Source of the DNA: Candidatus Poribacteria bacterium
Lineage (GTDB): Bacteria > Poribacteria > WGA-4E > PCPOR2b
Assembly (NCBI GenBank): GCA_965208425.1
Contig: OZ242335.1
Span: 11,018-75,017, forward strand
DNA: 64,000 bases
Direction: 5' to 3'
In this document: in pieces, positions 1-64,000 of the stretch
Layout of the letters: each line of letters opens with the position of its first letter
How positions within the stretch are numbered: position 1 is the first letter of the stretch
Position numbers and translations under genes: made by a program
The notes under the pieces: generated by a model
The model's input: the letters and a program-made list of their open reading frames with translations, nothing else
What the model was told of the DNA's origin: nothing
Database searches by the model: none

Positions 1-1
1 T

Positions 2-148
2 ATGTATACAATGCACTGCTCGCTGGATAATCGCTCTGATCGGATTCGGCTATCTTCTGACACGCGCTACCAATTGGCATCGGAGCCGGTAGATGAGCGT
101 TGGATTGGCGAAAATCCGATCGCCCATTCCGTGCGGGAAGAAGGGTAA
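2..148 (+). CDS. PhyH-type Fe(II)/2-oxoglutarate dioxygenase, C-terminal fragment (gene begins upstream of window)
   Basis: Frame is open from the window edge to TAA 146-148. Translation MHCSLDNRSDRIRLSSDTRY resembles the distal His/Arg region of phytanoyl-CoA dioxygenase family proteins. A full paralog lies at 18455-19258. Confidence 0.4.
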   Translation: MYTMHCSLDNRSDRIRLSSDTRYQLASEPVDERWIGENPIAHSVREEG

Positions 149-192
149 GATGTTCAATTGGAAAAATTATGAGCAACAGAGGCGTATGAAGC

Positions 193-396
193 ATGAAGCA
201 TTTCACAATAGAAATTCAACGTGATGGGAATTTCTTTGTTGCTCAGTGTCTTGAGGAAGAATCCTGTTTCACGCAAGGAAGAACACTTCAAGAAACCATC
301 CGTAATATGCGCGAAGTTTTGGAATTGATGTTAAATATAAAGGATCCCCAACTAGAGGTGCACTTACGGCGCGATGCGGTTGAGGTATTTGCTTGA
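193..396 (+). CDS. HicB-like antitoxin domain protein (UPF0150 type), no adjacent HicA seen
   Basis: 67 aa. MKHFTIEIQRDGNFFVAQCLEEESCFTQGRTLQETIRNMREVLELM is the typical HicB N-terminal fold signature. Confidence 0.55.
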   Translation: MKHFTIEIQRDGNFFVAQCLEEESCFTQGRTLQETIRNMREVLELMLNIKDPQLEVHLRRDAVEVFA

Positions 397-467
397 AGCT
401 TTCCGTCACGACATAAAAACAACCTTGTGTAGAGAATATATCCTATCCAATAGGCAATAACTTTATA

Positions 468-558
468 GGCTTATGTAAAAAGAAAGTGCAAAACACGAAG
501 AGAAACCGAGTTTTCAAGAAAAAACTCGGTTTCTTTGCACTATTTCTTAACATGAGCG
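468..558. repeat. MITE-like element, type B (common termini plus cagaaaccgag..ctcggtttct hairpin core)
   Basis: Layout is ggcttatgtaaaaagaaagtgcaa ... agaaaccgagttttcaagaaaaaactcggtttct ... ttgcactatttcttaacatgagcg. The termini are inverted (GCTCATGT..TGCAA). It ends 28 nt before the ATG at 586. Confidence 0.8.
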
Positions 559-585
559 ACTTTATAAACCAAGTAGGAGGTCATC

Positions 586-954
586 ATGATTATACGAAAC
601 TGGCGTGATTCAATTCCTTACGTCGGGCATGAGAGCAAAATTATTTGGCCCATACTGACGCGCACTGGGAGCGAACATGCCGATCCACCGGAAACTGCGT
701 GTCTGCTAGGATTGACTAACTTCACGCGCCATGTGGTTCAAGGGCGCATCACGACGGACTACCACGACCATCAAGACAAAGAACAGGTTTACTACTTTAT
801 CAAAGGACGTGGCAAAATGTTGATTGATGGTAAGGAATACCCGGTGACAGCGGGTGACGCCGTGCATCTGCCGCCTAAAACAAAGCATGGGGTCATCAAC
901 GACGGCGAGGATGAAATTGAATACCTGAATATCAGTGCGCCCGTTGAGTCGTAG
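586..954 (+). CDS. cupin domain protein
   Basis: 122 aa with an AGGAGG RBS. Motifs DHQDKEQVYYFIKGRG ... GDAVHLPPKTKHG fit the two cupin motifs. Confidence 0.7.
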   Translation: MIIRNWRDSIPYVGHESKIIWPILTRTGSEHADPPETACLLGLTNFTRHVVQGRITTDYHDHQDKEQVYYFIKGRGKMLIDGKEYPVTAGDAVHLPPKTKHGVINDGEDEIEYLNISAPVES

Positions 955-979
955 TGCGGTAACGCAATCCTTCTCTATT

Positions 980-1088
980 AGGACTTACGCAGTTGAACGG
1001 TCAAAGTCCTGTAGTTCAGTGATTCATCGCCGTAGGACACCGTTTCGAACGCCCGATGAATCGGGCAACTACAATCTAAAGTGCGTAA
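980..1088. repeat. REPIN-like doublet of inverted GTAG-headed REP hairpins
   Basis: gtagttcagtgattcatcgccg (1011-) faces inverted cgcccgatgaatcgggcaactac (1049-1072). Flanks are acttacgcagtt / aagtgcgtaa. The same design recurs at 4398 and 27902. Confidence 0.8.
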
Positions 1089-1105
1089 ATTCTGTCTATA
1101 TTACT

Positions 1106-1256
1106 GGAGGCTCATGTAAAAAGAGAGTGCAAAGCACGAAGTAAAGGCCCCCTTTGTACCCCCCTTAATCCCCCCGCAAGCAGGGGGAGAGTAACCCCTG
1201 ATAAATCGGGATGCAAGTGCTTGTGGCTTTGGTTGCACTAATTCTTAACATGAGCG
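1106..1256. repeat. MITE-like element, type A (about 150 nt)
   Basis: Near-identical copies at 21444-21593 and 28220-28367, plus a truncated copy at 28031-28105. Termini are gctcatgtaaaaagagagtgcaa / ttgcactaattcttaacatgagc. The core holds a ccccc..ggggg hairpin and a REP-like ctgataaatcggg piece. Confidence 0.9.
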
Positions 1257-1276
1257 ATTACTGTTAAGGAGTTCTT

Positions 1277-2083
1277 ATGATTAAGCTCGGTATGTACGGT
1301 TCATATTTCGGCAAGGACGATCCAAAAACACTTCCCTATATTGAAGATGTGGTTGATTTTGCCTACGAGTTGAAACTAGACGTCGTTGATTTCCGCGCTG
1401 ATGTGGGTTTTCGCTCGCAGGACCCCGACTATCTGCGTGCTATCAAGATTAAGTGCCTCAAAGCCGGACTCCCTATCGGCTACCTCGCGACCGGCGGTCA
1501 TTTCGTCGGAACGGAGGATGAACTACAGGAGAAAATCGCTCGGTGCAAAGCGGACTTGGACACAGCGGTGTTCCTCGGTGCGCCGATGGTCAGATCTTTC
1601 TGTGGTCCCACCCCGGAAACCGACGAAGCTCAAGCACGTGAAGTCGAGTGTTTCCAAGAACTTTGTGATGCCGCCGCCGAAAAGGGTATTATCGTCGGGG
1701 TACAGAACCATCCGTGTACCGGCGAGGGCGTCCTACAACTCCTGCGGGAAACAAACCGTGAAAACTTTACCTTTATTCTAGATACCGGTCAGTGGGTCGG
1801 CTCCCCTTCTCGGACCCAAGGCGTTCCCGATCCGGATATAGATACCTACGAATTTATGGAACAGACCGCTGCCTACGCCTCGTATGTGCGCGCTAAAATC
1901 TATAAGGTGGACAGCGGGCGTGAGGAGTGGCTAGATTATGAGCGCATCGTTGAAATTCTGAAAGCAGCGAATTTTAACGGCTGCATGTCCATCACATTCG
2001 AGGGCAAGGATGTCAACGAATGCGATGATAAGGAAACCTTCAGACGAGCGGCTAAGTACCTACGCGGACTGCTTGCTGCCTAG
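1277..2083 (+). CDS. sugar phosphate isomerase/epimerase (xylose isomerase-like TIM barrel)
   Basis: 268 aa with an AGGAG RBS. The family-typical layout (..VDFRAD.., GVQNHP, ILDTGQW, SITFEG) is shared with the paralog at 12028-12828. Confidence 0.75.
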   Translation: MIKLGMYGSYFGKDDPKTLPYIEDVVDFAYELKLDVVDFRADVGFRSQDPDYLRAIKIKCLKAGLPIGYLATGGHFVGTEDELQEKIARCKADLDTAVFLGAPMVRSFCGPTPETDEAQAREVECFQELCDAAAEKGIIVGVQNHPCTGEGVLQLLRETNRENFTFILDTGQWVGSPSRTQGVPDPDIDTYEFMEQTAAYASYVRAKIYKVDSGREEWLDYERIVEILKAANFNGCMSITFEGKDVNECDDKETFRRAAKYLRGLLAA

Positions 2084-2101
2084 CCTTTTTGGAGATTCCG
2101 T

Positions 2102-2127
2102 GAGGAACAACGATTGTTGTTCCCTAC
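2102..2127. repeat. degenerate GTAG-type palindrome (ggaacaacgattgttgttccctac)
   Basis: 8-bp stem ggaacaac/gttgttcc placed just after the stop at 2083. Related to the copies at 3301 and 4515. Confidence 0.55.
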
Positions 2128-2166
2128 ATCAGAATCAGAACACAATACATAATCAAGGAGATTACA

Positions 2167-3279
2167 ATGGCCGAAAATGTATACTCAAGATTGGGTGCAG
2201 TACCCATCATCAACGCTGCAGGCAACTCTACCGCTATGGGCGGCTCAACCCCTACTCCGATAGTTAAACAGGCGATGGAAGAGGCGGAAGAGTACTTCGT
2301 GGACATGGAGGAACTGCTCGAAAAGTCCGGAGACCACATCGCCTCTCTAGTAGGCGCAGAAGCCGCTTATGTCACGGCTGGCTGTTACGCTGCTATGGTT
2401 CTATCCACCGCCGCGTGTATGACCGGCAATGATCAGGAAAAAATGGATCAGCTCCCGGATACTACCGGCATGAAAGACGAGGTCATCCTCCAAGCGAAGC
2501 AGCGATACGGATTCGACCGGGCTTACACCATACCGGGAAGTAAGCTAGTAATAGCTGGAGACGAAAGCGGATGCACAGCGGAGCAGTTGGAAGCCGCAAT
2601 CGGTCCCCAGACTGCGGCTGTGATCCACTTTATCAGTCCCGATCCGGATGCCACCGTTGTCTCGCTCGAAGATACGGTCAGAATTGCGCACGCACATAAT
2701 GTGTATGTCATCGCTGACGCCGCTTCGCAGATCTTTCCGATCGATTACTTTCAGGACACCGCCGTCTCCGCCGATTTGGTCTGCTTCGGTGGCAAATATG
2801 TCCACGGTCCCCACTCCGCTGGGTTTGTGGCTGGGAAGAAGGACCTGATCCAAGCGGTCGCAGCCCACGGCTTTATCGGTCCTCGCCCTTTGGGACGCGG
2901 GATGAAAATAGACCGACAGGAAATTATCGGACTCACTGTCGCTCTCGACCAATGGTTCACCATGGACCATGAGGAACGCTTCGACGAGTATCGTAAAAAG
3001 TTCGCTGTCATTGAACGCGCAATTGAAGGAGCACCCGGTGTGGAGGAAACAAAGGAAGCCACCACAGAAAGATATTGGGGTGTTGAACTCCACGTTGTCA
3101 TTAACGCGGCGGAGGCAGCGCGGAGTGCTAGCGAACTCATTGCGGAACTTGATGCCGGTGATCCCTGCATCAAAGTCGGCGGCGAAGGTGAAGATACTGT
3201 CGTAGTCCGGGTGGATAACCTAGAGGAAGGCGATGAACACACCATTGCCCAACGGTTGAGAGCCCTGCTCGCCGGTTAA
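2167..3279 (+). CDS. SelA-like PLP-dependent enzyme (L-seryl-tRNA selenium transferase-related family, not bona fide SelA)
   Basis: 370 aa. N-terminus is YSRLGAVPIINAAGNSTAMGGS and a candidate PLP lysine sits in FGGKYVHGPHSAG. It is too short and lacks the N-terminal tRNA-binding part expected of true SelA. Confidence 0.55.
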   Translation: MAENVYSRLGAVPIINAAGNSTAMGGSTPTPIVKQAMEEAEEYFVDMEELLEKSGDHIASLVGAEAAYVTAGCYAAMVLSTAACMTGNDQEKMDQLPDTTGMKDEVILQAKQRYGFDRAYTIPGSKLVIAGDESGCTAEQLEAAIGPQTAAVIHFISPDPDATVVSLEDTVRIAHAHNVYVIADAASQIFPIDYFQDTAVSADLVCFGGKYVHGPHSAGFVAGKKDLIQAVAAHGFIGPRPLGRGMKIDRQEIIGLTVALDQWFTMDHEERFDEYRKKFAVIERAIEGAPGVEETKEATTERYWGVELHVVINAAEAARSASELIAELDAGDPCIKVGGEGEDTVVVRVDNLEEGDEHTIAQRLRALLAG

Positions 3280-3300
3280 TTCGGTTCTGATTTGGGATTT

Positions 3301-3328
3301 GTAGGGAACGCAGATCTGCGTTCCCTAC
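3301..3328 (+). terminator. perfect 28-nt GTAG palindrome, probable terminator/REP-type hairpin
   Basis: gtagggaacgcagatctgcgttccctac is fully self-complementary and lies 22 nt after the stop at 3279. Confidence 0.5.
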
Positions 3329-3388
3329 TCCAAGATTTACCTAGCGAACCCCATTCCCCGCCAACAAATTATTGGCAAGCACACGCAG

Positions 3389-4291
3389 ATGAACAAGCAG
3401 TTTCCAACAGCAGCATGTGACCAAATTGCGGCGGATTTTCGCGGACGCATCGGCTTCTACATTGAAGACCTGACCACTGGCATCGCACATGAGCACAATG
3501 CGGATCAACGCTTCCCCACCGCGAGTGTCTGCAAAGTTCCGGTGATGATCGAGTTATTTCGTCAGGTTGAGATTGGCATTCTTTCGCTTGATGAACGCCG
3601 TCGGCTACAGGGCAACATCTCCACCCACGGTTCAGGGACGCTAAAACTGATGGAAGATGCGCCGGAATTGACCCTGCACGACTATTGCCGGGTGATGATC
3701 GGGATCAGCGATAATATGGCGACCGATCTCCTATTAGGGGTGGTTGGGTTAGAATCCGTCAACGCCACGTTAGATACGATGGGCTTCCCCAACACTCGAA
3801 CCAGTGTGACTCTCGGTCGCTATCACTATCGGATGTTCGGTATGGATAATGTCCCGTGCAACCGAGAAAATGATGTGTTGCAGCAAAAACGGGCAGAGAC
3901 GCACGGCACTGACTTCAACAGTCTGTCCTTTCAGGACTCTTTGGAAAACAACGTCGCCACCCCAAGGGATATGGGGAGTCTCTTGAAACAACTTCACGCC
4001 GGTCAGGTCGTCAGTCCGCAGGCATCCGCAGCGATGATCGAGATGCTCAAACTGTGCAATGACCGCCGTATGATTCCCCGCGACCTAAAACCTGACATCT
4101 CAATCGCACACAAGATTGGATCGAGTGGACGCATCAAAGGGGATGTCGGTCTTGTCTTCCTCCCAACGGGTCCCTTTATTGTCTCGGCATTCGCACTTGC
4201 CAGCGACGATGGTGTTCGTGGGGATGAAGCGATTGCGGAGATCACACGGTTAGCGGTGGAAGCCTTCTCGCCCGAAAGTATCGCCCAATAG
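3389..4291 (+). CDS. class A beta-lactamase-related serine hydrolase
   Basis: 300 aa with S-x-x-K (SVCK), SDN (ISDNMATD) and K-x-G (HKIGSSG) motifs in canonical order. No signal peptide is evident. Confidence 0.7.
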   Translation: MNKQFPTAACDQIAADFRGRIGFYIEDLTTGIAHEHNADQRFPTASVCKVPVMIELFRQVEIGILSLDERRRLQGNISTHGSGTLKLMEDAPELTLHDYCRVMIGISDNMATDLLLGVVGLESVNATLDTMGFPNTRTSVTLGRYHYRMFGMDNVPCNRENDVLQQKRAETHGTDFNSLSFQDSLENNVATPRDMGSLLKQLHAGQVVSPQASAAMIEMLKLCNDRRMIPRDLKPDISIAHKIGSSGRIKGDVGLVFLPTGPFIVSAFALASDDGVRGDEAIAEITRLAVEAFSPESIAQ

Positions 4292-4397
4292 CGAATCCTT
4301 AATTTTGTAGGTCAGGCTTCCTAGCCCGATCCCAGCATTGGGTCAGTACCAGCAGGTCGAGATTCATATCTCGACATCTCAACTTTGAATTATTTTA

Positions 4398-4560
4398 AGA
4401 GTTACGCAGTTGGGTGCTTCACCCCTTGTAGTTCGGTAATTTATCACCGCTATACACTGTTCCCAACGCCCGATAAATCGGGCAACTACAATAAAAGGCA
4501 CCATCAAAAAGTTCGTAGGGAACAACGATCGTTGTTCCTTACTGAAGTGCGTAAGTCCTA
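4398..4560. repeat. REPIN-like doublet with an embedded GTAG palindrome
   Basis: Components in order: gttacgcagtt, tgtagttcggtaatttatcaccgc, cgcccgataaatcgggcaactaca, gtagggaacaacgatcgttgttccttac (4515-4542), then gaagtgcgtaagtcc. Confidence 0.8.
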
Positions 4561-4599
4561 TATTTTATCAAAACTTAAATTTCCTATGGAGGAAACAAA

Positions 4600-5193
4600 A
4601 TGGCAGAGATACATAGTTCTTGGCAACGCGATTTCGATGTATACGACAGACTCAACGCACTCGGTATTGATCTCGGAACAAAAGCCGATGCAATTTCTGA
4701 TCCCCGTGGTCGGCGTATCTGTAACCTCACCTTTACTCCGTCTGGCTTGGTCTTCGCTTCGGGAACGGGTGCCGGTACAGGACCGGTGACCAACGACGAT
4801 CAAGATGTGGAGGACGGTTACGAAGCGGGTCGAGAGGCAGGGATCAGCCACATCCTTTCTTTGCACTGGGGATTGGAGCCTTTTGGGAACCTGAACGATG
4901 TTTGGTACTGCGTCAAGTGTATCGGGATGGTCAACTCACACGGTGGCGGATCTTTTACAAAATCGCCTCAAGTTGTGGACGGCTACACCAAAGCGTTTCA
5001 TGATGTGTTCGGCGGACCGCTATCCGAATCGGCTGAAGACGGTATGGACTCATCGCTATCAGGTTGGCATGCGCGAAGTGCCGTTGCAGGCTATGACCTA
5101 CCGGGAAACTGCAAAATTGAACCTGAGATGATTTTCCAGATCGATCCAGATCTGGCAATTAGAATCATCCGAGAGCGTGGTCCACATATCTAA
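4600..5193 (+). CDS. RidA/YjgF-like family protein (with insertions)
   Basis: 197 aa with a GGAGG RBS. Segments LVFASGTGA, VKCIGMVNS and HARSAVAGYDLPGNCKIEPEMIFQI follow the RidA pattern (SGQ .. ARS .. LP .. VEIE). Confidence 0.55.
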   Translation: MAEIHSSWQRDFDVYDRLNALGIDLGTKADAISDPRGRRICNLTFTPSGLVFASGTGAGTGPVTNDDQDVEDGYEAGREAGISHILSLHWGLEPFGNLNDVWYCVKCIGMVNSHGGGSFTKSPQVVDGYTKAFHDVFGGPLSESAEDGMDSSLSGWHARSAVAGYDLPGNCKIEPEMIFQIDPDLAIRIIRERGPHI

Positions 5194-5208
5194 ATTTTGA
5201 CTCATGTA

Positions 5209-5246
5209 GAAGTTACGCACTTCAGCCCCGATTTCATCGGGATTCT
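5209..5246. repeat. single REP-like hairpin (half element)
   Basis: gaagttacgcacttcagccccgatttcatcgggattc, with stem ccccgat/atcgggg-like and the same flank as the REPIN copies. Confidence 0.5.
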
Positions 5247-5247
5247 A

Positions 5248-5293
5248 TGAATGAAACGTGAAACGTAAAACGTGATAAATGAACCAATGAACG
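5248..5293. repeat. GAAACGT direct-repeat motif plus aaccaatgaac box
   Basis: gaatgaaacgtgaaacgtaaaacgtgataaatgaaccaatgaacg. Related copies at 6375-6396, 10746-10814 (inverted) and 11789-11835. Confidence 0.7.
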
Positions 5294-5360
5294 TGTCTTG
5301 GAGTAGTTCCCGATGGGCATTGGGCTTCGTTTGCTTTGAGCATTCAACTGCGTAACTTTT

Positions 5361-5418
5361 ATCATGTTAAGAGATCGACCAACAGAAACCGAGTTTTGAA
5401 GAAAAAACTCGGTTTCTC
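5361..5418. repeat. MITE type B fragment (terminus plus hairpin core)
   Basis: atcatgttaagagatcgaccaacagaaaccgagttttgaagaaaaaactcggtttct. It ends 20 nt before the ATG at 5438. Confidence 0.75.
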
Positions 5419-5437
5419 TCCATGCTTGGGAGATGTT

Positions 5438-6331
5438 ATGTCTACTCGCTTCGTTTTTTTGACCGACAGTCACTATTACCCCGGTGCGCCTAAGGATTAC
5501 GGCGCACCCAAAATGCTGACAAAGAGCAAGACGGTCCTCGACGCAATCGTGCCAACGATCAACCCGATTAAACCTGAGTTCATTGTTCACGGCGGTGATT
5601 TCATCTGTGGTGGTAGTTCGTTTGATCTGCCGTGGACGACCTATCTGCAATCCATTGAGGATGTTGCGACAACTTTTGACGGCTTTGAGGCACCGCTATA
5701 CTGTGTCCCCGGCAATCACGACTCCGATGCACAACAGGGGTCTTTTGAAGCGTTTGCAGACAGGTTCGAGATCCCTGAGACGCTCACGGTTGTTGATGCC
5801 GCTCCACGCCTTCGTCTCGCAACCGCTAATATCTATCACCAGTGCGACCCAATCGAAGAAGGCAGCGGCATTTGGACCGACACCCTCGACAGTGCACTCC
5901 GTGAGGAAGCGGAAAAAGCCTATGACGAAGGGCACGCAATGCTGCTGTTTCTCCACGCATGGGCACTGCCAAGCCATGAAGAAGGAAAGGGCATGGTTGA
6001 CGGTGCAGACCGGTTGTTGGAAACCGTGAAGAGCAGTCCCGCCATCGTCGCGCTATTCACGGGGCACCGGCATATCAACCGTATCCGGATGTATCGTGAT
6101 TTCCTCATTGTTGATACCGCCTGTCTAATCGGTTACCCGATGGGGTTTCGGGAGGTCCAACTCCGGGACGACGGATATTTTGAGACGCGATTTCATCAAC
6201 TCCCGCTACCGGCACTTATCCAAGAATCGTACGACAAATCTAGTGATGAGACGAATAACGTCTGGTGCGGGGAAATCCATGACCGGAACACGGAAGTCCT
6301 CATACCTAGACTCAAAGAGATTTGGCGTTAG
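5438..6331 (+). CDS. metallophosphoesterase (calcineurin-like)
   Basis: I trimmed the start to ATG 5438 because the upstream part of the track ORF is repeat DNA. Motifs: LTDSHY, GGDF, GNHD, GHRH. Confidence 0.75.
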   Translation: MSTRFVFLTDSHYYPGAPKDYGAPKMLTKSKTVLDAIVPTINPIKPEFIVHGGDFICGGSSFDLPWTTYLQSIEDVATTFDGFEAPLYCVPGNHDSDAQQGSFEAFADRFEIPETLTVVDAAPRLRLATANIYHQCDPIEEGSGIWTDTLDSALREEAEKAYDEGHAMLLFLHAWALPSHEEGKGMVDGADRLLETVKSSPAIVALFTGHRHINRIRMYRDFLIVDTACLIGYPMGFREVQLRDDGYFETRFHQLPLPALIQESYDKSSDETNNVWCGEIHDRNTEVLIPRLKEIWR

Positions 6332-6374
6332 CAGAACCTAAGTTACTAGATGTTGTTCCGGTGCTTGTCTAAAT

Positions 6375-6396
6375 CGTGAAACGTGAAACGTAATGC
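6375..6396. repeat. GAAACGT direct-repeat motif
   Basis: cgtgaaacgtgaaacgtaatgc. Confidence 0.65.
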
Positions 6397-6494
6397 TTAA
6401 TGCGGGGATCGCAGATTAGGCAATCTGCGCCACGATTGGCAACATTTGCACTACTACTGGGACTCTATAACATAACCCAAGTAGTTAGAACCAG

Positions 6495-6528
6495 ACAGAA
6501 ACCGAGTTTTGAAGAAAAAACTCGGTTT
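6495..6528. repeat. isolated type B hairpin core
   Basis: cagaaaccgagttttgaagaaaaaactcggttt. Confidence 0.75.
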
Positions 6529-6578
6529 ATACTGCTTGGTTTATCAACTAGCAACTTGCGTCAGAATAGGAGAAGCAG

Positions 6579-7271
6579 ATGAGAATCCTCGTCACCGGTG
6601 CTGCCGGTGCTGTTGGTACGGCGGTCGTGAAAGGGATGAAAGACCGATATTCTTTGCGTGGGTTTGACCGCGCCCCGATGCCGGAGATCGAAGATGCAAT
6701 TGTCGGGGATGTCACTGATTTTGACATCGTGCTCAGAGCCACTCAGGACATGGAGGCAGTAATCCACCTCGCAGGCAACCCTTCCGGCGGCGCACCGTGG
6801 GAAGATATACTCCAGAATAACATTATCGGCACTTACAATGTGTTTGAAGCGGCACAGCAAAACGGTGTCCGTCGCATCGCCTTTGCCAGCCGTGCGGGGC
6901 TCCTCGCCCCCTACCCAAAAGACATCATGCGGACGGTTGATATGACCCCTCGACCGGAGACTTACTATTCGATCAGTAAGGTCTTTGGAGAGAATCTAGG
7001 GTATATGTATTCAGCCCGGTTTGACATGGAGTTTGTCTCGGTTCGGATTGGTAATTTTAAGCGGGACCGCGACCTTCCCGACCACCCGCATCAACTGAGC
7101 CACGGCGACGCGGCTCTTGTATTTGAGCAGGCAGTCACTCAGCCGGGGGTGAAGTTCGAGGTTGTGTTCGGTGTTTCAGATAGCACATGGGCACTCTACG
7201 ATCTGGAACATGGGCGGCAGGTTATCGACTACCACCCACAGGATAAGTCGGACGCAGAGCCGGAGGTTTGA
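6579..7271 (+). CDS. NAD-dependent SDR, uronate dehydrogenase (Udh)-like
   Basis: 230 aa. It has the VTGAAGAVG Rossmann motif. ILQNNIIGTYNVFEAA..RIAFAS..YSISKVFGENLGYMY..VRIGN closely follows the Udh pattern as I remember it. Confidence 0.65.
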   Translation: MRILVTGAAGAVGTAVVKGMKDRYSLRGFDRAPMPEIEDAIVGDVTDFDIVLRATQDMEAVIHLAGNPSGGAPWEDILQNNIIGTYNVFEAAQQNGVRRIAFASRAGLLAPYPKDIMRTVDMTPRPETYYSISKVFGENLGYMYSARFDMEFVSVRIGNFKRDRDLPDHPHQLSHGDAALVFEQAVTQPGVKFEVVFGVSDSTWALYDLEHGRQVIDYHPQDKSDAEPEV

Positions 7272-7303
7272 GAAGCAACTGTAACGGCACATTAAGGAGA
7301 AGA

Positions 7304-8332
7304 ATGATGGATGTTCTTATTATCGGTGGCACACGATACATGGGTCGGATTGTCGTGCAGAGACTGCTTGAACGCGGAGACAAGGTCACCATCTTCTCCA
7401 GAGGGACTACTCAACCTGAATGGTGGGAGCAGATCGAACATATTCAGGGAGACCGTGAGGATCAGGCAGATTTTGCAGCAAAGCTGGAAGGGAAATTTTT
7501 TGATGCGGTCATTGACACGCAGGCTTATCGCAAGGAAGATGTCGAATCCGCTGTGGGGGCATTCGATGGAAACGTGGGGCGTTACGTCATAGTCAGCACC
7601 GGATCGGTGTACTTGGAAGGCGCGGTAGACTTTTCCAAGCACTGCACGTTCCAAGAGTCGGTCGTGGATTGGTCGTCGCTTGACTATACCTACCCCGCAG
7701 GAGAAGACCCGTACGGCGTCGGCAAGCGACACTGTGAAAAGTGGCTCCAAGAAAACAGCAATATCCCGTACACAATCGTCCGTATTCCGGCGGTCATGGG
7801 CTGGGACGATCCCACTGGACGGATGTGGTGGTGGGTCCAACGGGCATTGGACGGACGCGGTGTGGTTGTTCCGTTAGAAAACCGTGGGCTATTTCGCACC
7901 CTATATTCTGCTGATGCTGCGGGGGCTTTCATTCGTGTCCTCAATGTACCGGAAACCGTCAACCAAACGTATCACATCGCCATGCAGGAGATAATGACCA
8001 TTGAGCGTTGGGCAAGCCTGATTTGGGGTGCAGCGGGTCACAAGTGCCGGATTACCTATGTTCCAAACGAAATTATCCAAAAACAGCCTCACCTAAATGC
8101 CTACGCCCCGCCGATGAGTCGGTCTGTTTCGTATCTCTACAACCTGTCCAAAGCCGAGCGTGAGTTCGGTTTCAGCACCACACCTGTAGAAGAGTGGATT
8201 CAGACAACCGTAGATTGGTATCGTGAGCAGTACGAAGGCGAAGAGTCGGAAGGCTATGAATATCGGGAAGACGAACTAAAGTTAGCATCAAGATGGAAGG
8301 AACAATTTGATCAGTTCATTTCAGGATTTTAG
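7304..8332 (+). CDS. NAD-dependent epimerase/dehydratase family protein
   Basis: I chose ATG 7304, which follows an AAGGAGA RBS. N-terminus is MMDVLIIGGTRYMGR and an extended SDR fold follows. Confidence 0.7.
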   Translation: MMDVLIIGGTRYMGRIVVQRLLERGDKVTIFSRGTTQPEWWEQIEHIQGDREDQADFAAKLEGKFFDAVIDTQAYRKEDVESAVGAFDGNVGRYVIVSTGSVYLEGAVDFSKHCTFQESVVDWSSLDYTYPAGEDPYGVGKRHCEKWLQENSNIPYTIVRIPAVMGWDDPTGRMWWWVQRALDGRGVVVPLENRGLFRTLYSADAAGAFIRVLNVPETVNQTYHIAMQEIMTIERWASLIWGAAGHKCRITYVPNEIIQKQPHLNAYAPPMSRSVSYLYNLSKAEREFGFSTTPVEEWIQTTVDWYREQYEGEESEGYEYREDELKLASRWKEQFDQFISGF

Positions 8333-8409
8333 CAGGATAAAACCCCCTTTCCCACTATCCTGAATATCCCTAAATCCTACAAATCCTGATTTGACTTTGG
8401 GAGGCAAAA

Positions 8410-9750
8410 ATGTCAAACACCGAGACAAAAAACGCACTGTTCCACCGCGATTTGAGTTATGACTATCCCCTAATAGTGCGCGGAGAAGGAATTTATCTCT
8501 ACGATGAAACGGGCAAGCGCTACATCGACGGTGCCGCCGGTGCTAGCAATGTCACCTTGGGACATGGTCGTCAGCGTATCGCGGATGCGATGGCAGAACA
8601 GGGCAAGACACTCGCCTATTGCTTCGCCACCCATTTTACGACCCAACCGGCCCTCGACTTAGCCGATCGGGTTGCCAAAATAGCCCCCGGCGACCTGAAT
8701 CACGCCTACTTCGTTTCGGGCGGTTCGGAGGGGATTGAAACAGCGATTAAAATTGCCCGGCAATACCACGTGCAACGTGGAAATGGTCAAAAGCACCAAG
8801 TTATCTCCCGCTGGCGCGGCTACCACGGCGCGACACTCGGCGCTTTGGGTGTCACAGGTACACCGGGAATGCGCGACCTTTTCGCTCCCTTGCTCCCCAA
8901 TTTTCCGCACATCGCCCCCTGCTATCCATATCGCTGCGCGTTTGCGGGTTGTGAAGGCAAATGCAACCTGACCTGTGCCCATGAACTGGAGCAGATGATT
9001 TTGCAGACCGGTCCTGAGAATGTGGCAGCATTTGTGGCGGAACCGTTGGTGCTCGGAGGGATCGCTGCGGCTATACCGCCCAAGGATTACTATCCACTCG
9101 TCCGTGAAATTTGCGATAAATATGATGTCCTATATATTGCTGATGAAATTATCACCGGCTTCGGGCGCAGCGGACGATATTTTGCCATTGAACATTGGGA
9201 TGTCGTCCCCGATATGATTGTCTTTGGAAAGGCAGCGAGCAGCGGCTACGCCCCTTTGAGCGGTGTGATTGTTAAGGATAGTATTCGTGATACCTTCGCG
9301 GCGGGTGGCACACCTTTCGCCCATGTGTTCACCTATGTCAATAACCCCATAGCAATGCGGGTTGGACTGGAGGTGCTAGACATCATCGAAGAGGAGGGAA
9401 TTCTTGAGCATACGGCAGAGATGGGCGCGTATCTGTTAGAAAAGGCAAGCATGTTAGACGCCCATCCGAGCGTCGGTGAGATCCGAGGGCTTGGACTGAT
9501 TCTCGGCATCGAACTGGTACGCGACAAAGATACGAAGGAACCGTTCCCCGCATCGCTTGGCTTTCACAAGCGTCTCAACAAGATTCTACTGGACACGGGC
9601 TTGTCCACAGGGAGTGGTGGCGGTACAGCAGATTGGGTGAACGGTGACGACCTGCGTTTTTATCCTCCGCTCATTATCACGCGCAGCCAGATTGACGACG
9701 TAATCGACATCATTGACGAGGGTTTGAGCCAATTGGAAGCGGAAATTTAA
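8410..9750 (+). CDS. class III (omega) aminotransferase, PLP-dependent
   Basis: 446 aa. Segments FVSGGSEGIETAIKIAR, YIADEIITGFGRSG and FGKAASSGYAPL (PLP Lys) are typical. Confidence 0.85.
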   Translation: MSNTETKNALFHRDLSYDYPLIVRGEGIYLYDETGKRYIDGAAGASNVTLGHGRQRIADAMAEQGKTLAYCFATHFTTQPALDLADRVAKIAPGDLNHAYFVSGGSEGIETAIKIARQYHVQRGNGQKHQVISRWRGYHGATLGALGVTGTPGMRDLFAPLLPNFPHIAPCYPYRCAFAGCEGKCNLTCAHELEQMILQTGPENVAAFVAEPLVLGGIAAAIPPKDYYPLVREICDKYDVLYIADEIITGFGRSGRYFAIEHWDVVPDMIVFGKAASSGYAPLSGVIVKDSIRDTFAAGGTPFAHVFTYVNNPIAMRVGLEVLDIIEEEGILEHTAEMGAYLLEKASMLDAHPSVGEIRGLGLILGIELVRDKDTKEPFPASLGFHKRLNKILLDTGLSTGSGGGTADWVNGDDLRFYPPLIITRSQIDDVIDIIDEGLSQLEAEI

Positions 9751-9813
9751 CGCAAAGGCACATAGCAAAAAATAGAACGCAAGGACGCAAAGAAGAAACT
9801 ATTAAAAAGTCTT

Positions 9814-9872
9814 GGCTCATGTTAAGAAATGGTGCAACAGAAACCGAGTTTTCAAGAAAAAACTCGGTTTCT
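9814..9872. repeat. MITE type B fragment between convergent genes
   Basis: ggctcatgttaagaaatggtgcaacagaaaccgagttttcaagaaaaaactcggtttct. It is flanked by inverted cgcaaagaagaaa / tttctttgcg. Confidence 0.8.
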
Positions 9873-9924
9873 CAAAGTCTTTTCTTTGCGACTCTGCGAC
9901 TTCGCGTTAAATTTCTCGGCATCT

Positions 9925-10665
9925 TTACCCGAATAGTGGATTGGTCGTACCGAATGCGTCTACTGCTGTACCCGTAACAGCTGAACTCGTATCTGAGGCT
10001 AGGAAAACGGCGAGCGCGGCAATCTCTTCGGGCAGCATCAACTTCGGATTCTCCTCTCTGCCCCCGCTCCCGAATGCCTCGCGGAAGCCCTCCGTGTCAA
10101 CCCCACCGGGACATATGCAGTTGACATCAATCCCGTGCTGCTTGACCTCGGCTGCGACGCTCTCCGTTAGGCTGATTAGTGCGGCTTTCGTCACCCGATA
10201 GGCAGTCCGACCTTTCCCCCCTTTGCGCCCGCCAATGCTTGAGATGTTGATTATCTTGCCGTAACTGTTTTCGATCATGCTCGGCAGGGCGAACTTTGTG
10301 AGTAACGCAGCACCGGTTAGGTTCACATCCATGACCTGCCGCCACAGATCGGCATCCAAGTCCACCAGATCTATAGGAGGGTGGATGATGGCAGCATTAT
10401 TGACTAAAATATCAATCCCTCCAAATTTCTTCACCGTTTCGTCCGCGATGCGCTGGATGTCTCCCTCGACTCCTAGGTCTGCTGTCACCGCTAATCCCGC
10501 CGATCCCGCCTCCTCGACCTGAGCGATGACGGCTTCAATCGCGGTTGTCGTGCGGGCAGTAGCAACCACGTTCGCACCTTCCTGACCGAATGCCAGCGCA
10601 ATCGCTCTCCCGATCCCTTGGCTCGCACCGGTGACAATGGCAGTCCTATTCTCAAGTTGTCCCAT
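9925..10665 (-). CDS. SDR family oxidoreductase (FabG-like)
   Basis: I trimmed the start to MGQLENRTAIVTGASQGIGR. The Y-x-x-x-K motif (YRVTKAA) is present. Confidence 0.8.
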   Translation of the reverse strand: MGQLENRTAIVTGASQGIGRAIALAFGQEGANVVATARTTTAIEAVIAQVEEAGSAGLAVTADLGVEGDIQRIADETVKKFGGIDILVNNAAIIHPPIDLVDLDADLWRQVMDVNLTGAALLTKFALPSMIENSYGKIINISSIGGRKGGKGRTAYRVTKAALISLTESVAAEVKQHGIDVNCICPGGVDTEGFREAFGSGGREENPKLMLPEEIAALAVFLASDTSSAVTGTAVDAFGTTNPLFG

Positions 10666-10745
10666 TAATTTTCCCTTTCGACCTTTTATAGTTCCTAATT
10701 TATTTTTTGGTACTAGCGAGGATGTTGAGTTCAAGAGCTCATTTG

Positions 10746-10814
10746 TTCACTAGTTCATTAGTACATTAATAAACCAATGAACCAGAGAACCAATGTATCA
10801 ATTTCACCTTTCAC
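10746..10814. repeat. aaccaatgaac / gtgaaa motif cluster (inverted relative to 5248 copy)
   Basis: ttcactagttcattagtacattaataaaccaatgaaccagagaaccaatgtatcaatttcacctttcac. Confidence 0.5.
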
Positions 10815-10823
10815 TCTTGGTTA

Positions 10824-11645
10824 CTATCGCGTCGTCAAATCGTCCTCTAAGTCATAGCCGTCGAATTGTCCCCGTTCCATACAAACAGCCATCACGAGCA
10901 TTTCCAAATCCTCTTGCCTGTGGTTGTAGATACCGTGCGATCCTCCCAGCTTGTTCGGGATAGCGTCGCCCACATGCACCTCTTCTGTTTCATCGTCCAC
11001 CGTCATTCGACCGCTGCCCGCCATGATGATGTAGGTCTCCTCTATCACGTCGTGGCGGTGGTACCCGACCGACGCACCGGGCGGGACCACGCAGTGAATA
11101 ACGAACCCCCAATTGGTTCGGAAATCCTGATGCCCCCAAACCTGTCTTATCCCTACTTTCCCTTTGCCCTCATGGACATTTGGGATAAATGTCAGTAGAT
11201 TGCGATCAAGCCGCCCAATGGGAAGTCTATCAACCGCCTCCAACGGCGCACCGACACGATCCTCCCCGAAGTCTGTGCAATCATATCCGCCCCCCGGATT
11301 TGCGACACAGAAATTCATGAACCGCGTCTCTTTGTCCGTATGATTGTAGATGGCGTGCGATTCCCCTTTTCGGCAGGGGACCGTCGCGCCTCCAACCACC
11401 TCTGCCGTTCTGCCGTTGTGAGTGAACTGTGCGGCGTTGTCCAGAATCGTGAACATCTCCTCACATTCATCGTGACGGTGATGACCAATCCCACCGCCGG
11501 GCGGCAAAATCGCATAATGGACAAACCACCAAGGCGTCTGAAAATCGCCCTCGCCCCAGAGCCCCTTAATCAAAAGATGACCTGCCCCGCCATGGACACC
11601 TTCCGACACACTCAATTCATCCCTTTGCACATGAGCAATACGCAT
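10824..11645 (-). CDS. bicupin protein (two tandem cupin domains)
   Basis: I set the start at MRIAHVQ, which follows an AAGGGGA RBS. Two copies of the G..HRH...EE.. and GESH/GGSHGIYNH motifs are present. Confidence 0.7.
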   Translation of the reverse strand: MRIAHVQRDELSVSEGVHGGAGHLLIKGLWGEGDFQTPWWFVHYAILPPGGGIGHHRHDECEEMFTILDNAAQFTHNGRTAEVVGGATVPCRKGESHAIYNHTDKETRFMNFCVANPGGGYDCTDFGEDRVGAPLEAVDRLPIGRLDRNLLTFIPNVHEGKGKVGIRQVWGHQDFRTNWGFVIHCVVPPGASVGYHRHDVIEETYIIMAGSGRMTVDDETEEVHVGDAIPNKLGGSHGIYNHRQEDLEMLVMAVCMERGQFDGYDLEDDLTTR

Positions 11646-11788
11646 GACTATTTTCCCCTTTTCTTGTCGCTGCAATCCTCAAAATCAACAAAGGGTATCT
11701 TACCACGTCTGAGACCTCAACTCAACAAAATTTGTGCGCGTGGATGAGACAGTATGTAATACCAATTCTGACAAAGAATAACGCATTG

Positions 11789-11835
11789 TTGAAACGTGAA
11801 ACGTGATGCGTGAATCAGTTCATTGGGTAATTGGG
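11789..11835. repeat. GAAACGT direct-repeat motif plus gttcattgg box
   Basis: ttgaaacgtgaaacgtgatgcgtgaatcagttcattgggtaattgg, located in a divergent promoter region. Confidence 0.65.
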
Positions 11836-12027
11836 GTTGTTCGTGGGTACAGATTTCCCAATCTGTACATGGACATCGGAAGTGTCCAAGTAATTCTATA
11901 ATCTACCATAAATGACCCTAAACCAACTTGCTTTTGGAGTTGACGGAGTACATGTTCTGTGCTACACTCGACATTAACATAAAAATTTATTATTGAAAAT
12001 CTGTTTTCTATTTACGGAGTATTTGCC

Positions 12028-12828
12028 ATGATGAAAATCGGTGCCATGTCTTTGAATGTCAGAGATACAACTGCTACCGCCTTTGCACAAATTGTCTATG
12101 ACTTGGGATATGACATGATTGAGTTGCATACGAGTGCGTTTGAATCTACCGACATTGATTATCTGCGAACCGTCAAAAAAGATTTGATGAAGAAGGGGTT
12201 ACCGCTCGGATACATCGGAATCAGCAACGATTTTGGCTGTCCGATTGAGGAACATCCGGAGCAAGTTGCGTTGATCAAGAAGTGGATTGATGTTGCAGAT
12301 TTCATGAGTTGTCCATTGGTCCGCGTCTTCGCTGCATACCTTCGGGAAGAGCACGAAGACGAAGAGGAACTTTGGCCACCGATGATTGCCGGGTTCAAGG
12401 AAGTTGCGGAGTATGGCTACGAAAAAGGGATCCTCGTCGGCTTACAGAATCACAATCACAACAATGTCACCCGCACCGGCGATGATCTGCTTCGCGCCCT
12501 CCGTGAAACGGATCACCCCTATTTTACACACATCGTCGATACCGGACAGTACGCCGGTTCGCCCGGCGCAAGCGGTCACCGGGGTTCGGCTCACCCGAAT
12601 TACGACTGCTACGATAGTATCGCAAAGACGGCTCCTTACGCGGTGTACGCTCGCACGAAGTTCTATCAGATAGACAGCGGTGTGGAGGAGTGGCTTGACT
12701 ATCCACGCATCCTTGATATTTTTCGTGGAATCGGTTATAACGGCTGCCTGTCGGTGGTCTACGAAGGCGAGTCCGATCGGGTGGAGTCAATGCGGAAAGC
12801 GTTGAACTATCTTCGCTCAATTATGTGA
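12028..12828 (+). CDS. sugar phosphate isomerase/epimerase (xylose isomerase-like TIM barrel), paralog of 1277-2083
   Basis: 266 aa and collinear with 1277-2083: LPLGYIG, VRVF, GLQNH, IVDTGQY, AKIYK/TKFYQIDSG.EEWLDY, NGC.S..EG. Confidence 0.75.
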   Translation: MMKIGAMSLNVRDTTATAFAQIVYDLGYDMIELHTSAFESTDIDYLRTVKKDLMKKGLPLGYIGISNDFGCPIEEHPEQVALIKKWIDVADFMSCPLVRVFAAYLREEHEDEEELWPPMIAGFKEVAEYGYEKGILVGLQNHNHNNVTRTGDDLLRALRETDHPYFTHIVDTGQYAGSPGASGHRGSAHPNYDCYDSIAKTAPYAVYARTKFYQIDSGVEEWLDYPRILDIFRGIGYNGCLSVVYEGESDRVESMRKALNYLRSIM

Positions 12829-12836
12829 AATGTCAA

Positions 12837-13508
12837 ATGAATCGGATTGTTGACTTGACAATGCCAATCGAGAACCACTTTCGGTGGCCCGTAGATCGGC
12901 AACTCAAAGAGGACTTCAACACGGGCAGCACTTTCCAAGTGACTTGGGCTGGCTGGGCGGTTCATGGATTTACGCATATTGACGCGCCGCGGCATATCGA
13001 CCCAAACGGTCAGACAACGAGCGATATTTCACTCAATCAGATTGTGGGCAGAGCGGCAATTGTCGATCTCACCGGCATCGAACGCAATTCAGCGATTACT
13101 GACACCCAAGTCCGTGATGCCGGCGAGCATATCAATCCGGGCGACATCGTCCTGCTGAAAACCTGTTGGGACGAGGTTGCCTCGCCAAAGACGCCGGAAT
13201 TCTGGACGACTGCGCCTTACATGACCCGACCAGCGTGCAAGTGGCTCTTATCGCGCCAGATTAAAGCGGTTGGTTACGATTTTCCACAAGATTATCCCAT
13301 CCGAAAGCTGCTTGACAAAGAGGTCGCACCGATTTCTGAGTTTGTAACACATGATGTGTTGCTTCGTAATGGCGTCATCATGATTGAGTATCTTTGTAAC
13401 TTGCGCCAATTAACGACCTCCCACACCCAACTCTACGCGCTCCCGTTGAAGATTCTGGAATCGGACGGTGCGCCCGCTCGTGTGATTGCCGTTCAGACTG
13501 AGGCGTAA
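12837..13508 (+). CDS. cyclase family protein (kynurenine formamidase-like fold)
   Basis: MNRIVDLTMPI start (an alternative GTG is at 12825). HGFTHIDAPRH matches the HxGTHxDxPxH motif. Confidence 0.7.
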   Translation: MNRIVDLTMPIENHFRWPVDRQLKEDFNTGSTFQVTWAGWAVHGFTHIDAPRHIDPNGQTTSDISLNQIVGRAAIVDLTGIERNSAITDTQVRDAGEHINPGDIVLLKTCWDEVASPKTPEFWTTAPYMTRPACKWLLSRQIKAVGYDFPQDYPIRKLLDKEVAPISEFVTHDVLLRNGVIMIEYLCNLRQLTTSHTQLYALPLKILESDGAPARVIAVQTEA

Positions 13509-13572
13509 AAGCGCGCCACAGCTATCGGTGAGCACGATTGCTTACCTCGCAAGTGCGCTGGGAATAGAGAAT

Positions 13573-15090
13573 ATGGAATCACATTCACACTATTTCGATC
13601 GTCAAGACTTCGCGCCGTGTTACACTTTGCATTTTCGTCCCGAAGGTGCACTCGTTGGGGACGCATCTTTCTACTGTCAGGACGGCGAGTGCCACCTTTT
13701 CTACCTGAGCAAAAGAAACGATGATCCGCCGAGACTTCCTCGTTGTGAGCTTGACCACGCTGTGAGCACCGATCTTCTCCATTGGGAGCTTTTGCCGCCG
13801 GCACTACTGCCCGGGCAGCCGGGAGAGCCGGATGATGACGGAATAGGGGGTGCGACGATAGCGTATTCCGAGGGGAAGTACCAATTGTTCTACGCCGGCA
13901 CCAACCCCCAAGTGATCTATCATGCCCGTAGCGACGATTTAATCACGTGGGAGAAAGACTCTCCCTTGCAACCGATAATCGTTCCGGATCCGCGCTGGTA
14001 CGTTCCCCACGATGCCCCTGTAGAAGATCCCTATCTCCTTACAGCGTGGCGGGACCCGTTTCTGTTCTACGATGATCCAAGCGAACAGTATGTGATGGTA
14101 ACTACCGCCCGGCTCAACCATGGCCCGATGCGGGAACGGGGCTGTGTGGCTTGGACTGTTAGCAAAGATCTGAAAAACTGGGAGGTAAAGCCACCCCTTT
14201 ATAGCCCTTTTATTGGGGCAGCCCTTGAGGTTATAGAGATTTTTAGAATGGAAGGGCGTTACTATTTGATCTTCTGCCACGGAGAGACAAACACCACGCG
14301 CTACCGCGTCGCAGAACGGCTGGAAGGTCCCTATCTCTGTCCTGAAGACGACATTCTTCTGCCAAACTATATGTACGCCCCTCGAACCGCTATGATGGGT
14401 GGCAATCATTACCTCGTCCCTTGGGCGGCAGACCGCATCGGCGGTAACGATGATTACCAACCGGAATGGGGTGGAGAGGGATACGCTTGGGGCGGAGTGC
14501 TGGGAACTCCTCAGCATATTCGACCTCTGCCGGATGGAGGAATCGGTCTGTTTTATCCAAACATCATTGATTCCTTGGGGGGCGAGGCATTGATAGGTCC
14601 AAGTTCATTGGAGCAGGTGCGATCGGAACGGGGAGAGTGGCAAGGGAGGTCAGGGAGACTCTCCACCGCCTCTTCGCAGGGTATGGCGCGAGGGATGCTT
14701 TCCGCCGGCGGAACGGATTTTATTCTCTCCTGCGAGATAACGATGAAACAAGGTGCCGCAGCAGGCTTGATTCTCCGCGGGAGCGAAACCGGCGAGGCAG
14801 GTTACTTCCTGCGTTTAGAGCCTAGAAGCAGTGTCATTTCGTTATGGCGATACCCCAGACCATGGGTGATCTCCCGCCCGATGGCGATGAAGATTACGCC
14901 TGATGTTGATTATAATCGACCTCTAGTGTTAAAAGTCCTACTCCACAGACACATCTTAGACGTCTACCTGAACGACAGGCTAGTCATCTCGCGTGTTGTT
15001 CACGACTATAAGGAAGGACGTTTCGGCGTTTTCGTCGAGGATGCCGAGAGCGAATTTGTCGCGCTCAAAGCGAATGAGCTAAAGGAATGA
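13573..15090 (+). CDS. GH32/GH-J-like five-bladed propeller hydrolase with C-terminal concanavalin/DUF1080-like domain
   Basis: I set the start at ATG 13573. VGDASFYCQDGECHLFYL sits in the nucleophile region and WRDPFLFY is an RDP motif. The C-terminus reads GLILRGSE..GYFLRLEP..GRFGVFVED. Confidence 0.5.
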   Translation: MESHSHYFDRQDFAPCYTLHFRPEGALVGDASFYCQDGECHLFYLSKRNDDPPRLPRCELDHAVSTDLLHWELLPPALLPGQPGEPDDDGIGGATIAYSEGKYQLFYAGTNPQVIYHARSDDLITWEKDSPLQPIIVPDPRWYVPHDAPVEDPYLLTAWRDPFLFYDDPSEQYVMVTTARLNHGPMRERGCVAWTVSKDLKNWEVKPPLYSPFIGAALEVIEIFRMEGRYYLIFCHGETNTTRYRVAERLEGPYLCPEDDILLPNYMYAPRTAMMGGNHYLVPWAADRIGGNDDYQPEWGGEGYAWGGVLGTPQHIRPLPDGGIGLFYPNIIDSLGGEALIGPSSLEQVRSERGEWQGRSGRLSTASSQGMARGMLSAGGTDFILSCEITMKQGAAAGLILRGSETGEAGYFLRLEPRSSVISLWRYPRPWVISRPMAMKITPDVDYNRPLVLKVLLHRHILDVYLNDRLVISRVVHDYKEGRFGVFVEDAESEFVALKANELKE

Positions 15091-15133
15091 GTCTGTCGGA
15101 CAGTCTTTCGTTTTCTCGCATCTTATAACAAGT

Positions 15134-15264
15134 GGTAGACTTTAGAATTAATGAGACACTCTCAATGTACAACTAACCCCCTAAATCCCCCTTATCAGGG
15201 GGACTTGGGAAACTTCGCGAAAGCCGGAGTCACTGGTACTGTCTACTTATCTCTCTAATTAACC
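15134..15264. repeat. 130-nt dispersed element, type D (CCCCCT-tatc-AGGGGG hairpin core)
   Basis: ggtagactttagaattaatgagacac ... aaccccctaaatcccccttatcagggggactt ... gtctacttatctctctaatt. Copies at 31380, 54299 and 36706 (variant core), plus a core-only copy at 31871. Confidence 0.85.
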
Positions 15265-15281
15265 AAAGGAATAGAGATTCA

Positions 15282-16433
15282 ATGAAGATTACTGATATTA
15301 AGCCGATCCCAGTGCAGGTCGGGCACAGAAATCAACTGGTGGTTAAAGTCGAAACAGACAAAGGGATTTACGGTTGGGGAGAATCCGGGGTATCGGGGCG
15401 TGAACTAGCTGTCATCGGTGCGATTCAGCACTATCGCGAATTCCTCATCGGTCGCGACCCAATGCACATTGGCGGACTCTGGCAGGAGATGTATCGGAGC
15501 CAGTATTTTGAGGGCGGACGCATCTTGACCGCCGCTATCGCTGCTATTGACATCGCACTTTACGATATCGCGGGCAAGGCACTCGGTGTACCGGTCTACC
15601 AATTGCTCGGCGGGAAACAGCGGGACTTTGTCCCCTGTTTTGCCACCACCTTTGCCGAATCGCTTGAAAAGTTGATTGAGGATACCAATTTGCTGATCGA
15701 AAATGGTTGGAATGTCATCCGCACGGCACCAGTTCAAGATAGCGATCCAGCGGTTTTTGAGCCACGGGAGTCCATTGCCATAACCGCCAGCCAGTTGACT
15801 CAACTTCGGGAAGCGGTCGGTCCTGCGCCTGTCCTAGGTATCGATTACCACCATCGTCTGAGTGTCGCGGAAGCGGCATCTTTTTGCCAGCGTATGCCCA
15901 GTGGCACCCTCGACTTCCTCGAAGAGCCGATTCGCGATCAGACGCCGGCGGCGTATGAATCTTTGCGCCAGATGGTTGATGTTCCCTTTGCAATCGGAGA
16001 AGAAATTTCCAGCAAATGGGATTTTTTGCCTTATCTAGAACGGGGGATTACCAATTTTGCTCGCATTGATGTCTGTAATGTTGGGGGATTAACGGAAGCG
16101 ATGAAAGTGGCGAGTTTGGCGGAAACCCACTATATCGACCTGATGCCGCATAATCCGTTGGGTTCGATTTGCACGGCGGCCACGGTACATCTAGCCGCAG
16201 CGGTTCCTAACTTTGCTTGGTTGGAGGTGCGCGTTTCACCGACAGAGCAGAGTGGATTTTACGATGAAGATTTTTTCCCGATGCAACCAAAACTCGAAGG
16301 GGACCGCTTCGTGGTGCCGGATACGCCGGGGCTTGGTGTTGAGTTCAACGAAGAGATGGTAGCGAATCAGACCTTTACATTCTGGGAGGCACCGCACTGG
16401 CGACGCCGCGATGGATCTTACACCAACTGGTAG
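15282..16433 (+). CDS. enolase-superfamily dehydratase, D-galactonate dehydratase (DgoD)-like
   Basis: 383 aa. MKITDIKP..VKVETDKGIYGWGE..IGRDP..LWQEMYR..AIDIALYDIAGK is collinear with DgoD-type mandelate racemase family members. Confidence 0.75.
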   Translation: MKITDIKPIPVQVGHRNQLVVKVETDKGIYGWGESGVSGRELAVIGAIQHYREFLIGRDPMHIGGLWQEMYRSQYFEGGRILTAAIAAIDIALYDIAGKALGVPVYQLLGGKQRDFVPCFATTFAESLEKLIEDTNLLIENGWNVIRTAPVQDSDPAVFEPRESIAITASQLTQLREAVGPAPVLGIDYHHRLSVAEAASFCQRMPSGTLDFLEEPIRDQTPAAYESLRQMVDVPFAIGEEISSKWDFLPYLERGITNFARIDVCNVGGLTEAMKVASLAETHYIDLMPHNPLGSICTAATVHLAAAVPNFAWLEVRVSPTEQSGFYDEDFFPMQPKLEGDRFVVPDTPGLGVEFNEEMVANQTFTFWEAPHWRRRDGSYTNW

Positions 16434-16464
16434 CTGCAACAGTCGTCCGTAAGAGGAGGAACTT

Positions 16465-17346
16465 GTGAGGTCAACCGACGACCAACCGATTCGCTGGATC
16501 CACGTTACAGACCTACAATTGGGTTTTGGTAAGTCTGACGACAATGACAATGATACGAACGCCCGGAGACTCATTGAGCAGGTTGTGTCTGAGGAGGTGG
16601 ATTTCGTCGTCAATTCGGGTGATCTCATTCATGGCGCACACGCGAATCAGACGCTCGAAACGATCGCGGAGTATTGGTCGGACTATCAGACAACTGTGAA
16701 ACCCCTCAAAGGGAAGTCCCCCATTCTTTCCGCCCCGGGCAACCACGACATGACGCGTGAGGATAGATCTATGGAGCGGTACTGCCTAGAAACAGGGAGA
16801 GCGGACCAACCGTCATACTACGCAACAACGATTCAAGGCGTGCATGTCGTATGTCTAGACGTCGTTTCAGGTCTGCACCGGGGAGGTTTTCCCAAAGGGG
16901 CTGAACAAGAGGCGTGGTTGAAGCAGGAACTGAACCGTTTACCTCAAGTTAGATGCCTTATTGCGGTCGGCCATTACCCGATCTTTCTGTCTCCTGATTT
17001 TTACGGAAGGTTTTCGGATTCGTCCCTATGTTATGATGAACGTACCGGGCAAGAGGGGGTTCTGCTTCCCATCCTGCTCGAAGGTGGGGCCGATCTCTAT
17101 CTTTGCGGTCATCTACACACCTATGAGCGGACACGGTATGGCCGGTTGACCCAAGTGATGGCTGGTGCCTACGGGGTTGCTTACCCGGATCTGATGCCAT
17201 ATCAACCGAGTCAGCATTGTCAAGCCCTAGACGAACGACAGTGTTACGTCCGCTACACCCTGACTGAGGACTCTATCCATGCTGAAGCGCTATCGCTACA
17301 AGGAGCAGTTGTGGATGCCTGGTCGCAGGCGCTTAATCGGGGTTAG
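16465..17346 (+). CDS. metallophosphoesterase
   Basis: GTG start after an AGGAGG RBS. Motifs: VTDLQ, SGDLIHG, GNHD, GHYP, GHLHTYE. Confidence 0.75.
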   Translation: MRSTDDQPIRWIHVTDLQLGFGKSDDNDNDTNARRLIEQVVSEEVDFVVNSGDLIHGAHANQTLETIAEYWSDYQTTVKPLKGKSPILSAPGNHDMTREDRSMERYCLETGRADQPSYYATTIQGVHVVCLDVVSGLHRGGFPKGAEQEAWLKQELNRLPQVRCLIAVGHYPIFLSPDFYGRFSDSSLCYDERTGQEGVLLPILLEGGADLYLCGHLHTYERTRYGRLTQVMAGAYGVAYPDLMPYQPSQHCQALDERQCYVRYTLTEDSIHAEALSLQGAVVDAWSQALNRG

Positions 17347-17552
17347 CTGTCAGTAGTGTGATAACAACTCAAAAGCGGCAATGCTGAATCTACCGCACTA
17401 AATTCGACGGGCAACGCGAAAATTATATTGTAGTTGCCTGATTCATCAGGCTGTTGTTGCCTAGCTCATCGGGTATAATGAACTGTAGTTGCCCGATTCA
17501 TCGGGTGTCGGAACCGTTCGCAGCAATTTTCTAATTCACCGGAAAGGAATTC

Positions 17553-17720
17553 ATGATGAAACAAGTTATCATCGAAAATCCTGTTATCAATTCCCCCTTC
17601 TCTGAACCCGAACGCCACTTCAAATTCGATGAAGGAGGTATCACTGACGAAATTCTCGAAAGGCGGCGACAGAGTGAGTATTTCATTCTGAATAGGATTA
17701 TGTTATTTTTCAACAAATGA
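17553..17720 (+). pseudogene. N-terminal remnant of a type III restriction Res-like/DEAD-box helicase gene
   Basis: 55-codon ORF, absent from the track because it is under 60 aa. MMKQVIIENPVINSPFSEPERHFKFDEGGITDEILERRRQSEYF resembles the conserved N-terminus of Res-type helicases as I recall it. It then degenerates and stops in an ATGA overlap with the RAYT start. Confidence 0.4.
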
Positions 17721-18154
17721 AAGCCATTAAAAATATACGTCTAAGAAATTACGATTACTCAACCAACGGCTATTGCTTCGTTACGGTTCTCACAAATCAT
17801 CGGCGACCATATTTAACGAAAAATCTATATAAGTTGGTCAACGCCGTGATTCAAGAATTGAATGAACTAGAGGGGGTAAGAGTAGACTATGCGGTTGTAA
17901 TGTCCAATCATATCCATCTTATCTTGATATTGAGCGATTGTCCATTCAAATTGGGTGAAATTGTTCGCCGCCTGAAAGCTAAAACGAGTCAGAAAGCCGG
18001 ATTGAAGTTATGGCAACCCAATTATTACGAGCAGGTGATTCGACACGATCAGGCACTATCGCGAATTCGGCAATACGTTATTAACAATCCGCACGTGGAA
18101 CAAATTGAATTTAGAGATTTTTATGACAGCAACAAGCCTGACCGCAAAACGTAA
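17717..18154 (+). CDS. REP-associated tyrosine transposase (RAYT, IS200/Y1 HUH family)
   Basis: 145 aa. It has the HUH motif (NHIHLIL) and the C-terminal Tyr region LWQPNYYEQVIR. REPs flank it. Confidence 0.85.
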   Translation: MKAIKNIRLRNYDYSTNGYCFVTVLTNHRRPYLTKNLYKLVNAVIQELNELEGVRVDYAVVMSNHIHLILILSDCPFKLGEIVRRLKAKTSQKAGLKLWQPNYYEQVIRHDQALSRIRQYVINNPHVEQIEFRDFYDSNKPDRKT

Positions 18155-18210
18155 TTATTCTGTAGGTCGGTGATTCATCGCTGCTAATGCCTTGATAAAT
18201 AGGAAAAAAA

Positions 18211-18358
18211 CGCCTGATAAATCTGGCAACTACAGGACATTACAGAAAAAACGCCTGATAAATCTGGCAACTACAGGGCATTAGGGAAAAAAACGCCTGA
18301 TAAATCTGGCAACTACAGGACATTACAGAAAAAACGCCTGATAAATCTGGCAACTACA
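18211..18358. repeat. four tandem REP copies (about 41-42 nt period)
   Basis: cgcctgataaatctggcaactaca occurs at 18211, 18252, 18294 and 18335. The separators are near-identical A-rich linkers. Confidence 0.9.
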
Positions 18359-18454
18359 CGTTATATTCAATGTTATTAATGTGCAACTCTCGATTTATCG
18401 GGACGAACTCCTTGAGAAGCTGTTTGCGCTCAAGGACCACAGGGAGGAAACATC

Positions 18455-19258
18455 ATGAGCGATCTTGAATTGCAGCAGTATCTGTTCGATGTACAAGGCT
18501 ACTTGGTAATTGAAAATGTCTTGAGCTCAGAAGAACTCACAGCACTCAACCAATTGATTAATCAGCAAGAACTCCCCACTCCGGGAAAGGTTCAAAGATT
18601 TGGTAGCGCACCAGACGGATCAGGATTTCTTGCTTGGGGAAAACCGTTCTGCGATCTACTGACCCATGATGCAGTTATGCCGGTTATTCGATTCCGGTTG
18701 GGCGACTGCTTCCGCCTCGATCGGATTTACGGGATGTATATGCGCGAGGGAATGCCAAGAGGACGACTGCACGCCGACTACGGCGCCACCTCCCCAACCT
18801 CCGGATCTCAAGCGGGGGAATACTTTCCTTTCCGCGATAACCAAGTCACCAACGGGTTTGTCGTGGTGACATGGGTGCTGTCTGATGCAGGTCCCGACTA
18901 CGGTGGGTTTTGCTGTATCCCCGGTAGCCACAAAAGCAACTTTAAGCTGCCACCGCAGATTGATCAGGCTCCTGAAGACGCACCGTGTGTAATTATTCCA
19001 AAGGCACCGGCCGGTTCAGCGATTTTATTTACCGAAGCATTGACGCATGGAACGGCAGCGTGGCGCGGCAAGCACGAGAGACGGACCCTGCTGTACAAAT
19101 ATAGTGTGTCACATATGGTGTGGACCTCCCGACGTGTACAACCACCGGAGAATGTGGAACTGACACCCCGTCAGGAAATTCTTTTCAGCGATCCGGGTGA
19201 TCCGCATCGTTTCTTCCCATCGTTGTTTGAAGGATTTGAAAGCGAGCAAGTTGTATGA
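18455..19258 (+). CDS. phytanoyl-CoA dioxygenase (PhyH) family protein
   Basis: 267 aa with a GGGAGG RBS. N-terminus is LQQYLFDVQGYLVIENVLS and the metal-site regions are LHADYG and FTEALTHGTAAWR. Confidence 0.75.
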   Translation: MSDLELQQYLFDVQGYLVIENVLSSEELTALNQLINQQELPTPGKVQRFGSAPDGSGFLAWGKPFCDLLTHDAVMPVIRFRLGDCFRLDRIYGMYMREGMPRGRLHADYGATSPTSGSQAGEYFPFRDNQVTNGFVVVTWVLSDAGPDYGGFCCIPGSHKSNFKLPPQIDQAPEDAPCVIIPKAPAGSAILFTEALTHGTAAWRGKHERRTLLYKYSVSHMVWTSRRVQPPENVELTPRQEILFSDPGDPHRFFPSLFEGFESEQVV

Positions 19259-20931
19259 CTAAATCATTGGAATCAAAACTGCATAACTTGGTCAGACAAC
19301 CGTTGGAGCGTTCGGACATCAGTTATTGCGGGATAACTAAAAATGGGTACCAAATCCCTGTCCTCCTTGCGCCAGGCGCTTACTATTGTTCTACGGCTGA
19401 CCCCCGGATACTAATTATCGGAGGGGTCAACGGGACTGATGGTGATGTCCAGTTAATTTTTGATGTAATTGAAACAATTACAAATCGTTCCTATGATTTC
19501 AGAACACTATCAATCAGCTATATTCCCTGTCTGGACTATGATGCATATATAAGCAATGTACAAGCACCCCGACCCCGAGCTGAAGCGAAATTGATGCGTG
19601 GATTCCCACCCGACGGAAACTACTTTTTCGATCCAGAAATACCGGAGAGCAGATACATTTGGCGGTGGATATCCTACCAAGCTCCGGACCTGGTGATTGA
19701 GTTATCTTTGGGCGACTTAATCTGGATTGAACCTAACAATGCTGCTCTCGCTTTTACGGCTGATATGAATACAGCAAGGCCTATCTCCGATGATAGCCTA
19801 ATCGGAGCATTGGGACAGGAACATGAATCCAAGCCGCAAAAGATCCCCGGAGTCAGGATTAAAGGAGCAAGAGAGCAAGTCGTATCAAAAACAACTGAGT
19901 TATTGCGTGCAGTGGACGAGCACCCATCCATGGTGGTAGGTAGCACACGGCAGTACCGAACCACGCAAGAGGTGAGCTTGGCATTAGCCTCGCAATTTGG
20001 GTATAAACTCGATTCCCCGATCAACTACATCCAAGGGGTCGGTGTGAGCGGCAGGATTCGATTGGCAGAATATAAGAATCAAGATGTGCCCGATGATATT
20101 TTTCAGCTTGTCGATCCTTATGTTGATGACCCCTCCACCAGTTTTGGAGATGCTCCTGGTTCCGCTTCGCTTGCTGGGGCGGTATGGGCGGACGATCTGT
20201 TCCGAGTGACTGAAGACCCAAGGTACAGAGACTATTTCTTAGGTCTGGCAAATCGGTTCGATTTAAGCGGATCAAATCCCCCTGCTCCGGCAGATCCAAA
20301 GTGGAGAACGGAGGATATGTTCATGCTTGGGTCGATGATGGGACGGAGTTATGCGTTGACCCAAGAGCGGCAATATCTAGATATTTTGACCAATTTCCTC
20401 GTCGAAATGGGCACACAGCAGATTTCGGGACTGTTTTGGCACGATAGAGAAACCCCTTTTTATTGGGGCAGAGGAAACGGCTTCGCCGTTCTGGGGCTTG
20501 CAGAGACATTGACCTATCTGCCGCAATCTCATCCCCTATACGCCGATATACTCTTGATGTATCAGAAATTGTTGAACGGGTTGTTAAAATATCAAGATCT
20601 ATCAGGTTGCTATCATCAAGTTATCACGCTACCGGGTAGCTACCAAGAACTCACAAGCACCTGTATGATCGGTTACGGGATCGCCAGAGGTATTAAATTG
20701 GGATTGCTGGATTCATCTTATCTCCCAACCCTGACGTCTTTATGGAATGGAGCTAAAGCAAGAGTTGCCGAAACGGGCGATGTGGTTGACGGTTGTACGG
20801 GGACAGGTGCATTAGAGACGGAACAGGATTACATCGTTCGAGAGGCGCTGAGCGGCTATGATGATCGCACAGGCAGTCTGGCGTTGTGGTTCGCTGTTGA
20901 GATGATGCAATCTGTGAACACCCCTATTTAA
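19255..20931 (+). CDS. fusion protein: degenerate M14/succinylglutamate-desuccinylase-like N-domain plus GH88/GH105-like (unsaturated glycuronyl hydrolase) C-domain
   Basis: ATGA overlap with the upstream gene. The C-terminal half has FYWGRGNGFAVLGLAETL and a YQD..G.. pattern typical of the YteR/UGL fold. The N-terminal half has M14-like spacing (ILIIGGVNGTDGD, MRGFPPDG, PDLVIELS) but lacks the Zn ligands. Confidence 0.5.
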   Translation: MTKSLESKLHNLVRQPLERSDISYCGITKNGYQIPVLLAPGAYYCSTADPRILIIGGVNGTDGDVQLIFDVIETITNRSYDFRTLSISYIPCLDYDAYISNVQAPRPRAEAKLMRGFPPDGNYFFDPEIPESRYIWRWISYQAPDLVIELSLGDLIWIEPNNAALAFTADMNTARPISDDSLIGALGQEHESKPQKIPGVRIKGAREQVVSKTTELLRAVDEHPSMVVGSTRQYRTTQEVSLALASQFGYKLDSPINYIQGVGVSGRIRLAEYKNQDVPDDIFQLVDPYVDDPSTSFGDAPGSASLAGAVWADDLFRVTEDPRYRDYFLGLANRFDLSGSNPPAPADPKWRTEDMFMLGSMMGRSYALTQERQYLDILTNFLVEMGTQQISGLFWHDRETPFYWGRGNGFAVLGLAETLTYLPQSHPLYADILLMYQKLLNGLLKYQDLSGCYHQVITLPGSYQELTSTCMIGYGIARGIKLGLLDSSYLPTLTSLWNGAKARVAETGDVVDGCTGTGALETEQDYIVREALSGYDDRTGSLALWFAVEMMQSVNTPI

Positions 20932-20945
20932 GAAAACAGATTTCT

Positions 20946-21434
20946 ATGGCAGATCAATTCAGAGATTTTATATCGGTTCTTGACGCGTTTGATAGACACG
21001 AAGTAGATTACATCCTTATCGGAGGTGTTGCGATTATACTTCACGGTATGGAAAGGTTAACCCGTGACGTAGACATTTTTGTTAAGATGGATGCTGAGAA
21101 TATTGATGCACTGAGAACGGCACTTCATTCAATTTTTGATGATACTTCCATTGAAGAGATTACGCTTGAGGAATTAAATAAATATCCAGTTATTCGTTAT
21201 GGAACGCCAAATGGTTTTTGTATCGATATCATGGCACGTTTAGGTGAAACTGTCTCCTTTGAAGACTTGGAATATGAAACCATTGCTTATCAAGGTACAA
21301 AAATTAGGATTGGAACCCTAGAGACCTTATATGAACTCAAGAGAAATACTGTACGCGATAGAGATAAAATCGACGCAATATTTCTGGAACAACTAATCAA
21401 AGCAAAACAACCCAACCAGTCTAATCAGAGCTGA
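20946..21434 (+). CDS. minimal nucleotidyltransferase-fold protein (AbiEii/DUF6036-like)
   Basis: 162 aa. The signature is DYILIGGVAIILHG...TRDVDIFV. The gene is AT-richer than its neighbours. Confidence 0.55.
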   Translation: MADQFRDFISVLDAFDRHEVDYILIGGVAIILHGMERLTRDVDIFVKMDAENIDALRTALHSIFDDTSIEEITLEELNKYPVIRYGTPNGFCIDIMARLGETVSFEDLEYETIAYQGTKIRIGTLETLYELKRNTVRDRDKIDAIFLEQLIKAKQPNQSNQS

Positions 21435-21443
21435 TTTTAACTG

Positions 21444-21593
21444 GAGGCTCATGTAAAAAGAGAGTGCAAAGCACGAAGTAAAGGCCCCCTTTGTACCCCC
21501 CTTAATCCCCCCGCAAGCAGGGGGAGAGTAACCCCTGATAAATCGGGATGCAAGTGCTTGTGGCTTTGGTTGCACTAATTCTTAACATGAGCG
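21444..21593. repeat. MITE-like element, type A
   Basis: Near-identical to 1106-1256. It ends 19 nt before the ATG at 21613. Confidence 0.9.
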
Positions 21594-21612
21594 TAACTGG
21601 AAAGACAATCGT

Positions 21613-21870
21613 ATGCCAGTCTATAAATATAAAACTTTTGAAGAGGCTGAAAGTGCTTTATGGCATTTCCAACCCGATGAAGCATATTTCAATCAAGTGG
21701 CTGAACTTTGGAACTTTGCCAATAAACTCTGCCCAATTACTTATCCAAAAGGGATTTTTAAATATCGAAGCATAGAGGAAGCAAACAAACAGAGAAACGA
21801 ATGGGAGTTAGCCCATGCAAAGAAGATACAGGTGGCAAGAAAACGATTCGCAACCAAGGAGGCAAACTGA
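21613..21870 (+). CDS. hypothetical small protein
   Basis: 85-aa ORF (MPVYKYKTFEEAESALWHF...). Its stop overlaps the rhodanese start (TGATG). I recognise no domain. Confidence 0.4.
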   Translation: MPVYKYKTFEEAESALWHFQPDEAYFNQVAELWNFANKLCPITYPKGIFKYRSIEEANKQRNEWELAHAKKIQVARKRFATKEAN

Positions 21871-22349
21871 TGCAAAGATTGAACAGAGCCATTGTTTGGA
21901 TAATTGTGTTGTTCCTTCAGCAGCAATTACTCGTTCAGGTATTCGCCGCTCAAGCGGAGCGGATTGACGCGAAAGAACTTAAGCGTTTATTAGATGCCAA
22001 AGAAAAGGTAACTTTGGTTGATGTCCGTGGCCAGATTAATTACAACCTCGGACACATCCCCGGAGCCGTTTCGATGCCATTCCCGGATGGGATTGAAACG
22101 AGACATCAAACACTTCCCGCCGAAGGGCTAATTGTCTTGTACTGAAGCTGACCGGCGGAAGCCACAAGTGCCGGTGCGGCACAAATGTTAATAGACGAGT
22201 TTGGTTTTCCTCCGGAGCGCGTGAAAGTGCTCCAAGGCGGTTTTCCCGGATGGCAGAGGGCAGGCTATCCAGTTGAAATGACGGTCGCTGTTGAACCGAA
22301 AGGAAAACGCTTCACCCTGTGGGGACAGATTAAATCAAAAAGCCGGTAG
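21870..22349 (+). CDS. secreted single-domain rhodanese with two in-frame TGA codons at the C-x-C-P catalytic loop (candidate U-S-U-P selenoprotein, or a recent pseudogene)
   Basis: Signal-like N-terminus MQRLNRAIVWIIVLF..VFAAQA. The loop reads GLIVLY-TGA(22143)-S-TGA(22149)-PAEATSAGAAQML. The same frame stays open through VKVLQGGFPGWQRAGYPVE to TAG 22347-22349. Confidence 0.6.
22168..22182 (+). promoter_or_regulatory. candidate bacterial SECIS-like hairpin
   Basis: GUGCC-GGUGC-GGCAC: a 5-bp stem with a GGUGC apical loop. The loop lies 30 and 24 nt after the two TGA codons. An alternative hairpin is ACCGGC(22151)..GCCGGU(22175). Confidence 0.3.
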
Positions 22350-22364
22350 TGAGGCGTAACCCAA

Positions 22365-23867
22365 ATGAACGAATATGATCTAACCATCATCGGTGGAGGA
22401 AGCGCGGGGCTTGTGCTGGCGGTGGCGGGTGCGAAGCTAGGGGTCAAGACAGCACTCGTCGAGAAGCACCGACTGGGAGGCGATTGTCTCTGGACAGGGT
22501 GTATCCCGTCGAAAGCCATCCTCAAATCAGCGAAAATTGCCCATTATGTCAAAGAATCTGAAAAATACGGTATCCGCGTGAAAGACAATCAGGTGGACTT
22601 TGGACGCGTTATGGCGTATGTCCGTAGCACTCAACACACCATAGAGCAAGAACATGATAACCCTGAACGATTCCGCAAAATAGGTGTAGATGTTATCTTC
22701 GGGGAAGGGCATTTCGAGTCGCCTACAACCTTTGTGGTTGAAGATACAGAAAACGGCCAAACCCTCACGCTTAAGAGCAAAAAATTTGTCATCACAACCG
22801 GCTCCCGTCCAACTGCACCCGATATCCCCGGAATGGGTTCGGGCGATTATCTGGACAGCGAAAATGTTTGGGAATTAGACCAACTGCCTGAAAGGCTACT
22901 GGTGATAGGCGCAGGTCCCATTGGGATTGAGCTAGGGCAGGCGTTTCACCGTCTAGGCACAGAAGTAACGATTGCCCAACGCAGCGACCGGATCCTAGCG
23001 AAAGAGGACACCGAAGTCTCCGAGAAAATGCTGAGTTACCTTCGGGAAGATGGGGTTGAAATTCTCTTAAATACCAATCCCGTTCAGATTGACCGGATCG
23101 ATCCCTCGCTCAACGAAGAGCTCAATCCAGATATAGCGGTATGGGAACCACAAGATACCGAGGCATCGGAGTATAGGGTCCAACTCAAAGCAGCGGATAC
23201 GGGGGCTGAACGTGAAATCATCGTTGATCGCATCTTGATTGCAGCAGGACGGACGCCAAATATCGAAGGGTTGGGGCTTGAGAAGATCGGCGTCAGGGTT
23301 GGAAAAAGCGGGGTTGAGGTCAACAATAAGTTACAAACAACCGTCAAAAATATCTACGCTGCCGGCGATGTGATTGGACATTACCTCTTCACGCATGTGG
23401 CAGCATTTCAAGCGACACAGATTGTCCGGAATATCTTCTTCCCCGGTTCTAGCGCGATAAATTATTCCGTCGTCCCTTGGACTACCTTTTGCGATCCAGA
23501 GGTCGCTCGGTGCGGCTTGACTGAAGTAGAGGCTCGTGAAAAACACGGGAAGGTCGATATTTTCAGAGTGGATCTACACGATGTCGATCGCGCGGTCGCC
23601 GAAGGAGAAATGAAAGGGTTTATTAAGGTCATTGCAACCCGTTGGAAGGGCAAAATCTTAGGCGTCCACCTAGTTGGACCAAGTGCGGGAGAGGTTGTCC
23701 ACGAGTTTGTTTTGGCAATGAGTGCGGGTATCCCCCTGCGGAAGTTGGCGGGAATCATCCATGTTTATCCAACGTTTTCGAGCATCGCTTGGCGCGTTGC
23801 TGGAAAGTGGCTTGCCGAAGGCACCCTGATTCAAACACTACGCAGACTATTCAGGAAAGGCAATTAG
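22365..23867 (+). CDS. FAD-dependent pyridine nucleotide-disulfide oxidoreductase (dihydrolipoamide dehydrogenase / mercuric reductase-like)
   Basis: 500 aa. It has the GGGSAG FAD motif and the redox disulfide GGDCLWTGCIPSK. The C-terminal dimerisation domain includes HVYPTFS. Confidence 0.85.
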   Translation: MNEYDLTIIGGGSAGLVLAVAGAKLGVKTALVEKHRLGGDCLWTGCIPSKAILKSAKIAHYVKESEKYGIRVKDNQVDFGRVMAYVRSTQHTIEQEHDNPERFRKIGVDVIFGEGHFESPTTFVVEDTENGQTLTLKSKKFVITTGSRPTAPDIPGMGSGDYLDSENVWELDQLPERLLVIGAGPIGIELGQAFHRLGTEVTIAQRSDRILAKEDTEVSEKMLSYLREDGVEILLNTNPVQIDRIDPSLNEELNPDIAVWEPQDTEASEYRVQLKAADTGAEREIIVDRILIAAGRTPNIEGLGLEKIGVRVGKSGVEVNNKLQTTVKNIYAAGDVIGHYLFTHVAAFQATQIVRNIFFPGSSAINYSVVPWTTFCDPEVARCGLTEVEAREKHGKVDIFRVDLHDVDRAVAEGEMKGFIKVIATRWKGKILGVHLVGPSAGEVVHEFVLAMSAGIPLRKLAGIIHVYPTFSSIAWRVAGKWLAEGTLIQTLRRLFRKGN

Positions 23868-24101
23868 CTGGAGCCATCGGGTTTTTCGGTTGTTACTTTT
23901 CGGTTATCGTGATATAATTTGTCCAAAATAATAGGAAGAATCTGTAAATGAGATTCAACATATGGACATCCAGCACAATCGTGCTGATTATCCTAGCACT
24001 TAGAGGTTGGCTCTAGCGAACACGGTGGCGGTATACATGACTGAAATGTCCTGTTCAGAAATGATAAAAATTTACACGACGAAACGAGGAAGCTAAGAAA
24101 T

Positions 24102-25169
24102 ATGGATGCAACCATTCAACCGATTTTGGAGAAGGTATTAGACGGTGAGCGCCTAGATTTTGATGACGGGCTGACCCTTTTCAAAAGTCATGACCTTCTA
24201 TCAATCGGAGCAGCTGCCGACACAATCCGACAACGGAAGCACCCAGAAGGATACATCACCTATATCGTTGATCGTAATATCAACTACACAAACTGGTGTT
24301 ATGTCGATTGCGACTTTTGTGCCTTTTATCGCCACAAAACTGATCCCGATGCGTATGTGATGTCCAAGGAGGAGTTGGGGAATAAAATCCGAGAGACAAT
24401 CGATCTCGGCGGTGTGCTTATCCTCATGCAGGGCGGATTACATCCCAAACTGAAACTTGACTGGTACGAAGACCTCCTCCAGTGGATCAAGGCAAATTAC
24501 AAAATCCATATTCATGGCTTTTCCCCACCAGAACTTGATTGGTTCGCCAAAATTAACAAACTCTCCCTCAAAGAGACCTTAATCCGTCTTCGCGATGCCG
24601 GCTTAGATTCGATCCCCGGCGGCGGCGCAGAGATTTTGACTGACCACGCCCGCGATGAAATTAGTCCGAAAAAATGTACATCAGATGAGTGGTTAGAGGT
24701 AATGCGTCAAGGTCACTATGTGGGCTTGCGTTCAAGCGCGACGATGATGTACGGACACGTCGAAAGCTACGGTGAGCGTGTGGAGCATCTCCTCCGCTTG
24801 CGAGAACTGCAAGACGAAACGGGCGGCTTCACAGCTTTCATCTGTTGGTCGCTTCAGCCTAAGCACACGCGCCTTGAGCATATCCCCCCCGCGGGCAGTT
24901 TTGAATACCTCAAGACACTTGCAATCTCCCGACTAATGCTCGATAACTTTGATAACTTCCAATCGTCATGGGTCACCCAAGGACCGAAGATCGGTCAAAT
25001 GTCGCTCAAGTTCGGGGCAAACGACATGGGCGGCACAATGATCGAGGAGAACGTCGTCAGCAAGGCGGGGACGGTCTACTGTATGCCCATCGAAGAAATT
25101 GAGCGCACCATCTCTGAGTTAGGGTTCGTTCCGAAGCAGCGGGACTTCTATTACGAGACCATCAACTAA
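24102..25169 (+). CDS. mqnC: radical SAM menaquinone (futalosine pathway) enzyme, MqnC-like cyclic dehypoxanthinyl futalosine synthase
   Basis: 355 aa with NINYTNWCYVDCDFCAFYR (CxxxCxxC). ILMQGGLHP favours MqnC over MqnE. GGGAEIL is also present. Confidence 0.6.
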   Translation: MDATIQPILEKVLDGERLDFDDGLTLFKSHDLLSIGAAADTIRQRKHPEGYITYIVDRNINYTNWCYVDCDFCAFYRHKTDPDAYVMSKEELGNKIRETIDLGGVLILMQGGLHPKLKLDWYEDLLQWIKANYKIHIHGFSPPELDWFAKINKLSLKETLIRLRDAGLDSIPGGGAEILTDHARDEISPKKCTSDEWLEVMRQGHYVGLRSSATMMYGHVESYGERVEHLLRLRELQDETGGFTAFICWSLQPKHTRLEHIPPAGSFEYLKTLAISRLMLDNFDNFQSSWVTQGPKIGQMSLKFGANDMGGTMIEENVVSKAGTVYCMPIEEIERTISELGFVPKQRDFYYETIN

Positions 25170-26212
25170 TGCCACTGATTCCTGCCGCCCAACTCAGAAC
25201 TATCAGCATTAATATCTTCACCGCCCTCGGTCTCAAAGCAGACAAAGCCCAAACGATCGCGAATTTACTCATCGAGTCCAATCTTGCCGGACACGATTCA
25301 CACGGTGTGCTGCGCCTACCGCAATACGTCGTGAGCATCCAGAATAAGGCAATTGATCCAGATGTCGAAATTGAGATTGTCAGCGAAACCCCTTCCAGCG
25401 CGATCATTGATGGGCATAGCGGATTGGGGCAATTCATCGCCACGCAAGCGATGGAAGTCGCCATTGCGAAAGCGCGAGAACACACCATCAGCACAGTGAA
25501 TGTCTATAACTGCAATCACGTCGGACGTCTTGCTGACTATGTGATGATGGCAGCCGAGGCAAAGATGATCGGCTTGCTTTTTCTTAACGGACATGGCGGG
25601 GACCACGGTGTTGCGCCGTGGGGTGGCACCGATCGACGACTCAGCACAAATCCCTTTGCGTGTGCCCTCCCTACAGGGAAGGACAACCCGATGGTCATTG
25701 ATCTCACCACGAGCATCGTTGCCGGCGGGAAAATTCGGGCGTATCGCAGTCGTGGCGAGCCGTTGCCAGAAGGCTGGGTCCTTGACACCAATGGTAATCC
25801 AAGCACCGATCCCAACGCATACCTTGAACATCCGCAAGGGGCGTTACTCCCATTCGGCGACATTGCAGGGCACAAAGGTTACGGGTTAAGCATGATGACA
25901 GACATTCTCGCCGGTGCGATGTGCGAAGCCGGCTGCAGTCAGTCATCACCGTCCGGTGTCGGTAACGCCTTCTTTATCATCGTCATTGACATCGAGAAAT
26001 TCATAGACCTTGCGGATTTTGAAGCGCACGTCGCCCAGATGATAGATTTCGTCAAAGCCTCTCCAACTGCACCCGGTTTCGATGAAATTTCAATCCCCGG
26101 TGAACGTTCTGCACGTACCCGCCAACAACGACTGGCAGAGGGCATCCCACTCGATGATACAACATGGGCCCGTCTTGTCGAAACCGCTCACAGCGTTGGA
26201 GTCTCTGTTTAA
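25169..26212 (+). CDS. Ldh2 family malate/L-lactate/sulfolactate-type dehydrogenase
   Basis: 347 aa. GHDSHGVLRLPQY and GHKGYGLSMM are typical Ldh_2 family segments. TAATG overlap with mqnC. Confidence 0.8.
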   Translation: MPLIPAAQLRTISINIFTALGLKADKAQTIANLLIESNLAGHDSHGVLRLPQYVVSIQNKAIDPDVEIEIVSETPSSAIIDGHSGLGQFIATQAMEVAIAKAREHTISTVNVYNCNHVGRLADYVMMAAEAKMIGLLFLNGHGGDHGVAPWGGTDRRLSTNPFACALPTGKDNPMVIDLTTSIVAGGKIRAYRSRGEPLPEGWVLDTNGNPSTDPNAYLEHPQGALLPFGDIAGHKGYGLSMMTDILAGAMCEAGCSQSSPSGVGNAFFIIVIDIEKFIDLADFEAHVAQMIDFVKASPTAPGFDEISIPGERSARTRQQRLAEGIPLDDTTWARLVETAHSVGVSV

Positions 26213-26217
26213 CGCGA

Positions 26218-26940
26218 TTAAGCAAATCGACGCATATCCTCGTTGGCGTAAGCGGCAACCGCTGCATTCGCTTCCCGCCTAGTTTTCAGCTTTTCGACAA
26301 CCTCCTCCAACCGTTCCGACGGAATTGTACATGTCATTTCATCCGGCGGCATCCCTGTCCGCACCCGGCTTAACATACACCCCGTGCTAATTGCGAGTTT
26401 GCCCTGCTCTTTCGAGATCGGGATGATGTGGCATTGCGGTTTGCCAACGAAAACCGTCTCGCTAAACCCGTCATGGATAACCATCGCTTGGAAGCCGTTT
26501 ACTTTCAACAGTATCACATCGGGGTCAACGGGAGTATCCGCTAATGGCCCATAGGTGATGTAGTTCGGACGATCTCCTACAAATGGAAGCTGCATTGCTT
26601 CTTCGGGAGACACCCATCCCACCTCTACGATGGCGCCGACATCTGCGTTATTCATGACCTCTTCCAGCGTTTTCAAGCCGTGTGTGACACTCCCAACGCT
26701 ACAGTTGTAGTGGTCTTCCGGCACCGTTGTAAACGTCTGATCGATGGCCTCCTTCCAAAAGACGCATCCCGCCGGAACTTTGCCGCTGCGACCATCGGGC
26801 GTAGGGACTGGTATCTCGCCCTCATGTGCCGACACGCCTTGAGGGCCTTCGTCAGAAAACGTGATGGCGATAGGAGCGTGTTTTAAGCCGAGTTCTCTAT
26901 CTAATTGTTCAGCTAATGACTTCCAATCTTTAGTTGCCAT
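26218..26940 (-). CDS. DUF169-like protein
   Basis: I trimmed the start to MATKDWKSLAEQLDRELGLKHAPIAITF. This opening and the length are reminiscent of DUF169, from memory only. Confidence 0.45.
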   Translation of the reverse strand: MATKDWKSLAEQLDRELGLKHAPIAITFSDEGPQGVSAHEGEIPVPTPDGRSGKVPAGCVFWKEAIDQTFTTVPEDHYNCSVGSVTHGLKTLEEVMNNADVGAIVEVGWVSPEEAMQLPFVGDRPNYITYGPLADTPVDPDVILLKVNGFQAMVIHDGFSETVFVGKPQCHIIPISKEQGKLAISTGCMLSRVRTGMPPDEMTCTIPSERLEEVVEKLKTRREANAAVAAYANEDMRRFA

Positions 26941-27028
26941 AAAGAGTATCCTTTCATTTAATATACCACTGAGGCAGGGCAGGCAGCAGTGGGGGCTGGT
27001 AACACCCACTCCTATGATTTTAGCCTAA

Positions 27029-27442
27029 TCACTTATAACGAATTGTTTTTTCTAATGAAGATATTTCAGACTTCAAAGATTCTAAATCTTTTCCGAGATC
27101 ATCTATCTCAGAAGTTAAACTCCCAGATGTTGACCAAGTACCAATCTTTGAATTCAATGAAGATATTTTAGATTCCAAAGATCCTAAATCCTTTCCAAGA
27201 TCACCTATCTCAGAGGTTAAACTCCCAGATGTTGACCAAGTACCAATCTTTGAATTTAAGGTATTCACTCTTGAATTCAATGCACGAACACTTGAATTCA
27301 AGGTATCCACGCTATTAGAAAGATTGTTTATAGCTCTAATTAATCTAGTCGTATCACTACTATCAAGCGCAGAACTATAGCTCATATAGGACATCAAAAT
27401 AACGACAAACAGAGCTATACCAAACAACAACTTACTTTTCAT
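27029..27442 (-). CDS. small secreted/anchored Ser-rich coiled-coil protein with an internal 34-aa tandem duplication
   Basis: I set the start at MKSKLLFGIALFVVILMSY, which follows an AGGGGAGGTG RBS. A 102-nt unit is repeated at 27057-27158 and 27159-27260. Confidence 0.6.
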   Translation of the reverse strand: MKSKLLFGIALFVVILMSYMSYSSALDSSDTTRLIRAINNLSNSVDTLNSSVRALNSRVNTLNSKIGTWSTSGSLTSEIGDLGKDLGSLESKISSLNSKIGTWSTSGSLTSEIDDLGKDLESLKSEISSLEKTIRYK

Positions 27443-27485
27443 TGGGCAATCACCTCCCCTGCGTCTAACTGCGTAATTTTTATTC

Positions 27486-27875
27486 TCAATTCGTGCCTGT
27501 CCCGCCAATGATGATAAGGAACGCACTATCTTCGCTGGCGTAGACAGCGTGAAGGACGTCCGCCGTGAAGGCAATCGCCTCACCCTGTTCCAGCGTAACT
27601 TTCTCAGCACTTGTTGTAAAAATGATATTTCCGCTAAACGTAACGACGGTGGCGGCGGCAGGTGCCGAATGGTCCTCAAGCGTAGTTCCCGCTTTGAGGG
27701 CAACTAGCACAAGGGTCATTTCCTCCCCGTGAGCCAGTGTCAATGAGGCACGTCCTGATGTGGCGGAGTGCGCTTCTTCCATCAGCTTCTCAGCCATTGA
27801 CATAAGCGGAAACGCCTTAGTCATCGGTTGGTTTAGATCTACAGGTCTGTAGGGTCGCTCAAATGATGTATTCAT
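27486..27875 (-). CDS. cupin domain protein
   Basis: I trimmed the start to MNTSFERPY after a GGAGG RBS, because the track ORF's 5' extension is REP DNA. Motifs: LEDHSAPAAATVVTFSG and GEAIAFTADVLHAV. Confidence 0.65.
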   Translation of the reverse strand: MNTSFERPYRPVDLNQPMTKAFPLMSMAEKLMEEAHSATSGRASLTLAHGEEMTLVLVALKAGTTLEDHSAPAAATVVTFSGNIIFTTSAEKVTLEQGEAIAFTADVLHAVYASEDSAFLIIIGGTGTN

Positions 27876-27901
27876 TGTAAAACCTCCGCTGATCGAATTA
27901 G

Positions 27902-28015
27902 GAGTTACGCACTTCAGATTGTAGTTGCCCGATTTATCGGGCGTTGGGAATAGTTGCCGGCGGCGATAAATCGCCGAACTACAAGGCGTTGAACGTTCAA
28001 CTGCGTAAGTCCTAC
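27902..28015. repeat. REPIN-like doublet
   Basis: Components in order: gagttacgcacttcagat, tgtagttgcccgatttatcgggcg, gcggcgataaatcgccgaactacaa, then ttcaactgcgtaagtcc. Confidence 0.85.
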
Positions 28016-28030
28016 GAATATTAAAATAGA

Positions 28031-28105
28031 GGCTCATGTAAAAAGAGAGTGCAAAGCACGAAGTAAAGGCCCCCTTTGTACCCCCCTTAATCCCCCCGCA
28101 AGCAG
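28031..28105. repeat. truncated MITE type A (left half only)
   Basis: Matches the first 75 nt or so of the type A element, then diverges after gcaagcag. Confidence 0.85.
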
Positions 28106-28219
28106 CTTACTATTACCCACAAGTAGAAGCTAGTGAACTTTCCCAAGCGGCATAGATATTTGATTGCATGGCAAACGCCAATATGATACATTCAAGGGAA
28201 ATTGGTTACTAAAAATAAT

Positions 28220-28367
28220 GGCTCATGTAAAAAGAGAGTGCAAAGCACGAAGTGAAGGCCCCCTTTGTACCCCCCTTAATCCCCCCGCAAGCAGGGGGAG
28301 AGTAACCCCTGATAAATCGGGATGCAAGTGCTTGTGGCTTTGGTTGCACTAATTCTTAACATGAGCG
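28220..28367. repeat. MITE-like element, type A
   Basis: Full-length copy with one or two substitutions relative to 1106-1256. Confidence 0.9.
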
Positions 28368-28397
28368 AAAATAGATTCCCTTCCACCTATTCGTTGC

Positions 28398-31115
28398 TCA
28401 TGTCTTAGGTTTGGCGCGCTTCTCCAAGATGAGTTGTGTTCGATCCTCTCGGACCAACATATCGAAAAAACGTTTCGCTGTAGGATAACCCTCGGGTGGA
28501 ATAATTGACTCCTTGATAGTGAAATTGATTTCGTAATGAATCTGAGTCCCTTCCAGTTTATACTGTCGCTCCACTCTAGCAAAGCGATTTTCTAGACGAA
28601 CATCCTGCGGGAAGGTCGCCATCCATCCCTCCGGCAGCGCAATCCGGATCGTTTTCTTCATCTGCATTGGGTAACTCAAATCGAGTAGGTGTTGACGTTC
28701 AGCCGCTGCAAAAATCTCCGCATAGTCTGAAAACTCATCGCTCGGCAACGGAAACACCAAGCGATTATCAATTGGCTCAACGTAATTCTCCGCGGTAAAA
28801 GCAACATTGAGCTGCACCGGGACGTTGAGATCCGCTAAATCGGAAATTTGCACTGAATCAACTCGGACGCCCGGAAATTGTTTGCTAAGTCCAACGGCGA
28901 GGGTATCCTTCCACACACTCGGCGACATCTGCTTGTACTCCAACCGCGCCTCAATATTGTATTGCCCACGGGTATCAACCCGCATGGTCCCCTGGACCGT
29001 CCCATCTTCTGTCACTGTGATTTCTGTGTCAACAATTAACTGATTGGATTCCGGTGTAGAGATGGGAATATCCACAAACTCACCCCGCTCGCTTTGAATC
29101 ACGAATCCCTTGCGTCCTCTATTCCGTGCTGGGAGATCGCCGTAGCTGCAGGTGTCGGCAGTTGGATCGAGCCAAATATAGCCGCCATTGTCACGTGGAA
29201 CCGCACCAATCAGATGGCTAAACTGTCCGAGTGAGGGAAGCTCAAGATCGACGCGTTGATACGGCGCCGGATTAAGCATCACCGGAAACGCCTCAATACC
29301 GACCAGATCGAGCATCGCAATCATCAAGGTAGTTTTATCCTTGCAATCGCCGTATAGGACACTGAGTACCTGATCTGCCGGCGTCGGCTGATATGCACCT
29401 TGCCCCAGTTCAATCCCTACATAGCGAATCTGCGATGCCACAAAGTGGTATATCGCTCGAATTTTGTCCTCCTCCGTGAGAAGATCTGCGGTAAGTTCCT
29501 CGACGGTTTCCTCAATCGCTTGATCAACGGTGTATCGGTCCTTTGCGGTGTCTCTGTACCAATTATAAACGGCATCCCAAGACTCTACAGATGAATAGCT
29601 CAAGCGTGGCACAATATCGTTGGTCGCCGGCATATTGTACTCCGTCTTGAGCGCGGGTGTTTCGCCGTAGGTCCAGAGATATGTGCTGCTTTCCTCTTCG
29701 TGTAGTATCTGAGGATTGAGTTGGCAATGCATCGCCTTCCACTTGAAGTCTGTCCCTTGGGGCACGCGTAGAGCATAAGCCGATTGCAGCGTTGGATCTG
29801 TGGATTGAAAACTGTAGCCACCCCAAAACCACGAGGTGCTCCCGACCGACTCCGCTCCTGCGTCTTCAAGCGTAACCTGATACTCAATACACACCCCCGG
29901 TTTGAGGGCAGGCATTGAGATGACCCGCCACATCGAATCGGAATAAAGATTATACGAGAGCAGCCCCGGCGGTGTTACGTCGTTAAACGCCTCCTCCGGC
30001 GGCTCAATAACAGAACCATCAGGAGTGATGGTCCGAGCGACGTTGACGGTGATATATTGCGCCCTGGGGGTGTGCGGGATGGCGATGTCATCGTAGTTCT
30101 GCACCCCTCTCTCCGTCAGAATTTTGACCACCTGATGGGTAGTGTAGCGGGACTTGCCCGATGGGGTGACTTCGTGACTAAACTGGTTGAGCAGGATGAT
30201 TGCGTCAGCATCAGGGTAATCTGCCGCGTCAGGAGCGGCAGCGATCACCGCTTCAATGTCAATGTCGATTAGATCCACAGGCGCGACTTCAATAGATACT
30301 GTGACAGATCGGTCTAACTGTGCAAGTGCTTGGAGGCGTGTCGGAGCCAGCAGATTTTGTGGATCGATCTCCAAAATTTTATGGTACTGGAGCTGCGCTT
30401 CGTAGTAACGTCCATGCGCTTCGTAGAGAGAAGCAAGGTTTTGGCGGGACCAGATATCTTTTGGGAGAAGCCGAATCGACTCCCTAAATTCAGCGATAGC
30501 TTCGCCAATGTCCCCTTTTTCCAAGTAAATCAAGGCGAGATAGTTACGCAGATTCTTGCTGTCAGGTCGTGCAGATTTTGGATCAATTTCCACCGCCTTT
30601 CGTAAAACCCGTTCGGCATCGTCGAGCCAACCCAGTTGCTTGTAAGCCACGCCGAGATGGTTAAGTGCGTACAGGTTATGCGGCTCAACATTCAAAGTAT
30701 CCTCGTAAACCTGTGCTGCAGCTTCATAGTTGTTCAGTTGCTCATAGATGTAGCCCAAAGAATTGCGCGCCTCCATATTCTTGGGGTCAAGCGTTACTGT
30801 GGCGGCGAAGGCATCCCTCGCTTTTTCGTATGCCTCCTGTTGGAAGTACAACTTGGCGATTTGGAATTGGATCTGACTAGTCTTCGGTTTAATTGTCAGT
30901 GCGGCTTGGTAGGCTTCAAGGGCACCCGTCAAGTCCCCATCTTGGAGTGCCAGATTTCCCGCCTCGACCTGTTTGCGCCACGCCTTATTTCGTTCGATCA
31001 GCGGATCGACAATCACCTTTTCGCCGGGTTGACTTCGACTGAAGATTGAGCAACCGCTCAACAATAACAGGATCGCAATCAGAGAAACACTTGCCTTGAA
31101 AGGTCGGATTGCCAC
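28398..31115 (-). CDS. TPR-repeat lipoprotein with DUF3857-like and transglutaminase-like core domains
   Basis: 905 aa. GTG start after an AAGGAG RBS. Lipobox LLLSGC, then N-terminal TPRs. YGDCKDKTTLMIAMLD is a transglutaminase-type Cys motif. Confidence 0.75.
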   Translation of the reverse strand: MAIRPFKASVSLIAILLLLSGCSIFSRSQPGEKVIVDPLIERNKAWRKQVEAGNLALQDGDLTGALEAYQAALTIKPKTSQIQFQIAKLYFQQEAYEKARDAFAATVTLDPKNMEARNSLGYIYEQLNNYEAAAQVYEDTLNVEPHNLYALNHLGVAYKQLGWLDDAERVLRKAVEIDPKSARPDSKNLRNYLALIYLEKGDIGEAIAEFRESIRLLPKDIWSRQNLASLYEAHGRYYEAQLQYHKILEIDPQNLLAPTRLQALAQLDRSVTVSIEVAPVDLIDIDIEAVIAAAPDAADYPDADAIILLNQFSHEVTPSGKSRYTTHQVVKILTERGVQNYDDIAIPHTPRAQYITVNVARTITPDGSVIEPPEEAFNDVTPPGLLSYNLYSDSMWRVISMPALKPGVCIEYQVTLEDAGAESVGSTSWFWGGYSFQSTDPTLQSAYALRVPQGTDFKWKAMHCQLNPQILHEEESSTYLWTYGETPALKTEYNMPATNDIVPRLSYSSVESWDAVYNWYRDTAKDRYTVDQAIEETVEELTADLLTEEDKIRAIYHFVASQIRYVGIELGQGAYQPTPADQVLSVLYGDCKDKTTLMIAMLDLVGIEAFPVMLNPAPYQRVDLELPSLGQFSHLIGAVPRDNGGYIWLDPTADTCSYGDLPARNRGRKGFVIQSERGEFVDIPISTPESNQLIVDTEITVTEDGTVQGTMRVDTRGQYNIEARLEYKQMSPSVWKDTLAVGLSKQFPGVRVDSVQISDLADLNVPVQLNVAFTAENYVEPIDNRLVFPLPSDEFSDYAEIFAAAERQHLLDLSYPMQMKKTIRIALPEGWMATFPQDVRLENRFARVERQYKLEGTQIHYEINFTIKESIIPPEGYPTAKRFFDMLVREDRTQLILEKRAKPKT

Positions 31116-31379
31116 GATTATTCTCCTTACGTTTCATGTTGTTGACGCATACCAGTTAGCATAATTATGAGTTCACCCATAAGTCTACCAAAAAGTTGCC
31201 CGAACATCAATGATTTTCATGCAGTTCATCTTTGTTGCTTGAGAGGATCACAACGTTTCGGTATAATGATACCCAATACGGCTCTTTATTTCAAACCGAC
31301 CGTCAAGGTACAAAGAAAAATAAGAGTGAAATAAAAGGGGAATCCTTATGTCTATAGCAAACACATCAACATCAATTAT

Positions 31380-31506
31380 GGTAGATCTTAGAATTATTTA
31401 GACACTTCCAAGGCACAGCCAACCCCCTAAATCCCCCTTATCAGGGGGACTTTGGAAATTTCGCGTTATTGGTAAATGTCTACTTATTTCTCCGATTCAC
31501 TATAAA
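31380..31506. repeat. type D dispersed element
   Basis: ggtagatcttagaattatttagacac ... aaccccctaaatcccccttatcagggggactt ... gtctacttatttctccgattcactataa. Confidence 0.85.
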
Positions 31507-31512
31507 CCTAAA

Positions 31513-31581
31513 AGCTCATGTAAAAACGGAGTGCAGTTACGATGAACGCGTTGAGGGCGGGGCAAGATGCCCCGCCTACGG
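31513..31581. repeat. MITE variant: type A/B left terminus plus gggcggggcaagatgccccgcc hairpin core
   Basis: agctcatgtaaaaacggagtgcag ... gggcggggcaagatgccccgcctacgg. The same core occurs at 37696-37722. Confidence 0.7.
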
Positions 31582-31653
31582 CGTTTGAGGTAAACTGTTG
31601 GGTGCCGTTTTTCGTCCGAAATTTTAACTGCGTAATCCCTCATTTAGGTCATT

Positions 31654-31730
31654 GGCTGATGTAAAAGGAAGAGGCAGAGAAACCGATTTTTCAGACAAAA
31701 CTCGGTTTTTTGCACTATTCCTTCACACGA
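31654..31730. repeat. degenerate MITE type B
   Basis: ggctgatgtaaaaggaagaggcagagaaaccgatttttcagacaaaactcggttttttgcactattccttcaca. Confidence 0.65.
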
Positions 31731-31870
31731 TTCAGGTTATTTTTGCGAGTTTGAAACTATTAGTTTCAACCTGCCGAATTTAGATTTGCACGCTGCTTGT
31801 CTTTTCTTGTACCCTTTAGGACATAGAGTTGATTTTTAATAAATACAACTACGCAAATTTAGCACACAGA

Positions 31871-31921
31871 GAGTAGATTTTTGATTTTTAACCCCCTAAA
31901 TCCCCCTTATCAGGGGGACTT
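31871..31921. repeat. type D core only
   Basis: gagtagatttttgatttttaaccccctaaatcccccttatcagggggactt. Confidence 0.75.
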
Positions 31922-31970
31922 ATGAACTCGATGCGTAAGTCCTAAAATAGATAGAAAGTGGGATTATTCT

Positions 31971-32921
31971 ATGCTCCTTGGCAACAGCGATGCGATGCAA
32001 GACATTCATAGGGCGATTCACCAATTCCGTAACAATGACACCACCTCGGTTTTAATTGCAGGCGAAACCGGCGTTGGCAAGGAATTGGTTGCACGAGCTA
32101 TTCATTTTGGAGGACCACGGGCATCAGAACCATTTGTGGCACTCAATTGCGGAGCGATTCCTTTTGAACTAGCAGAGTCCATCTTTTTCGGCCATGTCCG
32201 TGGCGCATTTACTGGTGCTATCGCGGATGAGACGGGCTACTTTGAACGTGCCAACGGTGGGACACTCTTTCTCGATGAAGTCGGTGATATGCCAATTGAA
32301 ACCCAAGTTAAACTTCTCCGTGCGCTAGGCGAGAGTGTCATCACACCAATCGGTGCAACAAAAAGTAAAAAGGTAGATAGCCGGGTGATAGCAGCCACCA
32401 ATGCGGGACTCTCAGCGAAGGTGGATGCAGAATTGTTTCGGTCAGATCTCTACTATCGTTTGACGGGTATGATAATTTGGATTCCGCCGCTACGGGATCG
32501 AACAGAGGATATTCTTCCCATTGCTGAATACTACCTGAGTGAGTTTGCGGCTGCAATGAGAGTGCCAAACCCATCGTTGGCTCCCGAAGCGGTGGCGGCT
32601 TTGGAAACATACGACTTCCCGGGTAATGTGCGTGAACTGATGAACATCATTGAAAATGCGTTGATCGTAAGCGAAGGGGCAGCGATTCAACCCGAACATC
32701 TGCGTTTTTGGTCTCCTGACGCTGAGGTGCTTACTCCTCCAGTAACAGAGATTGACGAAGCAAACCCGTTGCCACCCGTGGTTGAGGCGATGCTCGCCGA
32801 GCAGGTACAGATTCGACGCGCTTTAGCGGCTAACCGAGGCAACATTGCTAAGACCGCCCGGCAACTTGGCTTGAGTCGGCAGGCTTTATACCGCCGAATG
32901 GAAAAATATGGCCTCCGATAA
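31971..32921 (+). CDS. sigma-54-dependent transcriptional activator (bEBP), PspF-like architecture: AAA+ plus C-terminal HTH, no sensory domain
   Basis: 316 aa. Walker A is GETGVGKE and the GAFTGA loop (RGAFTGA) is present, followed by ESVITPIG and DLYYRL. The Fis-type HTH reads NIAKTARQLGLSRQALYRRM. Confidence 0.85.
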   Translation: MLLGNSDAMQDIHRAIHQFRNNDTTSVLIAGETGVGKELVARAIHFGGPRASEPFVALNCGAIPFELAESIFFGHVRGAFTGAIADETGYFERANGGTLFLDEVGDMPIETQVKLLRALGESVITPIGATKSKKVDSRVIAATNAGLSAKVDAELFRSDLYYRLTGMIIWIPPLRDRTEDILPIAEYYLSEFAAAMRVPNPSLAPEAVAALETYDFPGNVRELMNIIENALIVSEGAAIQPEHLRFWSPDAEVLTPPVTEIDEANPLPPVVEAMLAEQVQIRRALAANRGNIAKTARQLGLSRQALYRRMEKYGLR

Positions 32922-32965
32922 AAAAATGAAACGACTTTTATTATTGCTTTGGAAGCAATACAAAA

Positions 32966-33065
32966 GTGTCCGATTTACCGGGCACTTACCGGTCACCCCT
33001 TTATCCAGTGTACATCAGGCTTTGACCCCAATTTGTGTCCGATAGATGTCCGGATTTCCGGACAT
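32966..33065. promoter_or_regulatory. candidate upstream activator sequences (TGTCCG-type palindromes)
   Basis: gtgtccgat-tt-accgggcac (32966-32985) is an imperfect palindrome. tgtgtccgatag starts at 33035. atgtccgga-tt-tccggacat (33046-33065) has perfect 9-bp arms. Confidence 0.5.
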
Positions 33066-33142
33066 TTTTGTGTGTAAGAACAGATCATTGACCTCCTCTC
33101 AAACCCGCGCCACGACTGAAGAGTTGGCATAATTTAGGGTGT

Positions 33143-33158
33143 TGGCATGGGTCTTGCT
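33143..33158 (+). promoter_or_regulatory. sigma-54 (-24/-12) promoter
   Basis: TGGCATgggtcTTGCT has exact GG-N10-GC spacing and matches the TGGCAC-N5-TTGCW consensus. It lies about 130 nt upstream of the ATG at 33286. Confidence 0.6.
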
Positions 33159-33285
33159 TTAAATAGGGTGACGCCAAGTTAGAAACACTGTGAACACTTG
33201 GCAAAAAAGAGAACTACATATTTATCAGAGAGGTGAATTAACTTTCGCCTAACGGAATCTAATCACCCAAATGGAGGGTTTGATT

Positions 33286-33777
33286 ATGTTGAACTTAAGG
33301 GTTACACGGACTATCGCGCTTGTTGTTATGATGGCTGGCTTGTTGATTTTCTCTGGCATAGCTGATGCACATCACATTAGTAGTGATGATGGTACCTGGC
33401 GAGGGGTAGATTGGTGGGTGTCCACGGGGAAACATAGTTTGAACAGTAATAGTGCTAACAGTTGGCACCGTGTTTTTATCGTAAATGATAGCATCTATGG
33501 TATAACTGTCGATTTTGAGTGGACCCATGAGTTGTCGGATGACTCGGGTGTCATCGTCGAAACGGATAGCAGCTCGGGATCCTTCGAGTTGGCAGCAAGA
33601 ACGGCGGATCGGCTTGAGTCTCACGAGAGGGAGGGCTGGTTGGGGCCCAGTACCTCCGGGTTAGACCCAGGCGAGTATAAGATATGGAGCGAAACAGAGA
33701 TAACGATTGTGAACAGTCTCGCGCAGAGTACAACGAGATCGATCTCAAGACTGTCTGACTGGCTTTCACTAAACTAA
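33286..33777 (+). CDS. hypothetical secreted protein
   Basis: ATG 33286 follows a GGAGGG RBS. N-terminal hydrophobic segment is TIALVVMMAGLLIFSGIADA. I recognise no domain. Confidence 0.45.
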   Translation: MLNLRVTRTIALVVMMAGLLIFSGIADAHHISSDDGTWRGVDWWVSTGKHSLNSNSANSWHRVFIVNDSIYGITVDFEWTHELSDDSGVIVETDSSSGSFELAARTADRLESHEREGWLGPSTSGLDPGEYKIWSETEITIVNSLAQSTTRSISRLSDWLSLN

Positions 33778-33790
33778 AGGAGGTATAACT

Positions 33791-34765
33791 TTGCGGATAT
33801 TAGTTCTCGTGGCTTGTCTTTGGCTTGCCGCGAGCCCCCTTTGGGGCAAAATTGTGTTCTATTCGGAGCGGGATGGGAATCATGAAATCTACAGGATGGA
33901 CTCCGATGGAGGCAACGTCACACGGTTGACGCATCATCCAGTAACTGATGCCGCCCCAGCTTGGTCTCCCAATGGCCAACAGATTGCGTTCCATAGCGAT
34001 CGGGATGGGAATCAGGAGGTGTATGTGATGGATGCCGATGGGAGCAACCAACGCAGACTGACCCGTCATCCAGGACTGGATGGTCGGCCCGACTGGTCGC
34101 CCGATGGCTCGCAGATTGCATTTTATAGTGGTCGGGGTGGTAGGGACCCTGATAAGGAAATTGACATTTTCGTGATGGATGCCGACGGGGGCAACGTCAG
34201 GCAGGTGACGCACCTAGGTTTTGCCTCAAGACCCAAGTGGTCGCCGGATGGAAAACGGATTGCCTTCGAGGCAATAACCGACGCGGGGCGAGTAATCTAC
34301 GTCGTTGATGTCGATGGTAAGAACCTCTGGCAGGTCTCATTTCCCGACGTTCGGGCGGGGATGTTTGCCCGTGGGTGGTCGCCGGATGGAACTCAAGTTT
34401 TGTATACAGAGGCAATTGGTCATTCCGTCAACGATGCGACGCTCATCATTGCCACCCTTCACCCTACCAGACGAGAGGTAGTACATTTCGATCGAGTGCC
34501 TGTGCCAAAGATGCCTATCTCCGGCGGGGCATGGGGAGCGGATGGGAAGTCTGTCCTCTTTACGAGTAGACCAGTAGATGGACCACTGAATCTTGACTGG
34601 AATATCTACCGCTTCCATCTCATTGACAAAAAACTGATACAGTTGACCCATCATGTTAGGAGGGATCAGATCGGTCAGGAATGGAATTCGAGCCTGTCTG
34701 TCCAGCCACAGCGGTTACTCCCTTTATTCTGGGGAGAGATGAAATCTAACAGATTCCGGCATTGA
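33791..34765 (+). CDS. TolB-like WD40/PD40 beta-propeller repeat protein
   Basis: TTG start after an AAGGAGG RBS, with a signal peptide. Repeated DGN.E(I/V)Y.MD.DG.N..(R)LT units and W(S)PDG motifs are present. Confidence 0.8.
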   Translation: MRILVLVACLWLAASPLWGKIVFYSERDGNHEIYRMDSDGGNVTRLTHHPVTDAAPAWSPNGQQIAFHSDRDGNQEVYVMDADGSNQRRLTRHPGLDGRPDWSPDGSQIAFYSGRGGRDPDKEIDIFVMDADGGNVRQVTHLGFASRPKWSPDGKRIAFEAITDAGRVIYVVDVDGKNLWQVSFPDVRAGMFARGWSPDGTQVLYTEAIGHSVNDATLIIATLHPTRREVVHFDRVPVPKMPISGGAWGADGKSVLFTSRPVDGPLNLDWNIYRFHLIDKKLIQLTHHVRRDQIGQEWNSSLSVQPQRLLPLFWGEMKSNRFRH

Positions 34766-34861
34766 GTTGTCGTAATGCGACAACATCTCAAGGTGCAAGA
34801 CACTCGTGCGGTATCATGCCTCTCTTCACGGGTATGATACCGTCTTTTTGTGCTCATAAAT

Positions 34862-36043
34862 CTATTTTTTTACAAACTGCTTCCCCGGCAGCTGCTGAAC
34901 AATTCCCTTCAACTCAAGCATGACCAGTAACGAAGAAACCTTTCCAATCGGCAGTTGCGTCACCCGCGTGATCTCATCAATATGGACGCTATCGGCATCC
35001 ATTGCTGACAGCACAGTCTGTTCTTCGGGAGTTAAATTGAGGGCTACTTCTGCTTTCGGTTGAGGAACAGGTGCTGATCTTTTTTCGACCGGTTGAGGGC
35101 GGGCAATTTTGTCGGGTTGTTTTGTGGAAGGCGGTTCGAGCGATTCCGCTCCCAAGATTTGCGTATAGCTTTGGGGTAGTGCATCGAGCAGATCATCAAC
35201 GCTATTAATCAACGTCGCACCTTGATTAATGAGAGAATGGGTGCCTCGCGACACACCGGAAAAGATCTGCCCCGGTACAGCAAACACCTCACGTCCCTGT
35301 TCGGCGGCGTGACGCGCTGTGATGAGCGAACCGCTCCGCTCGGACGCTTCAACGACAAGCGTACCAAGCGTTAAGCCACTAATCACACGATTGCGGCGGG
35401 GAAAGTTTTTTCCACGGGGAGGCATCGTCATTGGAAACTCGGAAACCAATGCACCGGCCTCGATGATTTCCGCTGCGAGCCCCCGATTCGTTTCCGGGTA
35501 GATAATACTCAAACCACATCCGAACACAGCGACCGTGCGTCCACCGGCTTCAAGGGCACCACGATGTACACAGGTATCAATACCGCGGGCAAACCCGCTC
35601 ACGACGGTTATACCGCGTTCTGCGAGTTGGTAGCTCAGTTGCTGGCTGGTCGTCTTGCCGTATTCAGTCGGGCTGCGCGATCCAACGATTGCGATGCTCG
35701 GTGTGTCCTGTAAGGGAAAGTCGCCGGTGATATAGAGCAATACGGGCGGGTCATCAATCTGCTTGAGGAGTGTTGGGTAGGTGTCGTCGTTAATAGTGAC
35801 GATGTGGCATTGATGCTGATCGATCAGTTCAAGTTCCTGGGCGAGAGGAGCGCGCGATCTACCATCAATTAGCTGTTGCCGAACATCGGGAGTCAACCCA
35901 TCGATCTGGGCTAACTCCGCTGATGTCGCAGCAATCGATTTCTCCGCAGATCCAAAAGCCGCTAACAGGCGTCGGATGGTATGATTTCCGATACCCGGAA
36001 TCAGGTTGAGATGAATAAGGCTTTTCGTATCAGCGGATAGCAT
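34862..36043 (-). CDS. dprA: DNA-processing protein DprA (Smf)
   Basis: 393 aa. Segments LNLIPGIGN, IAIVGSR.PT.YG, SGFARGIDT, EFP and VVEA..SGSLITA match DprA. A C-terminal winged-helix-like tail follows. Confidence 0.85.
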   Translation of the reverse strand: MLSADTKSLIHLNLIPGIGNHTIRRLLAAFGSAEKSIAATSAELAQIDGLTPDVRQQLIDGRSRAPLAQELELIDQHQCHIVTINDDTYPTLLKQIDDPPVLLYITGDFPLQDTPSIAIVGSRSPTEYGKTTSQQLSYQLAERGITVVSGFARGIDTCVHRGALEAGGRTVAVFGCGLSIIYPETNRGLAAEIIEAGALVSEFPMTMPPRGKNFPRRNRVISGLTLGTLVVEASERSGSLITARHAAEQGREVFAVPGQIFSGVSRGTHSLINQGATLINSVDDLLDALPQSYTQILGAESLEPPSTKQPDKIARPQPVEKRSAPVPQPKAEVALNLTPEEQTVLSAMDADSVHIDEITRVTQLPIGKVSSLLVMLELKGIVQQLPGKQFVKK

Positions 36044-36055
36044 AATCGGCGAATT

Positions 36056-36655
36056 TTACTGTTCCGTTGCAGGTTGTGCTGCCGGTTCTTCGGGCGGCAG
36101 GGCATAGTACACTTGAATATCGCGGATCGGCTTAAAAATGTCAACTTCTGCGCCGCCTTCGCCTCTCGTCCTGCGCTTCTGCCCTCCCACACGCCGGGAT
36201 TCCCATTTTTTGGGGACCTTTAGACGTAACTTTTGGGTCTGAATTGGCTCCGGTAGCTGTAGCTTGAACTGGTCTTGATAGTGATTCTTAACACTTCTAA
36301 TCGTTTTCCATGCCCCGGATTCATCTACAATTTGGACCTCGAAGAATTCAAGTTTCCCTTTGTCTGCAACCACAACGATGCGCTGAAAGGTTTGCGGTTT
36401 CGCCCATGTAAGCGTTGCCTGCGTGAAGTTCTCCTCTTCTTCTTGGTCTGCCTTGGTGAGCATCGTCTGTTTTTCGATAATGAGCCTTGAAGTTTCCCCA
36501 ACTGAGAATGTATTATCATCATTCAGCTTTGGATCCTGACACTCTGCAAATGGAGCAATGTTTTGACTCCACTGTATCGGAGGTCCGCTCGGACCCAAAC
36601 ATCCCAGTGTGGAAATTAACCCTAGTATTAGAAAAGTTACTCCTATAAAACGCAT
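36056..36655 (-). CDS. discoidin (F5/8 type C)-like lipoprotein, paralog family member 1
   Basis: Lipobox ISTLGC. The segment KLRLKVPKKWESRRVGGQKRRTRGEGG...IRDIQVYY is collinear with 36945-37559 and 49837-50907. Confidence 0.5.
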   Translation of the reverse strand: MRFIGVTFLILGLISTLGCLGPSGPPIQWSQNIAPFAECQDPKLNDDNTFSVGETSRLIIEKQTMLTKADQEEEENFTQATLTWAKPQTFQRIVVVADKGKLEFFEVQIVDESGAWKTIRSVKNHYQDQFKLQLPEPIQTQKLRLKVPKKWESRRVGGQKRRTRGEGGAEVDIFKPIRDIQVYYALPPEEPAAQPATEQ

Positions 36656-36705
36656 ATCTTGCCTCCTTGATTTTAGTTAAGTACAACGTAGACGCTCATA
36701 TTATA

Positions 36706-36810
36706 GTGGATCTTAGAATTAATGAGACACCCAAAATCGGCGCAGTTGCAAACAGCGCCTACCAAACATGGGGAGCGAAAGTGTTCATTTATTTTTTGAA
36801 TTCACTATAA
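36706..36810. repeat. type D element with substituted core
   Basis: agtggatcttagaattaatgagacac ... cggcgcagttgcaaacagcgcc ... tttgaattcactataa. Confidence 0.7.
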
Positions 36811-36822
36811 GAAATCGTGTAA

Positions 36823-36887
36823 CAGAAACCGAGTTTTCAAGAAAAAACTCGGTTTCTCTTTGTGTTTCGCGCTCTCTTTTTACATGA
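36823..36887. repeat. MITE type B (inverted orientation)
   Basis: cagaaaccgagttttcaagaaaaaactcggtttct ctttgtgtttcgcgctctctttttacatga. Confidence 0.8.
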
Positions 36888-36944
36888 ACCAACGTAGAAT
36901 ATGCGGCGTGATAATCTGCCCATCACACCTCACTCCTATTAATC

Positions 36945-37559
36945 CTATTTCAACAACTGATCAAGCTCTGCTTCGCTTTGACCCTTCGGGTCTTCTGCAT
37001 CCCCTGCACCTGCAACTTTCACGGACTGATAACCGTATAACTCAATTTCGTAAATCTTGGCTGGTGCACGGCGATTTCCGCTCGCCCAAAAGTTTCGTCT
37101 CCGTTGACCTCGACGCAGCGAGGCATCGTCGGTTGTGCCAAGCACGCGGACACGGATTTTGTCAGTGGGAAATGGCGCATTTACGGATAAATCGATTGGG
37201 TTCGATGTGACATTATTCACCTCTTTGATGACCTCCCAATCCTCGCTCCCTTTATCGGCATACACGGTGAATTTCTTCAAATTGTCCGAATGAATCACAA
37301 CGCGGCGAATCACCTTTCTTTCGGGGAGCATGACAACTGCCTGCGAAGTCGGAGCGGGACCGAACGTGTCTTGTGATCCTTCACGAAATGCTGTTTCCCC
37401 GAACGTCCTGATGTTGCCGTCAATCATCCTTGCGTTCGTTGCCCTCACCCCTTCTATCGAAGCGTAATTGCTGCTCCATTCCTGTTTCGCTACAAGTGCA
37501 CAACCAAACAGTGATAAAAAATAAACGCAGACAGATAATAGTCCCAAATAACGATTCAT
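36945..37559 (-). CDS. discoidin-like lipoprotein, paralog family member 2
   Basis: I set the start at MNRYLGLLSVCVYFLSLFGC (lipobox). It has an IDGN..T motif. The segment KIRVRVLGTTDDASLRRGQRRRNFWASGNRR..IYEIELYGY matches the paralog layout. Confidence 0.55.
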   Translation of the reverse strand: MNRYLGLLSVCVYFLSLFGCALVAKQEWSSNYASIEGVRATNARMIDGNIRTFGETAFREGSQDTFGPAPTSQAVVMLPERKVIRRVVIHSDNLKKFTVYADKGSEDWEVIKEVNNVTSNPIDLSVNAPFPTDKIRVRVLGTTDDASLRRGQRRRNFWASGNRRAPAKIYEIELYGYQSVKVAGAGDAEDPKGQSEAELDQLLK

Positions 37560-37650
37560 CGTTATACTCCCAAAAAAATAGTGCGTAATACGCAATGCGT
37601 AAGGTGCTTATCCGATAAATTGGAACTTGTTTTTGCTCACTTTCAGTTTT

Positions 37651-37733
37651 GGCTCATGTTAAGAAAGCGTGCAACAGAAACTAAGTTTTTAATACGGGCG
37701 GGCAAGATGCCCCGCCTACGGTTTATATGAGCG
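37651..37733. repeat. MITE variant (type B terminus plus gggcgggcaagatgccccgcc core)
   Basis: ggctcatgttaagaaagcgtgcaacagaaactaag ... acgggcgggcaagatgccccgcctacgg ... tatatgagcg. Confidence 0.75.
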
Positions 37734-37740
37734 TCAGTTT

Positions 37741-39201
37741 TTACCTCTGCTGCCCTCTGATAATCTTCCAAGTTGTTCCCGTCCGACTATCTTGAAGTTC
37801 AACGTTGAGTTGGTCTAACTGATCGCGAATCTTATCCGCCGTTTCCCAATCCTTGCGTTGTCTCGCGTCCTGACGTATCTCCAGAATGAGATTCATCAAT
37901 TGCTCTGTCAAGGCTGCGTGTTCATCGCTAGCAACTTCCTCCTCCGCATATATTCCCAGCACACTACAAACCTCAACCAAACTTTTGTACGCTTGACCGA
38001 GGATGTTTCTTTTTTTATCTGAAACTGAATCTTCGGTCGCCGCGAGAAATTGGTTTACTTCGCCGGCGAGCTTAAAAATCGCCCCTAACGCCCCGGCGGT
38101 ATTAAAATCGTCGTCCATTGCCAGCTCAAAGTCTTGACGCATCGTATTGATAGATTGGAATAAGGCGGCTTCAGCATCGTTCAACGCCTCAAAAGCGTCG
38201 CCGTTTACATCTCGATACGGTTTGAGGGCATCAAGACAGTTATTCAACCGTCGAACAGCACTGCTCGATTCACTCAAGCTAGTTGGGTTATAATCCAACG
38301 GGTGACGATACTGTGCGGAAATTAGAAAATGGCGAATCGCTTCAGGAGCATACTTCTGCAAGGCATCATGGACGAAGATGAAATTGCTTTCTGATTTGCC
38401 CATCCGTCGTCCATCAATCTGCAAGAATGCGACGTGCATCCAATATCGGACAAACGGTTTTCCTGTCGCCACCTCGCTCTGGGCGATCTCGTTTTCATGG
38501 TGGGGGAATATGAGATCATGCCCACCGGTGTGAATATCAATCGTTTCGCCGAGATGTTTCATCGCCATGGCGGAACACTCAATATGCCACCCGGGTCTGC
38601 CCTTCCCCCAAGGGCTATCCCACCACGGTTCCTCTGCTTTCGATTTTTTCCAAAGATCGAAATCCCGCGGATCTTCCTTTCGTTCATCAACCTCAACGCG
38701 CGCACCGGCAAGCAGATCCTCCGGCTTACGATGAGAAAGTTTTCCATATTCTGCAAAATGGTTGACCCGGTAATATACGTCTCCATCAATTTCGTAAGCT
38801 GCCTGCTTGTCTATTAACGTCTGAATCAGGGAAACTATCTCCGAAATATGCTCGGTCGCCTTTGGGTGAACGTCAGCGGCACGGATACCGAGGTTACCTG
38901 AATCCTCAAAATAGGCGTCCACATACTTCTGAGAAAGATCAGAAGGCTCAATCCCTTGCTCATTAGCGCGATTGATGATTTTATCGTCAATATCCGTCAG
39001 ATTTTGAGCCATCGTGACGGTGTACCCCTTATATTCAAGATAACGACGAATGATATCAGAAATTAGAAACGTGCGGGCATTTCCGATATGAAAATAATCG
39101 TAGACGGTGGGCCCACAACTGTACATCAGAACTTTTCCCTCATGTAACGGCACAAACTCTTCCAACTGCCTTGTGAGGGAATTGTAAATCTTTAATGCCA
39201 T
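37741..39201 (-). CDS. cysS: cysteine--tRNA ligase
   Basis: 486 aa. It starts MALKIYNSLTR and has CGPTVYDYFHIGNAR (HIGH), the Zn site WHIECS and KMGKS (KMSKS). Confidence 0.95.
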   Translation of the reverse strand: MALKIYNSLTRQLEEFVPLHEGKVLMYSCGPTVYDYFHIGNARTFLISDIIRRYLEYKGYTVTMAQNLTDIDDKIINRANEQGIEPSDLSQKYVDAYFEDSGNLGIRAADVHPKATEHISEIVSLIQTLIDKQAAYEIDGDVYYRVNHFAEYGKLSHRKPEDLLAGARVEVDERKEDPRDFDLWKKSKAEEPWWDSPWGKGRPGWHIECSAMAMKHLGETIDIHTGGHDLIFPHHENEIAQSEVATGKPFVRYWMHVAFLQIDGRRMGKSESNFIFVHDALQKYAPEAIRHFLISAQYRHPLDYNPTSLSESSSAVRRLNNCLDALKPYRDVNGDAFEALNDAEAALFQSINTMRQDFELAMDDDFNTAGALGAIFKLAGEVNQFLAATEDSVSDKKRNILGQAYKSLVEVCSVLGIYAEEEVASDEHAALTEQLMNLILEIRQDARQRKDWETADKIRDQLDQLNVELQDSRTGTTWKIIRGQQR

Positions 39202-39262
39202 CAGGTTTCTTTCTAATTTAGGTCCCGATCCAATCGGGAGCCAAGGTGCTATTCAGTAACAC

Positions 39263-39736
39263 CTATTTTAATTGATTGAGACAAACAACAGCTTCAGCGG
39301 CAGCAGCTTTGCCTTCGCCGATGAAGCCGAGTCCTTCCGACGTGGTTGCTTTGACATTCACCCGATTGCTTGAAATACCTAGCGTCTCGGCAAGGCGTTG
39401 GCGCATGGAAGGGATATAAGGCGCCAGCTTGGGGCGTTGCATAATTACCGTGCTGTCAACGTTCTGAATTGCGTAGTCTGCGGAAATCAGTGCTTTCACC
39501 TTACCGAGCAGGATTAGGCTATCAATTCCGGCATACGCCGCATCCGTATCGGGAAAATGTTGACCAATGTCACCCAAGCCTGCGGCCCCTAGCATTGCAT
39601 CGCAGATGGCATGGGTCAGTACATCTGCATCGGAGTGTCCAATCAAACCTAACTCGTATGGGATCGTTACCCCACCGATTATCAATTTACGATTTTCGCC
39701 CAATCGGTGAACATCGTAACCAATTCCTACACGCAT
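39263..39736 (-). CDS. ispF: 2-C-methyl-D-erythritol 2,4-cyclodiphosphate synthase
   Basis: 157 aa. Segments [22 protein letters not shown] and the DSxxLL-type motif are present. Confidence 0.95.
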
Positions 39737-39777
39737 GGTATTTTATAGACCTGTAGATGTCTATTATTCCTGATTTT

Positions 39778-40473
39778 TTATCCTTTATTCATGAACGCCT
39801 CAGCAACAATCAGATCTTCGGGCGTCGTGATCTTCAGATTGCCATAGCTTCCCATGACACACTTCACTTTGAACCCCAGTTGCTCAACCAGTGCTGCGTC
39901 ATCGGTCAACTGGATCCGCTTCTGCTGGGCATTTCGGTGGGCTTCGATCAACAAATCCCACCGAAATACCTGCGGTGTCTGTACCGCCCAGAGTTCGCTC
40001 CGATCCGGTGTATCGACGACAAATCCGTCTCTATCCGTGATTTTGATGGTATCCTTGACAGGAACTGCAGCGACCGCTGCTCCCCAATCTGCTGCCGTTT
40101 CGAGACAGGTAAAAATCATGTCATCGGTCACAAACGGGCGGACCCCATCATGGATGACGACGAAATCCGTATCATCCGGAAGTGTTTTCAGTCCATTAAA
40201 GACAGAAGCTTGGCGTGTTTCACCACCGGGGACAAGTCCAGCAACTTTTTGGAAGTCGTAGGGCTCAATGACAGCAGATCGGCAAGCGTCGAAATCCATT
40301 TCACCAACAATCACAAAGATCGCGTCGACAACAGCGCTTTGATCAAATACGCCAATTGTATGCGCCAGGATCGGCTTGTCAAGAAGCTCTAGATACGGCT
40401 TCTTAGTACGATGACGACCCATCCGGCTTCCGCGGCCAGCTGCGGGAATAAGAACGCACGTCCTCTGGTTCAT
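39778..40473 (-). CDS. ispD: 2-C-methyl-D-erythritol 4-phosphate cytidylyltransferase
   Basis: VLIPAAGRGSRMG and VIHDGVRPF are present. The start is at 40473 or 40488. It overlaps the 3' end of the upstream PIN/TRAM gene. Confidence 0.9.
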   Translation of the reverse strand: MNQRTCVLIPAAGRGSRMGRHRTKKPYLELLDKPILAHTIGVFDQSAVVDAIFVIVGEMDFDACRSAVIEPYDFQKVAGLVPGGETRQASVFNGLKTLPDDTDFVVIHDGVRPFVTDDMIFTCLETAADWGAAVAAVPVKDTIKITDRDGFVVDTPDRSELWAVQTPQVFRWDLLIEAHRNAQQKRIQLTDDAALVEQLGFKVKCVMGSYGNLKITTPEDLIVAEAFMNKG

Positions 40474-41518
40474 CAGTGTCCATTTCATCAGTTTTCGTAC
40501 GCGTAAAAATCATCCGACCAGCAGTTGTCTGCAATGTTTGGGTGACAATCGCATCAATTGTCTGTCCAACATATTGCCTACCATACTCAACAATGACCAT
40601 TGTCCCGTCATCAAGATAGCCAACCCCTTGGTTCGGTTCTTTCCCTTCACGCAGAACACGTACCTGAATAACCTCACCAGCAACGACGACCGGACGAACG
40701 GAATTCGCAAGCTCGTTGATGTTGAGCACCGTCACACCCTGAAGTTCAGCCACCTTATTCAAGTTAAAATCATTGGTAATGATTTTCGCACCAATTTCTT
40801 GAGCGAGATGGATCAACTTGGCGTCCACCTCTGGCACTTCGGGAAAATCTTCCTCTGTTACCTCAACATCGATGTCTGGATTGCTTTGCATCAAACGTAA
40901 AATTTCGAAACCACGTCGCCCTTTGTTGCGACGAAGTAGATCGGAAGAATCCGCGATGTGTTGTAATTCATTTAAGACAAATCGGGGAATTACAAACACG
41001 CCATCAATAAATCCTGTTTGGCAAATATCCAAAATCCGTCCATCAATAATCACACTTGTATCCAAGACCTTAATTGTTGGAGACTTGGATTGTATCCCGT
41101 GTGTGGTGAGAGAAAACAGTGCAAACGCATCTCGCCTGCGATAGACAATCATTGTCCCTGCATAAGCACATGAAAGAACAATGCCTCCTGTCAGTGCTGG
41201 GTGAATTGCGCCGGTTGTTGCTCGAATAATATAAATAATAAGACCGGCCACAATTAAACCGAATGTCAGTCCAGCGAAGCAAGCGAAAAAATCCCGTAGT
41301 AGCGGACGCGGAATTGAGAATTCAATCCCTACCAGAATGATAGTAGCAAAAAAACCGATAACACCTCCTGTAATATCACCGGTAGCACCTCCTGTGGCAT
41401 CACCAATGATAAATCCCAACGCTGCACCAAACAATATAAAAGCAATGCGGATAATCCAAATTTGCACCCGAGCCACCCCCTTTCTTATAATAGTACACTG
41501 AGTGTGTGGATAACTCAA
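40403..41518 (-). CDS. membrane-anchored PIN/TRAM domain protein (YacL-like)
   Basis: N-terminal TM helices, then a PIN region (KVLDTSVIIDGRI) and a TRAM-like C-terminus (..GEVIQVRVL..GVGYLDDGTMVIVE). The start codon is uncertain. Confidence 0.75.
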   Translation of the reverse strand: MSYPHTQCTIIRKGVARVQIWIIRIAFILFGAALGFIIGDATGGATGDITGGVIGFFATIILVGIEFSIPRPLLRDFFACFAGLTFGLIVAGLIIYIIRATTGAIHPALTGGIVLSCAYAGTMIVYRRRDAFALFSLTTHGIQSKSPTIKVLDTSVIIDGRILDICQTGFIDGVFVIPRFVLNELQHIADSSDLLRRNKGRRGFEILRLMQSNPDIDVEVTEEDFPEVPEVDAKLIHLAQEIGAKIITNDFNLNKVAELQGVTVLNINELANSVRPVVVAGEVIQVRVLREGKEPNQGVGYLDDGTMVIVEYGRQYVGQTIDAIVTQTLQTTAGRMIFTRTKTDEMDTDEPEDVRSYSRSWPRKPDGSSSY

Positions 41519-41549
41519 AAATTACATTGATGCTTCGCACCCCCCTTTC

Positions 41550-42908
41550 CTATAGCAGTGCACCGAGTGCACCGTAGAGATCTTTGACACCAACCAAGTC
41601 AATATCTGCCTTTAACTCTAGGCTTTTACGATTGGACTCAGGGAAAACCGCGCGCTTAAAACCTAGCTTTGCGGCTTCCAGTAGCCGTGTCTCAATGTGC
41701 GCAACGGCACGAACTTCTCCACCTAGACCTACCTCTCCAATGATAACAGTCTGTGGATCGATTGCTATATCTCGGTGACTCGACGTTATCGCGATAGCAG
41801 CACCTAGGTCAATACCCGGCTCATCAACGCGCATCCCGCCTGTAATATTGACAAATATATCCGAATCACCGATGTCAAGCCCGATTCGTTTCTGTAGGAC
41901 TGCTATCAACAGCGCAATGCGTTGACGATCTACCCCCGCTGTTGTGTTGCGGGGAAACCCAAAGTTTGCAGGAGAAACTAGCGCTTGGAGTTCCAGCAGG
42001 AGTGGACGGGTGCCCTCAATGCTCGACACCACCACCGATCCGGAGGTATTCTCCTGTCGCTCACGGATAAACAACTCTGATGGATTCTTGACCTCGACAA
42101 GACCACGGCTTAACATTTCGAAGATCCCGATTTCGTTGGTCGAACCAAATCGGTTCTTCACAGAACGCAGAATGCGGTAGATATGCTGCTTTTCACCCTC
42201 AAAATAGAGAACTGTATCAACCATGTGTTCTAAAACACGGGGACCTGCCAGAGAACCCTCTTTAGTTACGTGTCCAACGAGGATGATTGGGATATTTTTA
42301 CTTTTAGCAATAACCAACAGTTGTGCTGCACTCTCACGAACCTGTGCTACGCTACCCGGAGCAGACTGTAGCCCAGGGAGGTAGACCGATTGAATCGAAT
42401 CAATAACAACCATACGAGGATCAACCTGTGTGATGTGTGATTCGATCTGCTCCAAGTTATTTTCGCATAGAACATACAACGAATCAGAGGTGATGCCGAG
42501 CCGGTTTGCCCGCAGTTTTGTCTGTGCAACTGACTCCTCGCCTGACACATACAGCACGCTCCCATAAGTGCGGCTCAACGCATCGCTCACCTGTAACAGT
42601 ATCGTCGATTTACCGATTCCCGGATCGCCACCGATCAATACCACAGACCCCGGCACAATCCCACCACCGAGGACTCGATCAAATTCATCAATTCCTGTGA
42701 GTCGCCGGTCTGACTCACTTGCACTAATCCGCGTAATGGGCGCAGGATCGCTGGCAGGCTGCGCTGCGAGTCGAGGATGCATAGACGTTGTTTCCTCGAT
42801 CTCCTCAACGAAAGTATTCCACTTGTCACACTCCGGACAGCGACCCAGCCATCTGATAGAGGAGTGACCACATTCCTGACAAACAAACTGCCGACTCTCT
42901 TTTGCCAT
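41550..42908 (-). CDS. radA: DNA repair protein RadA (Sms)
   Basis: 452 aa. It has a Zn ribbon (CQECGH..CPEC), Walker A (GGDPGIGKST), KNRFG and a Lon-like C-terminal domain. Confidence 0.95.
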   Translation of the reverse strand: MAKESRQFVCQECGHSSIRWLGRCPECDKWNTFVEEIEETTSMHPRLAAQPASDPAPITRISASESDRRLTGIDEFDRVLGGGIVPGSVVLIGGDPGIGKSTILLQVSDALSRTYGSVLYVSGEESVAQTKLRANRLGITSDSLYVLCENNLEQIESHITQVDPRMVVIDSIQSVYLPGLQSAPGSVAQVRESAAQLLVIAKSKNIPIILVGHVTKEGSLAGPRVLEHMVDTVLYFEGEKQHIYRILRSVKNRFGSTNEIGIFEMLSRGLVEVKNPSELFIRERQENTSGSVVVSSIEGTRPLLLELQALVSPANFGFPRNTTAGVDRQRIALLIAVLQKRIGLDIGDSDIFVNITGGMRVDEPGIDLGAAIAITSSHRDIAIDPQTVIIGEVGLGGEVRAVAHIETRLLEAAKLGFKRAVFPESNRKSLELKADIDLVGVKDLYGALGALL

Positions 42909-42939
42909 TTTAGGTATTGGTCCCCGTGTCTAACCCAGT

Positions 42940-44508
42940 TTACCAGTTTTTCGACAAGAATCGAAGTCCCGCTGTATAGCGAATATCACCCGATGTCAAA
43001 TCCTCTGCGCCAAGAATAATCTGTCCATTCCGAAAAAACCGCCATGCCAGTTCTGCACTGAGTTCTGGGTTTTTGCTCGTCAGACGTGTGCCCTCTAAGC
43101 TAATACCAAGTTTTCGGGCGAGCAACCACACATCGAACCCCACACCAACCTGTGAACGCATGAATCCAACACGACCTCGCAGGTTGTTGGTGAAGTCATA
43201 ACCGTATTGGAAGTCCACTTTTATCTCTTCTGCACGCGTTCCTAAACCGAGACGGTATCGCTGTCTACTCCGAGGAAATAGCAAGACGCCTAACTCGTTG
43301 TGTAGACTCTCCTCAAGACTTAAATATCTGAGTTCGTAATCCCAACCGAATTCAGGTATCTTGATTTGCTCCGAACCCTGATCTAGCAACCGGGATAGAT
43401 CTTGAAATGCGAGCATTGTCTCGTCTACCGTTTTCATCGTTTTCCGCATTTCATTGAGTGCGTCCGGTTCATTTAACAATTGAGCGATACTACCTTCCCC
43501 GTGCTGCACGGTATGAACTAGTTGGTTCACATTATCACGCAATCCATCTAACTCTTGGGTCGCACTGGTAAGGCTTTCAAGTAGTTGGTCGACTTTAGGC
43601 GTTTCAGTGGCAATGACCTCTTTACTCTGTGCAATCAGATCCGAAAGTTCGGAAGTCAATTCAGCAAGATTCTGATCTAACCGCTGTGACAGTTGGCGAA
43701 AATTCGTAGCACTTGTTTGCAGGTCAACGACGATCTGTTCGACAGGAGAGGAGTTACGATCCACCAAATCAAGCACAGCTCGATTAATATCGCCGATCTG
43801 ACTGCTGATTAGTAAGGTATCGTTTTCTAATCTATCCATCAGACGATTGAACCGTTTATAGGTTTGCCCCAAGCGAAAGTCGTTCTCCTGTGCGATACGA
43901 TTCAGATTTTCTACAGTCTCATTAGTAGTTCCAACCACCTCCGTTAAAGCGCGGCTAGTTTGCTCAATAAGTGCCCGCATTTCCACAATACTTGCGCTGA
44001 CGTTCTGTTGATTCGCTTCCAGAAACTGGTTCGCGGATTCAAGAAATTGTATGCCTTGCCTAACAATATTGTCCCCTCGCGTAGCGAGTTCCGAAAGGTC
44101 AATAGGATCTTTCCCTGTCAGTGGAAGGTCCTTCGGTTTTAAGTTCGGGTTCCCAACAGGACCATTCGTCAAATGAATATAAGCCTCTCCAACAAAACCG
44201 ATAACACCCACTTTTACCCGACAGCCTTGCCGCAGCCTTTGAAAAGCGTCCTTGACCCGCATCTGAACCTCAACGCGGGTTCCGTCTTGATTCAATTCAA
44301 CACTCGTGACTTTGCCGACCTGTACACCGGCGAGTTGAACCTTCGCACCAACGCGGAGATCACCAGCATTATTAAAGTTGACACGTAGCAACTCGCCACT
44401 CACACTCCAAGGGGAATTAGCGGCATTCACTATCAAAATGACGAGGAGAACAATACCAATGATAACTACAAGTCCTACTTTGAGCTGCACACTCCACGAC
44501 CCCATCAA
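42940..44508 (-). CDS. MlaD/MCE-family protein with long helical region and beta-rich C-terminal domain
   Basis: 522 aa. Layout is an N-terminal TM helix, one MCE domain (LRVGAKVQLAGVQVGKV), roughly 250 aa of heptad-like sequence, then an alternating-polarity C-terminus. Confidence 0.7.
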   Translation of the reverse strand: MMGSWSVQLKVGLVVIIGIVLLVILIVNAANSPWSVSGELLRVNFNNAGDLRVGAKVQLAGVQVGKVTSVELNQDGTRVEVQMRVKDAFQRLRQGCRVKVGVIGFVGEAYIHLTNGPVGNPNLKPKDLPLTGKDPIDLSELATRGDNIVRQGIQFLESANQFLEANQQNVSASIVEMRALIEQTSRALTEVVGTTNETVENLNRIAQENDFRLGQTYKRFNRLMDRLENDTLLISSQIGDINRAVLDLVDRNSSPVEQIVVDLQTSATNFRQLSQRLDQNLAELTSELSDLIAQSKEVIATETPKVDQLLESLTSATQELDGLRDNVNQLVHTVQHGEGSIAQLLNEPDALNEMRKTMKTVDETMLAFQDLSRLLDQGSEQIKIPEFGWDYELRYLSLEESLHNELGVLLFPRSRQRYRLGLGTRAEEIKVDFQYGYDFTNNLRGRVGFMRSQVGVGFDVWLLARKLGISLEGTRLTSKNPELSAELAWRFFRNGQIILGAEDLTSGDIRYTAGLRFLSKNW

Positions 44509-44526
44509 TCACCTCACCTACAATTG

Positions 44527-45264
44527 TCAATTCTGATGATGGTTTTCATGAGCAATAAATTGCTGTAAAACCGGGTTATCGATCTTCCAAATTTCATCTG
44601 GGGTCCCATGAGCAATTACCTGACCTTGGTGTATCATTGCCATCCTTGTCCCGACTGAAAACGCACTCTCCATATCGTGTGTCACAACAACAGAAGTCAC
44701 TTGGAGCTTCTCATGCAGATCGCGTATGAGTCGATTAATTTCTAAGGCTGTTATCGGATCTAATCCCGTCGTCGGCTCATCGTATAGTATCACCTCTGGA
44801 TTGCACGCAATAGCCCGGGCGAGCCCGACCCGTTTTCGCATACCCCCACTGAGTTCTGCCGGCCTCAATTGCTGGGTGCCATCAAGCTGGACCAAATGCA
44901 GCTTTTCGGCAACAATTTCGTCAATTTCACGCTTACTCAGTTTCATGTGCTCGGAAACCATAAATCCAACATTTTCCGCAACAGTCATTGAGTCGAAAAG
45001 GGCAGCCGATTGGAAAAGCATACCGAGTTTTCGACGGGTCCGATTCAAGGTTTTTCGGGTGAGCGTGGTGATATCCTCGCCATCAATCCAGATTTTCCCT
45101 TGGTCTGGCTTCATTAACCCGGTAATCATTTTGAGCAGAACACTTTTCCCGCACCCACTCTGCCCCATAATGACCAATGTCTCGCCACGAGGGATGTAAA
45201 GCTCCAGCCCGGTGAGAACCTCTTTGTTATCAAAGTTTTTCCAAAGATCTTCAATCCAAATCAT
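44527..45264 (-). CDS. ABC transporter ATP-binding protein (MlaF-like)
   Basis: Walker A is GQSGCGKS, the signature is LSGGMRKR and Walker B is ILYDEPT. Confidence 0.9.
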   Translation of the reverse strand: MIWIEDLWKNFDNKEVLTGLELYIPRGETLVIMGQSGCGKSVLLKMITGLMKPDQGKIWIDGEDITTLTRKTLNRTRRKLGMLFQSAALFDSMTVAENVGFMVSEHMKLSKREIDEIVAEKLHLVQLDGTQQLRPAELSGGMRKRVGLARAIACNPEVILYDEPTTGLDPITALEINRLIRDLHEKLQVTSVVVTHDMESAFSVGTRMAMIHQGQVIAHGTPDEIWKIDNPVLQQFIAHENHHQN

Positions 45265-45348
45265 TTCACTTACAGCAGAATCACCGCACAGTTAGGCATA
45301 GGCAGCGCGTGTAACATTGATAGATTTCGCCTCTATGCGTTCCACCGG

Positions 45349-46209
45349 TTATTGCAACCCCCAAATTGTATGAAGCATCTGGTTTAAAAAAGCATCAAGA
45401 GCCAAGATGGTAACCAACGAAGTTACTGCTGAACCTGTTGTCGATTTGCCGACCCCTTCCGCACCGCCCGCTGAAGAGATTGTAAAACCCTTGTAGCAAC
45501 CTATCGAAGCAATCGCCATTCCAAACGCTGATGCCTTAATTAGACTGATAACAATACTACTAATAAATAAATTTGCTTGGGCTAGTTTGAGAAAAAAGAG
45601 ACCATTCATATCAAACAGAATTATGGCTGCGAGATAGCCCCCAGCAATGCCAAAAACAATCGCGAAAAGGGTCAGGATTGGTAGCATGATCGCACAAGCC
45701 AGAAAACGAGGAACGACGAGGTATTTGACCGGGTTAGTTGCCATGACCTCAAGGGCATCTATCTGTTCCGTCACCTTCATGGTACCCAGTTCCGCCGTAA
45801 TGGACGCACCGATTCGTCCGGCGAGAACAAAGGCAGTGACCATCGGTCCCAACTCTTTAACGACAGAGACCGTGACAAATTTACCCAATGTACCTTCCGC
45901 TGATAGCTGGATAAGCTGATGGTATCCCTGTGTTGCCAATACCATGCCAGTAAAAAGTCCAGAAATCAGCACTACCGATATTGAATTGACACCAATCAAA
46001 AACAACTGGTGGACCAGCAGTTTAAGTTGCAATGGGGGCCTAAACGCCAACGCCCAAGTCTCCCACACCAGCATTGTTGCGTTTCCAAGCCCAGATATCC
46101 AACTCAAGGCTCGGCCACCTGCAAAATCGATAAAGCGGATTAAGAAGTTGCGGGAATCGTATAGTGTCTGGCGTTGGATAGGAGATTGATCATTCATAGA
46201 GGGACGCAC
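45349..46209 (-). CDS. ABC transporter permease (MlaE-like)
   Basis: Polytopic membrane protein of typical MlaE length with the EID-type segment (TEQIDALEVMA). The start may instead be ATG 46197. Confidence 0.85.
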   Translation of the reverse strand: MRPSMNDQSPIQRQTLYDSRNFLIRFIDFAGGRALSWISGLGNATMLVWETWALAFRPPLQLKLLVHQLFLIGVNSISVVLISGLFTGMVLATQGYHQLIQLSAEGTLGKFVTVSVVKELGPMVTAFVLAGRIGASITAELGTMKVTEQIDALEVMATNPVKYLVVPRFLACAIMLPILTLFAIVFGIAGGYLAAIILFDMNGLFFLKLAQANLFISSIVISLIKASAFGMAIASIGCYKGFTISSAGGAEGVGKSTTGSAVTSLVTILALDAFLNQMLHTIWGLQ

Positions 46210-46271
46210 GGGCTGAAGGTCGCGAAAAACTTAAGGCTGCCTACATAAGGGGTTTAATTAGCCTGTCCCTA

Positions 46272-47603
46272 CTAATAGGACATGTTGGCAAACCGCATCT
46301 GTGTTTTATTGAATTCTAATCTGACTGTACCTGTGGGTCCATTGCGTTGCTTTTTGATAAGCAGATCGGCAGTTCCTTGGTCATCTGCAGCTTCATCGTA
46401 ATAGTCTTCTCGATACAAGAACGCAACCAAATCGGCGTCTTGCTCAATAGCTCCAGATTCCCGTAAATCGGATAAGAGCGGACGTCTATCCGGACGTTTC
46501 TCAACCTCACGACTTAGTTGAGAACACGCAATAATCGGTGTATCCAGTTCCCAAGCAAGCGTCTTGAGCGCACGTGAAATATCAGAAATTTCTTCTACCC
46601 GTCCGGTATATCGGCCCGAACCACTCAGCAGCTGCAAATAATCAACGATAATTACCGCGAGATCGTCGTGTTCGCCTTTCAAACGACGCCCCTCTGCACG
46701 CAGCGTCTGTACAGTCACCCCTCTTGTATCATTAATAAAAATTGGCACGGACATTAAGCTACTGACCGCCTGCGTCAAGCCTGTCCAGTCTTCGCCCGTT
46801 AAGTTGCCAGTACGAAGGTGCCCAAAGTTAATTTGGGCTTCAGCAGCCAACATCCGCAATAGCACCTGCTGTGTGGGCATCTCAAGGCTAAATATTGCGA
46901 CCGGTAGTTCCTGCTCAATCGCAATATTCTGAGCCATATTCAGTACTAACGTACTTTTACCCATGCTGGGACGCGCCGCAATAATAATTAAATCACCACG
47001 CTGCAGCCCCGAAGTCATTAGATCAAAATCGGTAAAGCCCGTCGGTATACCGACGTATTGGTCCTGTTTATGGAAGAGTTGCTCGATCCCTGCCAAGGTC
47101 TCCTTGACAATCGAACCGACTGATACAAATCCTTGGTCATCATCCGCCTGACCAAGACGAAAGACCCCTTCCTGGGCTTGATCCAGCACATCCCGGAGTT
47201 CCTGATCCTGGTCACGTGCTAGATTGCTGATCTGCTCCCCTGTTTGCACCAACTGCCGGCGTGTCGATTTCTCTCGAACAAGCTGCCCATAGAACTCGGT
47301 GCTTTCCGTTTCGACAATCCGGGCTTGTAGATCATAGAGGTAGAGATCACCACCCGCTCGATTGAGTTCATTTTTTCTTTCGAGCTCATCCGACACGAGG
47401 AGCGGATCCACCTTGTTATGACGCTCATAGACCGCAAGAATCGCCGCATAAATGAGCTGATGATCCGCAGTAAAAAAATCCTCCGAAGTATGACCGAGAA
47501 TAGCAATCACGCGGGGAATCACTGCGCTATCGACCATCATTGATCCAAGCACAGCTTGCTCTGCTTCCCTGTCGTGAAGGAGTTCCGTAGTTTTGGTATT
47601 CAT
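46272..47603 (-). CDS. dnaB: replicative DNA helicase
   Basis: 443 aa. N-terminus is EAEQAVLGSM, Walker A is ARPSMGKST, and IIVDYLQL and SQLSR are present. Confidence 0.95.
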   Translation of the reverse strand: MNTKTTELLHDREAEQAVLGSMMVDSAVIPRVIAILGHTSEDFFTADHQLIYAAILAVYERHNKVDPLLVSDELERKNELNRAGGDLYLYDLQARIVETESTEFYGQLVREKSTRRQLVQTGEQISNLARDQDQELRDVLDQAQEGVFRLGQADDDQGFVSVGSIVKETLAGIEQLFHKQDQYVGIPTGFTDFDLMTSGLQRGDLIIIAARPSMGKSTLVLNMAQNIAIEQELPVAIFSLEMPTQQVLLRMLAAEAQINFGHLRTGNLTGEDWTGLTQAVSSLMSVPIFINDTRGVTVQTLRAEGRRLKGEHDDLAVIIVDYLQLLSGSGRYTGRVEEISDISRALKTLAWELDTPIIACSQLSREVEKRPDRRPLLSDLRESGAIEQDADLVAFLYREDYYDEAADDQGTADLLIKKQRNGPTGTVRLEFNKTQMRFANMSY

Positions 47604-47641
47604 CGTTCAATCCGGAGTTTATGACTGGTGAAGTCAGTTTG

Positions 47642-48094
47642 TCAAGATGACTCTTCACGAACAACAACAATCTGAATATCTGCGGCAACGTCAGCATGAA
47701 ATCGGATGGGAACCGTGAAAACACCGAGCTCTCTAATCGGTTCGTCTAGTTCAATATTCCGCCGATCCACTTCAATATCCTGGCTCGCCAGTGCTTCCGC
47801 GATATCCATTGAGGTAATCGATCCAAAAAGCCGATCGTTTTCCCCAGCGCGCCTTTGGATTGTACAAGTGACTTCTGCGATACGGCTTGCGAGTTCTTCA
47901 GCCCTTACTCTTGCTTTTTCACCTTGGGCTGCTAGCAACTGTCGTTCATGCTCAAGCATCCGTCGGTTTTTTTCCGTCGCTCGAACTGCAAGTTGCATGG
48001 GGATGAGATAGTTACGTGCATAACCGTTGGCAACTGTTAAAATGTCCCCCTCATCCCCGAGCGTTTCAACGCTTTTTTTAAGAATAACTTCCAT
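47642..48094 (-). CDS. rplI: 50S ribosomal protein L9
   Basis: 150 aa. MEVILKKSVETLGDEGDILTVANGYARNYLIP is canonical L9. Confidence 0.95.
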   Translation of the reverse strand: MEVILKKSVETLGDEGDILTVANGYARNYLIPMQLAVRATEKNRRMLEHERQLLAAQGEKARVRAEELASRIAEVTCTIQRRAGENDRLFGSITSMDIAEALASQDIEVDRRNIELDEPIRELGVFTVPIRFHADVAADIQIVVVREESS

Positions 48095-48182
48095 AGAATG
48101 CCTCTCAATTTTTATACCTAAGAATTTTCGCAGGCAGTAAGAGTCGGAAGACTGTTACGTACAGTTTCTCACCCATACTGAT

Positions 48183-48515
48183 CTACTGTTGTGTTGTAAA
48201 AGGCAGTAAGGCTATGTCACGCGCGCGTTTGATAGCTCTTGTTACCTCCCTTTGGCGCTTCGCGCAGTTTCCCGAAACTCGTCGTGGTAGAATTTTACCG
48301 CGGTCTGTCATAAAATTTCTAAGCAATTCAATATTCTTATAATCAATGGAATCTACCTTTCTCGGGCACTTTCCCGTGCAAAATCGACACCGTTTGCGAC
48401 GTCCTCTTCGATAGGGCGTTTCACGGTTACCTCTTAAGTTGTCACGGTTACCTCTTAAGTTGTCACGGGTATCTCTTGTGTTACCCCGTCTGTCACCCCG
48501 TTGTTCCCTTGCCAC
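48183..48515 (-). CDS. rpsR: 30S ribosomal protein S18 with Arg-rich repetitive N-terminal extension
   Basis: The C-terminal 70 aa or so (CRFC..IDYKN..LL..F....GKILPRR.SG.CAK.QR.V..AIKRAR..ALLP) is canonical S18. The N-terminus is [22 protein letters not shown] start. Confidence 0.9.
48421..48483. repeat. 21-nt in-frame tandem repeat inside rpsR 5' region
   Basis: tcacggttacctcttaagttg occurs twice exactly, followed by one degenerate copy. Confidence 0.9.
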
Positions 48516-48546
48516 AATTTTAATCCTCCAATTTGTAATACAGAAG

Positions 48547-48575
48547 AAAAGCGGGCATTGACCGCGCCCGCTTTT
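48547..48575 (-). terminator. rho-independent-type hairpin between ssb and rpsR
   Basis: aaaagcgggc-attgaccgc-gcccgctttt. The GC stem has A/T runs on both sides, so it could act bidirectionally. Confidence 0.5.
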
Positions 48576-48613
48576 GATTCCTCATGTTCGTTAATTTTAT
48601 ACAGCGGTTAATC

Positions 48614-49063
48614 TCAGAAAGGAATGTCGTCGTCAGTCGTCGACGGTCCCTGTTCTCCGGAAAATTCGGGTGATGAGGGCATTGAGCCGGGGGATGCTTG
48701 ATCGTAAGCACCACCACCCTCGCCATCTTGACGACCACCGACCAATTGAACCCTTTCGGCAACGACATCTAGCTTGCTGCGTCTTTGACCATCATCGGTT
48801 TCCCATGAATTGAAATTCAGTCGTCCTTCAAGGAAAACAGGGCTACCTTTTCTTAAGTATTCATTACAGACTTCTGCTTGTCTTGCCCACGCGGTTATAT
48901 CGACAAAACAAACATCTTCCTTTCTTTCACCAGACTGACGATCGTTGTAAACACGGTTGACGGCAATTCCAAAGTTCGCGACTGCTGCTCCGCTAGGAAG
49001 ATATCTCAGCTCTGGGTCACGGGTAAGGTTTCCCATAAGTATAACCTTGTTGTAGCTTGCCAT
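48614..49063 (-). CDS. ssb: single-stranded DNA-binding protein
   Basis: [21 protein letters not shown] forms the OB fold start. A Gly-rich linker leads to the acidic tail DDDIPF. Confidence 0.95.
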
Positions 49064-49121
49064 GATTATCGTCTCCTTATGCTTTGGCTGATGCTCTCTT
49101 TATCAGCCGTATCAATAAGCA

Positions 49122-49529
49122 TTAAATGTATTTATTCTGGTCTTCGTCTTCGCTCTCAATATCTTCAAAAGAACGAGCATCTGTCGAGTCGCTTTCTTCT
49201 TCCTGTGCTGCCGACGGATGGTCCGGAGTAGATGTGGTTAGATCCCCTTCAAATTGCACAACGATATGCTTGATAATCAATTCCGTAATTCGATAGTGAC
49301 CATTCAGTTGCGTTACAAACTCAGGGCTACTTTCAAACACGATCAACACATAATAGCCATCATTGTGTTGCTTCACAGCATAAGCGAGCCTTTTCTTCCC
49401 CCATGGATCTACCTTTAGAACCTTACCTCCACCAGATTGGATAGCCGTCTTGACGCCTTCAATAACGCCATCTGTTTGGCTTTCATCTATATCTGGGTTA
49501 ATAATAAAAATTGTTTCGTATTGACGCAC
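49122..49529 (-). CDS. rpsF: 30S ribosomal protein S6
   Basis: MRQYETIFIINPD..WGKKRLAY is canonical S6, followed by an acidic C-terminal tail. GTG start. Confidence 0.9.
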   Translation of the reverse strand: MRQYETIFIINPDIDESQTDGVIEGVKTAIQSGGGKVLKVDPWGKKRLAYAVKQHNDGYYVLIVFESSPEFVTQLNGHYRITELIIKHIVVQFEGDLTTSTPDHPSAAQEEESDSTDARSFEDIESEDEDQNKYI

Positions 49530-49836
49530 TGCTCTCGTACCTCCCTGTGGACGAATGGCTCCAATTTAAATTTTGACTGATATTTACTCGCAGAGAAAAA
49601 ATCTCCTGCATCTCCCTCATAATAACAATAGCAGAATTCATAATCAGTCAACGATGGAGCAGAGATTGGTTAAATTATACCATAATTCGCTTGCTTTATC
49701 AACCGTTTTTAGTTGGACGCATAAATATGTAATAAAAGCAGATTCCTATGGACAACATCCGGCTCACTGGCTATAATTTGTGTGGCTGTAATGGTATGGA
49801 TTCACACCCCATCCTTAGTTGAAAGGAACAACGACA

Positions 49837-50907
49837 ATGTTATCCAAAACCTGTTTTTGCCGTGGCGTTGGGATTTTGTTCATTATCACAATTGGTTGTC
49901 AGACCCAAACTTTACAAAGCCCGATCTTTGAACCGCCTCCCGAACTAATCAACTTTGCGCTTCTCAACAAGGGGGCAGCGGCTGAAGCTTCACAATACCT
50001 CCCCAACCACCTCCCCGAAGAAGTGATTGATGGAGACATCTCTTCGGAAACATGGGATGAAGGCAGCGGTTGGGGGTGTACTCTGGAACATCTACGTACC
50101 TCAGACCTAAACAGACGACCATATGTGCGAATCAACCTGCCTGAACCCGTTGACATCCGGCAAATTGTTATGTACACAATCGATTCCGAACAGTATCCCG
50201 CTGCACAGTATGGTCTTAAAGACTACCGGATTGAATATTGGCACGGTACAGGCTGGGGATTGATTCCAACAGGCGATACGAAAGATAGGCAGTACACAGC
50301 AAGGGATAACACCAAAGGAAAACGGGTGCATGACATTCGTGGCAAGCTGTTTGCCCAACACATCCGCCTTGTACCTGTGTCAACTAATGATACGGAACGG
50401 GTTTATCAGTATATGTCGCGGGAAAAACCTGTTTATGAAGTCAAAGGGCTGGGGCGGGTCATGGAATTGGAAGTGTGGGGATATCCAATAGCAACGGGTC
50501 AGACAGCACAGAAGTTTGCTCAAGCATTTGCCCCACAGGCAGAGGTGCCATCGAGTGACGAGAAATTGATAAAGATGGTGTTAACGCAATATGAGGAAGG
50601 ATACGATAGCACCAATCTTAAGAAGGTTATGTCTTGCTTCTCAACAAACTACAATTCCAATGGGCGAACATATAACGATATCCAAACCAGAGCTGCTGAT
50701 TTTTTTCAAAAACATCATCAGATCAACATGACACTGACAGAGATCAACCTCCACCGGAACTTAATTGATGAGACTGTCGTTGTCAGTGGAATCTACGTAC
50801 TTCAGTATACACCGAGAGACAATGGAAAAGCCGAACGGACTTTCGGTGAGCTTTCGTTGGTCTTAGCAGACACAGAGGAAGGATGGAAAATCATCCGCGC
50901 TAACTAA
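49837..50907 (+). CDS. discoidin-like lipoprotein (paralog family member 3) with C-terminal NTF2/SnoaL-like domain
   Basis: Lipobox ITIGC with an IDGD..S motif. The IRLVPVS...ELEVWGY layout matches 36056 and 36945. The C-terminal 120 aa resemble a DUF4440/NTF2-like fold (weak call). Confidence 0.5.
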   Translation: MLSKTCFCRGVGILFIITIGCQTQTLQSPIFEPPPELINFALLNKGAAAEASQYLPNHLPEEVIDGDISSETWDEGSGWGCTLEHLRTSDLNRRPYVRINLPEPVDIRQIVMYTIDSEQYPAAQYGLKDYRIEYWHGTGWGLIPTGDTKDRQYTARDNTKGKRVHDIRGKLFAQHIRLVPVSTNDTERVYQYMSREKPVYEVKGLGRVMELEVWGYPIATGQTAQKFAQAFAPQAEVPSSDEKLIKMVLTQYEEGYDSTNLKKVMSCFSTNYNSNGRTYNDIQTRAADFFQKHHQINMTLTEINLHRNLIDETVVVSGIYVLQYTPRDNGKAERTFGELSLVLADTEEGWKIIRAN

Positions 50908-50932
50908 CCAGCGCGGAAACTTCCCTAATCCG

Positions 50933-52189
50933 TTACGGATTGGAGTCTTCATCGTCCCGGTAGGGCGCAAGGACATCATCGACAGGACGGGTTTGGGGAA
51001 ACCACGAAACGACTTTGCACAGTACCTCATCAAGCAAGGCATCGGGACAAGAGGCCCCAGCGGTCAGGATAATATCAATGGGACCATCATCAGCGGGATG
51101 CATCGGCAGCCAATCGGTCGTTTCGCACACAGTTTTTGCGTGAATGTCCCAGTGATGGATCGATCGAGGTGATTTGATCTCCTCGGCATCACGGACGAAG
51201 TACGTCGGCATTTTACCCTCAAACAACTCGACAAGGTGGCTGGTATTGGAGGAATTGTATCCCCCCACTACCAAGGCTAAGTCGCCGCGGTCTGCGATGA
51301 GAGCGAGTGTTGCGTCCTGATTCTCTTTGGTCGCGTAGCAGAGCGTGTCCTTGGTATCGGCAAAATGTTCGTCAATACGCTCCTCACCGTATCGGTCTGC
51401 CATCGCCCCCCGAAGTAGGTCGGCAATCGCCTGCGTCTCGGTCGCCAACATCGTCGTCTGGTTGACAACCCCAATACGTTTCAGATCACGATCCGGCTCA
51501 AAGCCGGGGGAGTAGCCATTAGCAAAATATTCAAAGAAAAACGCTCGGTCAGCTTCCCCGCATATCACTTTAGCCAAGTTCTTCGCCTCAACCAGATCCA
51601 GCACAACCACGACGGGCGCTTCCGATTTCGCATGGGAAAATGTCGCTCGCGTCTCCTCGTGGTATCGCTTGCCGTGCACTACAATAGTGTAATCTTGCCT
51701 GCCAATCTCCTCACTTTTCTTCCACACCTTTTCCACAAAAGGACAGGTTGTATTGTATGCGTAGGGGTTAATGCCACGTTCATTCAGTTCAGATTGTATT
51801 TCCAGTGTCGTTCCAAAGGCAGGCACAATAACCACATCTTCGGGCATCAATTCATCGAAAGGGATTAATGGCTTACCCGATGTTTCGCAGAGGAACTGCA
51901 CCCCCCGTTCACGGAGATCTGTGTTGACGTGAGGATTGTGAATCATCTCAGACAGCAGAAAGATTCGCTTATCCGGATTTTCGTCCAGTGCCCGGTAGGC
52001 AATTTCGATTGCGTTTTCCACACCGTAGCAGAATCCAAAGTGACGTGCAATCTTAAAACGCACCGGACCAAAGTCCAAAACGGAAGGGGCAAGATCACGT
52101 TTGCGAGGGTCGATCCCCCGGCGTGCTTGCTTCACCATAGAAATGATAGGGCTTCGGTAAAAAAGGGGGACGTTAAATTCTCTTGGCAT
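50933..52189 (-). CDS. ispH: 4-hydroxy-3-methylbut-2-enyl diphosphate reductase (long, cyanobacterial/plant-like form)
   Basis: 418 aa. FGFCYGVENAI, VHGKRYHEE, NQTTM and SSNTSHL are IspH hallmarks. Confidence 0.85.
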   Translation of the reverse strand: MPREFNVPLFYRSPIISMVKQARRGIDPRKRDLAPSVLDFGPVRFKIARHFGFCYGVENAIEIAYRALDENPDKRIFLLSEMIHNPHVNTDLRERGVQFLCETSGKPLIPFDELMPEDVVIVPAFGTTLEIQSELNERGINPYAYNTTCPFVEKVWKKSEEIGRQDYTIVVHGKRYHEETRATFSHAKSEAPVVVVLDLVEAKNLAKVICGEADRAFFFEYFANGYSPGFEPDRDLKRIGVVNQTTMLATETQAIADLLRGAMADRYGEERIDEHFADTKDTLCYATKENQDATLALIADRGDLALVVGGYNSSNTSHLVELFEGKMPTYFVRDAEEIKSPRSIHHWDIHAKTVCETTDWLPMHPADDGPIDIILTAGASCPDALLDEVLCKVVSWFPQTRPVDDVLAPYRDDEDSNP

Positions 52190-52363
52190 TTCTCACCGTT
52201 CCCACGGTTGGCTCTGCCATATGAAGATTAATTTATTAATTGGGTAATCCCGATTTTCCTTGAAACATAGGGTAGGCGCGGTTTTCAACCGCGCTGGCGT
52301 CGATAGCAAATTACCCGTTTAATTTCTTAAAACTCATTAGGCAGAGTCACTTGCCGGGCACAC

Positions 52364-52981
52364 CTATTTTAATTGGCCCTTGAAAAAATCTGGAGGATTG
52401 GTTGGTTTTATTGGGTTGATAAACTCTTGAAGGACAGCAGGTGGCGGTAATTCTATGATCGAATACTCGAGAATATTACCATTCGGTCTCACAGTATCAA
52501 TTATGTAGCTCCCATCCAAAGCCATAGCTCGGTTAAGAGATGCACGTGATAAAAATCCTTCACCTTTGAGGGAATAGACATCGGCGAGTAAGTAGTGTGC
52601 CTCGACGAAGCTAGGGGCAATCTGGATCGCTTTTTTGAAGGCTACAACGGCTTTGTCAAGTTTACCCTGCTCCAAGTAGGAAGCTCCAAGATTCTTATAT
52701 ACCACAGATTCGCTTGTTGCACCAAGATCTGCGAGCTCCAACTGAAATTTTGTACTCTGCTGAATCAACTGATCAATTTCTTCATCAAAGAAGTAGAGTT
52801 CTCTATTGTCGGTTCGCACTAGGAACGAGGGGGTGGTTTCTTTGCCTCGAAAACGTTGACCAGAAATGCGATCTGTTTTGACGACAACTGCTTCCTTATG
52901 CTTCTCTAGATTATTAGCACCTTTACAGGCAGACAGAAGATAACAGATCCCAACGCAAAAAGCGATAAATAACGTTCTCAT
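52364..52981 (-). CDS. TPR-containing lipoprotein carrying a gyrB-insert-like module
   Basis: Lipobox LLSAC with a TPR in the C-terminal half (LGASYLEQGKLDKAVVAFKKAIQIAP). The N-terminal DRISGQRFRGKETTPSFLVRTD... matches GyrB residues encoded at 61365-61544. Confidence 0.6.
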   Translation of the reverse strand: MRTLFIAFCVGICYLLSACKGANNLEKHKEAVVVKTDRISGQRFRGKETTPSFLVRTDNRELYFFDEEIDQLIQQSTKFQLELADLGATSESVVYKNLGASYLEQGKLDKAVVAFKKAIQIAPSFVEAHYLLADVYSLKGEGFLSRASLNRAMALDGSYIIDTVRPNGNILEYSIIELPPPAVLQEFINPIKPTNPPDFFKGQLK

Positions 52982-52996
52982 TTCGCTGCCTCCCTC

Positions 52997-54004
52997 TCAT
53001 TCGCTAAAAACCTTTGTAATCTCGTCCGTCTCAAAAATAGGGAGTGGACAACGCTGGCTATCCGTCTCGATCCAGCAACCACTTTCCGGTGGTCGCAACT
53101 GACCGATAATTTGACAGGGGATATTGCGTTCAATAATCGCCGACACAATCTCGTTGCTTTTCGTGGGGTCCGCCGCAATCAGTAACGCACCAGAGGAGAT
53201 AATCCCTAGCGGATTCAGATCTAATTCATGACAGAGTTGCGCTGTTTCATCTGATATGAGTAGCGCATCTTGCCAGACAACCACCCCCAAGTTCGCAGCA
53301 TGTGCTAGCTCGTGGATGGCTGTCGCGACACCACCTTCTGTCGGATCGTGCATTGCATGGACACCACCAGTTTCAACAGCAATCAGTGCATCCTCCAGCA
53401 CTGAAATTCCCGGCGAGGTCAAATACTGCTTTGCTCGATCGAGAAAGGCGGAGGAAAACTTCGCCAATAGATCGGCTTCACACTCGCGGGCGATGATTGA
53501 CGTGGCTTCAATGCCAAGCCCTTTCGTCAATATTAGATCATCCCCCGCCTGTGCCCCCGATGACAGGATTAACTTGTCCTTGGCGACTTCACCGAGCATT
53601 TGCCCAATGACAATTGGTCTATCTAAACCGTAAGTAATCTCAGTGTGACCGCCACACAACGTAATGCCAAAATGATTACATGCGGCGTTAATTTGTTCCA
53701 TTATACGGCGAACCGACGCTTCAGTTGTCCGGTTTTCCGGTAGAAGAATTGTCGTCAACAGCCATTTTGGAACTGCCCCCATCGTTGCAATATCGTTGCT
53801 GTTGACGCAGATAAGATACCAGCCAATCTCATCGGTTGCAAAGGTAATCGGATCTGTTTTAGCAACCAGATACGATTCGCCGAAATCTATTACAGCAGCG
53901 TCCTCTCCAATTTTCGGTCCAACAATGACACGAGTATCCTGACTCGGTTGCGGTAAAAGCTGCTCCAGCAGATCAATCTTGAGTTTTCCGAGGGGCAATG
54001 CCAT
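52997..54004 (-). CDS. AIR synthase-related (PurM/HypE/ThiL superfamily) protein
   Basis: 335 aa. GEDAAVI, VAKTDPITF, NDIATMGA and GGHTE are superfamily motifs. Confidence 0.7.
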   Translation of the reverse strand: MALPLGKLKIDLLEQLLPQPSQDTRVIVGPKIGEDAAVIDFGESYLVAKTDPITFATDEIGWYLICVNSNDIATMGAVPKWLLTTILLPENRTTEASVRRIMEQINAACNHFGITLCGGHTEITYGLDRPIVIGQMLGEVAKDKLILSSGAQAGDDLILTKGLGIEATSIIARECEADLLAKFSSAFLDRAKQYLTSPGISVLEDALIAVETGGVHAMHDPTEGGVATAIHELAHAANLGVVVWQDALLISDETAQLCHELDLNPLGIISSGALLIAADPTKSNEIVSAIIERNIPCQIIGQLRPPESGCWIETDSQRCPLPIFETDEITKVFSE

Positions 54005-54018
54005 TGGTGTAAATCCTG

Positions 54019-54153
54019 TTAAGCGGTGAGGATTTTTCGACCTCTTGCACGACGTTGAGAGAGGATCTTGCGGCCATCCCGCGTAGCCATCCGTTTACGA
54101 AACCCAAACTTATTTTTTCGTTTGCGACGGTGGGGTTGATATGTACGTTTCAT
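54019..54153 (-). CDS. rpmH: 50S ribosomal protein L34
   Basis: 44 aa, absent from the track because it is under 60 aa. [44 protein letters not shown] is canonical L34. Confidence 0.95.
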
Positions 54154-54298
54154 CGAAATCTTCGCTGTGGAAACCCCGTTTTTTAAGGCGGGGAGGAAAC
54201 AGCACTCCTTTTTAGATATAGTTAAAGTTTAGTTGGCACGGGATTGCGAGCCTCGCCCTTTAGGACGGGGTTATTGACCAGTACCTGCTCCTAACTAT

Positions 54299-54433
54299 GG
54301 TAGATTTTAGAATTACTGAGACACTCCCAATGCACAACCAACCCCCTAAATCCCCCTTATCAGGGGGACTTTGGAAACTTCGCGACGGTCAGAGTTATTG
54401 GTAATGTCCACTTATTTCTCTAATTCACCATAA
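54299..54433. repeat. type D dispersed element in the rpmH-dnaA spacer
   Basis: ggtagattttagaattactgagacac ... aaccccctaaatcccccttatcagggggactt ... gtccacttatttctctaattcaccataa. Confidence 0.85.
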
Positions 54434-54531
54434 TTTTATTTTTTTTTACAATCAACTCAAAGCGAAGGAATGATAGTCTATCAGGTTAGGATTTGTCAAG
54501 CCTTTTTCCCGCGGATAGATCGGATTTTGGC

Positions 54532-54561
54532 TTGATTTTACACCATGTTTTATGATATACT
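54532..54561 (+). promoter_or_regulatory. possible sigma-70 promoter for dnaA
   Basis: TTGATT-18 nt-TATACT. It lies upstream of the DnaA-box cluster and of dnaA. Confidence 0.3.
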
Positions 54562-54624
54562 ACATCGGACTTTTTTACGAATAGAAACTAAATCTAATCC
54601 TCCTCTCTCTATAGGTAAACGATT

Positions 54625-54655
54625 TGTGGACAGTTTGTGGATAACCTGTGGATAA
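54625..54655. promoter_or_regulatory. DnaA-box cluster upstream of dnaA
   Basis: tgtggacag (54625), tgtggataa (54636) and tgtggataa (54647). The consensus is TGTGGATAA (TTATCCACA). Confidence 0.8.
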
Positions 54656-54852
54656 CTTGTGATTAGATCAGATAATTTTTGTCCTTAGTAGTGCGCTGTT
54701 GATTTTATATTTATGATTTTTTCCTCATTTTGGTTTCCAGTTGTTTAGCGGGCAAACCTGTTAGGAAACCCAACCTTTTTATATCAATAGTTAATTGCTA
54801 TATCGCTTGAATTTCCCTGAAAACCCCTCCAATTATTATAGGAATTAATATA

Positions 54853-56214
54853 ATGCGGTATACTCCGGATCAAATCTGGTTGAAAATTCTGTCTGAGTTG
54901 GGCGACACTATTCGAGAAGATGTTTATCTCCGTCAAGCTAAACCAATGGCTCTTACAGAAAGTGAACTAACAGTTTCAGTTCCGAGTGTGTATACACAAG
55001 AACAAATTGCAAGCCGTTTTCTTCCTGATATCAACGGTTTCTTAGAAAAGCAGATTGGCACAAGCTGTCGGCTCAAAATTATTGCTGCACAGCCTGACGG
55101 AAAAAGGCAACCTGAATCTTCGGCCTCAGCCACCTCTGCTGCTGTACCTGATGATGACGATGATCATGCCCCCTCGACTGATACAACCCTTAATCCCGAA
55201 TATAGTTTCGATCGATTCGTTGTAGGAACAGGCAATCGTTTGAGTCACGCGGCATCACTGGCTGTAGCGGAAAACCCAGGGAAGATTTACAACCCACTTT
55301 TCATCTATGGCGGCGTTGGACTGGGTAAGACTCACCTGCTGCACGCAATCGGTAATCGAATCCAAGCGGTTCATTCCAAGCAGAAAGTGCTATATATATC
55401 TTCTGAGACCTTTATGAATGAATATATCGACTCTATCATCACTCGCACAACCGCCTTCGATTTCCGCAGCAAATATCGGACAGTCGATGTGCTTCTTATT
55501 GATGATATTCAATTTTTACAACGTAAGGAGGGGACCCAAGAAGAATTTTTCCATACTTTTAATGAGCTTCACCAGAATTCAAACCACATTGTGATGACAA
55601 GCGACCGCCCACCAAAAAACCTAGAAACTGTTGAAGAACGATTACGCTCCCGTTTTGAGTGGGGCATGGTTGCAGACATCAGTCCACCACAATTTGAAAC
55701 AAGGATTGCTATCCTTCGCCAGAAATGTGAAGACCAAAACTTGGAAAATGTTCCCGACTCTGTTTTAAGCTATATTGCCGAAGTGATTCAAACAAACATT
55801 CGGGACCTAGAGGGATCACTCATTAGGGTCGCCGCAGAAGCAAGCCTTTTCAATGAGGAGTTGACGGTCGATTTTGCCCGTAATGTGTTAAACGACTTCG
55901 CCACCCCGTCACCCCGGATTAACTCTAAAGCTATTACAGCAGAAGATATTCAAAAAGCAGTAGCGGGCTATTTTCGTCTCAAAATTGGTGACCTCAAATC
56001 CTCTACACGCACAAAAGCGATCGTTGTGCCCCGGCAAATTGCCATGTATCTTTGCCGTCAACTAACCAACCTGTCTCTTATGGAAATTGCAAATGCTTTT
56101 GGTAGGCAAGATCACACGACCATTTTGCACGCTAACAACCGAATTGAAGAGAGCATCCGTACAGATGCGGAATTGTACCAAACAATTAACTTTTTAATCG
56201 AAGATATTAAATAA
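54853..56214 (+). CDS. dnaA: chromosomal replication initiator protein DnaA
   Basis: 453 aa. Walker A is GGVGLGKTHL, followed by LLIDDIQFL and SDRPP. Domain IV contains VPRQIAMYL and HTTILHA. Confidence 0.97.
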   Translation: MRYTPDQIWLKILSELGDTIREDVYLRQAKPMALTESELTVSVPSVYTQEQIASRFLPDINGFLEKQIGTSCRLKIIAAQPDGKRQPESSASATSAAVPDDDDDHAPSTDTTLNPEYSFDRFVVGTGNRLSHAASLAVAENPGKIYNPLFIYGGVGLGKTHLLHAIGNRIQAVHSKQKVLYISSETFMNEYIDSIITRTTAFDFRSKYRTVDVLLIDDIQFLQRKEGTQEEFFHTFNELHQNSNHIVMTSDRPPKNLETVEERLRSRFEWGMVADISPPQFETRIAILRQKCEDQNLENVPDSVLSYIAEVIQTNIRDLEGSLIRVAAEASLFNEELTVDFARNVLNDFATPSPRINSKAITAEDIQKAVAGYFRLKIGDLKSSTRTKAIVVPRQIAMYLCRQLTNLSLMEIANAFGRQDHTTILHANNRIEESIRTDAELYQTINFLIEDIK

Positions 56215-56240
56215 TAGAAACATATTGGTTAAATCGTTAA

Positions 56241-56414
56241 TGTGGATAACATGTGGATAACTCTGTGGATAACATGTGGATGGTTTGTGGATAGATGTGG
56301 ATAACTTTGAGCCTGTGGATAGATTGTGGATAAGTTTAAAAGTTATCCACAATTCGTCCACAGGCTTCCAACCAGTCGTGGTGCGGGTTTAACCGAGTTA
56401 TCCACATATCCACA
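56241..56414. promoter_or_regulatory. oriC DnaA-box array (about 12 boxes)
   Basis: TGTGGATAA-type boxes start at 56241, 56252, 56264, 56275, 56286, 56296, 56314 and 56325. Inverted TTATCCACA-type boxes start at 56343, 56354, 56398 and 56407. Confidence 0.9.
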
Positions 56415-56545
56415 TCCCCTACTACTACTATTATTAATATATAAATTAATAGAATAGAGAGTAGATAAGGAATATATAACCGTAATTCATCAAAAAGTAT
56501 TTATGAGATTTAACTTAGAAACATAATTTTCTTAGGAGAAAGAAG
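56415..56545. other. AT-rich DNA unwinding element candidate of oriC
   Basis: The stretch tactactactattattaatatataaattaatagaatagagagtagataaggaatatataa... sits directly between the box array and dnaN. Confidence 0.65.
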
Positions 56546-57649
56546 ATGCAATTAGTTTTTGCGAAAGAAGATCTTTTTAGATGTATTCAGGTATTACAAG
56601 GTGTAGCTGCTGGAAGGAACACTCTTCCAATATTGTCGAATATTCTGATTCGTGCAACGGACGGACAAATCGAGATCGCAGCAACCGACCTTGAAGTTAG
56701 CATTCAAACCGTGGTTCCCGGCACTATCGTTGAGGAAGGTGCCATTACCGTATCGGCAAGAAAGCTTTCTGAAATTGTACGTGAATTGCCGGACCAAGAA
56801 ATAAGGCTTACAACAACGGCAAACGATCGAATCGAAATTACCTGTGGAGAAGGTGTTTATAAAATTATCGGGCTCCCGGATGATGAATTTCCGGAGCTTC
56901 CCTCAATTACGGGAGCGTTTTTCACAATTGATGGTGATTTGCTCTGTTCGATGATTGATAAAACCGAGTTTTCTGCTTCCACTGAGGAAACGCGATACTT
57001 CTTGAATGGACTGTATTTTGATTTGACACCCGAGATAACTCAAATTGTCGCAACTGATGGGCGCCGCCTTGCTGTCGCTTCGAGTGATACACTGATGCCA
57101 CCACCTCAAGAGCCGATAGGGGTTATCGTTCCACTCAAAGCGGTCCGGGAAATTACCAAGACCTTTGCAGAATCAGCAGAGGTTAAAGTCAGTCTGCTAG
57201 AAAACCAGATTATTTTCGCTGATGATGACTCTACTTTAACTTCTCGATTGGTTGAGGGGGAATATCCTAAGTACCAACAGATTATTCCCAGCGATAACGA
57301 AATTCACCTGACACTTAATGTCGATAAAATGCTGGGAGGATTGAGACGAGTATCGCTGTTATCCAACCCGAAAACTTACTCAATTCGTTTGGACGTTCAG
57401 GACGGCAAAGTACGAATCTCTGCCAAGACACCCGAACTTGGGGAGGCGTATGAAACTGTGGATGTTACAGGGGGAGATGGAGAGATCCAGATCGCTTTTG
57501 ATGCGCGTTTCCTCGTGGAAGCCGTGGGACATATCCAAGCCGAAGATTTCCGTTTGGAACTCAAGGATTCCCTCAGTGCGGCTGTTTTAAAGCCTGTTGA
57601 CGATGATGGACATCTCTGCTTGATCATGCCGATGCGACTTGACTCATAG
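56546..57649 (+). CDS. dnaN: DNA polymerase III beta sliding clamp
   Basis: 367 aa with an AGGAGA RBS. Segments NTLPILSNILI, ATDLEVS, TDGRRLA and EGEYPKYQQIIP are typical. Confidence 0.95.
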   Translation: MQLVFAKEDLFRCIQVLQGVAAGRNTLPILSNILIRATDGQIEIAATDLEVSIQTVVPGTIVEEGAITVSARKLSEIVRELPDQEIRLTTTANDRIEITCGEGVYKIIGLPDDEFPELPSITGAFFTIDGDLLCSMIDKTEFSASTEETRYFLNGLYFDLTPEITQIVATDGRRLAVASSDTLMPPPQEPIGVIVPLKAVREITKTFAESAEVKVSLLENQIIFADDDSTLTSRLVEGEYPKYQQIIPSDNEIHLTLNVDKMLGGLRRVSLLSNPKTYSIRLDVQDGKVRISAKTPELGEAYETVDVTGGDGEIQIAFDARFLVEAVGHIQAEDFRLELKDSLSAAVLKPVDDDGHLCLIMPMRLDS

Positions 57650-57840
57650 TAATTTCGATTATCTGACCAAGTGTGAGAGGACTCATGACAGAATATGTTA
57701 TGAGTACCACGCTTTAAGGTAGGGATGGTGTTATTCCGGCCTACGGCTTTACCTGAAATATTGACTATTGATAGTAATCTAAGTATGACAAAGATGTAAC
57801 TGAGCGGGTTCTCTGCACACGCTAAAAGTGCCTTACGACA

Positions 57841-59016
57841 ATGCGACTAAACCAACTTGTGTTGCGTAATTTTCGTAGTTATGCTGATTGTGAAATTGAA
57901 TTCACCGATCGGGTGAACCTAATTATTGGGGAAAACGCGCAGGGGAAAACAACACTACTAGAAGCCATCTATTTCCTCAGCACGGCGAAATCACACCGCA
58001 CCTACCCTGATAATGAATTGATACGGCACGACGAGAATTGGTTTTACCTCAAAGGAGAGATTGCTGCTACAGATGGTTCGCAGCCTGATCCAGACCCCCA
58101 CGGTCTGCATCCATTAGACTCGATGACGGTTGAAGTCTCGAACGAGTTGAGTGGTAAGAAACGCTTCAAGTTCAACGGGATTATTCAAAAAAAACTTTCC
58201 CAGTGGATTGGTCAGTTCAACGTTGTTTTTTTCTCCCCTGAATCGCTCACTTTAGTCAAAGGGGCTCCGGCAGACCGCCGGCGTTTTATCGATCTTTTAA
58301 TTTCTCAAATCAATTCGGTGTACTTAAATGCTCTCCAAAACTACCAATTTGCACTTAAGCAGCGCAACGAGTTGTTGAAACAAATTCGGTCGAAACGGGC
58401 TAGTCCTGACCACCTCGATCCGTGGGATGATATACTCGTTGCTGAAGGAATCTCTATCCTCCAAACACGCGTGACAATTTTTGACCAATTAAAGGCTTAC
58501 GTTCAAGCCAAACACGCCGAGTTGACAGGAGATCGTGAGATCCTTGAATTGAAATACCAACCTTCCCCTGAAAAGATTGATGACGTGATTGAACAGGAGG
58601 CGACAGAACTATTTCGCAAGAGGCTACAATCTTCCCGATCTTACGATATTCTGCGCGGTATGACTTCGGTGGGACCGCACCGGGATGATTTCAAATTAAT
58701 ACTAGAATCGCAGTCTGCTGGAGCGATGTATTTTCAGGAAGCAAAGGCTTTTGGATCACAGGGGCAGCAACGAACCATCGCTTTAGCTCTAAAACTTGGC
58801 GAATTGGAATTAATACGTGAAACCACAGGTAAAACTCCTATCGTTCTATTGGATGACGTGTTCTCAGAATTGGATGAGGAGCGTTCGTCTTTTTTATTTA
58901 ACTTGCTAGGACGATTGAATGCCCAAACATTTATCACTTCAACGCGGCAGGAGGCATGGGTACCAGAATTGGGTGCTTGCCGCGTGTTTACGGTGCATGA
59001 TGGACAGGTCAACTGA
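57841..59016 (+). CDS. recF: DNA replication/repair protein RecF
   Basis: 391 aa. It starts LRNFRSY, Walker A is GENAQGKTT, the signature region is GSQGQQRT and Walker B is LLDDVFSELD. Confidence 0.95.
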   Translation: MRLNQLVLRNFRSYADCEIEFTDRVNLIIGENAQGKTTLLEAIYFLSTAKSHRTYPDNELIRHDENWFYLKGEIAATDGSQPDPDPHGLHPLDSMTVEVSNELSGKKRFKFNGIIQKKLSQWIGQFNVVFFSPESLTLVKGAPADRRRFIDLLISQINSVYLNALQNYQFALKQRNELLKQIRSKRASPDHLDPWDDILVAEGISILQTRVTIFDQLKAYVQAKHAELTGDREILELKYQPSPEKIDDVIEQEATELFRKRLQSSRSYDILRGMTSVGPHRDDFKLILESQSAGAMYFQEAKAFGSQGQQRTIALALKLGELELIRETTGKTPIVLLDDVFSELDEERSSFLFNLLGRLNAQTFITSTRQEAWVPELGACRVFTVHDGQVN

Positions 59017-59500
59017 GAAAACAGAACGTATCGATCTACTTCTTGATGGGCTTATTCGTGATTATGGCTTGGATCACAAAGTTCTTGAAACACAAGTCTT
59101 TGCCGCTTGGAAGGGAGCGGTGGGAGCGCTGATTGCTCGCAACACTCAGCCAATTTCACTAGTTAATGGGAAATTAACAGTTTATGCCTCCGCTCATGTC
59201 TGGGTCAACGAGCTTCAGATGTTGAGAGGTCAAGTGATTCCCAAAATCAACAAAGTTGTCAATTTTCCTGCGGTGAAAACATTGGAATTTTCTGTTAAGC
59301 CGATCCATTCGTCAAAATCTCCAAAAAGTCAACGTTTTCACCGTCCAAAACGTCTTAAATTAGAAACTGCTGAATTAGATACAGAGACACTAAAACGCAT
59401 TGATCAGACCGTTGCATCGGTTGAAGATCCAGATTTGAAAGCGCACTTAAAGCGACTCTTTACTAAACAGAGCCAACGCGCTTTAATTGAAGATGAGTAA
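58997..59500 (+). CDS. DUF721 (DciA-family) protein
   Basis: Located between recF and gyrB. WKGAVGALIARNTQPISLVNGKLTVYASAHVWVNELQ fits the DUF721 pattern. The start is ATG 58997 or 59000 and overlaps the recF end. Confidence 0.7.
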   Translation: MMDRSTEKTERIDLLLDGLIRDYGLDHKVLETQVFAAWKGAVGALIARNTQPISLVNGKLTVYASAHVWVNELQMLRGQVIPKINKVVNFPAVKTLEFSVKPIHSSKSPKSQRFHRPKRLKLETAELDTETLKRIDQTVASVEDPDLKAHLKRLFTKQSQRALIEDE

Positions 59501-59513
59501 TAGAAGTTGATGA

Positions 59514-62000
<2,487 letters not shown>

Positions 62001-62001
62001 G

Positions 62002-62469
62002 ATGTCAAATAATGACGTGGATTGGCGGGACAGTGGGGTGAAGATTGTCCGCAGCGATCAGCTTGATATGAATACGCCGCAGACCCCCGGCATGACTCGT
62101 GCCGCGGCCATCAATCGTGCGACCACCGGGGCTGACAAACTTTGGGCTGGTACGGTAAGTATTCAACCGAATGCAAAAACCAGCGCACACCATCATGGTG
62201 CGTTGGAGAGCGTGATTTATGTTGTGAACGGACGCGCACGTATGCGGTGGGGCGATCAGCTTGAATTTGTCGCAGAGGCGGGACCGGGCGATTTCATCTA
62301 TGTACCGCCCTTCGTGCCACACCAAGAAATTAACGCCAGCACGGATGAACCCCTCTCCTGCGTCTTGGTGCGGAGTGATCAGGAACCGATTGCTATCAAC
62401 TTGGATATTGAACCGGTAGAGCCGCCGGAGGAAGTCTATTGGGTTGACCCGATTCATCCTGAACCGTAA
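62002..62469 (+). CDS. cupin domain protein
   Basis: ATG 62002. Motifs: HHHGALESVIYVVNGRARMRWG and GDFIYVPPFVPHQEIN. Confidence 0.7.
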   Translation: MSNNDVDWRDSGVKIVRSDQLDMNTPQTPGMTRAAAINRATTGADKLWAGTVSIQPNAKTSAHHHGALESVIYVVNGRARMRWGDQLEFVAEAGPGDFIYVPPFVPHQEINASTDEPLSCVLVRSDQEPIAINLDIEPVEPPEEVYWVDPIHPEP

Positions 62470-62482
62470 GGGAAACAGAGTA

Positions 62483-62701
62483 ATGATTAAAGTAAAAATC
62501 CCTAGAGAAACATGGCACAAAGCTTGGAAATCGTTGCTCCAAGAAGGGCCTATCACGCGAGTGTCAAAGGATTACATCTATCTTATTTCAGATCGGCACC
62601 TACAAATACTAGAGGAAAAACAACTTCCATTTGAGGAGATAGACGCCGTTGTTAGTCCAAGTGAAAAAATACGACATTTACTTGCCTCTCCGCTACAATG
62701 A
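62483..62701 (+). CDS. hypothetical small protein (first gene of an overlapping pair)
   Basis: 72-aa ORF from ATG 62483 (MIKVKIPRETWHKAWKSLLQEGP...). I recognise no domain. Confidence 0.4.
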   Translation: MIKVKIPRETWHKAWKSLLQEGPITRVSKDYIYLISDRHLQILEEKQLPFEEIDAVVSPSEKIRHLLASPLQ

Positions 62702-62978
62702 TGGAAGACAAATTGAAGATGAAAGATTTGATCAAGTTGATGATGTCCTGTATGAACGCTTTGGCGGATTAACTACTGTCATGCGTGAATTTCCATTGCG
62801 CGGCTTATGGAGTGGAGAAAGTGAAGCCTATCTTGATCTCATCATCATTTATACTACTATTGACTTTGAACCTTCCGAGTCAACAACCCAATTTTTTGAG
62901 GAATACAAAGAGATTTTAAAGTCTCAATTTCAGCAAGAAGAAATCCTAATCACGGTTCAAGAGATCGGAGTATTTTAG
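62661..62978 (+). CDS. hypothetical small protein (second gene of an overlapping pair)
   Basis: The ORF is open from 62649. A GTG at 62661 gives VKKYDIYLPLRYNDGRQIEDERF...EEILITVQEIGVF. It overlaps the previous ORF by about 40 nt. Confidence 0.4.
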   Translation: MKKYDIYLPLRYNDGRQIEDERFDQVDDVLYERFGGLTTVMREFPLRGLWSGESEAYLDLIIIYTTIDFEPSESTTQFFEEYKEILKSQFQQEEILITVQEIGVF

Positions 62979-63022
62979 AATATACACTTGCCGGTAAATT
63001 ATACTAAGGAGTAAAGCAAAAC

Positions 63023-64000
63023 GTGCTAACACGAAACGATGAAAATACTAATATTGTCACACGATATATTGAGGATGAGTTAAGGGAATCCTACCTCACC
63101 TACGCGATGAGCGTCAACACTAACCGGGCGATTCCTGACCTAAGGGATGGACTGAAGCCCAGTACGCGACGCATCCTCTATGCGATGGGAGAGATGAACC
63201 TCACGGCAGGTCGTTCCTATGACAAGTGTGCCGCTGTCGTCGGTGAGGTCATGAAGAACTTCCATCCGCATGGCGACGGTCCAATCTACGACACATTGGT
63301 TGGTCTGGTTCAAGACTTTGCTATGCGCTACCCTTTGGTGGACGGACAGGGAAATTTTGGCTCCATTGACGACGACCCACCGGGAGCGATGCGTTACACA
63401 GAGTGCCGTTTGATGCGGATCGCAGATGAAATGTTAGCCGACATCCACAAAAATACCGTTGACTTCCAACCAAACTACAAGGAATCGACGACCGAACCAA
63501 CTGTGCTTCCTGCGCGATTGCCAAACTTGCTGGTCAATGGGACAACCGGTATTGGCGTGGGCTACCTGACCCGTATTCCGCCGCATAATCTTGGTGAGAT
63601 TGTGGATGGGTTAATCCTCTTGCTGGAGAATCCGGAGGCAACGCTTGACGACCTCATGAAACATATCCCTGGTCCCGACTTCCCAACAGCAGCCGAGATC
63701 GTTGGGCGCACCGGTATTCGCGAAATATACGCTACTGGCAGAGGGACGATCACCGTTCGAGGAAAAGCGGTCATCCAGGAGACAAAAGAGGGCAGAGAAC
63801 ATATCCTTATCACAGAGATTCCATACCAAGTCAAGAAGAATCAGTTGCTTCAGAAGATGTACGATCTTGTCGCTAGTAAGACAATCACAGGAATCTCCGA
63901 TATCCGAGATGAATCAGACCAAGAGATGCGGGTCATCGTTGAACTCAAACGTGGTGAGATTGCACAGGTAATTTTGAATCAGCTATACAAGCACACCCAG
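63023..64000 (+). CDS. gyrA: DNA gyrase subunit A, 5' part (runs off window)
   Basis: GTG start after an AAGGAG RBS. YAMSVNTNRAIPDLRDGLKPSTRRILYAM..KNFHPHGDGPIYDTLV..RYPLVDGQGNFGS is canonical GyrA. It is not in the track because no stop falls inside the window. Confidence 0.95.
   Translation, partial: MLTRNDENTNIVTRYIEDELRESYLTYAMSVNTNRAIPDLRDGLKPSTRRILYAMGEMNLTAGRSYDKCAAVVGEVMKNFHPHGDGPIYDTLVGLVQDFAMRYPLVDGQGNFGSIDDDPPGAMRYTECRLMRIADEMLADIHKNTVDFQPNYKESTTEPTVLPARLPNLLVNGTTGIGVGYLTRIPPHNLGEIVDGLILLLENPEATLDDLMKHIPGPDFPTAAEIVGRTGIREIYATGRGTITVRGKAVIQETKEGREHILITEIPYQVKKNQLLQKMYDLVASKTITGISDIRDESDQEMRVIVELKRGEIAQVILNQLYKHTQ

Follow-up and report, generated by a model that had tools for sequence, protein, structure and literature searches.

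Two possibilities are raised by a rhodanese gene of a Candidatus Poribacteria bacterium whose reading frame is interrupted by two UGA codons in the catalytic loop of the encoded domain: the gene may be a relic, cut short at the first UGA, or it may encode an intact protein in which both UGAs are recoded, most obviously as selenocysteine (Sec). The question was addressed in a window of 64,000 nt, which is the whole stretch of DNA analyzed here (assembly GCA_965208425.1, contig OZ242335.1, positions 11,018-75,017, forward strand), and in orthologous and homologous loci of other genomes.

The rhodanese reading frame

Read from ATG 21870, the frame gives ...AEGLIVLY-TGA-AGC-TGA-CCG GCG GAA GCC ACA AGT GCC... 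and stays open until the terminal TAG, the two TGA codons being its sole interruptions (Table 1). The coordinates of this frame, proposed in an earlier sequence-only reading of the same DNA, were confirmed; its count of 66 further codons after the second TGA includes the stop, and the number of sense codons in this part is 65. The start methionine is the same one used in the orthologues. With U written as C, the read-through protein matched the Pfam Rhodanese model PF00581 with 59 bits, against a gathering cut-off of 22.2, over residues 34-130 (profile 2-101 of 102), and this single match indicates that one rhodanese domain spans both TGAs. A sequence search gave 1yt8 and Alr3790 as PDB relatives of the read-through protein, and in domain 2 of 1yt8 the residue aligned with the second UGA (codon 94) is the catalytic Cys of CAGRTRS. 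In every public Poribacteria genome examined, gene callers and NCBI annotate the gene as a 'hypothetical protein' of 91 residues, and about 77 database protein clusters end exactly at residue 91.

The N-terminal region of the protein is strongly hydrophobic, with a mean Kyte-Doolittle value of 1.99 over residues 7-26. This segment is kept in the Poribacteria orthologues, and a transmembrane-like segment is found at the N-terminus of the Chloroflexota homologues. The hydrophobic segment with its V-F-A|A site suggests that the rhodanese is probably exported or membrane-anchored.

Table 1. Features of the rhodanese locus and the gene downstream, in window coordinates
Feature	Position	Strand	Remarks
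Shine-Dalgarno-like GGAGG	21858..21862	+	7 nt 5' of the ATG; read from the sequence
Predicted rhodanese selenoprotein CDS, complete	21870..22349	+	159 codons, two of them in-frame UGA; terminal TAG 22347-49
Probable signal peptide or N-terminal anchor, residues 1-26	21870..21947	+	Arg at 3 and 6; hydrophobic core of 20 residues; V-F-A|A
First in-frame UGA, codon 92 (U92)	22143..22145	+	After the beta-strand ...IVLY; putative Sec
Second in-frame UGA, codon 94 (U94)	22149..22151	+	Corresponds to Sec in the catalogued C-x-U form; putative Sec
SECIS-type hairpin GUGCC-GGUGC-GGCAC	22168..22182	+	Consensus fold of the orthologues; pairing and covariation across three phyla
Class I FAD/NAD(P) pyridine nucleotide-disulfide oxidoreductase, CLWTGC redox site	22365..23867	+	Pfam Pyr_redox_2 and Pyr_redox_dim; context only

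Conservation and selection

Orthologues were taken from 18 species-level Candidatus Poribacteria genomes, as 18 loci each about 20 kb long, giving with the window a set of 19 sequences. Protein identity was 64-96%, the frame and its length were the same in all 18 orthologues, and no extra stops or frameshifts were found in these 18. The TGA-AGC-TGA sequence was invariant in all 19 (19/19), and TAA or TAG never took the place of either internal TGA; at the end of the same genes, by contrast, the stop varied (TGA in 13, TAA in 3 and TAG in 3). The dN/dS ratio was 0.26 downstream of the TGAs and 0.21 upstream, pointing clearly to purifying, protein-level selection on the half of the rhodanese that lies 3' of the TGAs. 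The dS, about 0.5 elsewhere, dropped to 0.063 over the 13 codons 3' of the second UGA, the stretch that holds the hairpin at 22168-82.

If translation simply stopped at UGA 22143-45, the product would be a 91-residue fragment and the rest of the frame would be either a decaying remnant or a part expressed by re-initiation at ATG 22185, that is, a pseudogene or a split gene. The 91-residue annotation would agree with such an arrangement, as would the occurrence of ATG 22185 (codon 106; alignment column 109) in 19/19 Poribacteria sequences and the existence of two database clusters, P0026 and P0077, that are frameshifted variants. However, the absence of added stops and frameshifts across 18 genomes at this level of synonymous divergence, together with the low downstream dN/dS, argues against decay. 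The stretch from the second UGA to ATG 22185 keeps its frame and length and fits the P-x-E-x-[ST]-S-A motif of the Cys homologues, a methionine at the position of this ATG is absent from the Chloroflexota and Armatimonadota homologues, and a split gene would break the domain right at its catalytic loop, which would be lost. The internal TGAs also show none of the drift to TAA or TAG seen at the terminal stop. Termination at the first UGA is thus very unlikely and, on these comparisons, pseudogene decay is excluded for the rhodanese gene, in agreement with the earlier argument that random decay would not account for the two TGAs.

Cysteine and putative selenocysteine forms among homologues

The sequence-only reading placed both TGAs at the Cys positions of a Y-C-x-C-P-x-E-x-[ST]-S loop, and the Cys homologues bore this out. 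Four of them (P0078, P0081, P0084 and P0088) have Y-C-S-C-P, a C-x-C form, at both UGA positions, and loci L083-L086 carry TGC or TGT codons there. The first UGA position is TGA in 19/19 Poribacteria and in 2 Armatimonadota (L035 and L039), and TGY (Cys) in the Chloroflexota and the Cys homologues. The second is TGA in 19/19 Poribacteria, the 2 Armatimonadota and 6 Chloroflexota, and TGC in the Cys homologues. The C-x-U form is accordingly that of the 6 Chloroflexota, and the U-x-U form that of Poribacteria and the 2 Armatimonadota.

A different genetic code (4 or 25), with TGA as a sense codon for Trp or Gly, would also keep the frame open, and nothing favours it beyond the two in-frame TGAs themselves. 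It is opposed by the alignment of the TGA sites with Cys rather than Trp or Gly, by the ending of this gene with TGA, TAA or TAG in the orthologues, and by the use of TGA to terminate 10 of the 43 long ORFs of the window (including TGA 7269-71, 12826-28 and 59014-16), as the earlier reading had maintained. As far as sequence analysis can show, stop usage has already refuted this reading, the probability of which is negligible, and indicates that the genetic code of the window is standard. A scan of the window for other in-frame TGA candidates gave unconvincing ones only.

A conserved SECIS-type hairpin downstream of both UGAs

Two alternative hairpins had been proposed 3' of the TGA codons. 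Both exist, but only the one at 22168-82 was kept in all sequences and is SECIS-like, whereas the other was not conserved. The pairing of hairpin 22168-82 was maintained in 75/75 cells over 15 distinct sequences from Poribacteria, Chloroflexota and Armatimonadota. Compensatory changes with both sides altered were found in 2 of its pairs, at synonymous third positions, and its covariation score was reached by 0/500 shuffles, all slid controls being far lower. These compensatory changes occurred only between phyla; in Poribacteria alone the changes were one-sided (G-U). The Chloroflexota C-x-U homologues carry the same hairpin at the same codon positions as Poribacteria, and the four TGC-encoded Cys-Cys homologues pair at 3, 4, 1 and 4 of the 5 hairpin positions. 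Loop position 2 is an invariant G, followed by U in 14/15 sequences.

The bacterial SECIS model comprises a stem of 4-16 bp, a loop of 3-9 nt with G at loop position 1 or 2, a spacing of 16-37 nt after the UGA and an energy of -7.5 kcal/mol or lower (PMC13188914, Fig. 2). Hairpin 22168-82 agrees with these constraints: it has a 5-bp stem (6 bp in the window sequence), the loop GGUGC and, in the window, an energy of -8.0 kcal/mol, and its apical loop starts 27 nt past the first UGA and 21 nt past the second, so that the claim of a spacing inside the bacterial range held. The isolated hairpins of three orthologues (L004, L008 and L017) are weak, at -3.7 kcal/mol, and miss the energy criterion. 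Rfam gave no match across the window at gathering thresholds, and none over 22100-22260 at E <=10.

The other hairpin, ACCGGC/GCCGGU (22151-56 with 22170-75), was rejected as a functional element, being broken in 7/19 orthologues, in which codon 95 is AAG. In the window sequence it belongs to the minimum-free-energy fold, whose z of -1.75 is not exceptional. A small hairpin, GGC-GGAA-GCC (22155-64), conserved in Poribacteria but lost in the other phyla, was also set aside.

Selenocysteine machinery and the identity of the inserted residue

Searches of the 64-kb window and the 18 loci (about 20 kb each) by tblastn, with the E. coli SelA, SelB and SelD proteins as queries, revealed no selA, selB or selD, and ARAGORN found no tRNA gene, including tRNA-Sec, in the window or in L001-L018. 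Because this sample is small, the missing sel genes say little. The sole tblastn match, at 52997-54004 on the minus strand, was rejected as SelD: it is AIR-synthase-like, scored below the HypE, ThiL and SelD cut-offs and has no GxGC/UxxK N-terminus. Poribacteria are among the phyla with Sec-type group 4 [NiFeSe] hydrogenases (PMC13582414), and for Ca. Poribacteria WGA-3G two copies of COG1921 (SelA), one of COG3276 (SelB) and one of COG0709 (SelD) have been reported (PMC5649159 Table S4).

The same SECIS- and SelB-dependent recoding could insert Cys at one or both UGAs if a tRNA of the tRNA-ReC (SelC*) type were used, the protein then being C-x-U, U-x-C, C-x-C or a selenium-dependent mixture. 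Such a tRNA decodes UGA as Cys when a SECIS is present, and it is significantly more frequent in genomes with UXXU hydrogenase motifs, including 5/5 Armatimonadota (PMC13582414), a phylum in which the U-x-U form of the rhodanese also occurs. The ancestral-looking form, the C-x-U of Chloroflexota, moreover has Cys at the first position. On the other hand, the phyla for which tRNA-ReC is named do not include Poribacteria (PMC13582414), the ARAGORN search found no tRNA of this or any other kind in the window or the 18 loci, and the maintenance of a costly UGA at both sites in 18 species would be hard to explain if it specified only Cys, when a single mutation would give TGC or TGT. Insertion of Cys is therefore unlikely, and both UGAs are probably read as Sec.

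Relation to known selenoproteins

Rhodanese-related sulfurtransferases are a known bacterial selenoprotein family: C-x-U rhodanese selenoproteins are catalogued (NF041203; PMC13188914, PMC9312934), an example being TKB26178.1. NF041203, 'rhodanese_LYCAU, rhodanese-related (seleno)protein' ('form 3' / COG0607 form 2), was the top-scoring curated model for the window protein (profile 5-124 of 126). The two share the loop layout L-Y-[C/U]-x-U with Sec, predicted in the present case, at the second position. They differ in that the Poribacteria loop, L-Y-U-S-U, would hold two Sec, its first position being UGA and not the Cys of the L-Y-C-x-U loop, whereas the family is listed with one (PMC13188914 table), and in that the host of the present gene belongs to Poribacteria. 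The window protein scored 78.8 bits with U as C, below the equivalog cut-off of 115, and the most divergent Poribacteria orthologue scored 69.9. The Chloroflexota C-x-U proteins gave 62.7-84.7 bits and the Armatimonadota U-x-U proteins 56.9-74.1; all C-x-C, C-x-U and U-x-U relatives tested lay at 57-102 bits, under 115.

A U-x-U rhodanese-related sulfurtransferase has been described from the deltaproteobacterial symbionts of Olavius algarvensis (Zhang and Gladyshev 2007, PMC1976440, Fig. 3A). Compared by description only, it has the same motif, belongs to the same protein family and comes likewise from a marine invertebrate symbiont, but from another phylum, and is known from metagenomic contigs. 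The TGA-AGC-TGA of the present gene is of this type, with two in-frame UGAs one codon apart in the rhodanese loop. Later reviews list the C-x-U form only. The statement that no U-x-U loop had been described in an exported rhodanese thus needs to be restricted: the motif was published in 2007, and the statement holds only for Poribacteria and for the probable exported context. The present gene is very probably a real selenoprotein gene of an already described type.

Two further systems combine closely spaced Sec residues. The TsoB rhodanese/DsbD fusion (NF045694) has a rhodanese domain and two Sec in its active-site region, but it is a 572-residue fusion with another Sec spacing (U-x-x-x-x-U), whereas the present protein is a single-domain product of 159 codons with U-x-U; the latter scored 31.9 bits against the NF045694 cut-off of 805. 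The UXXU group 4 [NiFeSe] hydrogenases (PMC13582414, 2026) have two close in-frame UGAs followed by one predicted SECIS, for which their authors raised the possibility of a single SECIS serving both UGAs, and Poribacteria and Armatimonadota are among the Sec-using phyla of that study. These hydrogenases are an unrelated family in which Sec is a metal ligand, and their UGAs are 9 nt apart (U-x-x-U), compared with 6 nt in the rhodanese (U-x-U).

The downstream oxidoreductase gene

The product of the gene that follows the rhodanese in the window, a disulfide oxidoreductase (Table 1), scored 478 bits with NCBIfam NF004991, under the cut-off of 620. This gene lies downstream of the rhodanese in 17/18 Poribacteria loci, being adjacent in 9/18 and 0.3-4.4 kb away in 8; at one locus (L010) two opposite-strand DUF6785/DUF6784 membrane proteins are encoded between the two. 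The oxidoreductase was not found in L018, nor beside the Chloroflexota and Armatimonadota homologues.

Proposed mechanism

Taken from the sequence evidence, it is very probable that the locus is an intact, expressed single-domain rhodanese gene with an export or anchor segment, in which both loop Cys positions are encoded by UGA and recoded co-translationally. In the mechanism that we propose, hairpin 22168-82, which lies inside the coding mRNA, would act as a bacterial SECIS and bring SelB-GTP-Sec-tRNA(Sec) to the ribosome when UGA 22143-45 occupies the A site; a second SelB-GTP-Sec-tRNA(Sec) would be recruited two codons on, with UGA 22149-51 in the A site. Both UGAs would be served within the 16-37 nt spacing of the bacterial model. 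Work on E. coli fdhF showed the UGA-to-SECIS spacing to be tight, and a single hairpin serving two UGAs 6 nt apart would therefore be expected to be inefficient.

The product would be a mature protein of about 133 residues with the loop Y-U-S-U-P-A-E-A-T-S, in effect a C-x-U rhodanese selenoprotein in which the neighbouring Cys has also been turned into Sec. Two selenols one residue apart would most likely form a nucleophile and resolving pair, and the loop chemistry may proceed through a selenenyl-selenide or a perselenide/persulfide on the outer side of the membrane. On balance we lean slightly towards the complete scheme, in which both UGAs would be read as Sec by means of one 15-nt SECIS to give an exported rhodanese with a vicinal U-x-U selenol/diselenide, an arrangement that would have become fixed in all sampled Poribacteria species and have arisen again in Armatimonadota.

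Significance

This clade is missed by current annotation pipelines because its nearest NCBIfam model scores under its cut-off. With this gene, Poribacteria, a phylum of sponge symbionts, gain a conserved predicted selenoprotein, in keeping with the enrichment of SelA and SelB reported for such symbionts. The series from C-x-C through C-x-U to U-x-U would show the stepwise gain of a second Sec 5' of an existing, unaltered SECIS, and whether one bacterial SECIS can serve two near UGAs is the mechanistic question raised by the 2026 hydrogenase paper (PMC13582414). The rhodanese gene, which is short and strongly conserved, could easily be placed in a reporter. If two Sec are indeed inserted from one SECIS, it would provide the cleanest natural setting for studying how a single SECIS and SelB serve two neighbouring UGAs, and also a natural system for the role of a diselenide outside the cytoplasm.

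Results and discussion

Translation of the rhodanese gene gave MQRLNRAIVW...AEGLIVLY-TGA-S-TGA-PAEATSAGAAQMLIDEFGFPPERVKVLQGGFPGWQRAGYPVEMTV...SKSR-TAG, in agreement with a sequence-only reading that had described an ORF split by two in-frame TGA codons and open beyond them to a TAG; the 66 further codons of that reading require a trivial correction (Table). When both in-frame stops were written as C, the Pfam Rhodanese profile matched residues 34-130 (profile positions 2-101 of 102; 59 bits against a cut-off of 22.2), indicating that both stops lie inside a single domain. In this genome TGA serves as a normal stop codon, terminating 10 of the 43 window ORFs of at least 200 codons, among them the three named in the earlier reading. 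Since the cysteine homologues (protein clusters P0078, P0081, P0084 and P0088) read Y-C-S-C-P-x-E-x-[ST]-S, both TGAs occupy loop cysteine positions, as had been proposed.

Table. Features of the rhodanese locus, the window and homologous loci (L numbers)
Feature	Coordinates	Strand	Basis or remark
Two-gene cassette: nucleotidyltransferase (AbiEii/DUF6036-like, 162 aa) and 85-aa protein	20946-21870	+	directly upstream of rhodanese; stop overlaps rhodanese start, ATGA at 21868-72
GGAGG box	7 nt upstream of ATG 21870	+	read from sequence
Rhodanese gene	21870-22349	+	
In-frame TGAs	22143-45 and 22149-51	+	read from sequence
Hairpin GUGCC-GGUGC-GGCAC	22168-82	+	consensus fold of orthologues
Terminal stop TAG	22347-49	+	65 sense codons after second TGA
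Class I pyridine nucleotide-disulfide oxidoreductase	22365-23867		16 nt downstream of rhodanese; Pfam, NCBIfam search
MqnC, cyclic dehypoxanthinyl futalosine synthase	24102-25169	+	493 bits, above cut-off
Malate/L-sulfolactate dehydrogenase-family gene	25169-26212	+	next after MqnC gene
AIR-synthase-family protein, 335 aa	52997-54004	-	adjoins rpmH
rpmH	54019-54153	-	
Two paralogous polytopic membrane proteins, 643 and 652 aa (Poribacteria)	L010:10543-14563	-	Pfam DUF6785 + DUF6784
C-x-U rhodanese, DinB_2, UbiA-family prenyltransferase, long MoeA (Chloroflexota)	L019:10324-14307	+	Pfam-confirmed
Y-TGA-T-TGA-R (Armatimonadota)	L035:3193-3201		U-x-U
Y-TGA-T-TGA-R (Armatimonadota)	L039:10211-10219		U-x-U

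About 77 clusters, each exactly 91 residues long (64-97% identity), came from a protein search, and their named members are Candidatus Poribacteria; these are the same gene, which gene callers end at the first TGA. When one genome per species was scanned, the locus was recovered from 18 Poribacteria genomes (L001-L018), and ten neighbour genes of the window have counterparts in them at 77-100% identity, showing that the window belongs to a Poribacteria genome. The frame reads Y-TGA-AGC-TGA-[P/K/R/Q]-A-E-A-T-S... in all 18, and none of them had a further stop or frameshift down to the conserved end at about codon 160, as expected from the claim that the frame is otherwise intact. In the window and the 18 loci the internal stops are always TGA, and the terminal stop of the same genes varies (TGA in 13, TAA in 3, TAG in 3).

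P0026 (106 aa) and P0077 (133 aa) are two clusters in which the Poribacteria gene is frameshifted. The sequence of P0026, ...GLIFYTEADRRKPQVSVRHEC, follows the +1 frame through the TGA-AGC-TGA region, which implies a 1-nt deletion, and P0077 departs from the frame earlier. Both probably reflect assembly errors or rare pseudogenes, occasional and not the rule.

Nei-Gojobori dN/dS, determined on 19 codon-aligned sequences (window and 18 loci), was 0.21 (dS 0.58) in the mature N-terminal half and 0.26 (dS 0.51) over all sequence beyond the 13 codons that follow the second UGA, the latter value indicating that the region past the stops is translated and constrained as protein. Within those 13 codons dS was only 0.063 and dN/dS is not informative; nearly all of them are nucleotide-identical across all genomes, which marks an RNA-level constraint added to the coding constraint.

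The hairpin at 22168-82 was one of two proposed earlier, and it is conserved: its sole variation in Poribacteria is a C-to-U change that retains a G-U pair. The other (22151-56 with 22170-75) is more stable, but it needs CCG at codon 95 and is lost in genomes with AAG there. Chloroflexota and Armatimonadota homologues carry the conserved hairpin at identical codon positions, as GCGCU-CGUGU-AGCGC or GCGCC-CGUGC-GGCGC. When 15 distinct sequences spanning the three phyla were aligned, pairing was found in 75 of 75 cells, and of the five pairs two show changes in both partners (U-A to C-G; C-G to U-A), in both cases on synonymous third positions; the covariation score was matched by none of 500 shuffles. 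Pairing fell to 15-59% when the partner was slid by 1-3 columns, and the homologous 15 nt of DNA in four Cys-Cys homologues (L083-L086), used as a control, paired at only 3, 4, 1 and 4 of 5 positions. The second loop base is G without exception, and the base after it is U in 14 of 15. The hairpin satisfies the published bacterial SECIS constraints (loop 3-9 nt, stem of at least 4 bp, G at loop position 1 or 2, spacing 16-37 nt, energy -7.5 kcal/mol or lower; PMC13188914, Fig. 2 legend), with spacings of 27 nt from the first and 21 nt from the second UGA, inside the range as had been supposed, and an energy of -8.0 kcal/mol for the window sequence, isolated G-U variants being weaker. No Rfam family matched in the whole window or in 22100-22260. 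From these comparative data, translation through both UGAs by a SECIS route is very probable.

We lean towards Sec at both UGA positions. The main remaining rival is that tRNA-ReC, which decodes UGA as Cys in a SECIS-dependent manner (PMC13582414), puts in Cys at one of them, since genomes with UXXU hydrogenase motifs and one SECIS have tRNA-ReC in excess (PMC13582414). It was found in five of five Armatimonadota genomes with UXXU hydrogenases (PMC13582414); the same phylum has the U-x-U rhodanese. Published work supports Sec decoding in the phylum: sponge symbiont bins are enriched in SelA and SelB (Slaby et al. 2017, PMC5649159), Ca. Poribacteria WGA-3G has COG1921 twice and COG3276 and COG0709 once each (Table S4, PMC5649159), and Sec-type group 4 [NiFeSe] hydrogenases occur in nine phyla, Poribacteria included (2026, PMC13582414). 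A literature search on sponge symbiont selenoproteomes found nothing specific. The 64-kb window and the 18 Poribacteria loci contained no tRNA genes, and tblastn gave no SelA or SelB match in the window or the loci. The single SelD-like match, the AIR-synthase-family protein, scored below every curated cut-off (HypE 101, ThiL 100, SelD 94 bits) and is not SelD, as it does not have the SelD N-terminal Cys/Sec-Lys motif.

It is ambiguous which loop position corresponds to the canonical rhodanese nucleophile. The first comes after the beta-strand Tyr, as does the Cys of Y-C-R-G-P-type relatives; the second has C-x5-[ST] spacing and aligns to the Cys of C-A-G-R-T-R-S in PDB 1yt8 domain 2. The second is also the Sec site of the C-x-U form, suggesting a catalytic role for it, with the first as its partner.

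The N-terminus (R3, R6, a 20-residue hydrophobic core of mean Kyte-Doolittle 1.99, V-F-A|A) resembles a signal peptide or anchor, so the protein may be exported; the segment is conserved in orthologues, and the Chloroflexota homologues likewise begin with a membrane-like segment. The disulfide oxidoreductase lies downstream in 17 of the 18 Poribacteria loci, with 0.3-4.4 kb inserted in eight, and was absent from the Chloroflexota and Armatimonadota loci examined; we claim no functional link. In L010 the opposite-strand DUF6785/DUF6784 pair sits between the rhodanese and oxidoreductase genes and interrupts the apparent operon, and L004, L011, L013 and L014 have gaps of similar size. The upstream cassette looks like a mobile toxin-antitoxin-type insertion: among the window and 18 loci, the window and L001 alone have it at this site and L012 has part of it, with copies at other places in L004, L008, L013 and L014. 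MqnC shows that menaquinone is made via the futalosine route, and nearly all Poribacteria loci share the synteny of its gene and the adjacent dehydrogenase-family gene. Chloroflexota have the order rhodanese, DinB_2, UbiA, MoeA, and ORFs with N-termini like those of the L019 neighbours were found in L020, L023, L024 and L032; these neighbours differ from those in Poribacteria and may point to a function.

Since 2005, rhodanese-related sulfurtransferases have counted among the bacterial selenoprotein families (PMC1088965), and current catalogues list five forms, among them 'form 3' (C-x-U, one Sec, NCBIfam NF041203) and TsoB (U-x-x-x-x-U) (PMC13188914; PMC9312934). NF041203 ('rhodanese_LYCAU') was the top model for the Poribacteria protein (78.8 bits, E of 3e-22), and by its curated cut-off of 115 and the first loop position the protein is strictly not a member; all relatives tested, whether C-x-C, C-x-U or U-x-U, also fell below that cut-off. 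Six Chloroflexota/Anaerolineae genomes (L019, L020, L023, L024, L031 and L032) have Y-TGY-ACC-TGA-P, the C-x-U form. Compared with C-x-U selenoproteins, the Poribacteria protein is predicted to work alike and would have one more Sec.

Conclusions

The assumption that no U-x-U loop had been described did not hold: the motif is not new, having been published in 2007 from Olavius algarvensis symbionts (Zhang and Gladyshev, PMC1976440). What is new is its presence and full fixation in Poribacteria (18 species-level genomes and the window), its occurrence in Armatimonadota too, and the comparative evidence for one conserved SECIS common to the C-x-U and U-x-U forms. Equally new is that the entire clade escapes annotation, a systematic error corrected here. 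The gene would offer a clean, testable natural case of one bacterial SECIS serving two UGAs 6 nt apart.
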